A stretch of DNA of 64,000 nucleotides from Prasinococcaceae sp. CCMP 1430. Taxonomy: Eukaryota; Plantae; Prasinodermophyta. Below the pieces are notes generated by a model. The model was not told the DNA's origin, made no database searches, and was given only the letters and a program-made list of their open reading frames with translations. This document shows, piece by piece, positions 1-64,000 of the stretch; positions within the stretch are counted from its first letter, which is position 1; the number at the start of each line of letters is the position of its first letter. The position numbers and the translations under genes are program-made. Location of the stretch: contig RQSC01000031.1 of NCBI GenBank assembly GCA_013416795.1, positions 75,193 to 139,192 of the forward strand. Direction: 5' to 3'.

Positions 1-2087
1 TCTGCCGGTACCATGCAAAAGAAATGTCCCGACGCACGAACAACCTCGCGCAGGCCACCGCGTGCGCCCCCAGCAAAGAGCCATGGATGCTTGGAGCGCA
101 ACATTGGCAGAGCGAGGTCAACATACGCACGCGATCGCGACATTGCGCCGGAGCGTTTCACGCGGTACCAGCTCGAAAGCCCACCAACTTTGTGTGTCTG
201 CACCCCTCGCGCGAGCATGGTCAGCCAGAGGGAGTAATCCTCGTTGCCGAAGATCATGTCTAGGGGATAGCCCCCAGCCGCTTCAAAGACGCCTCTACTG
301 AAGACAGTTGTAACCGGAAATGGGCCGCGCTGCGCCGCGTAACTGAGAGTCATATTCGGAGCTAGAAACCACACGCTCCCGACAGCAGGGTCGTCGCCAA
401 AGGTTGCCTGATCGGCGTACAGTAACTGCGCGCGCCCGTGCGTCGCGCGCAGCCCTAGCGCAACCCGCGCAAGAAAATCTGGCGCGAGCACGTCGTCTGC
501 ATCCAGTGGCAGCACGTAGGGCGCGCGTGCCAGCTCGAAGATAGCGCGATTGCGAGTAGCTGCTAATCCCAAGTTGGACGCGGAGCGCTCGATAACAATC
601 CGGTGCTGATAGTGAGGGCACCCCGAATGCTCATCACAGCCGTATCGCGCGCGTGCGGAGCTCGCTTTTGTTTCGAGAGTAGAGGAGAAGTCGTCGATTG
701 CGCCCTGCGCTACGTCGGCGCATGTCGCCTTCGAGAGTCTGCCGTCTGCAGGAGCTTTGTTCCGCGGCAACATGACGCCATTGCTCGGCACGGGCGGGCT
801 ATGATCGTCGACGACAATGAGCTCCCAGGCGACGAAGCTCTGCGCGAACACCGATGCAACGGCGTCGCGGACGAAGCGTTCCTGAGCGTAGCATGGCACG
901 ATGACGCTGAAAAGCGGACGCTCGGGAGACCACGTCTGCCCATCCCAGCCGTACCAAGCGGTTTGTTCTGCGGTTGTCAACTTGATAGAGGGCTGTGGAA
1001 ATGTGCAGCGAGGCGTAGTACTGGTGTCCATCGGGGATTCGGATGCAGGGAGATCTTCTGAATTCCAACAGCAGCTTCGTCGCTTGCATTGGCGCGCGTT
1101 GAAGCCCTGCTCTGGAGAGCCACAGTCCATTCGTCTTCCTGTCGCAAGAGCAGCAAATCCATAACCTATCCCTGGCGCGAGCACGCGCGCGCTGGCATTG
1201 GCGTGCGGCTCGTGTGGCATCCGACACACGCCATGCACGGGCACGTCTGCTTCTGACTCCTTCATGTCCATCGCAGAGATTCTGCGCACGGAAGGCGCGT
1301 AACACCTGGGGTATCCCTTCTCGCGCGCCCCAACCAGAGCTCTGGCGGCCTTCGCAGCAGCTCGCCTGATGCTCCCGAGCATGCGTGTGGCCAACGAGAT
1401 TTTCAGGTCGCCAGCAGTGGCCCCGCCGCCCGTAGCCGTCATGCTCCGCGTCTGGAGTTGATGCTGTCCTTCATGCCCCCCTCCGCCCGTGCTTTCCTGC
1501 TGCATGCTGCCAGAGGGCAGTCCTTCTGTGTCCTCGCCCCTCCAGCAGCACCCGACGGCTAAGCAGTCCTCTGCGCGTATTCCGTCAAAGCCGCAGCCCG
1601 CTGCGGTACGCAAGTCGTAAGAGCTCTCGTCGCAGTTGCCTAGATCTGATTCGACGCGACTAATCCCAGCAACAACACCACTCTTGCCCCCCGCTGACAG
1701 ACGCACGCGCGAGCTGCCGCGTGCCGTTGCTTCGCTGTCGGTCAAGACAACATCTGCAGCTTTGGAGGTCATGAAGAGCCGTTCGCGCGAATAGCCCACT
1801 TGCACTCCACATCGCGTGTCCAACACAACGTCACGGTGTGCTGCTGTTGCACCCGTGCCTCCTGACGGCCTGCTTGAGGACACTGTGTTGCCTTCAGCAG
1901 GCCACGACACCCAGCGTCGCGACAGTGTGGGACCTAGCAGAGCTGTGAACGGTGAGGCGCTGCCTAATATCGCAAGCAACAGCAATGGCGCGGCTGCAAG
2001 CATCAACAGCAGCAGCAATAGCAGCAGCAGCGCATGCACTCGCGGAGGCGCGCACCGCCACGAGCGCCGCGCCGCACGCCGCCGCAT
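1..2087 (-). CDS. Type II membrane glycosyltransferase family 2 with two trefoil (P-type)-like Cys motifs; runs off the left window edge
   Basis: Manual translation of the minus strand gives an open frame from ATG 2087 to base 1, missing from the ORF track because no stop lies in the window. It reads MRRRAARR, then a Leu-rich TM, CGFDGIRAEDCLAVGCCW, RMDCG...C...CCW...PRCTFP, then the GT2 motifs FSVIVPCYAQERFVRDAVASVFAQ..WELIVVDD, NLGLAATRNRA and LPLDADD. Confidence 0.85.
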   Translation of the reverse strand, partial: MRRRAARRSWRCAPPRVHALLLLLLLLLMLAAAPLLLLAILGSASPFTALLGPTLSRRWVSWPAEGNTVSSSRPSGGTGATAAHRDVVLDTRCGVQVGYSRERLFMTSKAADVVLTDSEATARGSSRVRLSAGGKSGVVAGISRVESDLGNCDESSYDLRTAAGCGFDGIRAEDCLAVGCCWRGEDTEGLPSGSMQQESTGGGGHEGQHQLQTRSMTATGGGATAGDLKISLATRMLGSIRRAAAKAARALVGAREKGYPRCYAPSVRRISAMDMKESEADVPVHGVCRMPHEPHANASARVLAPGIGYGFAALATGRRMDCGSPEQGFNARQCKRRSCCWNSEDLPASESPMDTSTTPRCTFPQPSIKLTTAEQTAWYGWDGQTWSPERPLFSVIVPCYAQERFVRDAVASVFAQSFVAWELIVVDDHSPPVPSNGVMLPRNKAPADGRLSKATCADVAQGAIDDFSSTLETKASSARARYGCDEHSGCPHYQHRIVIERSASNLGLAATRNRAIFELARAPYVLPLDADDVLAPDFLARVALGLRATHGRAQLLYADQATFGDDPAVGSVWFLAPNMTLSYAAQRGPFPVTTVFSRGVFEAAGGYPLDMIFGNEDYSLWLTMLARGVQTHKVGGLSSWYRVKRSGAMSRSRAYVDLALPMLRSKHPWLFAGGARGGLREVVRASGHFFCMVPA

Positions 2088-2780
2088 CGCCGCCAAGCGC
2101 GCGCAGCGGCGAGCACAACGAATCCCGCGCGCGACGGCGCCGCAGGCGCGGCCCCGCTTGCGTGTGTGGCGCGCCCCGCGCTCGCGCCCGACCCCTCTGT
2201 CCGGCGCAGGGCGCCCGCGCGCGCTGCTGCTGCCTGCCTTCGGTGCTGCTGCTGCCAGCGCCTACGCGCCAAGACATCACACAGTGTTGAGCACATGTCA
2301 AAATCAAAGCCTTTTTGCCCCACCTTGTTTTTCTTTGTTGCTGAGCGTCATCATACTCTGCCGCTCCTTCCACGCGGCGACGTCAAAGCCACACTCCGTC
2401 AACCTTCGCATCAACTCACACGACGCGAGCACGCAAAGGCGCCCATGGGTTCCCCGGGGCGCGAGGCGCCAGCACCGGTGTGTGCTGCACGCGGTCGCGC
2501 CGGCCGCGCCCGCGCAGCGCGCGCGGAAGGCGAGGCCCGTCCTAGGCGGGGACGCGGACGCCGCGACCGAACTGTGTTGTGGCCGGAGGATTACGCCACT
2601 CCGGCTATCTCGTGCACAGGCGAGCGAGCGGCGCGCCAGGAGGTCACAACGGTATTACAGATTGGTAGTTGCATTAGAGCAGACAGATACAAGCAGAGTA
2701 GCATGTGAGTGCTTGGCAATTTTGGTGTGCGCAGGGCCTCGTTCGCGACGTCGCGTCAACGGCATGGTGGCATCGCGTCG

Positions 2781-4330
2781 TCAGGGTGGCGGTAGACTGA
2801 ACGGCGGCGTGGCATCGAGCGGCTCGTTGAGCTTGCGGCGCATGAAGGCATAAATGTCGGCGTGATTGCGCGCGCTTGCCTCCTGCACGGTGATGAAGGG
2901 CCACCGCGCCCACTCCTTCTCGAAGAGCGAAGCGCCACGGGCACCAACGAAGTAGCCGATCAGCGCGTGCCGCTTGGCGGGCTCGGTCCACACGAAGACT
3001 TCCCTACCGATGTGCGCCAGACTGCCGTCGAGCACATCGACGTCCCCGCCGGGCGCGCCATGATCGGCGGCGCCGGCGATTCCAATGGCCCCACCGCCAG
3101 CCCGCTCCTCGACTGCCATGCGCAAAAAGCCGGCAGCGGGCACCAGCATGAGCGAGTGCACCTGCAGGCACTCCTTGCAGCGGAAGCGCGTGGAGAAAAC
3201 GCTCAGGAAGGCCTCCGGGTGCCGCCGCTCCATCTGGACCAGGTAACTGCGCAGGAAGGGGCGCGGCGCGTGGCTGGGGTAGTAGCCATCGCGCAGCAGC
3301 GTGCGCTCGCACTGCTTGCAGCCCGCGCAGCCCGCGCGCACCGCGTAAGCGCGAGCGGTGGGCCCGCCCTGTGCGCCTTTGAAAAGGCGCTTGGCGACGT
3401 GCAGCCAGCTCTCATCCTTGTGCTCATAGCCCGTCATCCATCGCAGGCCGCCAGCACGCGGGAAAAACACAGGGGGCTCGATGGGGCGCGTGATGAGCAT
3501 GTCGTCGTTGAGGAATACAAAGGCCTCCGCGAGCCCCGGCACGCGGTGCAGGTAGGCCTCCTTGGCGTACGCGCTGAAGTATGGCCAGTTGGCAAGCGCC
3601 TCGCTCGGGTACATGTCACGAGAGAGCACCACGCGCACGTCTGGCATAGCGGCCACCTCAGCGGGCACCTCGTCGGCGTAGTCGACAATCACGTGGATGG
3701 TGCGCAGGCCCAGCAGGTTTCGCCGCGCGAGTTTCACGCTGAGAGCGAACACATCCATATCGTCGTCCTCCTCTTTCGCCGTGCCGTTGATGGGCACGTT
3801 GCGGACGATCCCATGGTGCTCCTCCGCGAGCGCCGCCGCATAAGCCTCGCGCACGCTCGGCGACGATTCGCGGTTGTGGTACGTGTACACGGCATCGTAA
3901 GACAGCCAATCGGCCTTGTAGATCGGGTAGGGACAGGGCAGCGAGAGAGCAGGCGAGGGGAAGGGAGGGGTGGGGTGTGTGTGGGGAGTGTCGTGTGTGA
4001 GCGCGAAGACCAGGAGACCGCTCGGCCGCGCACTCGAGCGCCTGGCTGCGATGCGGGCGGTGCAGGCACCAACAGTGCGTCTCGATGGCCGTGCCCTGAC
4101 GTTTGCGCCACGTACCTGCTTCTCCGCCGCGAGGGTGACCGGCGGCCCAGCGCTGCACTCAGCCCGCGCGCCGTACGCGCGGCGCGGCACGCCGTCGATC
4201 AACAGCTGTGGCGCACCCACAGCTGCGCCAGCACCTGAGGTGAGGCACGCCAGCACGCCGATGACGGCGAGCGCGCCACAGGCGGCACACGCAGCACGCG
4301 AGCGCACGTAACGGTCCACGACGCCCTGTG
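2781..4330 (-). CDS. Stealth-family hexose-1-phosphotransferase; start codon unresolved
   Basis: Motifs DAVYTY and AYLHRVPGLAEAFVFLNDDMLITRPIEPPVFF match Stealth CR1/CR2. N-terminal TM segment ALAVIGVLACLT. Probable in-frame intron 4115-3915. Confidence 0.85.
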
Positions 4331-4419
4331 CCGAGGAGAGCGCCGACGCCGCAGGAGCTGCCAGGGGGGCCGCGCCCCTGCCTGGCTGCGGCGCTGCGGC
4401 GGTTGCGCCCTGCAGCGCG

Positions 4420-5095
4420 GCGGCCGCAGAGGGCGCCGACGCCGCAGCGGACGAGCTGGCCAAGCTGGCCGTGGGCGACAAGGAGAAGGTGCGTGCGCGT
4501 GCGCGTGCGCGGGCGACCGAGCTTGCATCTCTACCACCCCGCCCGCCCTTTCTCTGCTGCTCTCGCTCACGCACGCACGCGTGCGCGTGCGCACCTGCAC
4601 ACGCCCACACTGGTCGCTTTACCCACGCCCCGCGCATCCGCGCAGAAGAGCGGCAAGGGCGGCAAGAAGAAGAAGAAGGAGAAGGAGCTCGTGGTGACCA
4701 AGGCCGTGCGCAACAAGCGCAAGTGCATCACGACCGTGACGGGCCTGCACCATTGGAAGGTCAAGCTGTCGGAAGGTGCGTATTGGGGACGGCCGTGCGC
4801 ATGCATCTCTCCCCGAGTTACCACCGCCACGCACACGCGCACACATGCCTGCGTGCATTCGCACACGTCTCTGACCCGCGCGCGGGGGCGCTGGCACGCA
4901 GCGTCCAAGCTCTTCGGAAAGAAGTTCGCATGCGGCGCGAGCGTCACCAAGAACGCGTCGCAGGTGGAGGAGATCGACATCCAGGGGGACTGCCTGTACG
5001 AGGTCACCGAGCTCATTCTCAAGAAGTACCCCGATGTCGACAAGGACGCCATCTACTGGGTGGAGGACAAGAAGAAGCGCAAGGCGGACCTCTGA
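4420..5095 (+). CDS. DENR: Density-regulated protein (SUI1-domain reinitiation factor); first exon not found
   Basis: Spliced peptide RNKRKCITTVTGL...KLSEASKLFGKKFACGASVTK...EEIDIQGD is typical of DENR/Tma22. Introns 4489-4645 and 4776-4901 (GT..AG); the second was checked to restore frame. Confidence 0.85.
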
Positions 5096-5279
5096 GGGGG
5101 CAGAGCTCTTAAGGGGCCTGCGCGTGCAAAGGAAGGAGCACGCGCGCGCGCGCTCGCTTAACACGCCCATGTAGTGTGCGTCCATGCAAGCGCGTGCGCT
5201 CGCCGCGTGTGCGTGCGTCTGCATTTCGTGCGTGGATGTGGGCATGCGTGTGTGGAAGCGCACGAAATCGAGTGGCGCA

Positions 5280-6570
5280 TTACATGTCCGGGCTCTCCGG
5301 CCTGTCCGACGTGTCGTAGTCACGCAGCGGGTAGGTCTGTACGCGGCTCGAGTCGGCGTCGGCCCACATCCAGTCCTTGTCGGCGTGCTTGCGGAAGAAG
5401 GCCTCCTCGCTCCACTCCGGCGGCGCCTCACGCGCGTCCTTCTCCACGTCCGCCGGCTCGAACCACTTGCCGGCCTCGCGCGAGATGAGCCGCGTGGGCG
5501 AGATGAAGAGGTCGGCGTTCTGCGGGTCGAGCAGGAAGGCCTCGGGCGCGTCGTCCCTCCCCATCGCCACCACGGTGGAGCCGCTGCCCGACATGAACAC
5601 GGCGTCGTAGGGCCTCCCCTCCGCCTCGGCCATGCGCGCGAGGTCCTCCTTGATCTGCCTGATGCGCGGCACGACGTCGAGCGCGGGCGGCTCGAGGTCG
5701 TTCACGCAGAGCTCGTCGCTGGCCCCCTCGGTCCGCAGCCGCGCCATGAGCTCCTCCGGGTCGGCCCCTTGCGGCCGCTCGCCCGGCGCCAGGCCGAGTC
5801 CCTTGAAGATGGCGGGCGTGGGGCAGCTCTCTGGGGGCTTGACGAGCAAGAGGGGGGTCGCGAGGCTGAGCGGGGGCTCCACGTCCTCCACGAGGTCCCC
5901 GCGCCCCGTGACGTACGCCGCGCCCGCCGAGAAGAAGAAGGGGCAGTCCGAGCCGATCTCGGCGGACCACTCCAGCAGCTGCGCCTCGCTCGCGAGCCTG
6001 CCGCACATCTCGTTGGCTGCCCAGAGCGCGGTCGCGCCGTTGGCGGAGCCGCCGCCGAGGCCGGCCCCCGTGGGCACGACCTTGGTGAGGTTTGCGGCGA
6101 AGCGCTGCTCCGCGCCGGTCTTCTCGCGGTAGAGCGCGAACGCGCGCAGCACGAGGTTGGTGTCGTCGGTGGGCACGTCGGGGGTGTTGGCAACGAGCCG
6201 GTCCTCGTCGCCGTCGATGGCCATGACCTCGAGCGCGTCGCCGAGCGCGATGGCGTGGAAGAGGCTCGCGAGGTCGTGGAAGCCGTCCTCGCGCCGCTCT
6301 GTCACGCGCAGGAAGAGGTTGATCTTCGAGGGCGAGAAGAGCGCCAGCCGCGCGGGGCCCGACGCGCCGTGCAGCTGCGCGTGCTCCGCGCGCCACGAGG
6401 GCTCGTCCGCGGCGAGCGCCTCCGCCTGCGCGGCGATGTCGCCCGAGTACGTCACGTAGTCGGTGCCCTTCTTCACGTTGCGCAGCGGGTCGTACGTCGA
6501 CGGGAACGGCGCGATGGAGCCGCGCTGCAGGCCCGCCGTCTCGCCCGGCCGCGGCATGCGCGCGCCGTGC
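5280..6570 (-). CDS. ispE: 4-diphosphocytidyl-2-C-methyl-D-erythritol kinase (MEP pathway); transit-peptide exon unresolved
   Basis: SPSKINLFLRV, DGFHDLASLF, VPTGAGLGGGSANGA (GHMP ATP loop), GSDCPFF and VFMSGSGS motifs; strong GC3 bias. Confidence 0.95.
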
Positions 6571-6919
6571 TCGCGCCCGCCACCAAAGGGAGTCAGCGCG
6601 AGCGCGAGCGCTGGCGCGGATCTAACACACGTTTTGCGCCCAAACGAAAAAAAAAAAACGCATGCGGAATCGCCATCACCCCGGGCGGATCGCGCCCACA
6701 TGGCGCGCGCGCATGCGTCCGGATCGCACGCGCTGGGACGGCGTTTCGATGACCGGGTCCATCTGGGGGAGAGCCCACCTTGACCCTGGTAGGTGGGCAG
6801 GGTGTGTGAGGATAGACCGGGTATTCTGGGGCCCGGCCCTGGAACGCGTGCGTATATGGCTATATGCGCCCCGCCGTTGCCGGCGCCGGGCGCGGTGGAG
6901 GGGGTTCCGCAGGCGGCGG

Positions 6920-7125
6920 CGCACACACACACACGCGCTTCACCAACATGCGCACGCGCGCGCGCGCGCACGCACACGCACACACACACACACACAGGCA
7001 CACACGGGCACACACAGACTGGCACACAGGCACACACACATGCGCGCACACACACACGCACACACACAGGCACACAAACACACACACACACACACACTGC
7101 ACATAGACACTGAACACACACACGC
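6920..7125. repeat. Imperfect (CA)n/(CG)n microsatellite
   Basis: Direct reading: long runs of CACACACA interrupted by CG or GG. Confidence 0.9.
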
Positions 7126-7265
7126 GGAGCCGCCAGCCACCCACTGCACAGACGCCATTGCCGCTGCCGCGCGCTCCGACCGCGCCCGACCGACGCGTGG
7201 GGGTGCCGCTTCCCGGGATCGATTCGTGGGCTCGCGGCGCGGGCGCGAGGCGGCGCGCGCGCGGC

Positions 7266-7313
7266 NNNNNNNNNNNNNNNNNNNNNNNNNNNNNNNNNNN
7301 NNNNNNNNNNNNN
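7266..7313. other. Assembly gap (48 N)
   Basis: Run of N in the sequence; single Ns also occur at 28896 and 44293. Confidence 1.
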
Positions 7314-7991
7314 AAGGAGGCGGTCGCGCAACTCTTCGACACTGCAATCGCGCCCGCATCGACGGCGCAGCGGAAACTCTGGTGCGCAGTCTACTCCCGG
7401 CAGTTCAGCGAGCGCGCGGGAAAGGACGGCGAGGCGGGGGCGGCAGCGGCGCGGACGGGCAGGCCCCAGGGGAGGGGGGCCGCCCCGGGCGACCAGCAAT
7501 GCAGGGGAGGGGCGGAATGGCGATCGGCGGCGCCATGTGGCGACGGGTGCCCACCTGCGGCCGCAGCCGCCGCCTTCGCCGCCGCGGCCTCCGCGCCGGC
7601 GATGAGGGCGTCCTTTTTTGGGCGCGGCGCGCGACGAGCGCGTCTCGGGCTGCGAGGCGGCGCGCCCCTGGCGCCGCCGCGGGGGCAGGCGAGGGATGCT
7701 TCCCTCCCGCGCGCGCCCCCAGGCGCGTGCTTCCGTGCAACGCCCCTCAGACGCGCCGCCCGGGCACTCCCCTGTCGCGCTCAGCTCCCACCTGCGGCGG
7801 GGGTTTGGGGAGGGCCCGCGGCCCGCGGTGCGCGGCGGCTCACTCGCCGCCGTCGCCGCCGCTGCACCTGGCCGCGATCGAGCGGGCGGCAAGGGTTGCA
7901 GACCGCGCGGCGAAACGCGCGTGTGCTTGGGTGGAACCGACCGCGCGCGTGGCGCGGGAGCGCCTTCCTTGAACCATTGCGCCCCGTCGCC

Positions 7992-8516
7992 ATGGCTGCC
8001 GCGGCTGCAGGCGGGCTGAGGAGGGAGAGCGTGCGCCACATGCCCGCCGTGCTGACCCTCGTGCGCCGCACGCACGCTCACCCATGCACCCTCTCTGAAA
8101 AGGCGGCGCCGCGCCGCGATGTGGCGGTGTGCGCCCGTGTTGCTGGTGTGGACATCCCCAACAACAAGCGCGTGGAGGTCGCCCTGACGTACGTGTACGG
8201 CGTGGGCCCCACCAAGGCCAAGGACATCCTTGCGGTGACCGGCGTGGAGAACAAGCGCGTGCGTGAGCTCAGCGAGGACGAGCTGACGCTGCTGCGTAAT
8301 GAGCTGGCCGACACGGACAAGCACATGCTCGAGGGTGACCTGCGCCGCGTGCGGCTGGGCAACGTGAAGCGCCTGATCGACACCCAGTGCTACCGCGGCA
8401 AGCGCCACCAGAACAACCTGCCCTGCCGCGGCCAGAAGACCAAGACCAACGCCAGGCAGCGCAAGGGCAAGAAGGTCGCTATCGCGGGCAAGAAGAAGGC
8501 GCCCACCGCCCGCTAA
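7992..8516 (+). CDS. rps13: Nucleus-encoded organellar (probably plastid) 30S ribosomal protein S13
   Basis: [25 protein letters not shown]...EGDLRR...CYRGKRH...[13 protein letters not shown] is the bacterial-type uS13 signature. Ala/Arg-rich N-terminal extension; possible intron 8031-8102. Confidence 0.93.
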
Positions 8517-9319
8517 TTGCGGAGCGCGCGCGAGAGTAACATAGGAGTCTTGCTGAATTATTGAGCTGAGCCGGCCGGCACAAGTCCGGTGCAGGCGCCG
8601 GCACGGGGCCGCTCTGTCGTCGCCGCGCGGGCGGCCCTCTCGAGCGCGGCGGCGGGCACCTGGCGTGGGTCCTCGCCGGGGAGGAAGCCGCACCCTCGCA
8701 CACACGTGTGTGCGCGTGCGCCCCGCCGAGGCGCACGCGCGCTCGGTGCACCCCCCGGTCCCGAGACGCTCGTCCGCTCCGTGCGCCCATCTCTCGGAAA
8801 GCTATTTCAGCTTCGCACGCATTTTTTAGTTCGCCGCGAACGGATCATTTCCCGCACATCGCTTCGAATGCGCGTCGAAATCCGTACCGCGGAAAATTCC
8901 GTGTTTGCTGGGGCGCGTTCCCCCACCGGCGGCGGGCTCGGCCGCGCGCGTTCGAACCGCGCCGGCCCGTTGACTGCCCGTTGCGCGCCTACGCCCCCGG
9001 CGGGCAGCCGCGCGGCGCCGCGCCGACGCCCCCGGCAGCAGCGGAGGGTGTGCGTGTGGGTGTGGGTGTGGGTGTGGGCGCGGGTACGGGTATGGGTGTG
9101 GCGGGTATGGGGAGGGGGCATCCTGAGTGCCGCACGGGCGTCTGCAGGAGGAGAAGAGCGGCGGCGGCACATCGCGCGGTGCTGGCGCTCGTCGCCACGC
9201 GGCAAGCAAGGACCCCTTTCTTGCCCTTGTCCCCCACCCCCCCCCCCCCCCCCCCCTTCCCTTGTCGTGTCAGGGAGGAAACGCGCACGCGTGGTGTGGA
9301 CGCGCGCGACGCGCGCGTG

Positions 9320-12306
9320 ATGTCGGCCGCGGAGATGGCCGCGCTCGGCCTCGGGGCGGGCGCCGAGGCTGGGCAGGGCAACGCCGGGCGAGCTGGACTC
9401 GCGCTGCGCAGCCGCGAGGAGGCCGCGAATGACCTCGGCGCAGCAGTCGCCGAGTGGTTGCAGTTCCACGACCTCGGCGACACGCTCAAAGCGCTCGATG
9501 AGGAGGTACGCCGAAAGCCGCTCGAGCACAGCGTAGTGAACCTCGGCGGGGCGCGCGGCGCTGGCTATGGCGACGTCGAGCGCGAGTCGCTGCTCGCCGC
9601 GCTCACGGTGGCCTTCGACGAGGGCCGCTGCGGGCAATTCTTCTCGCTGTGGGCGCGCGGAGTGCCAGCGCACGTGCGCCATCAGAGCCTCGATGCGCAC
9701 CGGGCCGAGTTCTACCTACGAGTGTACTTCGCGGTCTACCCGAGCCATCCGGCCGTGCCCGCGGACAAGCGCGCCGCCGTCTCGGCGGACGGCGCGATGG
9801 GAACGCTCAGGGAGTGGCTCGCCACCACCGGTGCGCACCTCGCAAAGACGTCCGAATTCGTGCCGTACTACGCGCTACCGTACGTGCCCGACGCGGCGTC
9901 CCACCCGGCATTCGCGCGCGTGTTTGAGCCGGCCTTTCCTTCGACGGTGCGCCAGATGGCGTTGGACTTCTTCGCGGCCGCGCCGCTTGTGCTCTCGGCT
10001 CCCAAACTCTACGCGTACTACTCGGCATACTTTGGGCTGGGCCAGGGGGGCGGCGCCGCCGGCCGACCGGCGAGTGCGACCAACGGCGGGAAGCGACATA
10101 CTGCCGCAGCCGCTGCCACTGCGCGCCCTGGCACCGCCTTTCTGGAGGGCCGCGAGGGGCTGGAGGCGTACGCCCCGACAGACGCGGACATCCGCAGCAG
10201 CATCCGCCAGGTCGCGCGAGAGGAAGGCATCGATCCCGCGCTCGTGGACGGACACGATGCCGGCGGCTCGCAGAAGCAAGCCAGCGCCCGCGCGGACCCG
10301 CACGCCCACATGAGACTGAGAACTCGCACGCACGAGGACCGCTCGAGGCCGTCCACCTCGACGCACCGCGGCGCACCGTCCGATGAGGGTGCGGCAGCGA
10401 TGGCAGGCGCGCCCGAGGCGACGCTGCGGCGCTCGATGCCGCGCGCACTCGGCGCCGAGATGGAAGGCGCTGCGGAAGCACAGCATCATCAGCACGAGGT
10501 ATCGCTCGGCGCGCAGCTTCAGGCCGAACTGCAACGGCAGACGCCCGGGCAGGCGACCGCGTCGTTCGGGGCCATGAGCGCGCAGCAGCAGAGCGAAGCG
10601 GTCGTCGACTGTGACGCGACGCGGAAGACGCTGGGGGAGGGCTCAGCAAGGGACGCGTGCGACGTGCTGCAGGCGTTGCGACTCCGCATAGCACGCGCCC
10701 CGCCCGGACGCGCGCGTGCGCGCGCTGCGCTTCCGCTCGCCCTGGGCGACGCGCTGGGCGTCCTCACAGGCGCCTTCTCGCGCGTGGCGGTCGAGCTGCG
10801 CTCGCCGGCCGCCTCCGAGCAGCTCGCGCGCCTCGCAGACCTGCTCGCGGGCGACCCCCAGTGGCGCGCGCTCCTGGCCGATGCGTCTGACGACGCCGCG
10901 ACGTGTGCACTCGCATCGTTGGCTATGGGCGATGCCACATCGCTGGACTTCGCCGTCACGGATGCCACGCGCGCGCACGCTCTCTCGGCACTGCAGCGTG
11001 CGACGCTCTCGCCGCGCGTGGCCTCGGCCGCCGCGCGTGCGGGCGTCGTGCCCTGGACCGCGAGCATGCTGCAGAAGCTTGACGCGTCGGATTCTCCTAT
11101 GGCTGCGCGCTCACTCGAGTACGCCGCATCGCTGCTGATGAACGTGTCGCTCCGCGCCGAGGGCAGGCGCGCAGCCGCCGACGCGCAGGCCGCTGGAGCG
11201 GACGTGCTGGGCGCGCTTGTCGACCACCTCGAGAGCGAGTCTCGCGCGGTGCGCGCGTACGTGAACGGCGCGCTGTACTCGGCGCTCCGGGCACGCGGGG
11301 TCCGTGGGGCGGCGCGCGACATAGGGCTCGGCGAGGTGCTGGCGCTGGTGGCGCAACGGTCAGACGATGTCTTTGCAGCGCAGGTGCGCTGCATTGCGCT
11401 GCGACTGGAGCGGTACGAGGTGGAAGACGCTGAGCACGAAGGTGACGGCGACGTCGGGGAGGATGACGACGACGATGAGGATGACAACGCTGACTACCTG
11501 GTGGAGGCAGAGCTAGCGTCTGAGGATGGCGAGGAGGGCGCGAGCGTGGAGGTGCGTGCGCACACGCGGTCATTGCACGAGGCTTGCGGACCTTTGCGTG
11601 CCCCGTCGCGCATGCATACACCTGACACTGCCTGTGTTCTCGCGCACAAACACAGGCGGAAGTCGACGTAACGGGAGCGGAGCCCGAAGGGCTTGTCGGC
11701 GAGGCGCTGCTCGCCGCGCGCTTCCGCGCGCGCACACCCGCGCGCACTGAGATGGAGGGAGTCATGGCGCCACTGCTGCCGCCTGAGGCGCTCGCCGAGG
11801 GCCTCGATCCAGTTTCTGCCATCCTTGCATCTCTCGATAGGCGGCTGACTTCGGGAGAAGCGCACGAGGGCGGCGCTGGCGGTGTGAGCGCAACGAACGG
11901 CTCCAACCTCGCGAGCGGTGGCGTACGACCGCTGTCAGACACGCAAATTCGCGCCTCGGTGGATCATGCGCTGGCCGCGGCGAGGGCGGCGGCGCCGCTG
12001 GCGAGGCCGGTGACGCCCGCGGGCAGGCACACGCCCGTGCGATCGACAAGGCGGTGGAGTGTAGAACGCGGCACCTTGGTGGACACACCGTACCTCCGCA
12101 CTCCGGCGCCCGAGACCAGTGGGCCCCTATTCTCTCCGTCGACGGGAGGGTACGGCGCCGCTCCCTCGCCCATCGAGTCGCTGGCGATGTCGGACATCAA
12201 GTCGCAAGGCCCTCCGCCGAAGCCTGTGAACATCCCGGAGGGCGCCAGGACGGGCGAGCTCGAGGCCTTCGCGCCGAAGAGCCGCGTCCCGCGCACCCCA
12301 GCCTGA
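9320..12306 (+). CDS. ARMC9: LisH + armadillo-repeat ciliary protein
   Basis: LisH-like VAEWLQFHDLGDTLKALDEE, then EFYLRVYFAVYP, EFVPYYALPYVP, AYVNGALYSAL and an acidic tract. An intron at about 11552-11655 joins in frame to GEALLAARF and the 11752-12306 ORF. Confidence 0.85.
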
Positions 12307-12482
12307 CGTGCGGCGCGCGCGGGGGCTGGCAACAGACTGAAACTGGCGGTCTTAAGAAAGCCATGACGTACAGTACAGCTCGCGACCTGTTGTCCACGGT
12401 GGTTACGTGCATGTCGGGCAGCCGGGGCAGTTCCATCCGTCTAGCCTAAGCCAAAATGCCCGACCCTGAGTAGTCACTACTG

Positions 12483-12515
12483 TAGGGTTAGGGTTTCAGA
12501 GTTAGGGTTAGGGTT
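12483..12515 (+). repeat. Interstitial telomere-like repeat (TTAGGG x4, imperfect)
   Basis: tagggttagggtttcagagttagggttagggtt read directly. Confidence 0.85.
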
Positions 12516-12539
12516 CGTTTCTTGAGAGTTGTCGATTGT

Positions 12540-12619
12540 CCTCGTCCGGCGCGCTCGCCATGTCAGCGCGGCGGCGGCGGTTGGCGGCTGCGCTGACATG
12601 GCGAGCGCGCCGGACGAGG
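12540..12619. repeat. Perfect 30-bp inverted repeat with a 20-nt spacer
   Basis: cctcgtccggcgcgctcgccatgtcagcgc (12540-12569) is the exact reverse complement of 12590-12619. Confidence 0.95.
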
Positions 12620-13867
12620 GTGGTAACGGTGAGGTGGCTCCGCCGGCCGCGCGCGGCGCAGCAGGCGCGCTGCGGCACGCGCGGTGGTCGGAGAGGTGGT
12701 GCCAGGCGGTGCGGGCGCGGACGCGGCCAGTGGCGACAACGCGGAGATAGCCGACTTTCTGGTGAGTTGCCCCGACGCAAAGGGAGTGGTCGCAGCGCTG
12801 GCGCAGGTCATGTTCGGCTTCGGGTGCAACATCGTCAGCTCCGACCAACACACCACCGAAGCTGAGAACGGCGACCCGCCGAGGTTCTACCAAAGACTCC
12901 GCGTCGACCTGCAGGACTTGCATCAGGGGTCAGACCGCACGGCCCTGCGCGCGGCTGTTGCGGCCACGGCTGCCCACTTCGATATGGAATGGAGCATGCA
13001 CGAGGCCAACAAGCGCAAGCGCGTCGCCGTGCTGGTCAGCAAGAGCTCGCACTGTTTGTACGACCTGCTCATCCGGCACGAACAGGGGCAGCTTGACTGC
13101 GACATCGTGCTGGTGGCCGGCAACCACGTGCAGCCGGGCCGCGACATCGCCGAGCGCTTCGGCGTGCCCTTTCACCACCTGCCCATAGATGCAGCGGCGC
13201 ACGGCGGCGATGTTGCCGCAGCGAAGGCCGCACAGGAGACCGACATGCGTGAGCTTCTCCGGGCGGCCGGCACAGACATCCTCGTTCTTGCCAGATACAT
13301 GCAGGTTCTCTCAGACGACTTCTGCGAGGTAAGGGACCTGCACTTTTTGCGCGCGGGGGAGTCGTGTGTGTGTGGTGGTGCGGCACAAGATAGGTGCACG
13401 CGCGTGCTGACTGGCGTGCTTTGTGCGCGCACGTGCACTCAGGAGTGGTGTGGGCGGGCGATCAACATCCACCACAGCTTCCTGCCAGCCTTTGAAGGGG
13501 CGCGGCCGTACCACCGAGCACATGCACGTGGCGTCAAGCTCATCGGTGCCACCGCGCACTTTGTGACGACGAATCTTGATGAGGGTCCTATCGTTTGTCA
13601 GGAGGTCACGCGCGTTTCGCACAGCGACAGCGTGAACGACCTCAAGCGCAAGGGCGCCGACCTCGAGCGCGTCACGCTCGCGCGCGCGCTTCGGCTCCAC
13701 CTGCAGAACGTACGTGATCACCGCGCGCGCAGACATCACGCAGCACGTCCCTTCGCTCTCTCAGCTCGAGTCTTGCGTGCGCCCCCCCCGCTGACACGAC
13801 TGGCCGCGCTGCCTCTCACCAGCGCGTGTTGCTTCACGGGAACAAAACAATTGTCTACGACGAGTAA
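12598..13867 (+). CDS. purU: Formyltetrahydrofolate deformylase
   Basis: ACT-like SCPDAKGVVA...GCNIVSSDQH, then VLVSKSSHCLYDLL, LVLARYMQVLS, INIHHSFLPAFEGARPYHRAHARGVKLIGATAH. Introns at about 13330-13442 and 13711-13822; a first intron at 12634-12695 is inferred to fix the frame. Confidence 0.92.
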
Positions 13868-14068
13868 GAAACGTTGGGGGAAAAGTGCGCTTGCGTGCTC
13901 GATCGCTCGTCTCCGCGTGCCTGCGCGGTGCGGGCGCCGCCCCACTCCACACGCGCGGCGCGCCGCGCGCCGCGCGCCACGCGGGCGCGGCGGCGCGGAG
14001 GAGGCAGAGAGAGTGGGGCTCAGCGAGCGACGCGACGAGTGGGGGAGAGAGGGAAGGGCGAGAGAAGC

Positions 14069-16216
14069 ATGCCGCCGCGCCGCCGCGCGCGCCCGCTCTC
14101 GCTCGCCGAGTTTCACGCCGTCACGCCGACGCGCACGCAGCCGTCGGGGATCATCAGAGCGGCGTCCGCGCCGGCGACTGCATCAGCGGCGGTCGAGCGC
14201 GTCGAGGCCGCACTCGCGCGCGCGCAGCCGCACGCGTACACGCCGCCACCGCGGCGGCCGCGGCGGCAGGATGGGCACCAGCTGCAGGAGCAGACCGGCG
14301 AGCAGCAGCCCGCACCCGCGCACAGCCGCAACAGCTCGTTGGGCGGCGGCAGCGAGCTCGTGTCGAGGGAGGCCGTCGTGTTGCGCGTCTTCTCGCATGC
14401 GGAGCGCGAGGGGGGTGGCAGCGAGCGCTGGCGGTGGCGTGTCGGCGTAGAGCTTTCCGACGGCGGCCCAACACTCATGCGGGGTGGAGGCATACCCGCG
14501 CACACGCTTGAGTGGCTCGTGCGCGCCGTGCGCTTCGAATTTGGTGCGGTGCGGGACGGCGGCGCCGAGCTGTCATCGCCGAGCGTGCGCACTGCCCCGC
14601 CGTACGAGGTGACCTTCGTGAGCGGCTCAATGCCCGATGCCATGGTATCCATCGAGTGGAAACGCGCCCTCCGCAAGCGCCCGCTCGCACACGAGCTGAG
14701 CGTCGCCGAGGGCACTGCCGAGAGGTCTGTGCTTGTGCACTTCGATGCCGCGCGCCTCGAGCGCCTCGTCGCGTTGCGCGAGGAGGCCGAGGAGGACGAG
14801 CTCCAGCGCGCGGCTGAGGCGCACGCGCGGCATCGCCGCGAACGCGAGGCGCAACACAGGGAAGCGGCGCGCCAGCTGCCAGCCGGCCTTGAGCTCACTC
14901 GCTATCGCGAGTGGTCGCCGGATGAGTGCGCCACATGGGTGCGCTCGGAGGGCTTCGGGGAGTACGCGGCTGCCTTCGCCGACGAGGGCGTCGATGGCGC
15001 CATGCTCTCGAGGCTCAGCGACGGCGCGCTCGCCGAAATGGGCATCGGCAGCGAATTGGCGCGCCTGAAACTGCTGCGCGCCATCGAGAGGATCGAGGAC
15101 GTGCAGCAAGGCGCGGCCGCGGCGAATGGCAGCGGCGTGAGCGGGGTTGCAGAGGCGCATTCGCTCAATGCGTCCAATGGCGCGGGCGGAGGCATCGACG
15201 GTGACGGCGGCCACATGGGCCGCGTCAAGAGCTTTGAATGGGGCAAGAACGCGAGCGGCCTGCGCGTGCGTCAAAACTGGGAAATCAACATGTCCGAGAT
15301 AGACTTCGGCCCTGACGGGCCCAAGCGCGTGGGCATCGGATCGTATGGCGAAATTTTCAGGGGGCATTGGCAGGGATTGCCTGTTGCGTGCAAGGTGCTT
15401 CTCGACCAGGACTTATCCGACGACCTCATGGACGACTTTCAGCACGAAGTGGAGCTGTGCTCGAGCTTGCGCCACCCAAACATAGCCTTATGGCTCGGCG
15501 CCTGCACGCAGCCTGGAAGGATGGCAATCGTCATGGAGCTCTACCCGACGTCTTTGAGTCACTACCTGCACAAAAGCAACATCGGCAAGAACGCCTCCCT
15601 GTCGCGTGTGCTGGCCATTGCGGAAGGGATTTGCAGAGGCATGGTGTACCTGCACACACCGTCCGCGGCATCCGCTCGCTCGGGGGGCGACGGCAGCGAG
15701 GACGGGAAAAGCGAGGGTGAGCGCGGCGAAGGCGGCAAGCTGACGCCTGCAGTCATACACAGGGACCTGAACCCGAAGAATGTGCTCCTCGACTCAGCGG
15801 GTCGCCCGAGAATAACTGACTTCGGCTTGTCAAGACTGAAGACAGCATCTAAAATGTCTACGCGCGGCTGCGCGGGCACGCCGCAATACACGAGCCCAGA
15901 GGTGTTCAAGGGCATCTACACCGAGAAGGCGGACTCGTACTCGTTCGGTGTGACGCTGTGGGAGCTCGTGACGAGGCAGATGCCGTTCTCGGCTCAGGGG
16001 TTTGGCGCCATGCAGATCGTCGCGATGTGCGTGTCTGAGAATCACTTCGCCAGAACGCATCTCATGCCACTCTTGCCAGCCGAGACACCCACGGCGGTGC
16101 GCGGCGCCATCGAGTCGTGCCTGGCGCAGGACCCGCACGACCGCCCGGACTTCGACGCGCTGCTGAGCATTATGGTTCTCGCCGTCAAGCAGGCGAGGGA
16201 GGCCGAGAGGTCGTGA
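14069..16216 (+). CDS. SAM-domain Raf-like/TKL protein kinase
   Basis: SAM domain WSPDECATWVRSEGFGEYAAAFADEGVDGAML..L..MGI; kinase motifs GIGSYGEIF, VACK, HRDLNPKN, ITDFG, GTPQYTSPE, DSYSFGVTLWEL. Confidence 0.9.
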   Translation: MPPRRRARPLSLAEFHAVTPTRTQPSGIIRAASAPATASAAVERVEAALARAQPHAYTPPPRRPRRQDGHQLQEQTGEQQPAPAHSRNSSLGGGSELVSREAVVLRVFSHAEREGGGSERWRWRVGVELSDGGPTLMRGGGIPAHTLEWLVRAVRFEFGAVRDGGAELSSPSVRTAPPYEVTFVSGSMPDAMVSIEWKRALRKRPLAHELSVAEGTAERSVLVHFDAARLERLVALREEAEEDELQRAAEAHARHRREREAQHREAARQLPAGLELTRYREWSPDECATWVRSEGFGEYAAAFADEGVDGAMLSRLSDGALAEMGIGSELARLKLLRAIERIEDVQQGAAAANGSGVSGVAEAHSLNASNGAGGGIDGDGGHMGRVKSFEWGKNASGLRVRQNWEINMSEIDFGPDGPKRVGIGSYGEIFRGHWQGLPVACKVLLDQDLSDDLMDDFQHEVELCSSLRHPNIALWLGACTQPGRMAIVMELYPTSLSHYLHKSNIGKNASLSRVLAIAEGICRGMVYLHTPSAASARSGGDGSEDGKSEGERGEGGKLTPAVIHRDLNPKNVLLDSAGRPRITDFGLSRLKTASKMSTRGCAGTPQYTSPEVFKGIYTEKADSYSFGVTLWELVTRQMPFSAQGFGAMQIVAMCVSENHFARTHLMPLLPAETPTAVRGAIESCLAQDPHDRPDFDALLSIMVLAVKQAREAERS

Positions 16217-16807
16217 TGCCATGCCCGCATTCGCATGTACAATAAGTGCCGAGGCGGGGCCGCTGCGCCGAGCGCTATCGAGGGGTAGCAGCACGGCTTG
16301 CAGCGTGGGCCGGCGTGTGCGACCAGTCTGGATGGTGGCGTCGCCGCTCCGAGAGAGGCGGCGCTGCGTGTATGCTGTAGCACTTTTAATAACAGCGTGT
16401 ATGTGATACAGTAGCCGTGATGCATGGTCGGCGGGGAGGTCGAAAGGCGTCTCCTCGACGGGGCGATGGGTGCGCTTCCGATGGGCGCGTTTTCCCCCCA
16501 CACCTTTGTGTTTAAATACGAGCGCCAAGAGCTGATACGGGGGAAAAAGCACGTCAAAATGCACCCGATGGCGCGGCGGGTATCCCCCCCTTCTTTTTTT
16601 TTTTTTGTGCGCGCGGGCGCTACCAGCGCGCGCCCGTGGTGCGCGCGCGCCGCCAACGCCCACACAGCGCGCGGCGGCGGCGCTCGCGGCTGGGGCGGGA
16701 GCACCCGCGAGGCACCCGCGAGCTCGGCCACCTGCGAGGGTTGAGCTTCGAGGGAGCCGCGACTGGGGCCGCGCGGAGGAGGGGTGGGGAGAAAGGGCCG
16801 CCGCACG

Positions 16808-18208
16808 ATGGAGGCGCGCGGCTACGAGCAGACGAACCCGTTCGCGCCGCGGGCGGCAGCGGCGGCCGCGAGCGGCGGCGGGCCGGCCCGGCAGGCGGCG
16901 GGTGGTGCCGAGCACGCGATTGGCGGTGGTGGCATGTACAGCAGCATGAGTAGCAGCGCTAGCTCGTTCGTGAGCGCCGGCGGCGATGAGAGCGCTACGG
17001 AGAGAGGGGTGCCTGCAGAGGGCCGAGGGGGTGTGACCCTCTTTTCTTCAGGCCTCAACAGCCCTCAGATCCCCGTCCCCGCCCCTCCGCAGCATGACGA
17101 GGAGTACGGAGAGAACGGTGCACCGCCACAGACAGGCTTTGCGCTGCTGGACCGCTCCATCGCCATGGAAGAGGTGGAAGTGCTGCGCGCGCTATGGGAG
17201 CGGACCTGCCTGGAGCTCTCCGCTGCGCGCGCCGAGGCGGCCAAGCTGCGCGACGAGCGCGCTGAGCTCATCGAAGTTCTCGCCCTCGAAAATGACCTCC
17301 TCGAAGCGCGACTGGACAGCGCTCTGGCCGCGGCAGAGAGAGCGGAAGCCGAGAGGCTCAAGGCGCTCGCCAGGGCGGACGTGTCGTCACGCGTCGCTGG
17401 GCCACTACCGTCGACGCCCGCGCAACCGGTGCAGCAGCCGGCGCTTGCCGCGCGACCCGCCTCCCCTGCCCCGATGCCCACGTCTGTGCGGCAAGCGCCG
17501 GCAAGCCTACGGTCGTTCATGCAGCGCGCATGCGCGAGTGGCGTGGTGTCCGGTGGACTCGCGGCGGCAGCGGCAGGCGAGGTCGCCGCCCTACAGCATC
17601 GCGCGAAGGTGCTTGAAGGCGCAAACAAGGGGCTTTCCGAACAGGCCCAGTCAGCACAGGGGTTGGCCCAGCGCTTGCATCAGCAGCTGATGCAGGCTCA
17701 GGGGGCTCTGCAGCATATGCAAAGAGAGCAGCAGCGCGCGCCCCTCACGCCAGAGTCGCACTACTCCACCCCGCCAGAGCGCGCACCACCTGCGCATCAC
17801 GCGGAGGCAGCGCACCACGAGCGCGCTCGCGCACTCGAGAGTCACTCGGTTTCGACGCTGCTGACGTCTCTCGACAACTCGAATGATCCCGCGAGGCGTC
17901 GTGCCGTGTCGGCAGGGACAGCGGTGCAAGTGCCGCCGAAGCAGCCATCGCTCGCTGAGATCCGGGCCCGCCAAAATGTCCAGCTGCTCACGGGGGGTGC
18001 GGCACAGTGTGAGGAGGAGCGGCAGTCCAGCAAGGCGGGGAGAAAGGCGACAGTGAAGGCACTGAACGCGAGTCTCGAAGACCTGCCTCTCGCGGCGGGC
18101 GAACCGGCCACCTACGACGACGCCGCCGTGCAGGGGGAGCAGCTGCTGTCGCGCGGCGGCGGCGAAGAAGCGAAGAGGAAGAGGCGCTGGGGGTTGTTCA
18201 AGAAGTGA
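16808..18208 (+). CDS. Uncharacterised coiled-coil protein
   Basis: About 466-aa ORF with heptad-like stretches (ELSAARAEAAKLRDERAELIE; LSEQAQSAQGLAQRLHQQL), an N-terminal NPF motif and a basic C-terminus; no family recognised. Confidence 0.7.
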   Translation: MEARGYEQTNPFAPRAAAAAASGGGPARQAAGGAEHAIGGGGMYSSMSSSASSFVSAGGDESATERGVPAEGRGGVTLFSSGLNSPQIPVPAPPQHDEEYGENGAPPQTGFALLDRSIAMEEVEVLRALWERTCLELSAARAEAAKLRDERAELIEVLALENDLLEARLDSALAAAERAEAERLKALARADVSSRVAGPLPSTPAQPVQQPALAARPASPAPMPTSVRQAPASLRSFMQRACASGVVSGGLAAAAAGEVAALQHRAKVLEGANKGLSEQAQSAQGLAQRLHQQLMQAQGALQHMQREQQRAPLTPESHYSTPPERAPPAHHAEAAHHERARALESHSVSTLLTSLDNSNDPARRRAVSAGTAVQVPPKQPSLAEIRARQNVQLLTGGAAQCEEERQSSKAGRKATVKALNASLEDLPLAAGEPATYDDAAVQGEQLLSRGGGEEAKRKRRWGLFKK

Positions 18209-18543
18209 GCCCGGAAGTACACAACTGTGCGGGTACGTTCAGGTTAGTACTAGTAACGACAATTGATCATACCGTATTAGGGTCGCGTTACTAGGGTTCA
18301 TTTCTGGCATTCGCATTCGCATTCGGATCGGGTGGTGCGCCGACAGCGCGCCACGCGCGCGGCGCCAATACCAGAATTTCCTGCGCCGCAGGCATCCCCA
18401 GCGCCACATGCGGCATCTGCGCCCGCGCGAGCGCGCGAGCGCAGCGCATGCGCTCGCCGGCGCGCCCGGCCCCAAGGCCATGCAGTGGACGCGCGCTGAC
18501 CAGTCGCCACCGCTCGCCCTGTCCTCCCCCCCCACACACGCAG

Positions 18544-19640
18544 GCGGCCTGGTTGCGCAGATGCGCGAGGGCGACAAGAAACACACGGAGGGCGACATGG
18601 AGGTGGTGCTCGCCGACTCCTACGGCTTCTGCTGGGGCGTCGAGCGCGCCGTGCAGATGGCGTACGAGGCGCGCCGCAAGTTTCCCGAGGAGCGACTCCA
18701 CATCACGAACGAGATCATCCACAACCCCAGCGTGAACGGCCGCCTGTCCGAGATGGGCGTCAACTTCATCGAGGAAACGGAGGAGGGCAAGGACTTCTCC
18801 GGCGTCGAGGCCGGTGACGTGGTCATCCTGCCGGCGTTCGGCGCGAGCGTCGACGAGATGAAGCTGATGGACGAGCGCGGGGCCAACATCGTCGACACCA
18901 CCTGCCCGTGGGTGAGCAAGGTGTGGAACGCTGTCGGCAGGCATGAGAAGAAGAACTTCACCTCGGTGGTGCACGGCAAGTGGCAGCACGAGGAGACCAT
19001 CGCGACCGCGTCGTTTGCCGGCACGTACCTCATCGTGAAGAACGAGGACGAGGCGCAGTACGTCATCGACTACATGCACAACGGCGGCGACAAGGCCGAG
19101 TTCCTGGAGAAGTTCAAGAACGCCATGTCCGAGGGATTCGACCCGGACACCGACCTAGAGAAGGTGGGCATCGCCAACCAGACCACCATGCTCAAGGGCG
19201 AGACCCAGCGCCTTGGCAAGATGTTCGAGAAGGCGATGATGACCAAGTTTGGGCCGGAGAACCTCAACGAGCACTTCATGCTGTTGGACACCATCTGCGA
19301 CGCCACGCAGGAGCGCCAGGACGCGATGTACGACCTCGTCAAGGAGGACGTGGACATGATGATCGTGGTCGGCGGCTTCAACTCCTCCAACACGTCGCAC
19401 CTGCAGGAGATCGCCGAGCACGCCAACATCAAGTCTTTCTGGGTCGACCAGGCCGGTCGCATCGACGTCGAGAACAACAGCCTCGACCACCGTACCTCGT
19501 GGGGCGAGCTGCAGAGCACCAAGGACTGGCTCAAGCCCGGGCCGCTCAAGGTGGGAGTCACCTCCGGGGCATCCACTCCTGACAAGGTCGTCGAGGACGT
19601 CCTGGATGCCATGTTCCAGATCAAGGCCGCCACGGCCTAA
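18544..19640 (+). CDS. ispH: 4-hydroxy-3-methylbut-2-enyl diphosphate reductase (plant/cyanobacterial type); upstream exon(s) not found
   Basis: YGFCWGVERAV, NEIIHNP, VDTTCPWV, ANQTTM, TICDATQERQ, VGGFNSSNT and VTSGASTPD motifs. The exon begins after a CAG acceptor at 18543. Confidence 0.95.
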
Positions 19641-20009
19641 GCCTCTCGCGGCCCGGCGCGCTATTGCGAGCCCGCTGGTCAAGCGTCACCGCCGGCCCGA
19701 ATGAAGGAGAGCGCGTCCAGGCGACCACGCGGCGGACTCGGCTACGGCGACGCGTCGATGGCGCCTGCCTCTGTAACATCTTTACCTTTTTCCCCCGACG
19801 TGGATTCACAGGCGCTTGCTTCGCCATCGCTTGTGCCTCCGGCTGGAAGCAAAGCCTTCCATCTCACGGCCGCGCCACGGGCTTGTGCGAAATGCGCGGC
19901 TCTCTGAGACGACGCGGAAGGCCTCATGTGTCTCAGCTGGGTTGACACGCCGTCAGTCGTCCGGTGCATGTCTCACCGCCCTTTCCTCGTGACGCGCTCA
20001 AGCATTCTC

Positions 20010-20413
20010 TCACTTGTCGAAGAGCGCGTGCTTGACGGCGTCGCCCATCTGCCGCTTGGTCTTGCCCCAGCCAGTGTGCGCGTCGACGGCCTTGGCGGCT
20101 GCGTCCGACCGCAGGTCGCAGTCAGCGATGCGCTGCTCGTAGGAGGCGAGCCTGCCCTCGAGCTCCTCCAGCGAGCTTTTCGCGAAGAACCTATGGAGGC
20201 GCGCGCCGCCGAGACAGGTCAGCCAGGTCGTCTACGCATTACTGCTCAAGCACGCGTGGCCGCGAGCGGCACTTAGGCGGCCACATACATCTTGTAGGTC
20301 ACGAGGCCCAGGCCGCAGGCCAGCGTGAAGTTGAGGAACGTCGAGCGCATGAGGCGCTGGTTCGCTGCCGCGAGCGCCTCCTGCAGAGCCTTTACGTCCT
20401 CGCCTGCCACCAT
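20010..20413 (-). CDS. Small (101 aa) two-exon single-pass membrane protein, unknown family
   Basis: Exon 20413-20289 (MVAGEDVKALQEALAAANQRLMRSTFLNFTLACGLGLVTYK), a GTATGT..CTGAC..TAG intron 20288-20191, then exon 20190-20010 (FFAKSSLEELEGRLASYEQRI...ALFDK*). Frame is restored across the junction and GC3 is high. Confidence 0.75.
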
Positions 20414-20852
20414 GCGCCCCCTCAACCCCTCGTTTCAACGCTGTCCAACACTTGCGTCCTGCCGTGCCCGCTGCCTTCGCCGCCTCGTTGGCACACCCGC
20501 AGCTTCGGGCGGGCCAGTCGCAGTGGCGGCGCCGCGCACTGCGGACGTCCACCCCCGCGACGAGGAGCTTTCCGGAACCACCACGACCAACCCGTCGCCT
20601 GCCTGCCCGCGCGGCGCCCGTGCGCGCCCACGCGGGCCGCGGTCGCCCGCCCCCCGCCGCGGGCGCGCTCTGTGCCAGGGCGCCCAGCCGCGCAGCTCTG
20701 CAGAGCGCTGCAGATGAGGTGCCGTTTCACTACGGTTCTAGCATCTCGGCGCGACTTGTTCCCGATGCGGCCGCCACACAGCGCCCGCCCCGCGGCGCGG
20801 CGGCGGGCGCGGCGGCGGCTGCCGCGGCGCTGTACGCAGCGCAGCGCGAGCC

Positions 20853-21995
20853 ATGGCCGCCGCTGCCGCCGCCGCCACTGCTGACGCGGACGCCGCTGAC
20901 AGCGCCGACGACGGGCTCTTTGACGACTGGGCGTTCAACTCCAAGCAAGGACACATGCTTACTGGCGGCGGTGTGGCGGCCTCCGGGTACGCAGCGTTCG
21001 GGCCGGAGGAGCTGCCACACGCTGCCCTCCGCGCGGGCGAGTGGCTCGAGAAGGCATGGGGGCGGGCCGTCGCCCGCGGCAATCACGTGAGCGCGGCGGG
21101 CGCTTGGGCGCGTTCCATGTTCGCGGGGGGGGTACACGCCGACTTCACCACGCGCGTGTTCGACCTGCAGACGCCCGGCGGTGCCTTCGTAGACGTGCGC
21201 GTCCCGCCTACCCGCCCCGACGGCGCCCTCGCGCGCTGTGGCTCGCTGGCCAATGCCACTCTCGAGGAGCTGCGCGTGCTCTCGCGTCAGCACGCCTTCG
21301 CCGGCGTGACGCAACTCGACGGTGAGGTCGCCACACGGCTGCACGTCGCCGACTGGAACCCGCCGCCACGTCGCACACCCAATCGCTTCAACGTCGAAAT
21401 GAGGTCCGACGCAACGGCGTGGACGGAGGTCTGCGCTGCCGTCGACGCGCGCGGCTACACCGCCTACATCGAACGCTGGGAGGCGCTGCCCGGCGGGCAG
21501 GGCGCAGGCTTTCTCGCGGCGCACCGTACGCGGACCCATGGTGCAGCGCCTGGTGGCGGCCGCGAGGCGCTTCTCGTGGTAGCCGGCAGCCACTTCGCTC
21601 GTGCAGTCGCGCGGCAGCGTCCACTGCCGCACTTTGAGGACGCTGCGGCCACGCCCAGCCTCGCCGACCTCGTCGACGCGGCGTACGCCGCCGGCGACGC
21701 CGACGAGATGCGCAAACTGCTCGACATGGACGCCGCGTACGGCACTCTGAGCGACGCGCGCGGCTGGCACGTCGCGCTAGCCACCATGCCTTGGCGCGAG
21801 GGCTTGTCCCTGTGGGGCACAGGCGCGCGCGCGGAGCTGCTCGACGGCGGCAAGCGCTTCCGCATCACCGGCGGTGACGAAGCGGGGAACGGCGAGTGGA
21901 CCGTGCTCGAGGACTCGCTTGGCGAGGGCGGCCTCGCGAGGCTTCTCCGCCTGGTTGGGCCACCGGCCTCCGCTGCGGGGAAGGACGAGCTCTAG
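20853..21995 (+). CDS. Uncharacterised protein, weak resemblance to HRI1-like proteins
   Basis: 380-aa ORF with coding-like bias. The motif pattern VFDLQTPGGAFVDVRVP...HAFAG...HVADW resembles HRI1-type proteins from memory only. Confidence 0.7.
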   Translation: MAAAAAAATADADAADSADDGLFDDWAFNSKQGHMLTGGGVAASGYAAFGPEELPHAALRAGEWLEKAWGRAVARGNHVSAAGAWARSMFAGGVHADFTTRVFDLQTPGGAFVDVRVPPTRPDGALARCGSLANATLEELRVLSRQHAFAGVTQLDGEVATRLHVADWNPPPRRTPNRFNVEMRSDATAWTEVCAAVDARGYTAYIERWEALPGGQGAGFLAAHRTRTHGAAPGGGREALLVVAGSHFARAVARQRPLPHFEDAAATPSLADLVDAAYAAGDADEMRKLLDMDAAYGTLSDARGWHVALATMPWREGLSLWGTGARAELLDGGKRFRITGGDEAGNGEWTVLEDSLGEGGLARLLRLVGPPASAAGKDEL

Positions 21996-22188
21996 CTAGC
22001 GACAGCTGCACATTGTGCTCGCGCGCACTGGTCTCGCCCCAATTTAATGAAACGAAACATCTTTGCGTCTCGTGATGTCACTTTCCACACGTCGATCTAT
22101 CTACAGGAGTACTATTACAGACGCGTGCCTAGTGCGGCCATCCTGCCGCGGCCGACGGCTGCGTGCTGGCCCCGCAAAACATGCGCGT

Positions 22189-23562
22189 TCAGGCGGCCTT
22201 CTTGGCCGCCTCCTTGGACGAGCCGGCCTCGATGGCGTCGAAGTCGACCTGGTCCGATTTGTAGAAGCACACGAAGACGAGCGTCGAGACGACGTTGAGC
22301 ACAATTATCGGGGCGAAGAGGGCGAGCGCCCAGTTGTTGCCGGTGGCGTCGAGCAGGAGACCAATGCATAAGGTGGCGAGAGACGAGGCGATGGCCGCCA
22401 CGGTGTTGGTCATGCCAAGCATGATCGATGCGTACTTCGGCGAGATGTCCTGGTGCGTGCAGAAGAGGCCGGTGCGGCAGAAAGCGCCGCAGCCGAAGGT
22501 CACCACGAGTAGCGCCAAAACGATGACCTGGGTGGCGGCGGTGGGGCCCGCGGGACCAACCGACATGAGGGTCGCGGCGATGCCGGCCGAGGCGAGGGCG
22601 CCGCCGAGGAAGCACACCGACTGGGAGAACTTGCGGACCTGGGTGAGGTTCATCTTGCCCGACCTTACGAAGGCGTCACAGAGCGTGCCCACGAAGAGCA
22701 TGACGGTGATGGTCGAGGCGTAAGGCAGGATGGACAGCACGGACGACTTCGTGAGGTTGAAGCCGAGTGCCCCCTTGAGGAAGGAGGGCATGTACGCGAG
22801 CAGGCCGTAGGAGAACCAGTTCCACGAGAAATGCACCACCGAGATGACAAGCAGCTGCGGGTGCGTGAAGAGCGCCTTCCAAGGGGTCTTGCCCTTCGCC
22901 ACGAGGGGCTCCTCGACGGCGGCCGCGACGGCCTCAGCCGTCTCGCCGCCCCTCACGAAGAAGAGGAACCACCAGGCGGCCCACATGAAGCCGAGCGTTC
23001 CGAACAGGTAGAACACCGACGGCCAGCCACCGAGGCCGAGGATGATGGGCGGGGCGATCAGCAGGCCGGTGAGTGAGCCCACGTCGAGGCCGCCGAAGAC
23101 CGAGGTGGTGGCGCGCGAGCGCTCCGAGGGGGGGATGGTGCGCGACAGCACACCGGTGGCCGCGGCGGGCGCGACGCCCTCGCCGAGGCCTACGATGAAG
23201 CGCGAGCAAAGCAGGGCGACCATGCTCGTGCCGGCGCAGTACGGCGCAATGAGCGTGCCCAGCGACCACAACAGCACGCCGACGAACAGCACACGCTTGC
23301 CGCCCAGCTTGGACGCCAGGAAGCCGCCCGGCAGCTGCGTGAGGGTGTAGCCCCAGAAGAAAGCCGACTGCACGAGGCCCTTCTCCACGCCGCTCCATTG
23401 AAACTGCTCGGCCATCGGCACGATGGCCACCGACATGTTCACCTTGTCTAAGTTGCACAGCACGAACGCGCAGAAGAGGCAGAACACCATCCTCCATCGC
23501 CTCTCGGGCTCCATTGGCTCCAGCACCCCCTCCGAGTTTGAGCCCGACGCCGGCGCCGCCAT
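22189..23562 (-). CDS. MFS anion/phosphate transporter (PHT4/ANTR, SLC17-like); N-terminus probably extends upstream as a transit peptide
   Basis: CNLDKVNMSVAIVPM, SAFFWGY..TQLPGGFLA..LGGKRVL, RFIVGLGEGV, GWPSVFYLFG..G, ISPKYASIMLGMTNT; about 12 TM segments. Confidence 0.92.
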   Translation of the reverse strand: MAAPASGSNSEGVLEPMEPERRWRMVFCLFCAFVLCNLDKVNMSVAIVPMAEQFQWSGVEKGLVQSAFFWGYTLTQLPGGFLASKLGGKRVLFVGVLLWSLGTLIAPYCAGTSMVALLCSRFIVGLGEGVAPAAATGVLSRTIPPSERSRATTSVFGGLDVGSLTGLLIAPPIILGLGGWPSVFYLFGTLGFMWAAWWFLFFVRGGETAEAVAAAVEEPLVAKGKTPWKALFTHPQLLVISVVHFSWNWFSYGLLAYMPSFLKGALGFNLTKSSVLSILPYASTITVMLFVGTLCDAFVRSGKMNLTQVRKFSQSVCFLGGALASAGIAATLMSVGPAGPTAATQVIVLALLVVTFGCGAFCRTGLFCTHQDISPKYASIMLGMTNTVAAIASSLATLCIGLLLDATGNNWALALFAPIIVLNVVSTLVFVCFYKSDQVDFDAIEAGSSKEAAKKAA

Positions 23563-24302
23563 GGCAACGACGGGCGCACGGCGGTTTCCAGCGCGGGCGC
23601 CCCTCGCGCGCGCGGCAGTCGACACGGCGGCGGGCACACGCACGCGTGCGCCAGCAAACGCCAACGTGAACGCCGGCGCCGCGCGCGGTGCGCTCGCGCA
23701 GCTCCTCGTTGGAAATAAGCCCGCCCGCCCGCCTGCCGCGTGGACCGCGCGGGGTGTGGCGCGCACGCGCTTTTGCGTGCGCTTTTCGAGCTGTTGCGCT
23801 GCGCGCAGGAGCGCGCGCGCGTAGAGAGAGGGGTGGTGGGGTGAAAGGAGGAGAGAAAGGGAGCGGCGCGCGGACGGATGAGCCCGCGGCAGCCACCTGC
23901 GGGAGCGAGTGGAGGGATGTGGCGGCTCGAAACGCCCGCGTCCCCTCCCTCCCTCCGCCGCGAGCGCCGCGCGCCGCCGCCGCGCGCCCCGGCAGCGCAA
24001 CAAGGCCGAACGCACGCGATCCTAAACGCGCGGCAGCGCACCCCGCGTGACACGCACACGCACGCGCACACGCACATCTCAGAGCCTCGCCCCAGCCCTC
24101 CACCCCCCTACACACACACACGCCTCCCTCCCTCCCTCTCCCGCCTCCCCTGCACCCCACGGTCCTGCCGCGATTGCCCCCCCGGGCGCGCCCTCGCCGC
24201 CCCCACCCCACCCACCCCGCCCGGCCCCGCTGCAGGCGCCCAGCCCGGCCGCGCGCGCCACGCGGGCGCCCGTAACCCCCGCAGCGAAACAACGCACGTC
24301 AT

Positions 24303-24331
24303 CAGGGTTGGGTTTTAGGGTTTAGGGTTTT
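24303..24331 (+). repeat. Telomere-like/telo-box motif (TTTAGGG x2 plus degenerate copies)
   Basis: cagggttgggttttagggtttagggttttg between the divergent PHT4 and RP2 genes. Confidence 0.8.
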
Positions 24332-24900
24332 GATCCAATGCTTTTTTATGGTCACTAGCACAGAGGCGGACAAAAAATCGTTCGCCCAGCCAGGCGGATT
24401 TACGCCCGCCTAAAAATCGTTCCAGCGCGCGCCGCTTGGCCAGGGCGCCCAGTTTTACCCAGGCTACTCATAGAGACTTTCCGCACCCCCGCCGCTGCAG
24501 CGAGGCGCCGTCGGCGGGGGGGGGGGGGCGAAATTCAGCCATGTTCGGGTTTCGGGACTTTTTCAATGGCATTTGATATTGTCAGATGTGCTGTACTCTG
24601 TACTGTGAGTTTGTCGTTGCGCATGGTATCGGTATCGTCGTCGCGCGTTTGAACCGAGCCGCGGCGCGCGCGGGCGTTTTCGGGGTGCGTTTTGATGGAG
24701 GGCGGTTCCCCCGGGCGCGCGAGAGAGAGAGCGAGAGCGGGCGGGCGGGCGGCGGGGGCGGGCGCCAGCGCGCGCCGCCCGCGAGGACACGCCGCGCGCT
24801 GAGCGCGCAAGGGGGCGGGCTGGTCGAGGGGGCCGCGGCGCGAGGAGAAGGGGGGTCTCGTCCCGCGGCCAGCGGGCGCCGCGGGCGTCGCTGCGCAGCC

Positions 24901-26232
24901 ATGGGGTGCTGCTTCAGCTCGGCGGGCGGCGGCCGCAACCTCGACGCGTACCGCATCCACGGCGATGGCCCGGGCGCGGAGTCGTCGGGGCGCGCGCCGG
25001 CAGCGTCGGGCACAAGCGAGCGCACGCGGCTCACGATGCCTGCCTCATTCGGCTCGGCGGACGTCGCCGTGGACTCAGGCGCCGCGCCGCGGAGGAAGAT
25101 GCCCGCGTCGTTCGGCTCGGCGGACGTCGCCGCAGGCGCAGGCGCCGCGCCGCGCAAGATGCCCGCGTCGTTCGGCTCGGCGGACGTCGCGGCCGCGCCG
25201 GGGGCTGGCGGCAGCACGAACGCATTTGGCAGTCAGAACGTCGGCAGCGCCAACATCCAGCAGGGCAACTTCTCGTGGGACAGGAAGGCCCGCCCGGACC
25301 CGAAGGATTTCATGGCCAAGGGACTGCGCGGAGGCGTGTTCTTGCGCGAGCCGGGGTCCATCGGCGGGCAGAGCTTCGTCGTGGACGACTGCCAAGACTG
25401 CACCATCCTGCTGCTTGACCAAATCGCGCAGATCACCGTCGACGAGTGTGTGAACTGCCGCATTGTCTGCGGGCCCGTCGAGAGCTCGATGTTCATCCGC
25501 GACTCAAAGAATTGCGTCGGGGCGGTGGCGTGCAGGCAGTTCCGAACCAGAGACCTCAAGAACTGTGACTTCGCGCTCCACTGTCACTCGCGGCCCGTCA
25601 TCGAGGAGTCCACTGGCCTGCGCCTTGGCTGTTGGGACCTTGACTACAATGGCCTGAGCGCGCACCTCAGCGCGGCGCTGATGACGCCCTTCGCCAACCA
25701 CTGGAGTTACGTCCACGACTTCACGCCACGCCCTGGCAACTGGACCTTTCTCCCAGAGGGCATGAGCACGCTCGAGATGCTCACCACCTCCGACAGGTTG
25801 GCGCTAGAGGAGGGCAAGGAGGCCCTGCCGGAGCTGGCGTGCCTGTCGGGCGATGTTGAGAGGACGTGTGTGAAGACGCGTGGTGAGAGGGACCTTCCCG
25901 CGGGCGAGGTGGGCTTCGTGTTGCTGCCGCCGGGCATGGAGAGCGCCGCGCGCCAGGTGCTGACGACGATGCTCGCCAAGGGTCACCAGCTTCAGCGCAC
26001 AAACGCCGCCAAGCTGCCGGCCGGCGATGTGCAGGATGTCGTACTCATGCAGCTCAACGTCAAGGCCAACGCGAAGGTCAAGGGCGCGTTGAGCAAGGGC
26101 AAGAGCGTGGGGCTCGAGTTTATCGGCGTGGGCGCGGAAGGCGACGCCGTGGCGGCTGCTGCGGCCGTGGGCGGCTTTGGTGGGGGCAACGGCGGCGCGG
26201 CCGAGTTCCGGTATCTTGGCATCGAGGGCTAG
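24901..26232 (+). CDS. RP2: RP2/XRP2-like TBCC-domain protein (ARL3 GAP family)
   Basis: MGCCFSS acylation motif; TBCC domain GSIGGQSFVVDDCQDC..LLDQIAQITVDEC..C...GPVESSMFIRD...ACRQFRTRD...PVIEES; FANHWSYVHDFTP. Confidence 0.88.
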   Translation: MGCCFSSAGGGRNLDAYRIHGDGPGAESSGRAPAASGTSERTRLTMPASFGSADVAVDSGAAPRRKMPASFGSADVAAGAGAAPRKMPASFGSADVAAAPGAGGSTNAFGSQNVGSANIQQGNFSWDRKARPDPKDFMAKGLRGGVFLREPGSIGGQSFVVDDCQDCTILLLDQIAQITVDECVNCRIVCGPVESSMFIRDSKNCVGAVACRQFRTRDLKNCDFALHCHSRPVIEESTGLRLGCWDLDYNGLSAHLSAALMTPFANHWSYVHDFTPRPGNWTFLPEGMSTLEMLTTSDRLALEEGKEALPELACLSGDVERTCVKTRGERDLPAGEVGFVLLPPGMESAARQVLTTMLAKGHQLQRTNAAKLPAGDVQDVVLMQLNVKANAKVKGALSKGKSVGLEFIGVGAEGDAVAAAAAVGGFGGGNGGAAEFRYLGIEG

Positions 26233-26400
26233 CTCGGGGACAGGGGGTAGCGCGCGCCCTCGCATCGAGCACGGAGCATTGAAGCGCACCAGTAATGACG
26301 CGAGTGGGCCAATCTACTCACCAATCCATCACCACGGCGGTGGGTTCTACAAAGAATGTCTCATTACATGCCCGATCGGACCGCGCTCGCTTCCGTCTAG

Positions 26401-28742
26401 CTAGTCGAAGGTAATCTTGGTGGCCTTCTTCATGGGGCGGTCGTCGGAGCGGTAGTGAGCACCGTACATCGAGTGCTCCTTCTTCTTGGTGGGCTTGATG
26501 GCCGTGCCAAACTTGGTCAGCTCCGGGGGCACCTTCTGGCCCGCGTTGCGCAGCACTACCTGCAGCTCCCCCGCCAGCGGCTTCTCCTCGCGCGTGAAGA
26601 GAGTGTGCGCGATGCCCTTCTCGCCGGCGCGCCCCGTGCGCCCGATGCGGTGCACGTAGTCCTCGACGGTGAGCGGAAAGGTGTGGTTGATGACGACCTT
26701 GACGCCCTTGATGTCGAGTCCACGTGCAGCGACGTCGGTGGCCAGTAGCAGCTTGGAGGTGCCATCGCGGAAGGCCTTGATGGCGGCCTCGCGTGCCTCC
26801 TGCGACTTATCCCCGTGCACGCTCACCACGTTCCAGCCCTTCCGATGCAGCTGCTGCTCCACGCGCGCGGTCTCTTTCTTGTACAAGCAGAACACGATGC
26901 AGCGCTCCTTTTGACCGTGGTGGTACTTGTGCAGCAGCGTCTGCAGCTTGTCGGCCTTTTGGTGCGGCTCGCACACCTCGACGATCTGCTCGACGTCGCG
27001 ATTGGCCTTGAGGCCGCCCGCCACGCCCGTGTTGCCGTCCTGCGGCTCCCCGCCGCCCGCTGCGCCACCGCCCTGCGTGGCGGCGGCGCGGATCATGATG
27101 GGGTTGGGGCGCGCGAACTCCGCCGCGAGCGTGCGCACGCTCTCGGGCCACGTCGCGCTGAACATGAGCGTCTGACGCGGCGAGGCACACGCGTTGAGGA
27201 TGGCGCGCACGTGCGGCTCGAAGCCCAGGTCGAGGAGACGGTCGGCCTCGTCGAGGACCACGTAGTCCGCCTGCGACAGGTCGAGGCTCTGCTCCTCCAC
27301 GAGGTCCTGCAGACGACCCGGTGTAGCAACCACGGCGTCGACGCCCTGGCGGATGACAAAGCGCTGCTCGCGCTTGGGCACGCCGCCGTAGCAGCACACG
27401 CTCGACATACCCGCGCTCCCACCGAAGGACTCGAAGACCACCGCCGTCTGCTGCGCGAGCTCGCGCGTTGGGGCCATCACCAGTACGCTTGGCGAGCCCT
27501 TGGTCTGCGCCTTGCGCTTTTGCGCGTGGATCACCGCAGGCAGGCCGAAAGCAAGCGTCTGTGCCGAGCCCGCCAACGCCCGGAGGCGTCACGCGCGAGG
27601 GAATGATGAGCGCCGGCCGTCAGCGGCGCGTCCCTCGCGCGGCCGATGCGAGCGCGCATGCGCGCTCCGACACGTCCTCGCAGCGCGGCGGGCGCGTCCC
27701 ATCGGGGTAGAACAGCATATCATCGGCTGCGTAATGGGCTGGCCCGCGAGGGGCCAGCTGCCTCCCGCTGGGCGCTTACTAGGGCTGCAGCTGCCCCAGC
27801 GGTGCACAAAAAGTTTCTCGTCACGCGGGGCGCGCACGCGCACGCGGCGAGGACCAAGTCGGAGGCGCGCACGCGCGCGTCGCACTGGCTCGGGCGCTCG
27901 CGCGCGCATAGCATTTCGCACCTTGCCGCTGCCCGTCGCTGCAATGCCCACCACGTCCCGCCCGGCCATGCACGGCCCCCATGTGCGCGACTGGATGAGC
28001 GTGGGTTTCTTGAAGCCCGAGCACGCCTTGAGCACCGCGGGCGGGAAGCCCGCCGCCTCAAACGACTCCACCGGCGGAAACTCTGCTAGACCGTCGTCCT
28101 CCTTTGCCGTGCCGTTGTCTGCGGGAGCGGTTGTCGTGGCCGCAGGAGCGGGTGCCGCAGCCGCATCCTCCAGCTTCTTCTCCTTCTTCTCCTTCTTGTC
28201 TTTCTTGTCTTTCTTCTCCTTCTTGGCCTTCTTCTCTTTCTTCTCTTTCTTCTCCTTCTTCTCCTTCTTCTCCTTCTTGGCCTTCTTGGCCACCGGCTCG
28301 GCGTCAACGCCCGCCTCCGCCGGGCGCTTGCTGCCCGACATGTCGTTGAGTGCCTCCTGCGTGGCGCGGCGCGCGTGCCCGTTGGCATGGCGAAATGCGC
28401 CGCGGGAGTCAGAGGGGAGCACGCTCGCGGGCGAGGGGGCAATTTGGGGCGGAGCACGGGGCGGCACGAACGCGCAGGCAGCTGTCTTTCCGCTGGCGCG
28501 CCGGTCGCCTGCCGCGGGCGTCCGGTCGTCACCGCACACACCTCGTCAACCGCCCCCTGTGCTGCCAGCGCGGCAACGATGGCACTCGCGGCGCTGCCGC
28601 CCACGGCCGCCGCAAGCCCCGCGGCGCGGCCGCTCACCTTGTCCTTCTTGGCCTTCTTCGCCGCCTTCTTCGCCGCCTTGGCGTCTGCGTCGGCAGCGCC
28701 GCCCGCAAGCTTCCCCAGCGCGGCGTCCGCGAGCCTTCCCAT
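26401..28742 (-). CDS. DBP3: DEAD-box RNA helicase, DBP3/RH5-like (60S biogenesis), 3 exons
   Basis: Exons 28742-28638, 28356-27922 and 27558-26401, with frames checked. KKE-rich N-terminus, [45 protein letters not shown] and C-terminal TKITFD. Confidence 0.92.
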
Positions 28743-29086
28743 CGGCCCCCTTTCCCCCTTCCCTCCCCCTCCGCGCCCGCGTCCGCCTTCCGCCCGCCCG
28801 CCCGCGCCACCGGCCCCGAGTCCGGCGCCGGCCGCCGCGCGTCGCGCACAACGGTGTGCGCGGTGTGGCACCTCGCCCCCCCCTCGAGCGCCATGNGCCT
28901 GGTTGCAGCGCGCGCGCTGTACATTTGCGCCGAGGCGTGGCCTTGCTCTCCGCGCCGCGGGGCGAGGCAGGGCGAGCTGAGGCGGGCGCGGGCGAGGGGG
29001 CGCGCGCAGGTGCTCGTGTGCGGGTGCGCGTGGGTGGTCGCGGCGAGCGAGTCGTGAAGGGGGAACTGGGCGCGAGAGAAGGCGCG

Positions 29087-30943
29087 ATGGCGGCGGGCAC
29101 GCCAGCCGACAAGGCGGCACGCAAGAAGAAGCGTGCGGCGGCGGCCGCCGCTGCCGCGGACGGCGCGGCGGCGGGCGGTGCCGAGATTGACGCGAAGGCG
29201 GAGCGGCGGGCGGCCAAGCTCGCGGCGAAGCGCGCGGCCGCTGCGGCGGGGGGCGGCGACGGTGCGGCTGGCGCTAAGAAGAAGCGCAGGAAGGCCGCCG
29301 AGGCCGCGGCTGAGGATGTCGAGGAGGACGGCGCGGCGGGTGCCGACGCAGAGGCCGCAGAGGATGGAGCGGCGGAGCGGCGCGAGTCGCCCGCTGCCGC
29401 GGGACCGAGCGCCGCGGACGTGCTCGGCGGCGTGACCGACACCGCCGACGGCATCATGTCGGCGAAGACCTTTGAGGCTCTGGGAGTGCTCTCGTCGCCG
29501 ACTATGCGCGCCATCGCCGACATGGGCTTCAAGAGCATGACGGAGATTCAGGCGCGGTCCATCCCGCCGCTGCTCGAGGGCAAGGACCTGCTGGGAGCCG
29601 CGCGCACGGGCTCGGGCAAGACGCTGTCCTTCCTCGTGCCCGCGGCCGAGGCGCTGCACGCTGCGCGCTTCATGCCGCGCAACGGCACGGGCGTGCTCGT
29701 CATCTCGCCCACGCGCGAGCTCGCGCTTCAGATTTACGGCGTGGTGCGCGACCTCATGAAGTACCATTCGCAGACGCACGGCATCGTCATGGGCGGCGCC
29801 AACCGCCGCGCCGAGGCGGAGCGCCTCGCGCGTGGCGTGTGCCTGCTCGTCGGCACGCCTGGGCGCCTGCTGGACCACCTGCAGAACACGCGCGGCTTCC
29901 AGTACAACAACATGCTGCAGCTGGTCATCGACGAGGCCGACCGCATCCTGGAGGTGGGCTTCGAGGAGGAGCTGCGCGCCATCGTGAAGTGCCTGCCCAA
30001 GGAGCGCCAGACGGTGCTCTTCAGCGCCACGCAGACGACCAAGGTGCAGGATCTCGCCCGCCTATCCTTCCACAAGGCGCCCACCTACGTGGGCGTCGAC
30101 GACTCGCGCGCGGTGTCGACCGTGGCTGGCCTCGAGCAGGGTTACTGCGTGGTGCCCGCCGAGCGCCGCTTCCTGCTACTGTACACTTTCCTGAAGAAGA
30201 ACCTCAAGAAGAAGGTGATGGTCTTCTTCAGCTCGTGCGCGAGCGTCAAGTTCCACGGCGAGTTTCTGAACTACGTCGACATCCCCGTGCTCGACATCCA
30301 CGGGCGCCAGAAGCAGGCCAAGCGCACCACCACATTCTTCGAGTTCTGCAAGGCTGACAGCGGCGTGCTGCTGTGCACGGACGTTGCAGCGCGCGGCCTC
30401 GACATCCCTAAGGTGGACTGGATCCTGCAGTTTGACCCGCCCGACGACCCGCGCGAGTACATCCACCGCGTGGGGCGCACTGCTCGCGGCGCGGGCGCCA
30501 AGGGGCGCGCGCTGCTACTCCTCACCCCCGAGGAGCTGCCCTTCCTGCGCTACCTCAAGAGCGCCAAGGTGCCGCTCAACGAATACGAGGTGCCCACCAA
30601 CAAGATCGCCAACGTGCAGCCCGAGTTCGAACGCCTCATCGAGAAGAACTACTACCTGCACCAGAGCGCGCGCGAGGCGTACCGCGGATACATCCTCGCC
30701 TACAACTCGCACCAGATGAAGGACGCCTTCAATGTGCACCGCCTGGACCTCCAGGCCGTCTGCAAGTCCTTTGGCTTCACCGTGCCGCCCAAGGTGCCGC
30801 TCACGATTGAGTCGAACGCCTCGAAGCACCGCAAGGGCGGCAAGGACAAGGGCAAGGGCAAGGGATCGACGGGGCACGCTTTCTCCGCGGACAACCCCTA
30901 CGGCAAACGTGCGGCGGGCGACAAGCGCCAATTCCAGCACTGA
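29087..30943 (+). CDS. HAS1: DEAD-box RNA helicase HAS1/DDX18
   Basis: [77 protein letters not shown]. Confidence 0.95.
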
Positions 30944-31128
30944 GCGCGCGGGTGGCACCAACTAATAGCTCGCTCGGGCGCTGGTGGCGGGGAGCGTCGC
31001 GCACGACTAAAAACGTACACGCACGCACTGGCGTCCGTTTCGCTACTGCTGCAGTCCTGTCGCCGCGCCGCCGCGCCTCGCGCCTGCGCGTGCGGGGCGC
31101 GCGCTGCCACGCCTTTCGCAGCGTCGAG

Positions 31129-31200
31129 GTTAAGGTTGGTGTTTGGGTTTGTTATTTAGGGTTAGTTTTGACCTCAGGGTCAGGTGCTGACGCCCTAACA
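31129..31200 (+). repeat. Degenerate telomere-like T/G-rich tract
   Basis: ttaaggttggtgtttgggtttgttatttagggttag...cagggtcagg...ccctaac. Confidence 0.6.
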
Positions 31201-31383
31201 ACGGCGTTCCCCGAACCAACCGCCGGGGGGCACCCCAGAGCGCGCGCGCCGGGGCTGGCGAGGGGGCGGGGGCGAGCGTGCGTAGTGTTGTGGCTGTGGT
31301 GGTGGTGGTGGTGGTGGTGCACGCGGGGCGCGCTCGCCGGCCTGGCGGGCGCGAACGCGCGCGCGGCCGCCGAGCACTCGCCC

Positions 31384-31794
31384 ATGCTCTGGACGGAGCT
31401 CGCCACGGGCGCGGCGGCGGCACGTGCCAATGGCAACTCCGCCGCGTATTTCACGGAGGTGGCGTGGCATGGGCGCTGTATGAGGGAACTGCACCGCGCG
31501 CGCCCCATGCGCGAGCGCTGCATGCGGCGCCGCGAGGAGCTGGCCGCCGCAGGATACAAACGCAGCGCCGACGCGTTCGGCGCGCTGGGGGTCATCTCGA
31601 CGGGGCACTGGGAGTTCAACGCGACCCAGGCGGATCGTTTCGCGGCGCTCTATTCGCGCGAGGCCAGCAGGGGGCGAGCTGCAGCAGAGCGTGCCGCGGT
31701 CGCCGCGCGCACGCAGCGCGCGCGCAAGCACAGCATCCTCTTCCAGAGGGAGCTCGCCCGGCAGGCGTACATCCACGAGATCTGCAGTTGGTGA
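31384..31794 (+). CDS. Hypothetical short protein (start uncertain)
   Basis: ORF MLWTELATG...IHEICSW has plausible composition; no family recognised. The upstream in-frame part includes a (TGG)n tract. Confidence 0.4.
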   Translation: MLWTELATGAAAARANGNSAAYFTEVAWHGRCMRELHRARPMRERCMRRREELAAAGYKRSADAFGALGVISTGHWEFNATQADRFAALYSREASRGRAAAERAAVAARTQRARKHSILFQRELARQAYIHEICSW

Positions 31795-32010
31795 GGGGCG
31801 CAGGCCGGGGCAGGTGCCGAGCCCCACGCAGACCCGGCGGGCGATAGAATGCGAAGAAGCGAGCAGGCGCGCAAGGGGACGCATACCAGTCACGCCCCTC
31901 TGTATGTTATATCGGCCGCATAGGCGCCGACGCTACAGCGGCACCGCGCGCTGCGCGCCCCCGCCGGCGCAGCATGCACCCACGCGCCTCTGGACGCCGC
32001 ATCTTGATGC

Positions 32011-34089
32011 TCACGTTTGCCCAGAGATGTAGCCCCAGATGCCGCCGGGCGTGGGTGCGTCGTCCTCGACGCCGGCGGGATCCGGCTTGACCATCCGCAG
32101 CTCCGCAGCCTCTGTCTCCGCCGCCGCTAGCCGCTCGTTGAGCTCAGCCACCTGGACCTCGAGCTGGAACGCGCGCTGCCGTTCCGCGTCCAGCGCGGCG
32201 CGTGTCTTCACGAGCTCGGCCTTGACAGCCTCGAGCTCGCCCTGCGTGGCCGTGGCGATCTTGCTGCCAGCGCTGCCGTACCCATTGCCATTGGCTGTCG
32301 CCGCAACGCTGCGCTGGTCGCTATTGGCCGGCACACTAGCGACGGGCGCAAGTTCGGGCACAGCCATCGCCGCCTGGTCCACCGCGGCGACCGGGCGCGC
32401 TGCGGCTGCGGCCGGCGCGGCAGCCGCCTGAGGTGCCTTCGCCGGCACCGCCACAGCCCCCGCCGGCGACGGCAGGGGCGTCATGGACGCCCCGTCGATG
32501 TGTGCCATGTACAAATCGCTGCTGTAGTGCCCGTCATAGCCGCCGAAAGACAGGATGGCAGGGCCGCCCTGCGGCAAAGCGCCGGGGGGCGCCACAGCCA
32601 TCGCGAGGCCCTCGCCCACAGGCATCTCGCCCTCTGGTGCCGCCACCCACTCCATAGAACGAAGGTTGAGCGCAGCCCCGCCGCCACACGCTCCTTCGGA
32701 CCCACCGCCGCCCTCCAGGTGCCACACGCCATCTACGACGACGCCGGCGTGGCCCGCGCGGGGTTCGGGTTCCTCGCCGCCGGGCGCCGGGCGCGTCCAC
32801 TCCCACGTGGAGACGTCGAGGCGCCAGAGATCACCGAAAATCTCCGCGCGCGAGCCACCGCCGTACGTGTACACGGCCCCGTCGTGATAGCACATCACGG
32901 CCTCTGAGCGAGGCGCCGGCTCGCCGAACGACTCTGCTTGCACCTCCGGCATGCTCCACGTCATGGTCTCGAGGTCGAGAACGTGCACGTCGTTGAGCAG
33001 GCGACCCTTGACGCCCTCGCCCCCAAAAAGCACCACGCTCTTATCGCCAACAAGAACGGCGGCGTGTCCGGTGCGCGCAACGGGCGGCTCCTCGCCCGCC
33101 ACATTGATGATCTCGCAGTCCCCGCTCGCAGGATTGATGCGCCGTACCGCGCACTCGTCGCTGGCGTCATCGCTGCACGTCCCGCCGACGAGGTACATCG
33201 AGCCACGCCACGCCACCGCCGCGGCCGCGGTGACGGCCTTCACGCTGGACATGCGTGTCCATGTGAGGCTAGGAAGGTCGAGCCACGCGACATCACCCAG
33301 CTTGCGCCCGTTGCGGCTGCCCCCGACGACGAACAAGCCAGTGCCAACAACTGCTGCAGCGTGCAGGTACCTTCCCGCCGGTGCGCGGCCGGACGTAGTA
33401 ACCTTGGTCCATTTCTCCACGCGCGCCGTCCCGGCCGTGAGCGATATAGGCGCAGGGCCGGAACGGCCACCTGAGGAGGCGCTTGCGGCAGCGCTCGGAG
33501 CACTCGCAGCCGCAACAGGCGCCGGGCGCGAACTCCAGTCGGGCACCGTCTCGTCAAGGGTGCGCACGTACAGACGCATCGCCTCCACAGAGGGCATGTC
33601 GCCCAGGTTGCTCCAGCTGGTCCATTTGGCACTCTCCACCACGTTCCAGCCCTGGGCAGTCGGCAGCGCGTGATTGTGCGCCAGTGTTAACGCCCGGCGT
33701 GTCAGCACGCGTCGAGGTCGCGCACGCGACTGCGGACGGCGCGTCGCAGACACTCTGCAGCTTGCTTAAGCGTCCTGAGGCATTGCGCCCATGCGGAGCC
33801 ACGCGAGGCCGGACACGCTGCGAGGGGTCGGGGGCGACACGTGTTTGAGGGAGCATTCCCCGCGCGCAAGCGCTGTGCGTACCCAGGGCTTGGGCTCGAT
33901 GCAGGGCCCGGCCGTCGCCTGCTTGTGCAGCGCGTAGAGCAGGAGGCGGGTCTCGTCTGTGAGCTCGAGCGCAGAGTGCTCCGGCGGGCCTGCGGTTGCC
34001 GCGGCGGCTTCGAACTTCTCCGGGTAGGCGAGCGTCGCGACCGAGGTCGCGGCCGGTGCCGCGGCCATCCTGTGCCACATAGCAGCCAT
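32011..34089 (-). CDS. Acyl-CoA-binding domain + kelch-repeat protein (ACBP4/5-like)
   Basis: YPEKFEAA..LLLYALHKQATAGPC, intron 33882-33652, then AKWTSWSNLGDMPSVEAMRLYV. Kelch repeats (RTGHAAV..LFGGE..NDVH.LDL) and a C-terminal coiled coil with WGYISG. Confidence 0.92.
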
Positions 34090-34960
34090 CGGTTGAGGGC
34101 GCGCGAACAGCAGCGCGGGAGCGCGGGCGTTAGCGTGCGCGAGCGCAGCGCATGCCTTGCGTGGAGGAGCAGGAGCGCACAGCGAAAGCGGCCCTGCAGC
34201 GGCGGCAGCAGAAAGGGGGTGATGGGGTGGAGGGGGACGGCGCACCTCTCCGACCACCTGTCGCCGCTCGCGCGCGGGCGTCGCGCCCCCTCCTCTGCCC
34301 GAGCCCCGCGCCTGTCCGAGCGCTGCTGCGAGGGCGAGGCACCAGAGGGGGGGGGGAGGGGGGAGGAGGGGCGCGCACGCGCAGTGGCGCGCGCGCGCGC
34401 AGGCCGCGCGCATGCGTTCTGATATGATGGCATCGAAAAAAAAAAAAGAGTGACCTGAGTCTGAAACATCTCGAGTGCAGGTCAAAATTCCTTCCGGGAG
34501 TCTCGGAGGCGTCAACAGCCGCGCGCGCGTGCGCGGAACGGCTCGAAACTGCTGCGAAAAAAAAAAAAAAGAGGACGCGTGCGGTTGACTGATGTCTCGT
34601 GGTTGCGACATAGGGGAATCGGAATCACTCCAACAGCTGACCCCGGTCGACCCGGGGTCGATCGAGCTCGATCCCGCCGCTGACCCCGGTATCGATCATA
34701 CCAACAGGACTTCTTCCCGGGGTGTGACGTCCTCTTGGTCAGCCGTGCTTTTTTCTTGAAAGAAATTTTCGTCTCGCGCGCGCGCTTGGCGCGTGGCGAA
34801 ATGCATGCGTGCGCGCGGCGGTTTGCCGGCGCGCGCGCGTCGACTTTCAAAAAAAAAAAAAAGTACGAGTGGCGCATCGGCCACGCGCGCTGGTCCTGGT
34901 GCGCGCCGCGAGCCACACTGCGCCGCGGCGGCGGCGGCGGACGGCGGCGCCGCCGCCGTG

Positions 34961-36155
34961 ATGAGCAGGCGCACGCGAAGCTGCGACGACGGCGAGCTCG
35001 ACGCCCTCGAGGCGGGCGAGCTCCACGAGCGGGGGCGCGAGCCGCAGGACGCCGGTGCGGAGGCAGCGCGAGCGCGTTGGAGGCGCTGGTGGAGGGTCTC
35101 GTCGTCGGAGATGCGCGCCGCGTCGACCGCGGCGCTCTACGGCTTCACGGCCGTGGCGATGGGCTTCCTCAACAAGTACGCGCTCACGCGGCTGCCTCAG
35201 GAGATGGTGTTGCTGCTCATGCAGATGGTCGCGACGTCATCGTGCCTGTGGGTGGCACGCGCACGCAAGATAATCCAAATAAAGCCGTGCCGGTCTCTGT
35301 CGCGCTCCGAGCTCGCGCAGGTGGTGCCCATCGTGATGCTGTACAACGCGAACGTCGGCTTCGCGCTGGCGGGCCTGTCCCACCTCTCCATCCCGGTGTA
35401 CAACGTCGTCAAGCGCATGACGCCAATCCTCGTGCTGGCTTACAAAGCGGCGAAGGGGCAGTTGCCATCGCCTGCCACAGTGACGACTGTGCTTATTACT
35501 GTGTCGGGCTGCGTGATCGCGGGGTACGGAGATCTCGACTGGAATCCGTCAGGGTATCTCTTCGCCCTGCTGAGCTGCGCTCTGCAGGCGTCGTACCTCA
35601 TCCTCGTGGAGCGCTCTGGCGCCAACCACATTTTCAGCTCGACCGAGCTGCTGTATTACAATGCCACGCTCTCGATGCCTGTGTGCGCGGTGCTGGCCGT
35701 CGTGTCGGGTGAATTGACGGCTGCGACGCCCACGCTTGCGGCGCTCGGAACGGAGCGATCTGGGGGCTTCACATACCTGCTGGGCCTGATAATGTGCCTC
35801 GGCGCCGGTGGGCTGCTCAATTGGTCGCTGTTCCTTTGCACGATGCACAACTCCGCGCTGACGACCACCATCGTGGGCGTGCTCAAGGTGCGCCGCGCGG
35901 CGCTGCTCTGCGCTGCATGCCTGGCGATCGGGGCGCCGACTGACCATCCGCGCCGACCACACACAGGGAGTTGCGAGCACCGTGCTTGGATTCTTCGCGT
36001 TCGGCGGCGCCCACCTCACCAAGGGCGGCCTCGCTGGCGTGGGCGTTAATACCGTGGGTGGGGTGCTCTACACCGTCGTGAAGCACCACGAGCGCGCTGC
36101 GGCTCGCAGATCGACCACCGATCTCAAGCGGGTTGGCAATCGGTCCCTTGCGTAA
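34961..36155 (+). CDS. Nucleotide-sugar transporter (SLC35D/UGNT1-like)
   Basis: AMGFLNKYAL, LSIPVYNVVKRMTP, GCVIAGYGD, LLYYNATLS, CTMHNSALTTTIVGVLK; intron about 35888-35967; final exon GVASTVLGFF...VKH. Confidence 0.9.
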
Positions 36156-36166
36156 CAATTTGTACA

Positions 36167-39100
36167 TTATTGCACACCGCCGGCAAAGTATGGATGCTCG
36201 AGCGCCTCACGGGCAGTAGGCCGGCTGGACGGCCTCCATGAGAGCAACTTGCGCGCGAGGCGCAGCGCCTCGACGTCCCCAGCGAAGCCCACGCCGATGG
36301 CGTCTCGTGCGCGATACATCTCCATCAGTGCTGCGTCGCTGCAGGCGAAGGAGTCCAGCGCGGTGTTGCTGGTGGAGCTTGAGGCAGCGGGGGCAGCGCC
36401 GTCGCCCTCGCCGCTAGCGCTCTCGGCTGTGTCCTCGCGAGGGGGCCACACGCAGGCCTCCATCATCCCACGCAAGAGCACCATGGCCTCGACCTCAGCC
36501 TCGCTGTGCCGCTGGCCCTTGCTGGCAACGAGCCGCGCGCGCGTCCTGGGCGAGATTTCGAACACGTTCGAGTGCCCGAGCGCCAGCTCGAGCATCAGCA
36601 CACCTACGCTAAACATGTCGTACTTGGCGGCGAGCGAAGCCGCGAAGCTGCCGCCGCCTCCGTCCAGCGCCGCCCGCCAGCGCGAACGCGCCTCCGCGTC
36701 GCCTAATGGCGCAGTCGCGAACCGCGCCTCGGGCGGTGCGTAGGACATGGTCTGTTGCTGGTCGGATGGCGCCTCGTCCTCGTACATCGAGGAGAGCGTG
36801 AAGGCGTCGATCGCCGAGCCGAAGTCGGCGATGCGCGCGTGGATTCGCACATCTGCTGGGTCGGCATCGCTACCGACCGCGTTGGTGGCCTCCCACCGAA
36901 TCAGCACGTTGGCTGGCTTGAGATCCCTATGTGCTATGCCGTGCGCGTGCAATGTGGCCACAGCTTCCAGCAACTGCTGCACGAGATCTCGCTGCACGCC
37001 GCGCCACTCCTGCGATCGCTTGAGAAATTCGAAGTACGAATTCGGGCCGACCACACTGTCGCCTTGCGCCGAGCTGTACATAAGGCTCGCTAGCGAGGCC
37101 CCCTCGTCGCAGAACACGAGCCACTGATTCACACGGTCCGGCGGAGGCACGTCAGTGGTGGCACTCGCGCCCTGTCCTGCCGGCGCCGATCCTTGCGGAG
37201 GCTCGGGGCTCGGGTCCCCAGGCGTCTCGAACGACTCAACGAAGCGCGCGATGTGCGTGAGGTCCGTCGGAGGATGGGACACCGAGGACAGATTGCGGAG
37301 GAGCATTCCAAAGTATGCTTCGCGCCGTCCCGACTCAGACGCTGCAAGGCCCACGGGGTCGTCGCGATCCGCGCCGTTGAGCAAGCGTTTGAGCACGTAG
37401 CCGGTGTCGCAATCGCCTGTGAGGCTCGAAGACTCGCTGCCATCGGCGTCGGCGCCGCGCCAGTGAGAGTGCAGGGGGTGATCAAGCGCGCGCCGGCCAG
37501 CCCGCCACACCTCGCCGAATGAGCCAGCGGCAAAAGGCTTGTCCCTGAGGGAGTATTGCCCGTACGTGGCGTCCACAACACCTAGGTAACCGCCTTCGAG
37601 ACTGTCCGGCAGCACGCGTTGCTGGTCGTCGAGCACCTGTGCGCGCGCACCGAGGGCGTCTCGGCGCGGATCCGAAGCGACCATATCGAGGAGGGCTACA
37701 ACTTCGTCGCGCTCGACCTGGCCGAACGGCGGCTTACCTTCGGCGGCCCCATCTTCGGCCATGAAGAGCGCCACTGCCAGCGACGCGGGAAGTGCCACGG
37801 CTGCGCTCGAGCTCTGGGGCTTCATGCGCGCGCCCGTCGGCGCATCTGGCTCCCCCATCACGTATATGCGCGACATGAGCTCATACGCGTGCGAGGCCCC
37901 GCGCGGTGCGACTACGAAAGCCGCATCGCTCGTCGCCGACGGAATCTGCAGGAGACTTCCGCGGCGCGCGTTGGCGCCGGCCTGGCCGAGCGTAATGGCC
38001 ACGGCGCCCAAATTGTCCAGCGATCCATCGATGAGAGCACGCGACACCACCGCCGCCGCCGCTGCACCTGCGCCACTGCTCGCTTCGAGCTCATCCTCGA
38101 GAGAGAAGGCCTCCTCGACGAGGGGATCAGGAGGAATGCCACGATGATGGATGGGCACGACGCTCCCGCGTGCACTCTCCACGCTGGAAGCGTCGGCGCC
38201 GACGTGACTGGACCCCATCGTGGTCGCGCCTGCATCTGCACTGGCGTCTGGGCCAGGCCCGAGCGCGACCAGATCTGCCGCGTGGACTGCCTGCGGCAGC
38301 GAGACAGACGCGTGCCGGCGGAAGCGACGGCCCATCGAGGCTGCCAGGGCTACGTCGCACATGGTTTGCATGTCGGTAGCCTCCAACACGCCGTCTGAGA
38401 CAAGCATAATGAGCGCGTTGTCCCATTCGCTGTCGTCAATGTCGAACTCAAAGCCAGAGGTCGCCGCTGTATGCGAGACCACCTCACCAAACGGCACGTC
38501 GCCCACAGCTCGGCTGACTGCCAGGAGCGCATCGCTGCCAGGCATCTGCAGCCGCATGCGCCCCGACGGCATTCGCACGACCTCGCCGCCCGCCGCGCGG
38601 ATGCGCTCCTGCTCCGCGGCGTCCGAAGGTGACGGCGAGGCCACGAGCTCTTTCGCCTTGCCGAGCGGCGAGCAGAGCACCGCGCGGGCGTCGCCAAGGG
38701 TCGCGACGCCCAGCGACATGCGCCGGCCGTCGCGCCTCACGGCCACGGCCGCGGCCGTCGCCCCCGCCGGGGAGCCGTCCTCGACGACGTGATGCGACGC
38801 CACGAAGCTCGCGTGCGAGGCCTTGAAGGCCGCGGAGAGCGCGTGGGATAGCTCCGCGGCCCCTATGACCTCGCCATCGCGAGCAGAAGACAGCTCCTTC
38901 GCAAGTAGGCCCGGGAGCTCGTCGGCGACCAGAAGCGCCGCCTCGGCGCCGAAGTGGCCGTCGAGGACCGCGGCAACGCGTGTGTCGTCGGTGTTTCCGA
39001 AGTAGCATCGGGCCACGTCCTCCTGCGACCTGCGCCGCCCTCGCGCGGCGCGTGCGGCGCACGCGACCTCGAACTCGGACGGCGGCAGCTCCCGCGCCCC

Positions 39101-39328
39101 CGGCGCGACGCCCGTCCCCCCGCCGCGCTGCGTCGCCAGTGACACCCAGCCCACTCGAGACGCCCGCTCAGCGAGCTCGGGGTGGACGCTATGCAGGAAG
39201 CTCGGGAGAAGCGTTGGCGCCGCCAGCGCCGCGGCGGCGACGGCGATCGCGCACGCCATCGCGCGCACGCGGCGAGAGGCGCCGGCGGTGGTGTCGAGGG
39301 CTCCACCCCCTCGTGCAGCGGTCGCCAT
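36167..39328 (-). CDS. Membrane-anchored PP2C phosphatase - Ser/Thr kinase fusion
   Basis: N-terminal TM; PP2C motifs RRSQED, DGHFG, LGDARAV, AVSRAVGD, SDG, DN; kinase motifs GSFGEVW, YVLK, HRDLKPAN, DFG, DMFSVG. Confidence 0.88.
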   Translation of the reverse strand: MATAARGGGALDTTAGASRRVRAMACAIAVAAAALAAPTLLPSFLHSVHPELAERASRVGWVSLATQRGGGTGVAPGARELPPSEFEVACAARAARGRRRSQEDVARCYFGNTDDTRVAAVLDGHFGAEAALLVADELPGLLAKELSSARDGEVIGAAELSHALSAAFKASHASFVASHHVVEDGSPAGATAAAVAVRRDGRRMSLGVATLGDARAVLCSPLGKAKELVASPSPSDAAEQERIRAAGGEVVRMPSGRMRLQMPGSDALLAVSRAVGDVPFGEVVSHTAATSGFEFDIDDSEWDNALIMLVSDGVLEATDMQTMCDVALAASMGRRFRRHASVSLPQAVHAADLVALGPGPDASADAGATTMGSSHVGADASSVESARGSVVPIHHRGIPPDPLVEEAFSLEDELEASSGAGAAAAAVVSRALIDGSLDNLGAVAITLGQAGANARRGSLLQIPSATSDAAFVVAPRGASHAYELMSRIYVMGEPDAPTGARMKPQSSSAAVALPASLAVALFMAEDGAAEGKPPFGQVERDEVVALLDMVASDPRRDALGARAQVLDDQQRVLPDSLEGGYLGVVDATYGQYSLRDKPFAAGSFGEVWRAGRRALDHPLHSHWRGADADGSESSSLTGDCDTGYVLKRLLNGADRDDPVGLAASESGRREAYFGMLLRNLSSVSHPPTDLTHIARFVESFETPGDPSPEPPQGSAPAGQGASATTDVPPPDRVNQWLVFCDEGASLASLMYSSAQGDSVVGPNSYFEFLKRSQEWRGVQRDLVQQLLEAVATLHAHGIAHRDLKPANVLIRWEATNAVGSDADPADVRIHARIADFGSAIDAFTLSSMYEDEAPSDQQQTMSYAPPEARFATAPLGDAEARSRWRAALDGGGGSFAASLAAKYDMFSVGVLMLELALGHSNVFEISPRTRARLVASKGQRHSEAEVEAMVLLRGMMEACVWPPREDTAESASGEGDGAAPAASSSTSNTALDSFACSDAALMEMYRARDAIGVGFAGDVEALRLARKLLSWRPSSRPTAREALEHPYFAGGVQ

Positions 39329-39351
39329 CTCCGCCGCCGCCGCGCTGCACG

Positions 39352-39873
39352 TCAGCGGAGCTTCCTCCGAGCGCTGCGCGCCGCCAGGAGCTCGCCGGCC
39401 TCCTCCTCCGAGAGCGAGCGCAGAAGCGCGAACTCCGCCGCCGTGGCGTACCGCAGGCCGGTGCGCGGGCACGCGTACTTGGCGGGCGCGCCGCTCAGGT
39501 CGCTGTACTTTGCGCAGGGATACGTCGACGGCGGCGCCTCGGCGCTCACGTACGTGGCCAGCGGATGGGAGCCGGGAGGATCACCCTCCGCTTTCGCGCC
39601 CTCGGCGCGCGCCCGCGCCTTGGATTTGCCGCCGCTCCGCTTGTCCTCGGCAGCGGCCCGCACGGGCGGCGGGAGCGCCTCGTCGGCCGTCGCGCACGCC
39701 AGCGCGGTGCGCCTCTTCTTGAGCTTCCTCTTGGCGTACTCGGCCGCGCGCGAGTCCGCGGGCGCCTCGGCGCGCGCGGCGAACCGCAGAGTCGGACGGT
39801 GGGGGGCGCGCTGGGGCGCATCGCGCGCGCGCGCGGATGCCACACCGCGCACACGCACAGCCCACCATAGCAC
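39352..39873 (-). CDS. IES6: INO80 complex subunit with YL1-C domain (start unresolved)
   Basis: TYVSAEAPPSTYPCAKYSDLSGAPAKYACPRTGLRYATAAEF matches the IES6/YL1 C-terminal motif. Confidence 0.8.
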   Translation of the reverse strand: MLWWAVRVRGVASARARDAPQRAPHRPTLRFAARAEAPADSRAAEYAKRKLKKRRTALACATADEALPPPVRAAAEDKRSGGKSKARARAEGAKAEGDPPGSHPLATYVSAEAPPSTYPCAKYSDLSGAPAKYACPRTGLRYATAAEFALLRSLSEEEAGELLAARSARRKLR

Positions 39874-39918
39874 CCTCAGCTCTCACATAGCACACACAAC
39901 CCCACCCCACCCTCGACC

Positions 39919-42900
39919 ATGGATGCCAACACCGCCCCTGTCGCGTCGAAGAAGGTCGAGATGATCACGACCGACAGTGGCGAGAGCATGACGCGTGACG
40001 CGTTCATGAAGATGAAGATCGAGGAGCTGCGCGCCAACGGCGGCGCGGCCGTCGCGCAGAACACCGTCCTGGCGGCGCACGCGGGCGAGCGCGCGTGCAG
40101 GCGCCGGCGCCAGCAGGAGCTGCGCTGCCGGTGGTGCGGGTGCCAGTGGCGCCCTCGCGTCCTCATTCGCTACTGCCAAGGATGCAGGGACGCCGCGAGA
40201 GCGACGCCGCCGCCGGCGCTGCGTCCGGCGGGGACCGGGCGCCGCCGCGCATACCCCTGCTGCATCATGCGCCGCGGCTCTTCCGCTCCGCGGCAAAAGG
40301 GCGCGGCTTCGCGGACGGGCCCGTGGATGCGCTGCTCAGGCGCGCGCGGCGCAGCGGCTCGGTGGCCGCCGGGCGATCCGCGCAGGTGCGTCCGGTCCAG
40401 CGTCGGCCACCGCGCCTATTTGCTGGTCAGCTGCGGCCAAGTTGGCACAGCATCGACACTTTTGCTGTAGCGGTGCAGCTGGTTCGATGCGTGCTCTGTT
40501 GCGTGCATTTGCCTCCGAGTCGCTGACGCGACCACACGCAGGGCACACACTCTGCGCTGCGCTCGCGGCTGGTTAGTGTCGACCACACCACACTGTTCTT
40601 TTTCGTGCTAGAGTCGTCGTGGTTTGTGTGCCTCGTGCTCGCCCTCTTCGTCTATGGTGCGCGCTTAGTACCACCGGCGTATGCATTGCGCTGCCATGTC
40701 GCCGCCGCATTGCCGCGCGCCAGTCGTTGTGCGCGCCATCAAGTTTGGCACAGCAACAGGCACCGCTGACTTGATTGCGCAAAATGGACATCCGATGCGC
40801 CCAGCCGTGACGATCATCATCGGTGCGGGGCTGGCCGTGACGGTGCCGCTCGAGCAGCCCGACATCGAGGACTACGAGCAGCCACGCCCGTCGCATTGGG
40901 TGCTCGCGTTGCGCTTCTCCTCGAGCAACATCGTGTCGGTGGGCTACGGCGTGGTGCTGCCCGTCGATGACAGAGGTGTGCTTCTCGGGACCTTCGAGCA
41001 ATTTGTGGGCGTGCTGGTGAACGTGTTCGTCTTCGCCGTCGTGCTCACCAAGTTCGCCGCGCCGAGCTCTGACCTCGTGTGGAGCTTGTATGCATGTGTC
41101 ATCGAGCGTGACGGCGTGCCACACCTTCTGTTGCGCATCGGCAACTTGCGCTGCCACACGCTCTTCCAGCCTGAAATTTCGCTCACGCTGATATGCGAGC
41201 GCAAGACACGCGAGGGCGAGGCGTATTCGGAGCGCGTGCCTCTACACATTAAAGCCCCACCGCCGACCATCAGTGCCATGCACACCGTCGCGCATGTGAT
41301 CGACGGCGCGTCGCCGCTGTATCCGCTGTACAAGAAGCTGCGCAGCAGATCCAGTCACGCGAAAAACGACTCTGACGATGGCTGCACGGCTTGTGGGACG
41401 TCCATACATGCCTCTTTCGTGGCGCAAGACCCGGTGTACCAGGCGGCGCTGAGCAACACCACCACGTACTACCCGGAGGATATCCTCACCGATGGGAGCG
41501 CATTCAAGTCGCTCATCAAGCTCGACAGGAAGGGCCGGCCCGTCATTGACTGGTCACACTTTGATGAAACCGAGGTGCTGCGCCCCGCGCCGCTCGAGGC
41601 CCGCGCTGCTCTGGAGGCACCCTGCGAGCAAACGCAGTGGGAAAACGCGCGCACGGTAGCGCCGGACGACGGCCGCATCTGGGCGGTGCACGGCGGCATG
41701 CGCGTGAGCTTCGGCCGTGCCGAGGTTGACGGTGTCACGGCACGCACTCCGATGCTGGTGGGCTGCCCCTTCTGCTTCGCGGTGCACCTGTTGCTCGAGG
41801 AGGCGGGAGTGGACCACTCATTTGATCTCATGGACATGATTGATGAGCATCCCGCGTGGTTCAAAGCGAGCGCCCCGTCCGACTCGACGCCGCTGCTACG
41901 CGTGCCGCCGCTCAAGCCGGACGACGCCGACGCTGCAGAGCCAACTTCAACTTGGCTCGATGGTTCCTTCGATGCCATCGCTGACAGACTGGTGCAGGCG
42001 GGCGTTCCTGGAGTTGCACGCGCACTCGGCCAGGGACACGGAGCATCTGCGAGGAGCGCGCGTGAAGGTGCGGAGCTTCATGGCCCTGCATCGCCGCCAC
42101 ACGAGACCGCATCGGTCACGGCCCTGCAGCTTGCGGCTGTTTCACCCGCCGCCATCGGCGCAGCGCTCAGCGCACAATCGCTCGCCGAGGCGGCCTCCTC
42201 GGTGCGTGAGATCTTCAGGTCGAAGTGCGGGGCGGTGGACACGTCGCAGGAGGCGTTTGTTGACGCGATCGACGCGTCGTTGCAGGCGTGGCAGCGCGCA
42301 CTCGCCGCCAACGGCGGCGGCAGCTTCTTAGCGGGCGGCAGTCCCGGGCGTCTCGACTTGGAGTGCGCGACGCAGCTCTTCGCAGGGCTGAGTTTCCTGC
42401 AAGCGGGGATGGTCGACATCACGGGGCTGAGCCGTAGAAAGAAGGACAGCAGCGCCGACGAGTTCATCAGATACACTCGGTCCTGCCACGCAAAGGGCAC
42501 CACGCCGGCGCTGCCGGCGTGGGCACGCGCATACTTCGAGGCGTGGGAGTCCCGTTCCAGCTGGCGTTCGCTGCCGGTGCCGCACATGCCGGTCGCTACG
42601 TACCTGCCGATGATCCGCACGTACCTTGAGAAGCTTCACACCTTTGTGCCTGAGGACGCACTAGATGCACTTGCCGTCACGGTCTGCGCCAACATCCGCC
42701 GCATGGTGCCCGAGGAGAAGTTGAAGCAATGGACCGGACTCGTACCACACGACGAGACCGTGCTGTCGACGGCCGATGGAAAAAGCGAAGATGACGAGGG
42801 CGCGCAGCGCGCGGCCGACCGGCCAGAGGAGGGAGGGGCGAGGGGGCTACATCCGCTGCGGTCGCTCGCCCCGGCGCCCCGGCGCCGCAGGTCCTCGCGT

Positions 42901-42933
42901 CGCGAGGCCACGCCATCTGCACTCTGCGTGTGA
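39919..42933 (+). CDS. Inward-rectifier (Kir/KirBac-like) K+ channel fused to a C-terminal GST-fold (DHAR/CLIC-like) domain
   Basis: TM1 SWFVCLVLALFVY; pore LRFSSSNIVSVGYG; TM2 ..EQFVGVLVNVFVFAVVLTKF; cytosolic VIERDGVPHLLLRIGNLR...YYPEDIL...IDWSHFDET. GST part GCPFCFAVHLLLEEAGV...PAWF and SFLAGGSPGRLDL. Intron 40657-40753 restores frame; the upstream introns 40095-40180 and 40386-40541 and the ATG at 39919 are less certain. Confidence 0.8.
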
Positions 42934-44441
42934 GCAAGCGCGCCCGCCGCAGCCACTGCCAGCCAGCTCTCGCCCGCGCGCGCGTCGAGCGGGCGGGCGG
43001 GCGCGCCGGTGGCGCGTGGCCAGTTTTAATGCACGCCGAGAGACGTTTGAGGAACTGTTTCATGCCGCGGCCGATAGTATGAGGTTCCCTGATCCCAGTT
43101 GACCCAATATGCCACTCCAGGGAGGACCCTTGCCTTCTAACCTCAAGGAGATCCAGACCCCCAACGCACAGACATCCCAACGCCAGGGTTGTACCATTTC
43201 TCATGCGTGGGTCAGAATGCATTATTGTTATTCGCATGCATCCCGACGCCTGGATGAAGGCACTTTCAAGTGCCGCAGCCCGCGTGACCCTCGCGAGCAG
43301 CGCACCGGCGCGCGTTATGCTGTCCGCGCTCGGCGGCAGCCTCTCGGAGGGGTTGAGGGTGGTGCTACCGTTGATGGCAGGGTGGGTGGGCTTCTGCGCC
43401 GCGCCGCCTGCTGGCGCCATCCAGGTGTCACGCCTCGATGGGCCCCGAGGGCTGCTCGCGTCGCGCTCAAAGGCCGCACGCCCACGCGCCCTCAGAGCTC
43501 GGCCAGCTCTCACCCAACGGCGACACGCGGCACGCAGAGCCTGAGGTCGACGTCAACGCGGAGAAGTCGCGCCGCCAATTGCATCTGACTTCTCGGAAAG
43601 CCCTTTCGACCGCGTGCCGGCCGCGAGCGCGACAGCCGGAGTGCCGTGCGAAGCTGCGGAAGGGACGGGGGCGGATCGCCGTCGTTCTCGCCGCAATCGA
43701 TCCGATTCGGCCCTCCTCCGAAGTTTGCACTGAGGGGCCGTTGGAGTCTGCGCTCGGCCCCGCGCGCGACGTCCGCACACGTCGACGGCTCCGATGGAAA
43801 TATATGGGCGGACGATAGATCGAATTTTGGGCGGCGGGAAGAGGTGGAGAAGGCCATCCCGTTTTTTTTTCTGGAACTTTTTCACGGGCGCTCTTTTCTT
43901 CGGCCGCGCATGGGATTCTGACTTTGACTTTGACTTCGGGCTCGATTTTGGGGACGGCCTCGGGTCCGATTCGCGGAAGGCGGCGAGTTCGGGCGCGGGG
44001 CGCCGCGGTTTGCCGGCGTCCCGCGCGTGCTCAGCAACCGGCTGATTCACCGGTGCTCTGCGTGCTCAGGAGGCTCCGCGCGCGCTGCGCCCAGCACGTA
44101 CCATCGAACCCAAAAACTGCCGTACACGCGCGTGTGTGCCCCCCGCCCCCGAATCGGATGATTTTGTGGGCGTCTCTGGCGCGCGAGCGCGTCGGGCGCG
44201 GGGGCGTTCGCGGGGGCGTCGGCAGGGATTCGATGGGTGGTAATTGTTGCGCGTTTTTTTTTTTTCGGCGATTCGATTTCGAAGCGCGAAAANTCCGCAG
44301 CGAGCCGCGCCGCGCCGCGCCACCTCGCGCGGGGCTCGACCGGGCCGCATCTGCGACGAGTGAGCACGCTCGAACCGCCGCCAGCGGCGGCTCGCGCCTC
44401 GTGTGTGGCGACGTGCCGCCGGGCGTGGGCCCACCGACAGA

Positions 44442-47400
44442 ATGCGCGCGCGGCTACGGTACGACGACGAGGGCCGCGGGCCTCCCGCGCGACCCGCGGG
44501 GAGGCACCCGGCAGCGGCGCCGTCGCGGCGCGGCGCTGCCTCCGTCGTCAGCGCCCTGCTCCCGTGCCTCCTCTTGTCGCTCGCCGCCGCCGCGCGCCGC
44601 GTCGCCGCCCAGCCGCCGTCCGCCTCGCAGCAGCCGGCGGCAGCCGGGGGTGAGAGCTGTGCGGCGGTGCGGCTCGTGACGCACGCAAACGCCTACGGCG
44701 GGCACGAGGCTCGCTGGAGGTTGTCGCCGTGCGTGACCGGCGCCGCGGGCCCCGTGCGTTCGGGGCCCTTCTGCACCGCCGTGGTGAGCGGCCCCGGCGG
44801 TGCCGCCGCCGTCGCTGGGAGCGCGCCCCGGTATGTGGGCGCTGACGAGGACGTGCTCGCGGCAGTGGCCAAGGGCGGCGGCGGCGGCGGCGGGTCCGGC
44901 GCGGAGCCCACCGACTTCGCGCTGGTGGAGTCCACAGCATGCGACGAATTCGCCGCGGCGAGCGCCGCGGCGCTCGGCGGCGACGAGGGCGCGCTGCCCG
45001 TCGCGCACGAGGTGGAGACGTGCCTGCCCGCGGGGACGTACACGCTTCAGATGTACGACGAGGGCCGAGACGGGTGGACGGGCTCGTGTGCGCGCTTCTC
45101 CGCGGCGGGGGAGTGCCTGCGCGAGTACGTTGCGGTGGACGTGTGGGCAGACGCGCCGGAGGGCTCCGAGGACGGTCAGCCAGTACAGCTTCTCGCGCGC
45201 GCCGGCGAGAACTTCGTCAGCGGCGGTCGCGCTGACGCAACGTTCGAGGTGCCCGCCTCTCTGCTCAAAGGCGGCGGCGACGACTCGCCGCTCACCATCG
45301 GCGCTGGCATGCGCCTGAGCATCACAGAGCCTGACGCCGACGGCACGATGAACGTGACGCTGGACGCGCCGCTGCCCCGCGAAGTGAAGCTGCTGAAGCT
45401 GTCGCTGAAGGTGACGGACGGGGCAACAGCGGTGGCGCCGGTCGTGCTGAACGCGACAGGCGGCGTCGCGGCAGAGGTCGGGATGGCGCTGCAGCCGGCG
45501 GGCTCGCAGCTCGTCATCAGCGGGCTGGGTGCGGCGGGCACTGCGCTGCCCTCGGGGGCGTCCGGCCTCCTGGTGAGGCTCTCGGTTGACACACGCCTGG
45601 CGGGTCAGTCCGTGTGCGCGAGCGGAGAGGCCCTTGGCGTGGACCAGAAGGACATGGTCGTGAGCGTCACATGCAGGGACGGCAGTGGGGAGGTCGTCGG
45701 CACGCTTGGCGGCACGGCGGCCTTCGCTGACGAAGTCTCGGCCGCGTGCCACGCCGAGCTGGCGCTGCCGCCGCCTTCGTTTGCCCTGAGGCAGCCAATG
45801 CTGTGGGACGCGGCGGTGGACATCGGCGGCGAGGGCTGTCGGGCCCCACAGCAGAACAGCTCGAGCGCCAACGCCGGCGGCGCTGGCAACGCGACCACGG
45901 GACCCGTGCCGCCCGCAGGCGAGGGGGGGGACGCCTGCGAGTGCGTGGCCGTGTGCGATCGGGTGCGCACTGCCGATGCCTCGCCCAGCCCGCGGTGCTA
46001 CGCGGCGTGCACCGACGACGGCTCAATGGCCTACGCTGCGTCCCTCGGAGAGCTGCGAGCGGCGATGCTCGATCCGGCGGTCGGCGCAATCGCCCTCACC
46101 GACAACATCGAGCTGGACCGAGACTTTGATGGTGAGTGGCTCGGTGTCGCCATGGGCCCATCGGCCGTCAAGGAGGGGGGGCAGCTTCCGTTCTTCGCCC
46201 TCCCGCAGCTCACGGACAGGGCGCTCGCGATCGTTGGGCGGTGCGGCGCGGACGGTCTGTCGCCGTGCGTGCTCGATGGGAAGCGCCGCGCGGGCATCTT
46301 CCTCGTCGGCCCGGACGCGCACCTCACGCTTCACAACATCGTTTTGCAGAACGCGATGCTAACCAACGCGGGCAACAACGCCACCGACGGCGAGGCGCTC
46401 GCGGCCATGTCCGTGGCGTCTGGTGGGCCAGCTCTGTCGCTGGTGATAAGCGGGAGTGCATGGCTCAGCTCTGTCACGGTACGCCACAACCGTGGCGTCA
46501 ATGGCGGCGCCGTGGCCATCAACGGGCAAGACATGCACTTCACCTGCGAGACATGTGAGATGTACGGAAATTGGGCGCTCGAGGCTTTCAGGGCCGCGCC
46601 CGCCCCTTCAGGCGCCGGCGGCGCCGGCGGTGCGCTTGGCGCGGGCGCCCCCCAGGCGCCCGACGCTACATCGGCGGCCGCGTGCAGCCTGTATGTCCCG
46701 TCCAACGGTGGCGCGCTGTGGGCGAGCGGGCCGCGCAACTCCATCGCGCTCGCGAACAGCATCTTTCTCGCGAATAAGGCGTGGTTCACAGGGGGCGCTG
46801 TCTTCATCGAGCCCTCCAGCGAGGAGACTTCGCTGGTGGTGGACGGCAGCACTTTCCTGGACAACTACCAACAGGGGACTGAGGAGGGCATCGACACCCT
46901 CAGCGCCAACCCCATTTGCGGCGGCGGCAATGCGTCTGCCCAGCTCGTCAGCACGTGGAATGGCGGCGTCGGTGTCCAGCCGCGCGATGAGGTTGACGTG
47001 TTCATCACGAGCGACCGCGTCACGATGACCTTGAGTCCCTGGTCGTTCGGGCAGTTCGACGAGACGCCCATCAATGCGCCCGGCCTGGAGTGGAAGTCAG
47101 TCGTGGCGGGCGCGCCAGCCGTGCGGGCGTACCCGGCCGTCCAGAGCTCCCAGGTTGGCTCGGCACGCAACAGTGGCAACTTCTCCGACTCGCAGGTGGC
47201 GCGCGCCCTCACGCCAGAGAGTCACGTGCCCTACGTCACCCTGCTGCCCCTGCCGCGCTTCGCTGCGCGCGAGCAGGCCGCCGCGGGGGCGCCTTCCATC
47301 TTTCAGCAGGCGCAGGGCGGGCAAGATGGCCCGTCGGATTGGTGCGCCTCTGCGAGCCCTGGCACTCCTCCGCCGCTCTCGGTCGCGCAGGGGGTTGGCG

Positions 47401-50400
47401 GCAGCTCGGACGAGGGCTGGCCTTGCGTCGTGCGCATCGCCGCTGGCTCCCCAGCCTTCGAGGACCCAGGCGCCGCGGCTACCAAGTGGCTTTTCGGGGA
47501 CCGCTCGCATCTCGTGACCGTGAGCACCAACTACAGCGGCGACAACACGAACGTTGGCCTCTACCTCTTTGAGTACGATGCCGTCGACACGGACGGTGCG
47601 GTGGCAACCTCCGCCTACCGCTGGCTGGTCGTCGAAGATGGCACGCCACCCGTCGCGGGCAACGTCAATTGGGCGCCCTTCGTCACCGACCCGCAAAAGT
47701 TCGCAGTGACCTGGCGCGGCTTTGAAGACCCGGAGTCCAGCATCGTGTCGTACGAGTGGGGCGTCGGCTCCGAGCCCCATGAGAACTGCACTCGCCGGGG
47801 CGACGCGCAGGCGACCTGCCCGGACGTGCGCGCCTTCGACTCCTACTCGAGCAGCGTGGGCGACGAGTGTGAGTGCCGGTGCGTGGATCCGACGGCGGCG
47901 TCCGACGCGCTGAACGCCACGTCGCAGCCCGAGCTGCCCACTGTGCCGTGCGACCCGCTGCCGCCTGTGCTCTCGAGCCTGAAGGACGGGTGCACCTGTC
48001 CGCCGAGTCTGGCGACGCAGGGCAAGTGCGCGGTCGAGTACACGTGCGTGCATGACATCTGGAAGCGCACCCTGACTGAATTGGGCGATGGCGGCACGTA
48101 CCATGGCATCGTTCGCGCATGGAATGCGTATGGCAAGCTGATCACCGTGTCGTCGCCTGGCGTGCTCGTGGATGCCACCCCTCCGGCCATCGACGAGGCG
48201 CTCGCGGGCAGCGTTCGCTGCGGGCCGTTTTGCGCCGAGTCTGACGGCGACGACAGCATGGCTTCGCTGTCTGCTGACGTGCAGGCGGAAAGGGACAGCA
48301 TTGTGTGCTGCTGGCCAGACTTCGCGGACGCGCCGAGGTCACTTTGCGCCGGCTGCAAGGGCTCTGGGCTCGCAAGCGTTTCGGTTGAACTCATCGAAAG
48401 GAGTCTCAACCAGCAGCAAGTGAAGAGCGGCGGCGAGCAGCAGGACGGCGGCGGCGCAGCAACCGCGATTGGCGCCGTGGTGGGCACCGCCAGCCTGCTC
48501 TCCGGGAGCCCCAGCGCCCCAGCCGGGCGTGCGCCCAGCACTTCGTCGGATGAGGAGTCCCTAGTTGGCGGCAGCGGACAGGGCAGGGTCGCCAACGTCA
48601 CCAAGCACGTGCCCGCGGTCGACGACGCAGTTGGAAATGGCGGCGGGGCCCCGAACGGGTCCGTCGCACGCGCGGGCTACTCGGTTCTGAAATTCAAGCT
48701 GGCGGCCGACGGCGCGGCGTCGTCGGGCCAGCCTGAGGGCGTGCTGCAGCGCTCCCTGAGGGACGCGCACTCGTACAGCGTGAAGGTCGTTGCGCGGGAT
48801 CTTGCTGGAAACGTCGCTCCCGCTGTCCTTTCAACCAAACCCGCCGTCATCGACGTGCAGCTCCCGCCGCAAGGATCGCGTCTGGTGGTTTTTGCCTCCG
48901 AGCTGCCCACCGAGGTTGGCGCCCAGCAGATCTGGGACCCGCCACCGGCGGTGGCGCTCGTCTTCCCAACCGCCGCTGAGATGGACCAGCTGGTCGGCCC
49001 GTACTTCGCGAGGGCCAGCCCCGCGAACGCGAGTGCCTGTGAGACGCCCTCAGATGCTGCCGAGAACAGCTGCTTCGTCGCGGTCGGAATCGGGGGCAGG
49101 CGCGAGGAGTTCGTCACTTCCGAGTTCGTTCCAATATCCGCGCTCAGCAGCAGCGGCGGCAGCGGCATTGGGAGCTCGTCGACTTCATCGTCTTCGTCTG
49201 GGCGTCGGGGCAGGCGCCTCTTGCAACAAGATGGCGAGGTGGACGGCGGTGGCGACGCGGCGGAGGAGAATGGCGCTTCGGACACGCCGGGGATGCTCCC
49301 GCCCGCTTTCAACACGGTTGCTGAATGGTGTGCCGCAGAGCCGGGGTGCTTTGGCGTCGCGACCATGCAGGACCTCGTCGTGGCGGGACCGACCACCAAT
49401 GGCACGTTCGCGCTGACGTTTGACATGAGCGACCCCGCCTACAACGTGCGTGTCGAGCCCGCGTCCTCGCCCACAGTCCAGGTGCGCGAGTGCCTCGACA
49501 ACGAGGTGTTGTCCCTGAACGCTGGCTTTCCATGGTGCGAGCCCGTAAAGTGCGGCACGGGCGCATACCTGAACACGACACTTCGCAACGAGACCTCGGA
49601 GGCTGCCGCAGGCGGCAACGCAAGCTTGGTGATAGAACTCGTGCAGCAGAACGCGTGCGTACAATGCCCCACGGGCACGGCTTCCGCAAACGCGACCAAC
49701 AACACTGCGTGCGCGCCATGCGAGCCCGGGACCTTCGCTGCCTCAATCGGCTTCGGAGCGTGCACCCCGTGTCCGCAGGGCACGTACCAGCCCACAGACG
49801 GCGAGGATGAATGCGTTGCGTGCCCCGAGGGCTCGACGACCCTGGGGCTCGGCGCGGCATCCGTGGACGAGTGCCGGTGCAAGGCCAGCTTTTACAACGA
49901 ACGCCAGTTCCAAGCCGGCGAGGGCAACGTGACGGACGCGGTCTGTCTGCTCGGATTCGACAGCAGCAAAGTGAACTTGGACGATCTATCGCTGTGCGGC
50001 GCGCCGCCCGAGGATCTAGACGCTGTTGTCACGGCATCGGCCCCATGCCCGTTGGCGTGTCCCTTCCAGGACGGGGCGCTCTGCGTGCGCTGCGCAGCCC
50101 CGGCGTCCTGCCTGCAGTGCCCCGAGGGCGGCAGCTGCGCGGGCTTCGAGCAGCTATCGCCCACGCTGGCGGTCGATGGTGCGCCAAAGAACCTCGCCGG
50201 GTACTGGGGCGACCCGCGTTTCCCGACCACCTTCTACACGTGCAAGGAGGATAGATGCGACTCGGACTTTTCGTGCTATGAAGGCTACGCTGGGACCATG
50301 TGCGAGGCGTGCGCCGACGGCTATAGCCGCGTGGTGGGCGAGTGCCTACGGTGCTCGCCGGCCTGGTACGTCGGCGAGGCGCTTCTGATCCCGCTCATTG

Positions 50401-53400
50401 TCGTAGCCTGGGTGGGCCTCAACCTCCTCTCGTTGAGTAGCCCCGGGCTGGGCCTGATGATGAACTTCTTCCAGAAGGTGGCGGTGCTGCTGGTGTTTGA
50501 CGTGGTATGGCCCAGCACGCTCGGCCGCATCTTCAACGCCCTTTCGTTCTTCGCGTTCAGCGTGTCGTTCGTGACGCCCGGATGCATCTTCGGCGGCTGG
50601 AGCGCGCAGGCGTCGTTCTTCGTGCAGGCAATGCTCCCCGTGGCCGCGGCCATGTTGTACTTTGGCCGGCACGCCGCGATCGTGCTCTGGCACAGCAGAC
50701 AGCAGGGACGTCTCAGAACGAGCTACACGGCACTGGCACGGCCGCAGCCCGGTCAGACGCGCGCGCAGCGCGCGGAGCAGCACGCCCGGCGCGCCGCGGC
50801 GCATTGGCGTATCGTGCTGCTCCAGCGGCGCTTCGACCGCAGCCTCGACCTCGCCATCGCCGCGTCGAGCGCCTTCTGTGCGCAGGTGCTCGTGGCGATG
50901 CTCGTCGTGGGCTTGGCCCCTATTCCGTGCAGAGGGTTGGCGAATGGCGACAATGTCCTCAGGCAGATGCCCACAATATCGTGCAGCTCGAGCCTGCGCG
51001 ACGCCATGTTGGGGGTGGGCGTCGTCGTGCTCGCCGTGACGCTCGGGATGCTGGCATGGTTCCTGTGGGTGCTGCACGCGCACAGGATGCGCACGGCGCT
51101 CGAAGATGTGCGGTACAAGCGCAGGTTCGGTTGGCTGTACGACAGGTACACCTTCGGAACGCTCCTGTGGGAGGGCAAGGTGGCCGCCGACAAGGTGGCG
51201 CTCGTCGCGTTGGGCATCTTGCTCCCAAACAGCGCCTGGCAGCTCTACATCGCCATCGCCGTCGCAACGGTCTCTCTGGGGGTGCACCTGCTCGCGAGGC
51301 CCTTCATCCGGGACCTCTATGCCTTCAACTATGTGGAGGGCATCTACCTGTGGGCGTTCGCCCAGATCCTGCTGGCCGGGTTTATCTTCGAAAACGAGGA
51401 CTTCTTCGGCTCGGGCATCCGCACATTCGCCGAGGTTTACACCTACGTCTTCCTGGCAAGCGGCCTGGTCGTCGCTGGTGTGAGCGTGGTGTATGACCTC
51501 AGGCGGGTGCATCTGGCGTCGAGGGCCGCCACGGACGTCATCACGCATGTCGGCAAGATCAGCGAGCGGCTTCGTGCGATGTCGGGCGACGCTGGCGAGC
51601 TCAGCTCCTCCGAGGGCGCGGTAGCGGCGCTCGTGTGGCCCGAGGAGGGGGGGAGCGAGGAGGGCAGCGTGCGCGGCACTGTGCCGCTTGCGGCGAGCGG
51701 CGCCTTCGCGAGGGCGTCCTCGAGTCGTCAGGAGCTCCTCGGCAGGCTCGACGCCGTGTCGGGGGACCCGGAGCTCGGCGGGGCGGCTGGGACCTCCGTC
51801 GCCTCCGCGCCCTCTCCGGGCAGCAGGGAGCGCCTGGGCTACGCCATGCTGCGCAGGCCGCGCCGGGTGCTGCACTGCCTGCCCGCAGGCGAGCGCGTTG
51901 GTTTGGAAGACAGGGTCCATCAGCGGTACGTCATCTACCCACAGGATGACACGTTCGCCACCTTCCTCAAGCCGGGAATTGCCAACGCCTGGGCGCGCGA
52001 CGAGGCCAGCACGGTGGACCCCGAGGAGTCCAAGCTGGTGTTTGACGTCATGCGCGAGGTCGACACGGAAATGCGGCGCTCGCGGGGGCTCAACTACTAC
52101 AGCGGATCGATGGATAGCTACCTCCTCGACCAGATGGTGCAGGCCAACCCAGCACTGCTGGACTTCGTCGCGTGCGCCGACCAGGCATCCGTGGACGACT
52201 TCAGGCACTTCTTTTTGGCATTTAGTAGCTACTACCGATGCGGCGGCTTCGATCCTGTGTCGAGCCACATCGTCAGTGGACAGAAGTACGCGAATTTTGT
52301 GGCGGTGATGCTCACTCTTGACGAGCGAAGCCGCCACATGGTCGCCTACGCCATCCGCGTGCTCGATGCCTCTCGGCGCAGCCGCGGTCTCAAGGGCCGC
52401 GCGCGGGCGTGTGCGACGTGCCTGCCGCATTGCGGCTGCTGCGGTGCGCTGGACGGGGGGCCCGCGCGGGGGGACGCCGCCGCACGTCCCGGCGGCGCGC
52501 GCGGCGGCGCGAGCAACTACGCACTCCACAGAGGGGGAGAGCAGTCGGGACCGTCCACGCCCGCCTCCCCGGGCTTGTTGCAAGCGGACCAGCGCGATGA
52601 GGCGAGCACGAGCCGCGGCGGCGCGGGGCCGAATGGAGAGGCTTCGTCGCGCTTCCGGTCATTCTTCGACGGCGGCGACGAGGATCTCGACGAGAAAAAG
52701 GCGAAAGGGAAGGAGAAGAAGGACCTCGCACCGCGCAGCGACACGCCTGGCGTCGTCATCTCGCCCGGGCTACCGACACTCGGACTCGGCAACCTCTTCG
52801 GCGGCGGTGCCCAGTGGCACGGCGTGGACCTGGCACACGCGGCCGACACACGCGACACGCTCGGGGCGAACATTCGAAGTTCGCACAAGCGAGCAGTCGA
52901 GCCGAGCCTCGTGGCCAACCATCTTCGGCCGAGCGGCAAGGGCAAGACGCCAGGCATCTCCCTCGGTACCAGCAGCGCAGCGACGCAGGCCGAGGGCGTG
53001 CCCGGCGTGCGCATCATTCCCGGGCGCGCCGCTGGAAGCTACCGCGACAAAGGCAAGGGCAAGGCCTACGACGATGGCGGCAAGGGCAAGGTCCACGACG
53101 ACGACGTCATGGAGTTCGGCAACCCTTACTATGCCGCGAAGAAGGGGGGAGGGCTATCGCCGCTGCCGATGGCGACGCCGCCGCACCAGCCGCGCATGTC
53201 ACGCGTGCGCGAGGAGGCGGAGGAGGAGCAGCAGCGGGAGCTTCGCGCCAAACTGGGCATCCCAGACTCGGTGAATGTGTGCAACAGCACCGAAAACATC
53301 GAGCAGGCCATCGACGTGGCCTCGCCGCTGACGGAGACGCCCGGCTCGAGCACTCGCGAGGCCACGCCAGTGGCGTCGCCGGCCATGCTCCCATCAGGTG

Positions 53401-54017
53401 CAGCGACGGCTGCTGGCCTCAAGGCCACTGCGCGGCGTGGAGGAGACGGGTCGGTCACGGCGCCTGAGTCCTCGGCTTCTGCACAGGGTGGAGAGCGTCA
53501 TCGCGCGACCTTCCGTGACGCGGGTGTCGAGCTCCGCGGCGAGCGTTATGCCAGCGCCGTCGTCCGCGAGCTGGAGGAAGAGGGCGTGCGCAGCAGGGAG
53601 CGCATGGTCGGTGCCGGCTCAGCGGTGACCATTCCGCGTGGCCGCGGGCAAGAATTGCACGACGAGGGTGAAAGATCGAGCGCGCCGAGCCGAGGAGGGG
53701 GCGGTGGCGTGCCGTGGTATTGGCCCCGCAGCCAGGAAAAGGGCAAGCAGCAGCAGCGATCCACTGACGATGGCACCGTCGAGGAGGAGTCGCATCAGAC
53801 TCCGAGGCAGGCTCAGCCGGTGACTGCCTCGCCGCTCGGGACCGTCGGGGCGAGCCCGCGTGGCGCGGAGCGGGAGGAGGCCGAGCGCCTCGAGGCGCTG
53901 TCAAACGTCATTCGCGCCAGCGTCAGCCAGCGGCAGCAGCGCGAGTCGCAGCGTTGGCGGGCGGCCGAGGACGCGCGGTACTACACGAAAGAGGCGCGCG
54001 ACGAAGGCCCGCAGTAA
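44442..54017 (+). CDS. Giant intronless cell-surface multi-pass receptor-like protein (PMP-like beta-helix repeats, FN3-like, GCC2/GCC3 Cys repeats, about 9-10 TM, long cytosolic tail)
   Basis: Signal-like LLPCLLLSLAAAA; GGAVAI/NGGAL/GGAVF with FxxN; VTWRGFEDPESSIVSYEWGVG; CxxCPxGT(F/Y) repeats; CPEGGSC..GYWG; hydrophobic block at about 50380-51500. Confidence 0.85.
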   Translation: MRARLRYDDEGRGPPARPAGRHPAAAPSRRGAASVVSALLPCLLLSLAAAARRVAAQPPSASQQPAAAGGESCAAVRLVTHANAYGGHEARWRLSPCVTGAAGPVRSGPFCTAVVSGPGGAAAVAGSAPRYVGADEDVLAAVAKGGGGGGGSGAEPTDFALVESTACDEFAAASAAALGGDEGALPVAHEVETCLPAGTYTLQMYDEGRDGWTGSCARFSAAGECLREYVAVDVWADAPEGSEDGQPVQLLARAGENFVSGGRADATFEVPASLLKGGGDDSPLTIGAGMRLSITEPDADGTMNVTLDAPLPREVKLLKLSLKVTDGATAVAPVVLNATGGVAAEVGMALQPAGSQLVISGLGAAGTALPSGASGLLVRLSVDTRLAGQSVCASGEALGVDQKDMVVSVTCRDGSGEVVGTLGGTAAFADEVSAACHAELALPPPSFALRQPMLWDAAVDIGGEGCRAPQQNSSSANAGGAGNATTGPVPPAGEGGDACECVAVCDRVRTADASPSPRCYAACTDDGSMAYAASLGELRAAMLDPAVGAIALTDNIELDRDFDGEWLGVAMGPSAVKEGGQLPFFALPQLTDRALAIVGRCGADGLSPCVLDGKRRAGIFLVGPDAHLTLHNIVLQNAMLTNAGNNATDGEALAAMSVASGGPALSLVISGSAWLSSVTVRHNRGVNGGAVAINGQDMHFTCETCEMYGNWALEAFRAAPAPSGAGGAGGALGAGAPQAPDATSAAACSLYVPSNGGALWASGPRNSIALANSIFLANKAWFTGGAVFIEPSSEETSLVVDGSTFLDNYQQGTEEGIDTLSANPICGGGNASAQLVSTWNGGVGVQPRDEVDVFITSDRVTMTLSPWSFGQFDETPINAPGLEWKSVVAGAPAVRAYPAVQSSQVGSARNSGNFSDSQVARALTPESHVPYVTLLPLPRFAAREQAAAGAPSIFQQAQGGQDGPSDWCASASPGTPPPLSVAQGVGGSSDEGWPCVVRIAAGSPAFEDPGAAATKWLFGDRSHLVTVSTNYSGDNTNVGLYLFEYDAVDTDGAVATSAYRWLVVEDGTPPVAGNVNWAPFVTDPQKFAVTWRGFEDPESSIVSYEWGVGSEPHENCTRRGDAQATCPDVRAFDSYSSSVGDECECRCVDPTAASDALNATSQPELPTVPCDPLPPVLSSLKDGCTCPPSLATQGKCAVEYTCVHDIWKRTLTELGDGGTYHGIVRAWNAYGKLITVSSPGVLVDATPPAIDEALAGSVRCGPFCAESDGDDSMASLSADVQAERDSIVCCWPDFADAPRSLCAGCKGSGLASVSVELIERSLNQQQVKSGGEQQDGGGAATAIGAVVGTASLLSGSPSAPAGRAPSTSSDEESLVGGSGQGRVANVTKHVPAVDDAVGNGGGAPNGSVARAGYSVLKFKLAADGAASSGQPEGVLQRSLRDAHSYSVKVVARDLAGNVAPAVLSTKPAVIDVQLPPQGSRLVVFASELPTEVGAQQIWDPPPAVALVFPTAAEMDQLVGPYFARASPANASACETPSDAAENSCFVAVGIGGRREEFVTSEFVPISALSSSGGSGIGSSSTSSSSSGRRGRRLLQQDGEVDGGGDAAEENGASDTPGMLPPAFNTVAEWCAAEPGCFGVATMQDLVVAGPTTNGTFALTFDMSDPAYNVRVEPASSPTVQVRECLDNEVLSLNAGFPWCEPVKCGTGAYLNTTLRNETSEAAAGGNASLVIELVQQNACVQCPTGTASANATNNTACAPCEPGTFAASIGFGACTPCPQGTYQPTDGEDECVACPEGSTTLGLGAASVDECRCKASFYNERQFQAGEGNVTDAVCLLGFDSSKVNLDDLSLCGAPPEDLDAVVTASAPCPLACPFQDGALCVRCAAPASCLQCPEGGSCAGFEQLSPTLAVDGAPKNLAGYWGDPRFPTTFYTCKEDRCDSDFSCYEGYAGTMCEACADGYSRVVGECLRCSPAWYVGEALLIPLIVVAWVGLNLLSLSSPGLGLMMNFFQKVAVLLVFDVVWPSTLGRIFNALSFFAFSVSFVTPGCIFGGWSAQASFFVQAMLPVAAAMLYFGRHAAIVLWHSRQQGRLRTSYTALARPQPGQTRAQRAEQHARRAAAHWRIVLLQRRFDRSLDLAIAASSAFCAQVLVAMLVVGLAPIPCRGLANGDNVLRQMPTISCSSSLRDAMLGVGVVVLAVTLGMLAWFLWVLHAHRMRTALEDVRYKRRFGWLYDRYTFGTLLWEGKVAADKVALVALGILLPNSAWQLYIAIAVATVSLGVHLLARPFIRDLYAFNYVEGIYLWAFAQILLAGFIFENEDFFGSGIRTFAEVYTYVFLASGLVVAGVSVVYDLRRVHLASRAATDVITHVGKISERLRAMSGDAGELSSSEGAVAALVWPEEGGSEEGSVRGTVPLAASGAFARASSSRQELLGRLDAVSGDPELGGAAGTSVASAPSPGSRERLGYAMLRRPRRVLHCLPAGERVGLEDRVHQRYVIYPQDDTFATFLKPGIANAWARDEASTVDPEESKLVFDVMREVDTEMRRSRGLNYYSGSMDSYLLDQMVQANPALLDFVACADQASVDDFRHFFLAFSSYYRCGGFDPVSSHIVSGQKYANFVAVMLTLDERSRHMVAYAIRVLDASRRSRGLKGRARACATCLPHCGCCGALDGGPARGDAAARPGGARGGASNYALHRGGEQSGPSTPASPGLLQADQRDEASTSRGGAGPNGEASSRFRSFFDGGDEDLDEKKAKGKEKKDLAPRSDTPGVVISPGLPTLGLGNLFGGGAQWHGVDLAHAADTRDTLGANIRSSHKRAVEPSLVANHLRPSGKGKTPGISLGTSSAATQAEGVPGVRIIPGRAAGSYRDKGKGKAYDDGGKGKVHDDDVMEFGNPYYAAKKGGGLSPLPMATPPHQPRMSRVREEAEEEQQRELRAKLGIPDSVNVCNSTENIEQAIDVASPLTETPGSSTREATPVASPAMLPSGAATAAGLKATARRGGDGSVTAPESSASAQGGERHRATFRDAGVELRGERYASAVVRELEEEGVRSRERMVGAGSAVTIPRGRGQELHDEGERSSAPSRGGGGGVPWYWPRSQEKGKQQQRSTDDGTVEEESHQTPRQAQPVTASPLGTVGASPRGAEREEAERLEALSNVIRASVSQRQQRESQRWRAAEDARYYTKEARDEGPQ

Positions 54018-54238
54018 ATTTTTAGCGACACCTTTGACTTGCGTACAGCTCAAATGCGCTGCGCGTGTGCTAGGGCCGGCCGGCCAGCGCGAGCGCGGTG
54101 GCAGCGAGCCCCAAGGAGAGTTCAGGGACTCCGACGATGACGACGACGATGGCGGGCGGTGATGACGATGACTCAGCGCGCGGCTGGTCGCACGCACGCT
54201 CCAGACGACACGTGCATGTATATCTCCTCTTTTTTTTT

Positions 54239-55873
54239 TTACAGATTGATGCCGGCCGGCGTTCGTCCCTGACCGCCGCCGCGCGTTGCGTAGCGCGCTC
54301 GCAGCTCAGCAGCCGCGGCCGCGGCGTCCCGCCGCCGCCGCGCGCTCGCCATGTACGGAGCGAGCCGCTCCCTTCGCACGTGCACGCGCACGGGGTCGTC
54401 CGGCTCGAGCTCGACGCGCTTGACGCCGAAGCACGGGCGCAGCCGCGCGGAGCGCTGGTCGCAGTGGCTGACGTTGGCCACGCTCGTTCGCAGGCCGGCG
54501 CTCCAGTCCATGAGCACGAACGTGTTGTCGACGGCCACCCCTTGGTTGACGCGCGCCTGCAGCAGTGTGGGGGGGTAGATCTCCTCCGCGGGGTAGCGCC
54601 ACTGCGGGCGGTCGTCGCCCATCCCCTTCGGGCCGTGCGCGCCGATGCGCCCCGCCAGCGCGGCCGTCGCGAGCGGCGCGAAGATCTCTTGCGTGTAGAA
54701 CGAGCCCTCGTGGAACTGCTTGCGGACTGGGAGGTGGGCCACGCCGAACTCGGCGCGGAGCGCCGCCAGCGCGCTGTCGTTGCCCCACTTCTCCGCCCAC
54801 GTGCGCGGCGGCGCGTCGGGCCGACGCGGGTTGTCGATTCGGTGGCGCGTGCCCGTCCTGCCCGCCATCGCGCCAGCGATGCCCGGGCGCACGAGGAGCG
54901 CGTTGGATGCCAGCATGACAAAGTGCTCGAAGCGCGAGCGGAGCGCGGCGCGCGCGTGGGCGAAGTTCGACGCGTGCGCGGCCAGGATGGAAGGACCGCC
55001 TCGGCGCACGGGGAGGCGTGTTCGTGTGTTGACCATGGCGCCCGACGCGCGAAGCGCGTCGGCGGAGATGGTGCTGTTTTTTTGGTGTTGTTGTGTCGTT
55101 GTAGTTCAGTTGTTGTTGTTGTTGTTGGTGGTGTGTGTGTGTGTGTGGTGGTGGGGAAGGGGAGGAGGGGGTGTTGGTGTCAGTCAGCGTCTCCAAAGTC
55201 CAAGCGACGAAGTCGTGTGGCGCGTGCAAGCCTCGGTCGGGAGGGGCTGTTTAGACAACAGCTGCCCCCGCGGCGCTGCCACGGCAGCGCGGCTGAGCGC
55301 GTGCGCGCACCTGGGTCCGCGCGCCATGATCGCGTTGAGGTGCACAACGACTGCGCAGCCCGGCGCAAAGCCCAGCACGTTGCGCACGAGGTCCACCGCG
55401 CACGCCTCGCACGCGTACACCGGCACGGAGAACACCGCAAGCGCGGCTGCTGGCGTCGCGTGTCCGATGGTTCGTGAGTCGTTGAGGGGGTCGCCTCTTG
55501 CATCGGGTGCCGAGTTTTTTTGGAGTTGGGGAGGAAACAGAAGGGCGGAGTGGGCCGCTGTGGTGGCGCTGACGACGCTGCTGCTGCCGTTGTGTGTGGT
55601 CGCGGCGAGCGCCGCGGCGGCGGCGACGCCGACCAGCAGCGCAACGACGACCACGCGATGTCTGCTGCATTTGACGTGCGGGATGGCGAAGTCGTCGTCG
55701 GCGGCGCGGGGCACGTGTCCTTGGGATTTTGCAGACGTGTCGATGTCAGGGGGCGCCGCCGCCGACGACGACGACAACATGCCGTTGTTGGAGGCTCGAC
55801 CCTCCCCGCTGCAGGTGTCCCACCACTCGCAGATCGGTCGACTCGTGGAGAGCAGCGACAAGCCCAACGATGA
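54239..55873 (-). CDS. Putative type II membrane glycosyltransferase-like protein; first exon unresolved
   Basis: TM RVVVVALLVGVAAAAALAA. Intron 55310-55074 restores frame. Motifs VVVHLN, AHASNF, HFVMLASN, HEGSFY, YPAEEIYPPT, FGVKRV..DDPVR recall microbial glycan-locus hypothetical proteins (from memory). Confidence 0.65.
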
Positions 55874-56783
55874 TATCTGGTGTGTGTGTGTGTGTGCGAG
55901 GGGATAAAGCGCGGGGGAGGGGGGGGGGGAGCTGGACTCGGGTCCACCCCACCCCCGCGGCGCGCGCGCGCTGTGCCGCCTCGCCCCGCCCCGCCTCGTA
56001 GCGGCCTCGCCGCGCGCTGCTATCGCCTGCGCCCTCCGGCCGGCCCGCCGCTCGATCGACGACGCCCCGCTACGCAGCGAGACGCTGGTTTGGGTTTTCG
56101 ATAAAAATCGTTGCCCCGGACGCGCCGCGGATCGACGCGCCCGCGCCGCCTCGCGCCCCCGCCTGCCATCCGCGAGGCCTTCCGCCGCCAACGCGCGCGC
56201 GCGCGCCCGCGGGCGCCCCCGTCCGGGGCGCATTTACGGTTTTTGTTGCGCCGCGGAGGGCGGGAGGGTTCGAATGTGCGCGGCGCGGCGTGCGGTTTGA
56301 TGGGGGGGAACGCGGCGCCCGCTGGGGGGCCGAGCGGCCACGGAATCGGCGCAGAGCGCGTGCGCGCGCGCGCGCGCCGCGGGAGGTTTAAAACGATGTA
56401 TAAAGTACCCACGGGCGAGCTCGTGCGCGGCGCCGATCGCGCGCGCGCGCGCGCAGCTTCCGAGGTGCCCGAAGTGCGAGGCGACGGCGACGGCGCGCAA
56501 CCTAAACCTCACGCCGGCCGGTTTCATCCTGTTGTACACGTCAAATCGCATGCGTTCAGCGAATATCACAAACCCTGGTTACGTTACCTCAATGTTGCGC
56601 GCTGCGGCGCGCGCGCGCGCGCCGTGGCGCGCGCGCAGCGCGAGCCGCGAGGCTGCGCGGCGGCGCCGGGGCGGGCGCGGCGAAGAAGCGGAAGCAGCAG
56701 GCTGTGAGTTACTTTTTGGGCAACGCGCGGCAAGGCTGGCGCCGCGCGGCGAGGCTGGCGCGCGCGGCCAGGCGACGCCCTGA

Positions 56784-57859
<1,076 letters not shown>

Positions 57860-59267
57860 AGTTGGACCATCCACCTACTCGCCAGCAGCGGGGCACAACG
57901 TGTGCCGACCCCTGCGTGGTGCGCCATGAAGTACATGTGGAGGAGCCAGAGCCTTGCCATGACTCGTGCTAGAAGCGATCTCTCCCGCGCGTCCATACCT
58001 TGCGCATTGCCTGCTGTAAAAGCTCTATGTCACTCAGTTGAGCGCGCGAGCACAGAGCCGGCACGGAGGCCATGTGGCCGGCGCGCTTCTCGCGTCGCAG
58101 CGACGTCGCCGACCGACACAGGCACCGGCCAGCCTCGAGCACCGGCAGCGGCAACCGAGAGGGCACAGTTTCTGTTTGACTTCACCTCACGATGCGCAGG
58201 TGGAAGGTGTTCACCTGTTTGCTTCGAATGTTCGTTAACCCTAAATAGAAATGACCGTAATTGCAGTGCGCGTCACCCCAAAGTGGGCGCCGTCTCAGCC
58301 TGGAATTGTTACGAATATCGCCCGCGTCATCGAACACCGACGCCTCCTAACGGTCGCTCGCCACCACAGCACCTATGCGCGCGCACGCACGGATGCATCG
58401 CCTGCCGCCGCCGCCGCGTGGGACGGCGACGACGCCGGGTGATGCTGCATGGTGGGGCCAGCACACGCTTCTCGACGGTGTGCTCGTGCTCACATGCACG
58501 CGCTCGCGCCACCGCCACCGCGCGGCTGGCACTGGTCGACACTCCACACCCAGCTCATCGCTGCACGCGCGCCCGCGCTCAGAGGCATCGACCAGTGCCG
58601 CTTCACATGCCATCATCGCGTCAACTCGTGCTCAGCATCGCAGCAGCGTCTGCTGCAGCAGATGCCGCGGTGCGTCGTGTCAGCGCATTCGGCGGCGCCG
58701 CCAATTGGCGGCGCCGCCGCCACGCGCACGGTGCGTGCGGCACACGGGCACTCGCGCGCCTACCTGGGCAATGGGGACTATGTTGCGACGCGCTGTCGGA
58801 GTGTTTGCCCACTGTTGTCGAGCGGTGCCAACGTTCTCAGTACTTAGTCCCAGGCAGGGGACACGTGTTACGCTGAGCTGTCAACGCGTGCGTCGTAGAT
58901 TTTTGCGCTCCCCCAGGTAGGTCTAACCGAATCTGACAACGCGATCCGTTCCGAGCTGCGTTTGCGCGCGCGCGCGCATGCTGCTGCGGCGGCCGCGCGT
59001 GCACGCGCGTGCAGCGCGGGCGTCCCTCTGGTACACATGCAGACCAGGCGTCCGGGGTGGACTGACATGGATGAAATGCCGACGCGGCGCGCACGGGCCG
59101 CGCGCGCGGTGCTGCTGCCATCGCGCCGTGGGGGCCCGCGGCTGCCCGCGCGTCGTGCCACACACACGGCCTCCGACGCATAGGCACGCACACCTCACGC
59201 ACCCCCTCAGCACCTCTATCCTCCTACAGCCAAGCGCACTCTGCCCGATCCCCCTCGCACGCTCGCG

Positions 59268-60255
59268 ATGAAGTCCATGCTGGCGATGCTCGCCTTCGGC
59301 GCTGCCATGCGTGCGGCATCGGCACTGAAGGAGTGCACGGGCGAGGCGTACTACGAGATCACGATGGACAACCTGTGGTACGGCCCAAATGAGTACGCCG
59401 AATACCCCGTGGCTGCCGACGGCGCCGATCCGGACACTGGTGCCGGCTGGAGCCCCTTGGTCGCCGTCACTCACAGCGGCAACATCCAGCTGTGGAACAA
59501 CACCATGCCCGTGACTGAGGGTGTGAAGAACATCGCCGAGACTGGCAACTGGTCCGCGCTCGCCGCCGAGGTCGAGGCGACGCAGGAGGCCGGCGACCTT
59601 TACGTGGCCGAGGGCGGCATGGTCCTGGTCGAGATGGGCACCGGCATCGCCCACCAGAACATCACCGCGCCCGTAAAGGTCACGGCGGCGTGGCCGTGGA
59701 TCACGACTATCAGCATGGCGGTTCCGTCCCCTGACTGGTGAGAGAAATTCTCCTCCTCCCCTCGCCGTCGAAGGCGCCGCTCGCCGCACACACAGGCACG
59801 CACACGCACACGCACATGCATGCATGTCTGACTCCCCGTCTCTTGCGCCCCCCCGCCTCGCCCGCTCTGCCTCGCCCCGCCCCTCGCCGCCGCACGCACG
59901 CACCCACGCCCACAGGTACACGGGCATGATGTGGAACATGTGCGACCAGGAGACGGGCATGTGGGTCGACAGCTTTGTCGGCGGTCTCAGCCCGCTTTGG
60001 GACGCCGGCACTGACTCCGGTGTCACCTACACCTCGCCCGATGAAGTCACTGTGCCGGTCGGCACGGCCTGCCAGTACTGGCCTGTCACCCCAGAGTGTG
60101 GCATCGGAGCCGACCACCCCACGCAGACGACCGTCTTTGCCAACCAGAACGCCGCAGGCGAGCCGTGGTACGTCGCCAACTGGACCGTCTACCAGGTCGA
60201 GCCGCCTGCCAGCGATGCGGGCGGTGCGTACACTGGTGGTACGACGAAGCACTAG
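59268..60255 (+). CDS. Secreted Spondin_N-domain protein
   Basis: Signal peptide; WSPLVAVTH, GVKNIAETG, SMAVPSPDW|YTG, LWDAGTDSGVTYTSPD match Spondin_N; intron 59739-59915. Confidence 0.9.
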
Positions 60256-60715
60256 GGCGTCGTGCTTCGGTATACTCGCGGCGCAATCGTGTGTCCGAGT
60301 CGAAGGACTTGGCGCGCTCCGTGGCAGCCAAGCCAACTGTTGAGAGAGTGCGAGGAGCACGCAGGCGCGAGACCAGTGTGCAATGGCTCACTCCGGTCTG
60401 CGCTGCGACGGTGCCGCCTTCCAGCTGAAGGTGACTCCCGCACCTGACGCGAGGGGCGCGGGCGCCTTTATGAGACGAGCGAGCGGAGCAGGCCTAGCTT
60501 GACACCTTCATCGCCTTCATTCGCAGCAGCGAACGAGTAAAATGATGACAATGAAGGTCAAAATGCCTGCGATCGCGCGCACCCCCTACGGGTGCGCTGC
60601 TGCGGCGCGCCACAGCGCGTGCTGCCGGCGCCCCGACTGAGGCGCGGTGGGGCGGGTGGAGAGGGGGCGGGGCGGCGGCGGGGGCGATTCGATGAGGCGA
60701 TGAGGCGATGAGGCG

Positions 60716-63190
60716 ATGGCTTCGGCGGACGCGGCAAGCGCGGCGCGCGCGCCCGCGGCGAGGAGCGTGCGCGCGCGCGTGAGCGCGAGCGCGCGCCCCG
60801 CGCTCGCACCGGCGACACACGACCTCGCGCGGACCGCCGAGGGGGGCGAGGGCCAGCCGGGGTATGCCTCCCTCGCATCGCCGCGGTTCGCAGTCCCGTC
60901 GGGGAATGGCCCTTCCGCGCTTTTTGCAAACAACGAGGTGCCTCCCAACGCAACGCTCGCTGCAGCGTGCGCGGTGGCGGCGTGCGTGGCGACGGCGGCG
61001 GGCGCCGCTGCGTACTACCTCGGGCGTCGGGCGTCGCGCGCGCGTGCAGTGTGCTTGCTCTGGGCGGACCGCCTGCTCCGCTCTCGCGAGCGCGACCTCT
61101 GGCCGCTGCCGCGCTTCGTGCAGCGCGAGATGTACGCCGCGTGGGTCCTCGCAGCGCGCCTCGCCATCGATGACGTTCTGAAGGAGGCGGCCGCCGCGCC
61201 CCCGACAGTCCTTGGGCACCCGCTGCGCGTGCACGCCGACAGACTTCCCGCAGAGCGCAGCGCACCCACGGCAGCACCCGTCGACAACGCCCTCCTGCGG
61301 GACGTCATCGCGGAGCTCATAGAAGCGGACGACGCCATCTTCAAGGGAGGTGTCGTGTGGCTGCCGGATGCCTTCGAGACGCAGCTCTACGCCAACGCGC
61401 TGGCGCTAGGGCTCATCGCCGGCGACGACGCGGTGCTCTCCCTACGCATGCGCTTCTTCGGCCACGAGGTCGCATTCTACTCGGTGGGCGGTGGCGAGGC
61501 CGGAGCCATTCGTCCCGACACCGGGAGACAGCTGGCGCTCAGCGACGCCGCCGTCAAGCGCGTTGCCGCCGAGCTGCGCCCCTTCCTGCCGCCCGTGGTG
61601 CGGCTGCTTCCGCGCGTGGCCGACACGTTTGTGCGGCTCGGCGTGGCAGTCACCGCTCAGGTGATCAACTCCGTGGCGGTGCAGCTCGAGGGTGGGCGGC
61701 TGGCACTGAGGCTCGAGGAGACGCCTGCGAATGGCAGCAGCGACCGTTCGAGCGGAGGCGCCGACGGAGCTCACAACAGGCCGCTCCGTGTTGGCGGGCT
61801 CGCGGGCATCGGCGCGGGTGAGGTGAATCCCATCGTGCAGGCATACGTGGACCGCTTCTTCGAACAGCGCGGCGGCATTTCTTCGACGTTTATTTCGCGC
61901 CAGCTCGAGCGCGATACGTATGTTGCGCTGCTGTCGGCAGTCTTCGCGCCGCGCAGCCGCGTGCTCGGGAGCGCGTTGGGCCTTGACCTGCTGCTGCTCG
62001 TCGAAGCCGGCGGCAGCTGGCGGGTAGGCGCGTGGGCTCCAAGGGAGCCGCTGGCGGAGCGGGAAGACATCGAAAGGGCCGTGGATTGGCTGCTCGCGGA
62101 TCCACTGTACAATATCGCGGCAGTTCCGGACGATATTGAGCGATCGCTCTACGTTCGCTCTTTCGAGCTGCTGCTGGTGGTGCTGGAGGACATTCTGAGC
62201 CAGCTCGAGGTGGGCGTGCTGGGGCACGCCTTCGCTGCGCGCGTTCGGCGCGCCGCGAAGACGACGGACTACGCCTCGCTGCGCCCCTTTGCCCCCGACT
62301 CGGGCATGCTTCGCGAGCTGGCGAGCGGCACCACGAGCTTGGAGCCGGTACAGGACGTGCTGTGCAACGTGTATTCTTTCTTCCTCGCGGTCTGCGCGCA
62401 GGCGCTGGCAGACACCGAGCTCAACGTGTTGGGGCGGCGCATGCGCCTCTCGCTCGGCCGCCCGCCCTCGGGCGTGGCGCCGCAGCTGCCGCCGCGCTCC
62501 AACGAGGCACACAGCAAGCTGCAGCAGGCGCTGGATGCGCTCGCTGGGGAGCTGGTCGCCGCCGCCAAGATGGAGGCTGCATCCTCGGCCGCCCTGGCCT
62601 CCGCAAGAAGGTGAGGAGCGCGCGCGCGCGCGGAGGGCCGAGAACGATGGCGAGCGCCTGCCGAGCCCCTCCGCCCCGCAAGCGCTGACACGCGCACGCG
62701 CGCTTCGTGCAGAGGCTCCCCCTGGCGCGCCTCGGCGCTGCGCAGTGCCAGGCAGCGCGTCGCTGCCTCCCTTGACACCCTCGCGAAGCTGTTCGACGAG
62801 CAATCCTCGCGCACGGGGACCGACGCCAGCGGGCTGGTGCCATCATCGCCGCGCGCGACCGAGACCGCGCCGCTCCTCAGTGCGCTGTCCAAGCTGCTTG
62901 TGGGTTTCGCGGTGGAGCTGCGCCGCGAGCCAGCGTCCGTGGCCGACGAGATATTCCGGAGGCACCGCTCGCTGCCGGACAGCAAGTTTCCCTTCCCTTA
63001 CCTGCCGGCGCGGGAGGTGGAGAGCGCCCTGCGCGCGCTGTGGGCGGAGGTGTCCGAGCTGCCGCCGCCGCGCGCTCTCGCCGCTCTCGCCGAGGCCGCC
63101 GACGTGAACGGGGACGGCGTCGTCCAGTACGGCGAGTGGGCGATCACCGCCGCCGACGTGTGCGCGCTCGCCGCTCGCGCGCCGCGCTGA
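60716..63190 (+). CDS. Uncharacterised membrane-anchored repeat protein with a C-terminal EF-hand-like loop
   Basis: TM ATLAAACAVAACVATAAGAAAYYLG and internal repeats. Intron 62611-62712 (GTGAGG..CAG) joins the 632-aa ORF in frame to an exon containing DVNGDGVVQYGEW. Confidence 0.75.
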
Positions 63191-63440
63191 GCCCAGCACG
63201 CGTCCCCGTGAATTGCAATGTCATCTTTCCTCCCGCACGCCCCACCTCTCCCTCGCGCCGCCGCCCCGTCCCCCAACCCCCTTTCCAACGCCGCCGCCTG
63301 CGCCGCGGCGCCGCGTAGGCCCGTCCATGTGCGCGCGCGCGTGCTGTGCCCCGTTCACACCCGCCCTCCCCGTCGCTGCCCCTCCCCGCCGCCCTCCTGG
63401 GGGAGGCCTCTGCTGCGCGCGTACACGCACGTGCGCCCCA

Positions 63441-63514
63441 CCCAACCCCAACCCAAACCCTGGTGCAGGCAAACAAAACATGTTTGAATATACGTAGCTA
63501 TAAACCCTAACCCC
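63441..63514 (-). repeat. Telomere-like/telo-box motifs (C-rich on the plus strand)
   Basis: cccaaccccaacccaaaccct...taaaccctaacccc; a single AACCCTAAA also lies at about 58238. Confidence 0.7.
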
Positions 63515-64000
63515 ATCCTGGCGAATTTGCAAGCTCGAACGCCGGCGCTTCCGCCAAAGTCACCACCTGTGTGTGCGCGCGCGCGAGTGCACGCGTGTGC
63601 GGGCGCTCGCGTGCAGGCGCTCGCGCTTGCGCGCGCGCTTGCGCGGGCGTGCGGGCGATTGGGAAATCCGCGGAAGGCATCCAATCCGATGCGCCTTCCG
63701 TCGAGTGGCGCGATCGGTGCGCGATGGTGGTTGCCGTCCCCACGGGCTTCGCGGATCGACATTTCGGCAGGCGCGCCGGCGCGCGGGCCTGCCGGAGGAC
63801 GGATTCCGCTCGATTGGGTGGAATCATCGTAACGTCGCATTTTTTGGAATCCACTGTATGTCAAACGGCGGGTGGTCGTGAGGGTTCCGCCGATGTGTGG
63901 GGATTTTTGTGCGTGAGCGTTTCGCGTGTGGGGGGGCGGTTCGGCGCGCGCGCACGGCGTGGCCGCCCGCGGGCGCTCCCCCGCGGCGCTGGGCGCCGCG

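Follow-up and report, generated by a model that had tools for sequence, protein, structure and literature searches.

Two divergent P-type trefoils precede the GT2 domain of a predicted type II membrane glycosyltransferase in Prasinococcaceae sp. CCMP 1430

Introduction

Does the alga Prasinococcaceae sp. CCMP 1430 encode a glycosyltransferase that carries trefoil modules, and if so, what might such modules do on an enzyme of this kind? The question arises at the start of a 64,000-nucleotide stretch of contig RQSC01000031.1 (the window, to which all coordinates refer), where a first inspection of the letters, here called the sequence-only reading, had described a minus-strand frame with a type II membrane anchor, two cysteine motifs resembling trefoils, and a GT2 domain with a DxD motif. 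P-type trefoils have been studied mostly as lectins of animal mucus and egg coats and as add-ons of GH31 glucosidases, and binding modules attached to carbohydrate enzymes are a common theme.

Results

The reading frame is real and expressed

Translation of the minus strand gave 695 codons without a stop, running from 2087 to 3 and continuing past the window edge, just as the sequence-only reading had claimed for a frame of at least this length; its absence from the ORF listing is due solely to its running past the window start. The open frame, a 96%-identical allele from an ocean metagenome (P0001/L001) and RNA contigs together define the coding sequence (3..2087, minus strand) as residues 1-695 of a protein that, judged by that allele, has 928 residues, with about 233 further codons beyond the window start. 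The start codon was placed at 2085..2087 (minus strand), the first in-frame ATG downstream of a stop that lies 58 codons before it, and since no ATG intervenes, this is the earliest possible start; the transcript contig X1 extends at least 46 nt upstream of it.

Two RNA-derived contigs, X1 (1-2133) and X2 (1-1996), were collinear with the window with 0 mismatches and 0 gaps. The same RNA runs showed a GT..AG intron at about 4776-4901 spliced out and left most of 2134-4428 without coverage. Because X1 and X2 are gap-free across 1-2133, neither cysteine region is spliced out, which was one of the outcomes that the sequence-only reading had named as fatal to it. An in-frame intron within the long insert of the first trefoil (73 residues, described below) was also considered, and was ruled out by the gap-free contigs and by the splicing of the other intron. 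The 928-codon frame is moreover open in many independent ocean contigs. The gene is thus real, expressed and intronless within the 2.1 kb covered here.

A basic tail and a membrane anchor suggest a lumenal enzyme

The proposed type II membrane anchor is borne out by a Leu-rich segment at residues 19-42 (1962..2033, minus strand), the only strongly hydrophobic stretch of the protein, with a Kyte-Doolittle peak of 3.1. It is preceded by an 18-residue Arg-rich tail, and the relatives likewise have a basic tail followed by an anchor. This arrangement points to a type II topology in which the Arg-rich tail would be cytoplasmic and the rest lumenal; the topology in turn suggests a Golgi location for the enzyme. 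A lumenal setting is also indicated by the 12 paired-looking Cys downstream of the anchor and by one relative whose gene adjoins Golgi-type nucleotide-sugar transporter genes.

Both cysteine clusters match the trefoil model with divergent spacing

The sequence-only reading had staked the trefoil assignment on a match to the Pfam Trefoil model PF00088 (curated cutoff 21), and both clusters scored above that cutoff. The core of module 1, found where a cysteine motif had been noted at about 1635-1542, comprises residues 151-185 (1533..1637, minus strand) with Cys152, 165, 175, 180 and 181 as C1 to C5. It matched PF00088 with 26.6 bits (E 5.6e-6) and porcine TFF2 with an E of 4.2e-6 (phmmer), and it aligns to the modules of the relatives. 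Between this core and the last Cys lies a 73-residue insert in loop 3 (1314..1532, minus strand), seen in the alignment, the model and the RNA, where it is kept; all relatives lack it. In the insert, a disordered Gly/Gln/Thr-rich part comes first and a long predicted helix (model residues 84-110) second, and the pLDDT of the insert in the AF2 model is below 50 over much of its length. The module would end in YPRCYAP (1293..1313, minus strand), whose Cys262 aligns to the family's last Cys in its C.FP context and was taken as C6. In the AF2 model, YPRCYAP forms a strand at model residues 117-119 (pLDDT about 78), the sole other strand being that of CCW (37-39), with which it probably pairs. The model core reached a pLDDT of 73-88. 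A fold search with this model returned no match in Foldseek and, in a VIA-wide search, only long-helix look-alikes of the insert; the insert helix dominates the search, which is therefore uninformative on the trefoil fold.

Module 2 covers residues 288-364 (996..1226, minus strand), and the second motif of the sequence-only reading, at about 1135-995, falls on residues 318-364 (996-1136). Its Cys are Cys288 (C1), Cys322, 334, 339 and 340, and Cys361 in PRCTFP; loop 1 holds a 29-residue insert and loop 3 is lengthened. With 34.3 bits (E 2.2e-8), module 2 was the stronger of the two PF00088 matches, all six of its Cys align to the family's module 2, where C.FP is invariant, and it aligns to the GAA trefoil with the last Cys included. 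The order of helix and strands in its model is trefoil-like, with a core pLDDT of 54-87. Trefoil domains, TFF3 among them (TMt 0.51), made up 12 of the 14 Foldseek rows, including the top ones, but with E of at least 0.3 these matches are weak, as are those in VIA to the trefoils of MGAM and GAA (Z 2.2).

The C3-C4-C5 spacing is canonical in both modules, and the departures lie elsewhere: against canonical gaps of about 10, 9, 4, 0 and 10, module 1 has 12 between C1 and C2, 9 between C2 and C3 and 80 between C5 and C6, and module 2 has 33, 11 and 20 at these places. A joint MAFFT alignment of both modules fitted every module to motif 1 and then skipped to motif 2 for the last Cys, so each module was modelled on its own. 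In each, six assignable Cys align to the family's Cys columns, and on this sequence evidence we regard both as divergent P-type trefoils, arranged in tandem as in TFF2.

Constraint on the module 2 core, the GT2 domain and part of the sugar site

We obtained pN/pS of about 0.3 for the module 2 core and the GT2 domain versus about 1 to 1.4 for the inserts, all from small counts. Compared with the L001 allele, the 73-residue insert has 12 nonsynonymous and 3 synonymous differences, and the module 1 core has 2 and 0. The long loop inserts thus appear to behave as flexible, fast-evolving linkers. Cys181 of module 1 varies: among the 14 cluster variants in which the module is present, 5 have Tyr there. 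Since P-type trefoils pair their Cys 1-5, 2-4 and 3-6, Cys152 would lose its partner in these variants.

In characterised trefoils the sugar-contacting side chains are Asp20 and Trp47 of TFF3 (PMC7221086) and D91 and W126 of GAA (PMC5653652). Module 2 retains the acidic contact residue ahead of C2 (Asp321). Acidic or amide side chains occupy this position in 11 of 12 intact module-2 sequences, that of the window protein among them, and in each of the 12 module-1 copies found in relatives; module 1 of the window protein has Gly164 at the Asp position, with Asp in other natural alleles. Before C6, both modules have Arg (Arg261 and Arg360) where the canonical site has its Trp platform, and the relatives do not conserve this Trp either. 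The CG[YF]PGI segment, which lines the sugar cleft in TFFs, is conserved in both modules across the family. Neither module thus has the canonical TFF sugar site, and another sugar specificity is possible.

A GT2 domain with intact motifs follows the trefoils

The catalytic domain begins at residue 391 and is cut by the window edge (3..917, minus strand), in good agreement with the DxD-bearing GT2 domain that had been proposed from about position 920. It matched PF00535 with 59.5 bits (cutoff 23.3) and PF13641 with 33.9 bits (cutoff 27), and contains two lineage-specific inserts (residues 431-455 and 480-503). The nucleotide-binding Asp of VVDD lies in IVVDDHS at residues 424-430, and LDADD at residues 528-532 (492..506, minus strand) is the putative DxD motif for binding metal and nucleotide sugar; the Asp columns of both are invariant in 15 family members. 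FGNEDY at residues 613-618 (234..251, minus strand), whose G, N, E, D and Y do not vary among family members, offers an acidic pair that is a candidate for the catalytic base, as its position about 85 residues past the DxD suggests. A Cys-bearing C-terminal extension is common to the window protein and its relatives. Its interpretation as a decayed GT32 domain, of the kind found in the longer relatives, was rejected: the similarity is confined to a QP..C..W.W.AL segment, and no Pfam match was obtained.

The architecture is shared by a small marine family

The closest GT2 relatives fell into about 13 clusters, mostly of metagenomic proteins and one labelled Ostreococcus sp. RCC789, with a common layout of membrane anchor, two compact trefoils, GT2 and Cys-bearing tail, to which six add a GT32 domain. 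Trefoil and GT2 occur together in P0025, P0027, P0030, P0045, P0123 and P0181-P0186. When searched alone, 12 of 12 module-1 and 12 of 15 module-2 fragments matched PF00088; module 2 is degenerate and below PF00088 in P0173, P0180 and P0174. Of the 12 relatives with a module 1, 11 lack its C1-C5 pair, and P0186 keeps the double Cys. The profile built from the family (A1) matched porcine TFF2 across both trefoils (E 2.9e-13), and also TFF3 (3.6e-6), TFF1 and the ZP1 trefoil. The BLASTP alignment of the window protein with P0025 spans trefoil 2 and GT2 without a break and reaches the C-terminal segment (E 1e-55), and in the tree the window protein falls within a 100/100 clade that holds all trefoil-GT2 members. 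The order of anchor, trefoil, trefoil and GT2 is, by these sequence comparisons, a conserved design of a small protein family of marine eukaryotes and not a chance fusion.

An exhaustive phmmer search found no full-length relative above 50% identity, a C-terminal fragment excepted, and a feature search of the ESM Atlas with the entire frame yielded generic GT2 clusters and nothing else. The transcript labelled Ostreococcus RCC789 has a GC content of only 45-50%. An origin of the family in giant viruses or phages was considered and rejected: searches with the family alignment recovered only generic GT2 proteins at 22-31% identity over the full domain, none reaching the trefoil region, and IMG/VR held no match to P0177.

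Discussion

What the trefoils may do

The two-trefoil GT2 architecture of the sequence-only reading is upheld by HMM matches, the family profile and RNA. As to its function, we lean towards a single-pass type II glycosyltransferase of the secretory pathway in which the pair of trefoils would serve as carbohydrate-binding modules of the enzyme itself. From the N-terminus, the protein would present an Arg-rich cytoplasmic tail, a Leu-rich anchor, a lumenal stem, the two trefoils, a GT2 domain of GT-A type and the Cys-bearing extension. In the lumen of the Golgi or ER, the GT2 domain would take a nucleotide sugar with a divalent metal and transfer one sugar, with inversion, onto a glycan acceptor, while the trefoils would keep the acceptor or the nascent product close to the active site, comparable to the trefoil of lysosomal alpha-glucosidase. 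The likely product would be a wall or matrix glycan or a glycoprotein of this walled alga. A lectin-like role of the modules in binding acceptor or product is plausible.

Three other explanations bear on the same evidence. It is scarcely credible that the trefoil matches are chance Cys-rich look-alikes or that the gene is a decaying pseudogene or an assembly artefact; although the structural matches are weak and the long low-complexity inserts evolve near-neutrally, both modules pass the Pfam cutoff, the family profile finds TFF2 with high significance, the full frame is transcribed and stays open in many ocean contigs, and the GT2 motifs are invariant in a domain with a pN/pS of about 0.3. 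Binding of the enzyme's own product or of glycoprotein cargo, serving retention, sorting or regulation (for example autoinhibition or Golgi retention) instead of feeding the active site, would suit trefoils placed between anchor and catalytic domain, a region in which Golgi enzymes carry localisation and regulatory determinants. The tandem divalent arrangement is also TFF2-like, and cross-linking of mucins by TFFs acting as divalent lectins has been reported (PMC7221086). We nevertheless consider this quite improbable, as module 2 lies only about 20 residues ahead of the GT2 core in compact relatives, a better fit to cooperation with catalysis.

The remaining alternative is that the trefoils are not lectins at all and form a rigid, disulfide-braced stem or spacer, or oligomerisation or partner-docking modules, that positions GT2 in the lumen. 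That the residue before C2 and the CG[YF]PGI segment are conserved in both modules family-wide speaks for a binding site, whereas the loss of the Trp platform from both modules and from the relatives favours a structural role. This loss need not end binding, since the backbone supplies most of the ligand contacts in TFF3 (PMC7221086). A structural role would likewise accommodate a C1-C5 pair that most relatives lack in module 1 and that is polymorphic here (Cys181Tyr), the degenerate module 2 of three relatives, and trefoil loops that tolerate large inserts; yet the characterised trefoil contexts that the cited papers name, TFFs and enzymes of GH31 and GH15, are all glycan-associated (PMC7221086, PMC5653652, PMC5741210). 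We hold this account to be possible though doubtful, and continue with the trefoils as carbohydrate-binding modules.

Comparison with known systems

The pattern C..CG[YF]PGI..C....CC[FW]..C[FY].P is common to the window modules and to TFF2, the porcine spasmolytic polypeptide (1PSP, 2PSP), and TFF3 with ligand (6V1C). The window protein resembles TFF2 in its two tandem P-type modules and TFF3 in keeping the acidic or amide residue before C2, which binds the terminal sugar in TFFs. TFFs, however, are small secreted animal peptides, whereas the window modules are part of a 928-residue membrane enzyme of a green alga, have Arg for Trp before C6 and contain loop inserts of 14 to 73 residues. Like the window protein, GAA has a trefoil N-terminal on a carbohydrate-active enzyme; there the trefoil provides a secondary substrate site, with a proposed role in processivity (PMC5653652). 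A trefoil-like domain is also found on a glucoamylase (GH15) of the green alga Cymbomonas, with trefoils in other protists as well (PMC5741210). The GAA and GH15 enzymes hydrolyse glycans and have one trefoil, in contrast to a glycosyltransferase with two. The sequence-only reading knew of no such architecture from green algae; this stands insofar as a literature search found no paper on a pairing of trefoil and glycosyltransferase, and needs qualifying in view of the Cymbomonas domain and of the database proteins that combine Trefoil and GT2.

The likeness that the sequence-only reading drew to ppGalNAc-Ts (GT27), type II Golgi GT-A transferases with a built-in lectin that reads acceptor glycans, is one of concept only. 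Their lectin is C-terminal and folds as a beta-trefoil (ricin B), which has no relation to the P-type trefoil; Pfam searches found no GT27 or ricin match in the window protein, a GT2 enzyme, and the lectin function is experimentally established in ppGalNAc-Ts while its counterpart here is inferred. For the catalytic domain, the best profile matches were bacterial GT2s with soluble domains, namely K4 chondroitin polymerase (2Z86), GalT1 (5HEA), TarS, TarP, SpsA (1QGQ) and heparosan synthase, several of which build polysaccharide chains. In common with the window protein they have the N-terminal nucleotide-binding half and the DxD, but neither trefoils nor the family's Cys-bearing C-terminal extension. 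Because these matches (E 6.8e-22 to 1e-11) are of low identity and extend over no more than the first 110-135 residues of the domain, donor and acceptor are not transferable from them.

Significance

Here, an early-branching green alga and a small group of proteins from marine eukaryotes combine two trefoils with a glycosyltransferase. If the modules bind glycans, they would show that the "transferase with built-in lectin" arose a second time, independently of the ppGalNAc-Ts, and would give trefoils a wider ligand range and a greater evolutionary depth. The genome paper of the presumed host describes a thick wall whose chemistry is unknown, and did not find the wall synthases usual in plants (PMC7455551), which makes lumenal GT2 enzymes like this one candidate wall builders. 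In a more specific "writer plus reader" synthase, which we think unlikely as a whole, the trefoils would grip the nascent chain while GT2 extends a wall or matrix polymer processively, cooperating with the fused GT32 in the longer relatives, and the change from Trp to Arg would tune the modules for an anionic (uronic or sulfated) algal glycan. Were this so, the protein would offer a first molecular handle on the Prasinoderma wall, and would hint at a beginning of the P-type trefoil as an add-on of carbohydrate-active enzymes in early eukaryotes, well before the mucus peptides of animals.

Gene structure and transcription

On the minus strand, window positions 2087..3 translate as 695 codons without a stop, confirming the frame of at least this length that the sequence-only reading had noticed missing from the ORF track; it is missing solely because it runs past the window start. 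An in-frame stop lies 58 codons 5′ of the first Met, and since no ATG intervenes, we take the ATG at 2085–2087 as the start. The full protein, read from its 96%-identical allele (P0001, on TARA ocean-metagenome contig L001), continues past the window to 928 residues. Its sole strongly hydrophobic stretch, the predicted membrane anchor at residues 19–42, follows an Arg-rich tail, and the positions reported for both Cys motifs and for the start of GT2 agree with residues 151–185, 318–364, and 391. In the 5′ leader, a 57-nt GC-rich segment present in L001 is absent between window positions 2133 and 2134, which points to an indel polymorphism or to collapse of the assembly here and leaves the coding sequence untouched; 28 loose letters of the X1 transcript contig match this segment.

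For this organism, two small runs (X1 and X2), whose library type is a guess, yielded contigs of 2860 nt and 3056 nt that align to window 1–2133 and 1–1996, respectively, with no mismatches or gaps. Both splice out a 126-nt GT..AG intron at about 4776–4901 (plus strand) and leave most neighbouring DNA uncovered, and for these reasons we judged them RNA-derived. The exons seen for this plus-strand transcript lie at 4696–4773 and 4900–5000; at the same intron, a near-identical joint in metatranscriptome X5 skips 127 nt, with one extra letter. Contigs from a true metatranscriptome (X4) match 401–551, 589–739, 1166–1346, and 1592–1797 at 95–99% identity. The gene is transcribed, its part in the window is intron-free, and the 73-residue insert of the first trefoil module is kept in RNA. 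Splicing-out of the Cys regions, which the sequence-only reading had named as grounds against its proposal, was not seen, the X1 and X2 contigs being gap-free across both.

Domain identity and predicted structures

Profile searches upheld the trefoil identity proposed for both Cys motifs, with module 1 and module 2, each scored separately, reaching 26.6 and 34.3 bits against PF00088 (cutoff 21), as well as that of the GT2 domain (PF00535, 59.5 bits). A search of solved structures links module 1 to porcine TFF2 (E 4.2e-6); module 2 aligns with the TFF3 and lysosomal alpha-glucosidase (GAA) trefoils, last Cys included (PRCTFP vs PWCFFP). From alignments made separately per module, C1–C5 of module 1 are Cys152, 165, 175, 180, and 181, with C6 at Cys262 (YPRCYAP) after the 73-residue insert, and module 2 comprises C1 at Cys288, a 29-residue insert, Cys322, 334, 339, and 340, a lengthened loop 3, and Cys361. 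As assigned, these twelve Cys are enough for two full trefoils.

AlphaFold2 models, built from small family alignments, are of moderate confidence. For module 2 (core pLDDT 54–87; a single short helix with three short strands), 12 of 14 Foldseek rows were trefoil domains (TFF3, TFF1, TFF2, MGAM, SI, GAA, ZP1), the best having a weak E of 0.32, and the VIA comparison gave Z 2.2 against the MGAM and GAA trefoils, making the modelled evidence for a trefoil coherent but weak. In the module 1 model (core pLDDT 73–88), the Cys262 segment forms a strand that probably pairs with the CCW strand, since there is no other; fold searches returned no trefoil match for this model because they are dominated by the long helix of the insert.

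Most amino-acid changes relative to the L001 allele fall in the inserts (pN/pS about 1 to 1.4, vs about 0.3 in the module 2 core and GT2), although with small counts this is only suggestive of faster change in the inserts. Cys181Tyr (window 1545–1547, codon 181), which removes C5, occurs in 5 of the 14 ocean-metagenome cluster variants carrying module 1, and Gly164Asp (1596–1598, codon 164), found in several natural variants, brings back the acidic residue that canonical trefoils have ahead of C2. Two inserts specific to this lineage (residues 431–455 and 480–503) lie within the GT2 domain, which keeps all invariant family motifs: VVDD, D-A-D-D, YADQ, RGP.PV, GNEDY, and SWYR.

Relatives and gene neighbourhood

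No relative matching over the full length emerged when the complete protein was used in an exhaustive search; the closest GT2 relatives, 43–45% identical in the catalytic domain, have trefoil motifs. The architecture does recur in other proteins: a word search with one relative as query recovered about 13 clusters sharing a basic tail with a membrane anchor, a module 1 that is compact and has four Cys, a module 2 with six, GT2 about 20 residues on, and a C-terminal extension with conserved Cys and a QP..C.GWLW.AL segment but no Pfam match. In the window protein, this extension (residues about 700–928, mostly past the window start; P0009:765-989) differs from that of relatives in extra inserts and a longer tail. 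Pfam finds both Trefoil and GT2 in P0025, P0027, P0030, P0045, and P0123; scored alone, 12 of 12 module-1 and 12 of 15 module-2 fragments match PF00088; and the family profile covers both trefoils of TFF2 (E 2.9e-13), also matching TFF3, TFF1, and the ZP1 trefoil. We consider the fusion ancestral to the family because BLASTP of the window protein against P0025 gives one continuous alignment that starts in module 2, spans GT2 and reaches into the C-terminal segment (E 1e-55), and a maximum-likelihood tree places the window protein, on a long branch, within a 100/100 clade with all trefoil-GT2 members.

Six members (P0025, P0030, P0045, P0184–P0186) add a GT32-type domain (PF04488) C-terminal to the trefoil-GT2 unit. 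P0130, of 1511 residues, combines GT2 and GT32 with a Fringe-like domain and, at its C-terminus, a weak trefoil. GT32 also includes the animal alpha-1,4-GlcNAc transferase, whose product is the ligand of TFFs; matches of the Gb3_synth type did not appear. One relative (P0173; L005, MMETSP0929 transcript) is labelled Ostreococcus sp. RCC789, a label we treat with caution since the transcript has only 45–50% GC. Nuclear genes of Ostreococcus are usually richer in GC, so its source may be a low-GC chromosome or a different organism growing in that culture. IMG/VR gave only generic GT2 matches for the family.

P0182 (L004, an NCBI eukaryotic assembly) lies about 2 kb from two eukaryote-type nucleotide-sugar transporter genes (L004 4425–6300), CMP-sialic-acid-transporter-like by Atlas features; the region may be a small neighbourhood of Golgi glycosylation genes. 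Directly upstream of the window gene, on the same strand, is a 618-residue protein (window 2781–4637, minus) of the Stealth family of hexose-1-phosphate transferases (Stealth_CR2 46.8 bits, cutoff 39.4; CR3 weak). It is present in L001 too, but the neighbours differ on the relatives' contigs L003 and L004, so these data do not establish a functional link.

Proposed function

All Cys-rich parts lie across the anchor from the short basic tail, and in a profile search the solved structures closest to the catalytic half are those of bacterial GT2 enzymes that build or elongate chains. Judged from its sequence, the protein would be a lumenal, inverting, metal-dependent transferase. The canonical TFF3 sugar site uses Asp20 and Trp47 (PMC7221086), and that of GAA, a proposed aid to processivity, D91, P125, and W126 (PMC5653652). 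The acidic (or amide) sugar-contact position is kept as Asp321 in module 2; 11 of the 12 module-2 sequences that are intact keep it, as does every one of the relatives' 12 copies of module 1. The sugar-site Trp is Arg in both window-protein modules and is not conserved among relatives, which speaks for a serious rival reading, that the trefoils are purely structural. Given the retained acidic position together with the change to Arg, we favour a putative carbohydrate-binding role, with a specificity differing from that of the TFFs.

The supposed novelty of the architecture among green algae held in part: a literature search turned up no paper describing a trefoil fused to a glycosyltransferase, but a trefoil-like domain on GH15 glucoamylase is published for Cymbomonas, a green alga, and for several protists (PMC5741210), and proteins with both Pfam domains are already in databases, unnamed. 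Window GC (0.61–0.75) is in line with the 69.8% published for Prasinoderma coloniale, an alga reported to have a thick wall of unknown chemistry and to lack the standard plant wall synthases (PMC7455551). By its predicted domains, the window protein is a carbohydrate-active enzyme with appended putative binding modules, a known theme.
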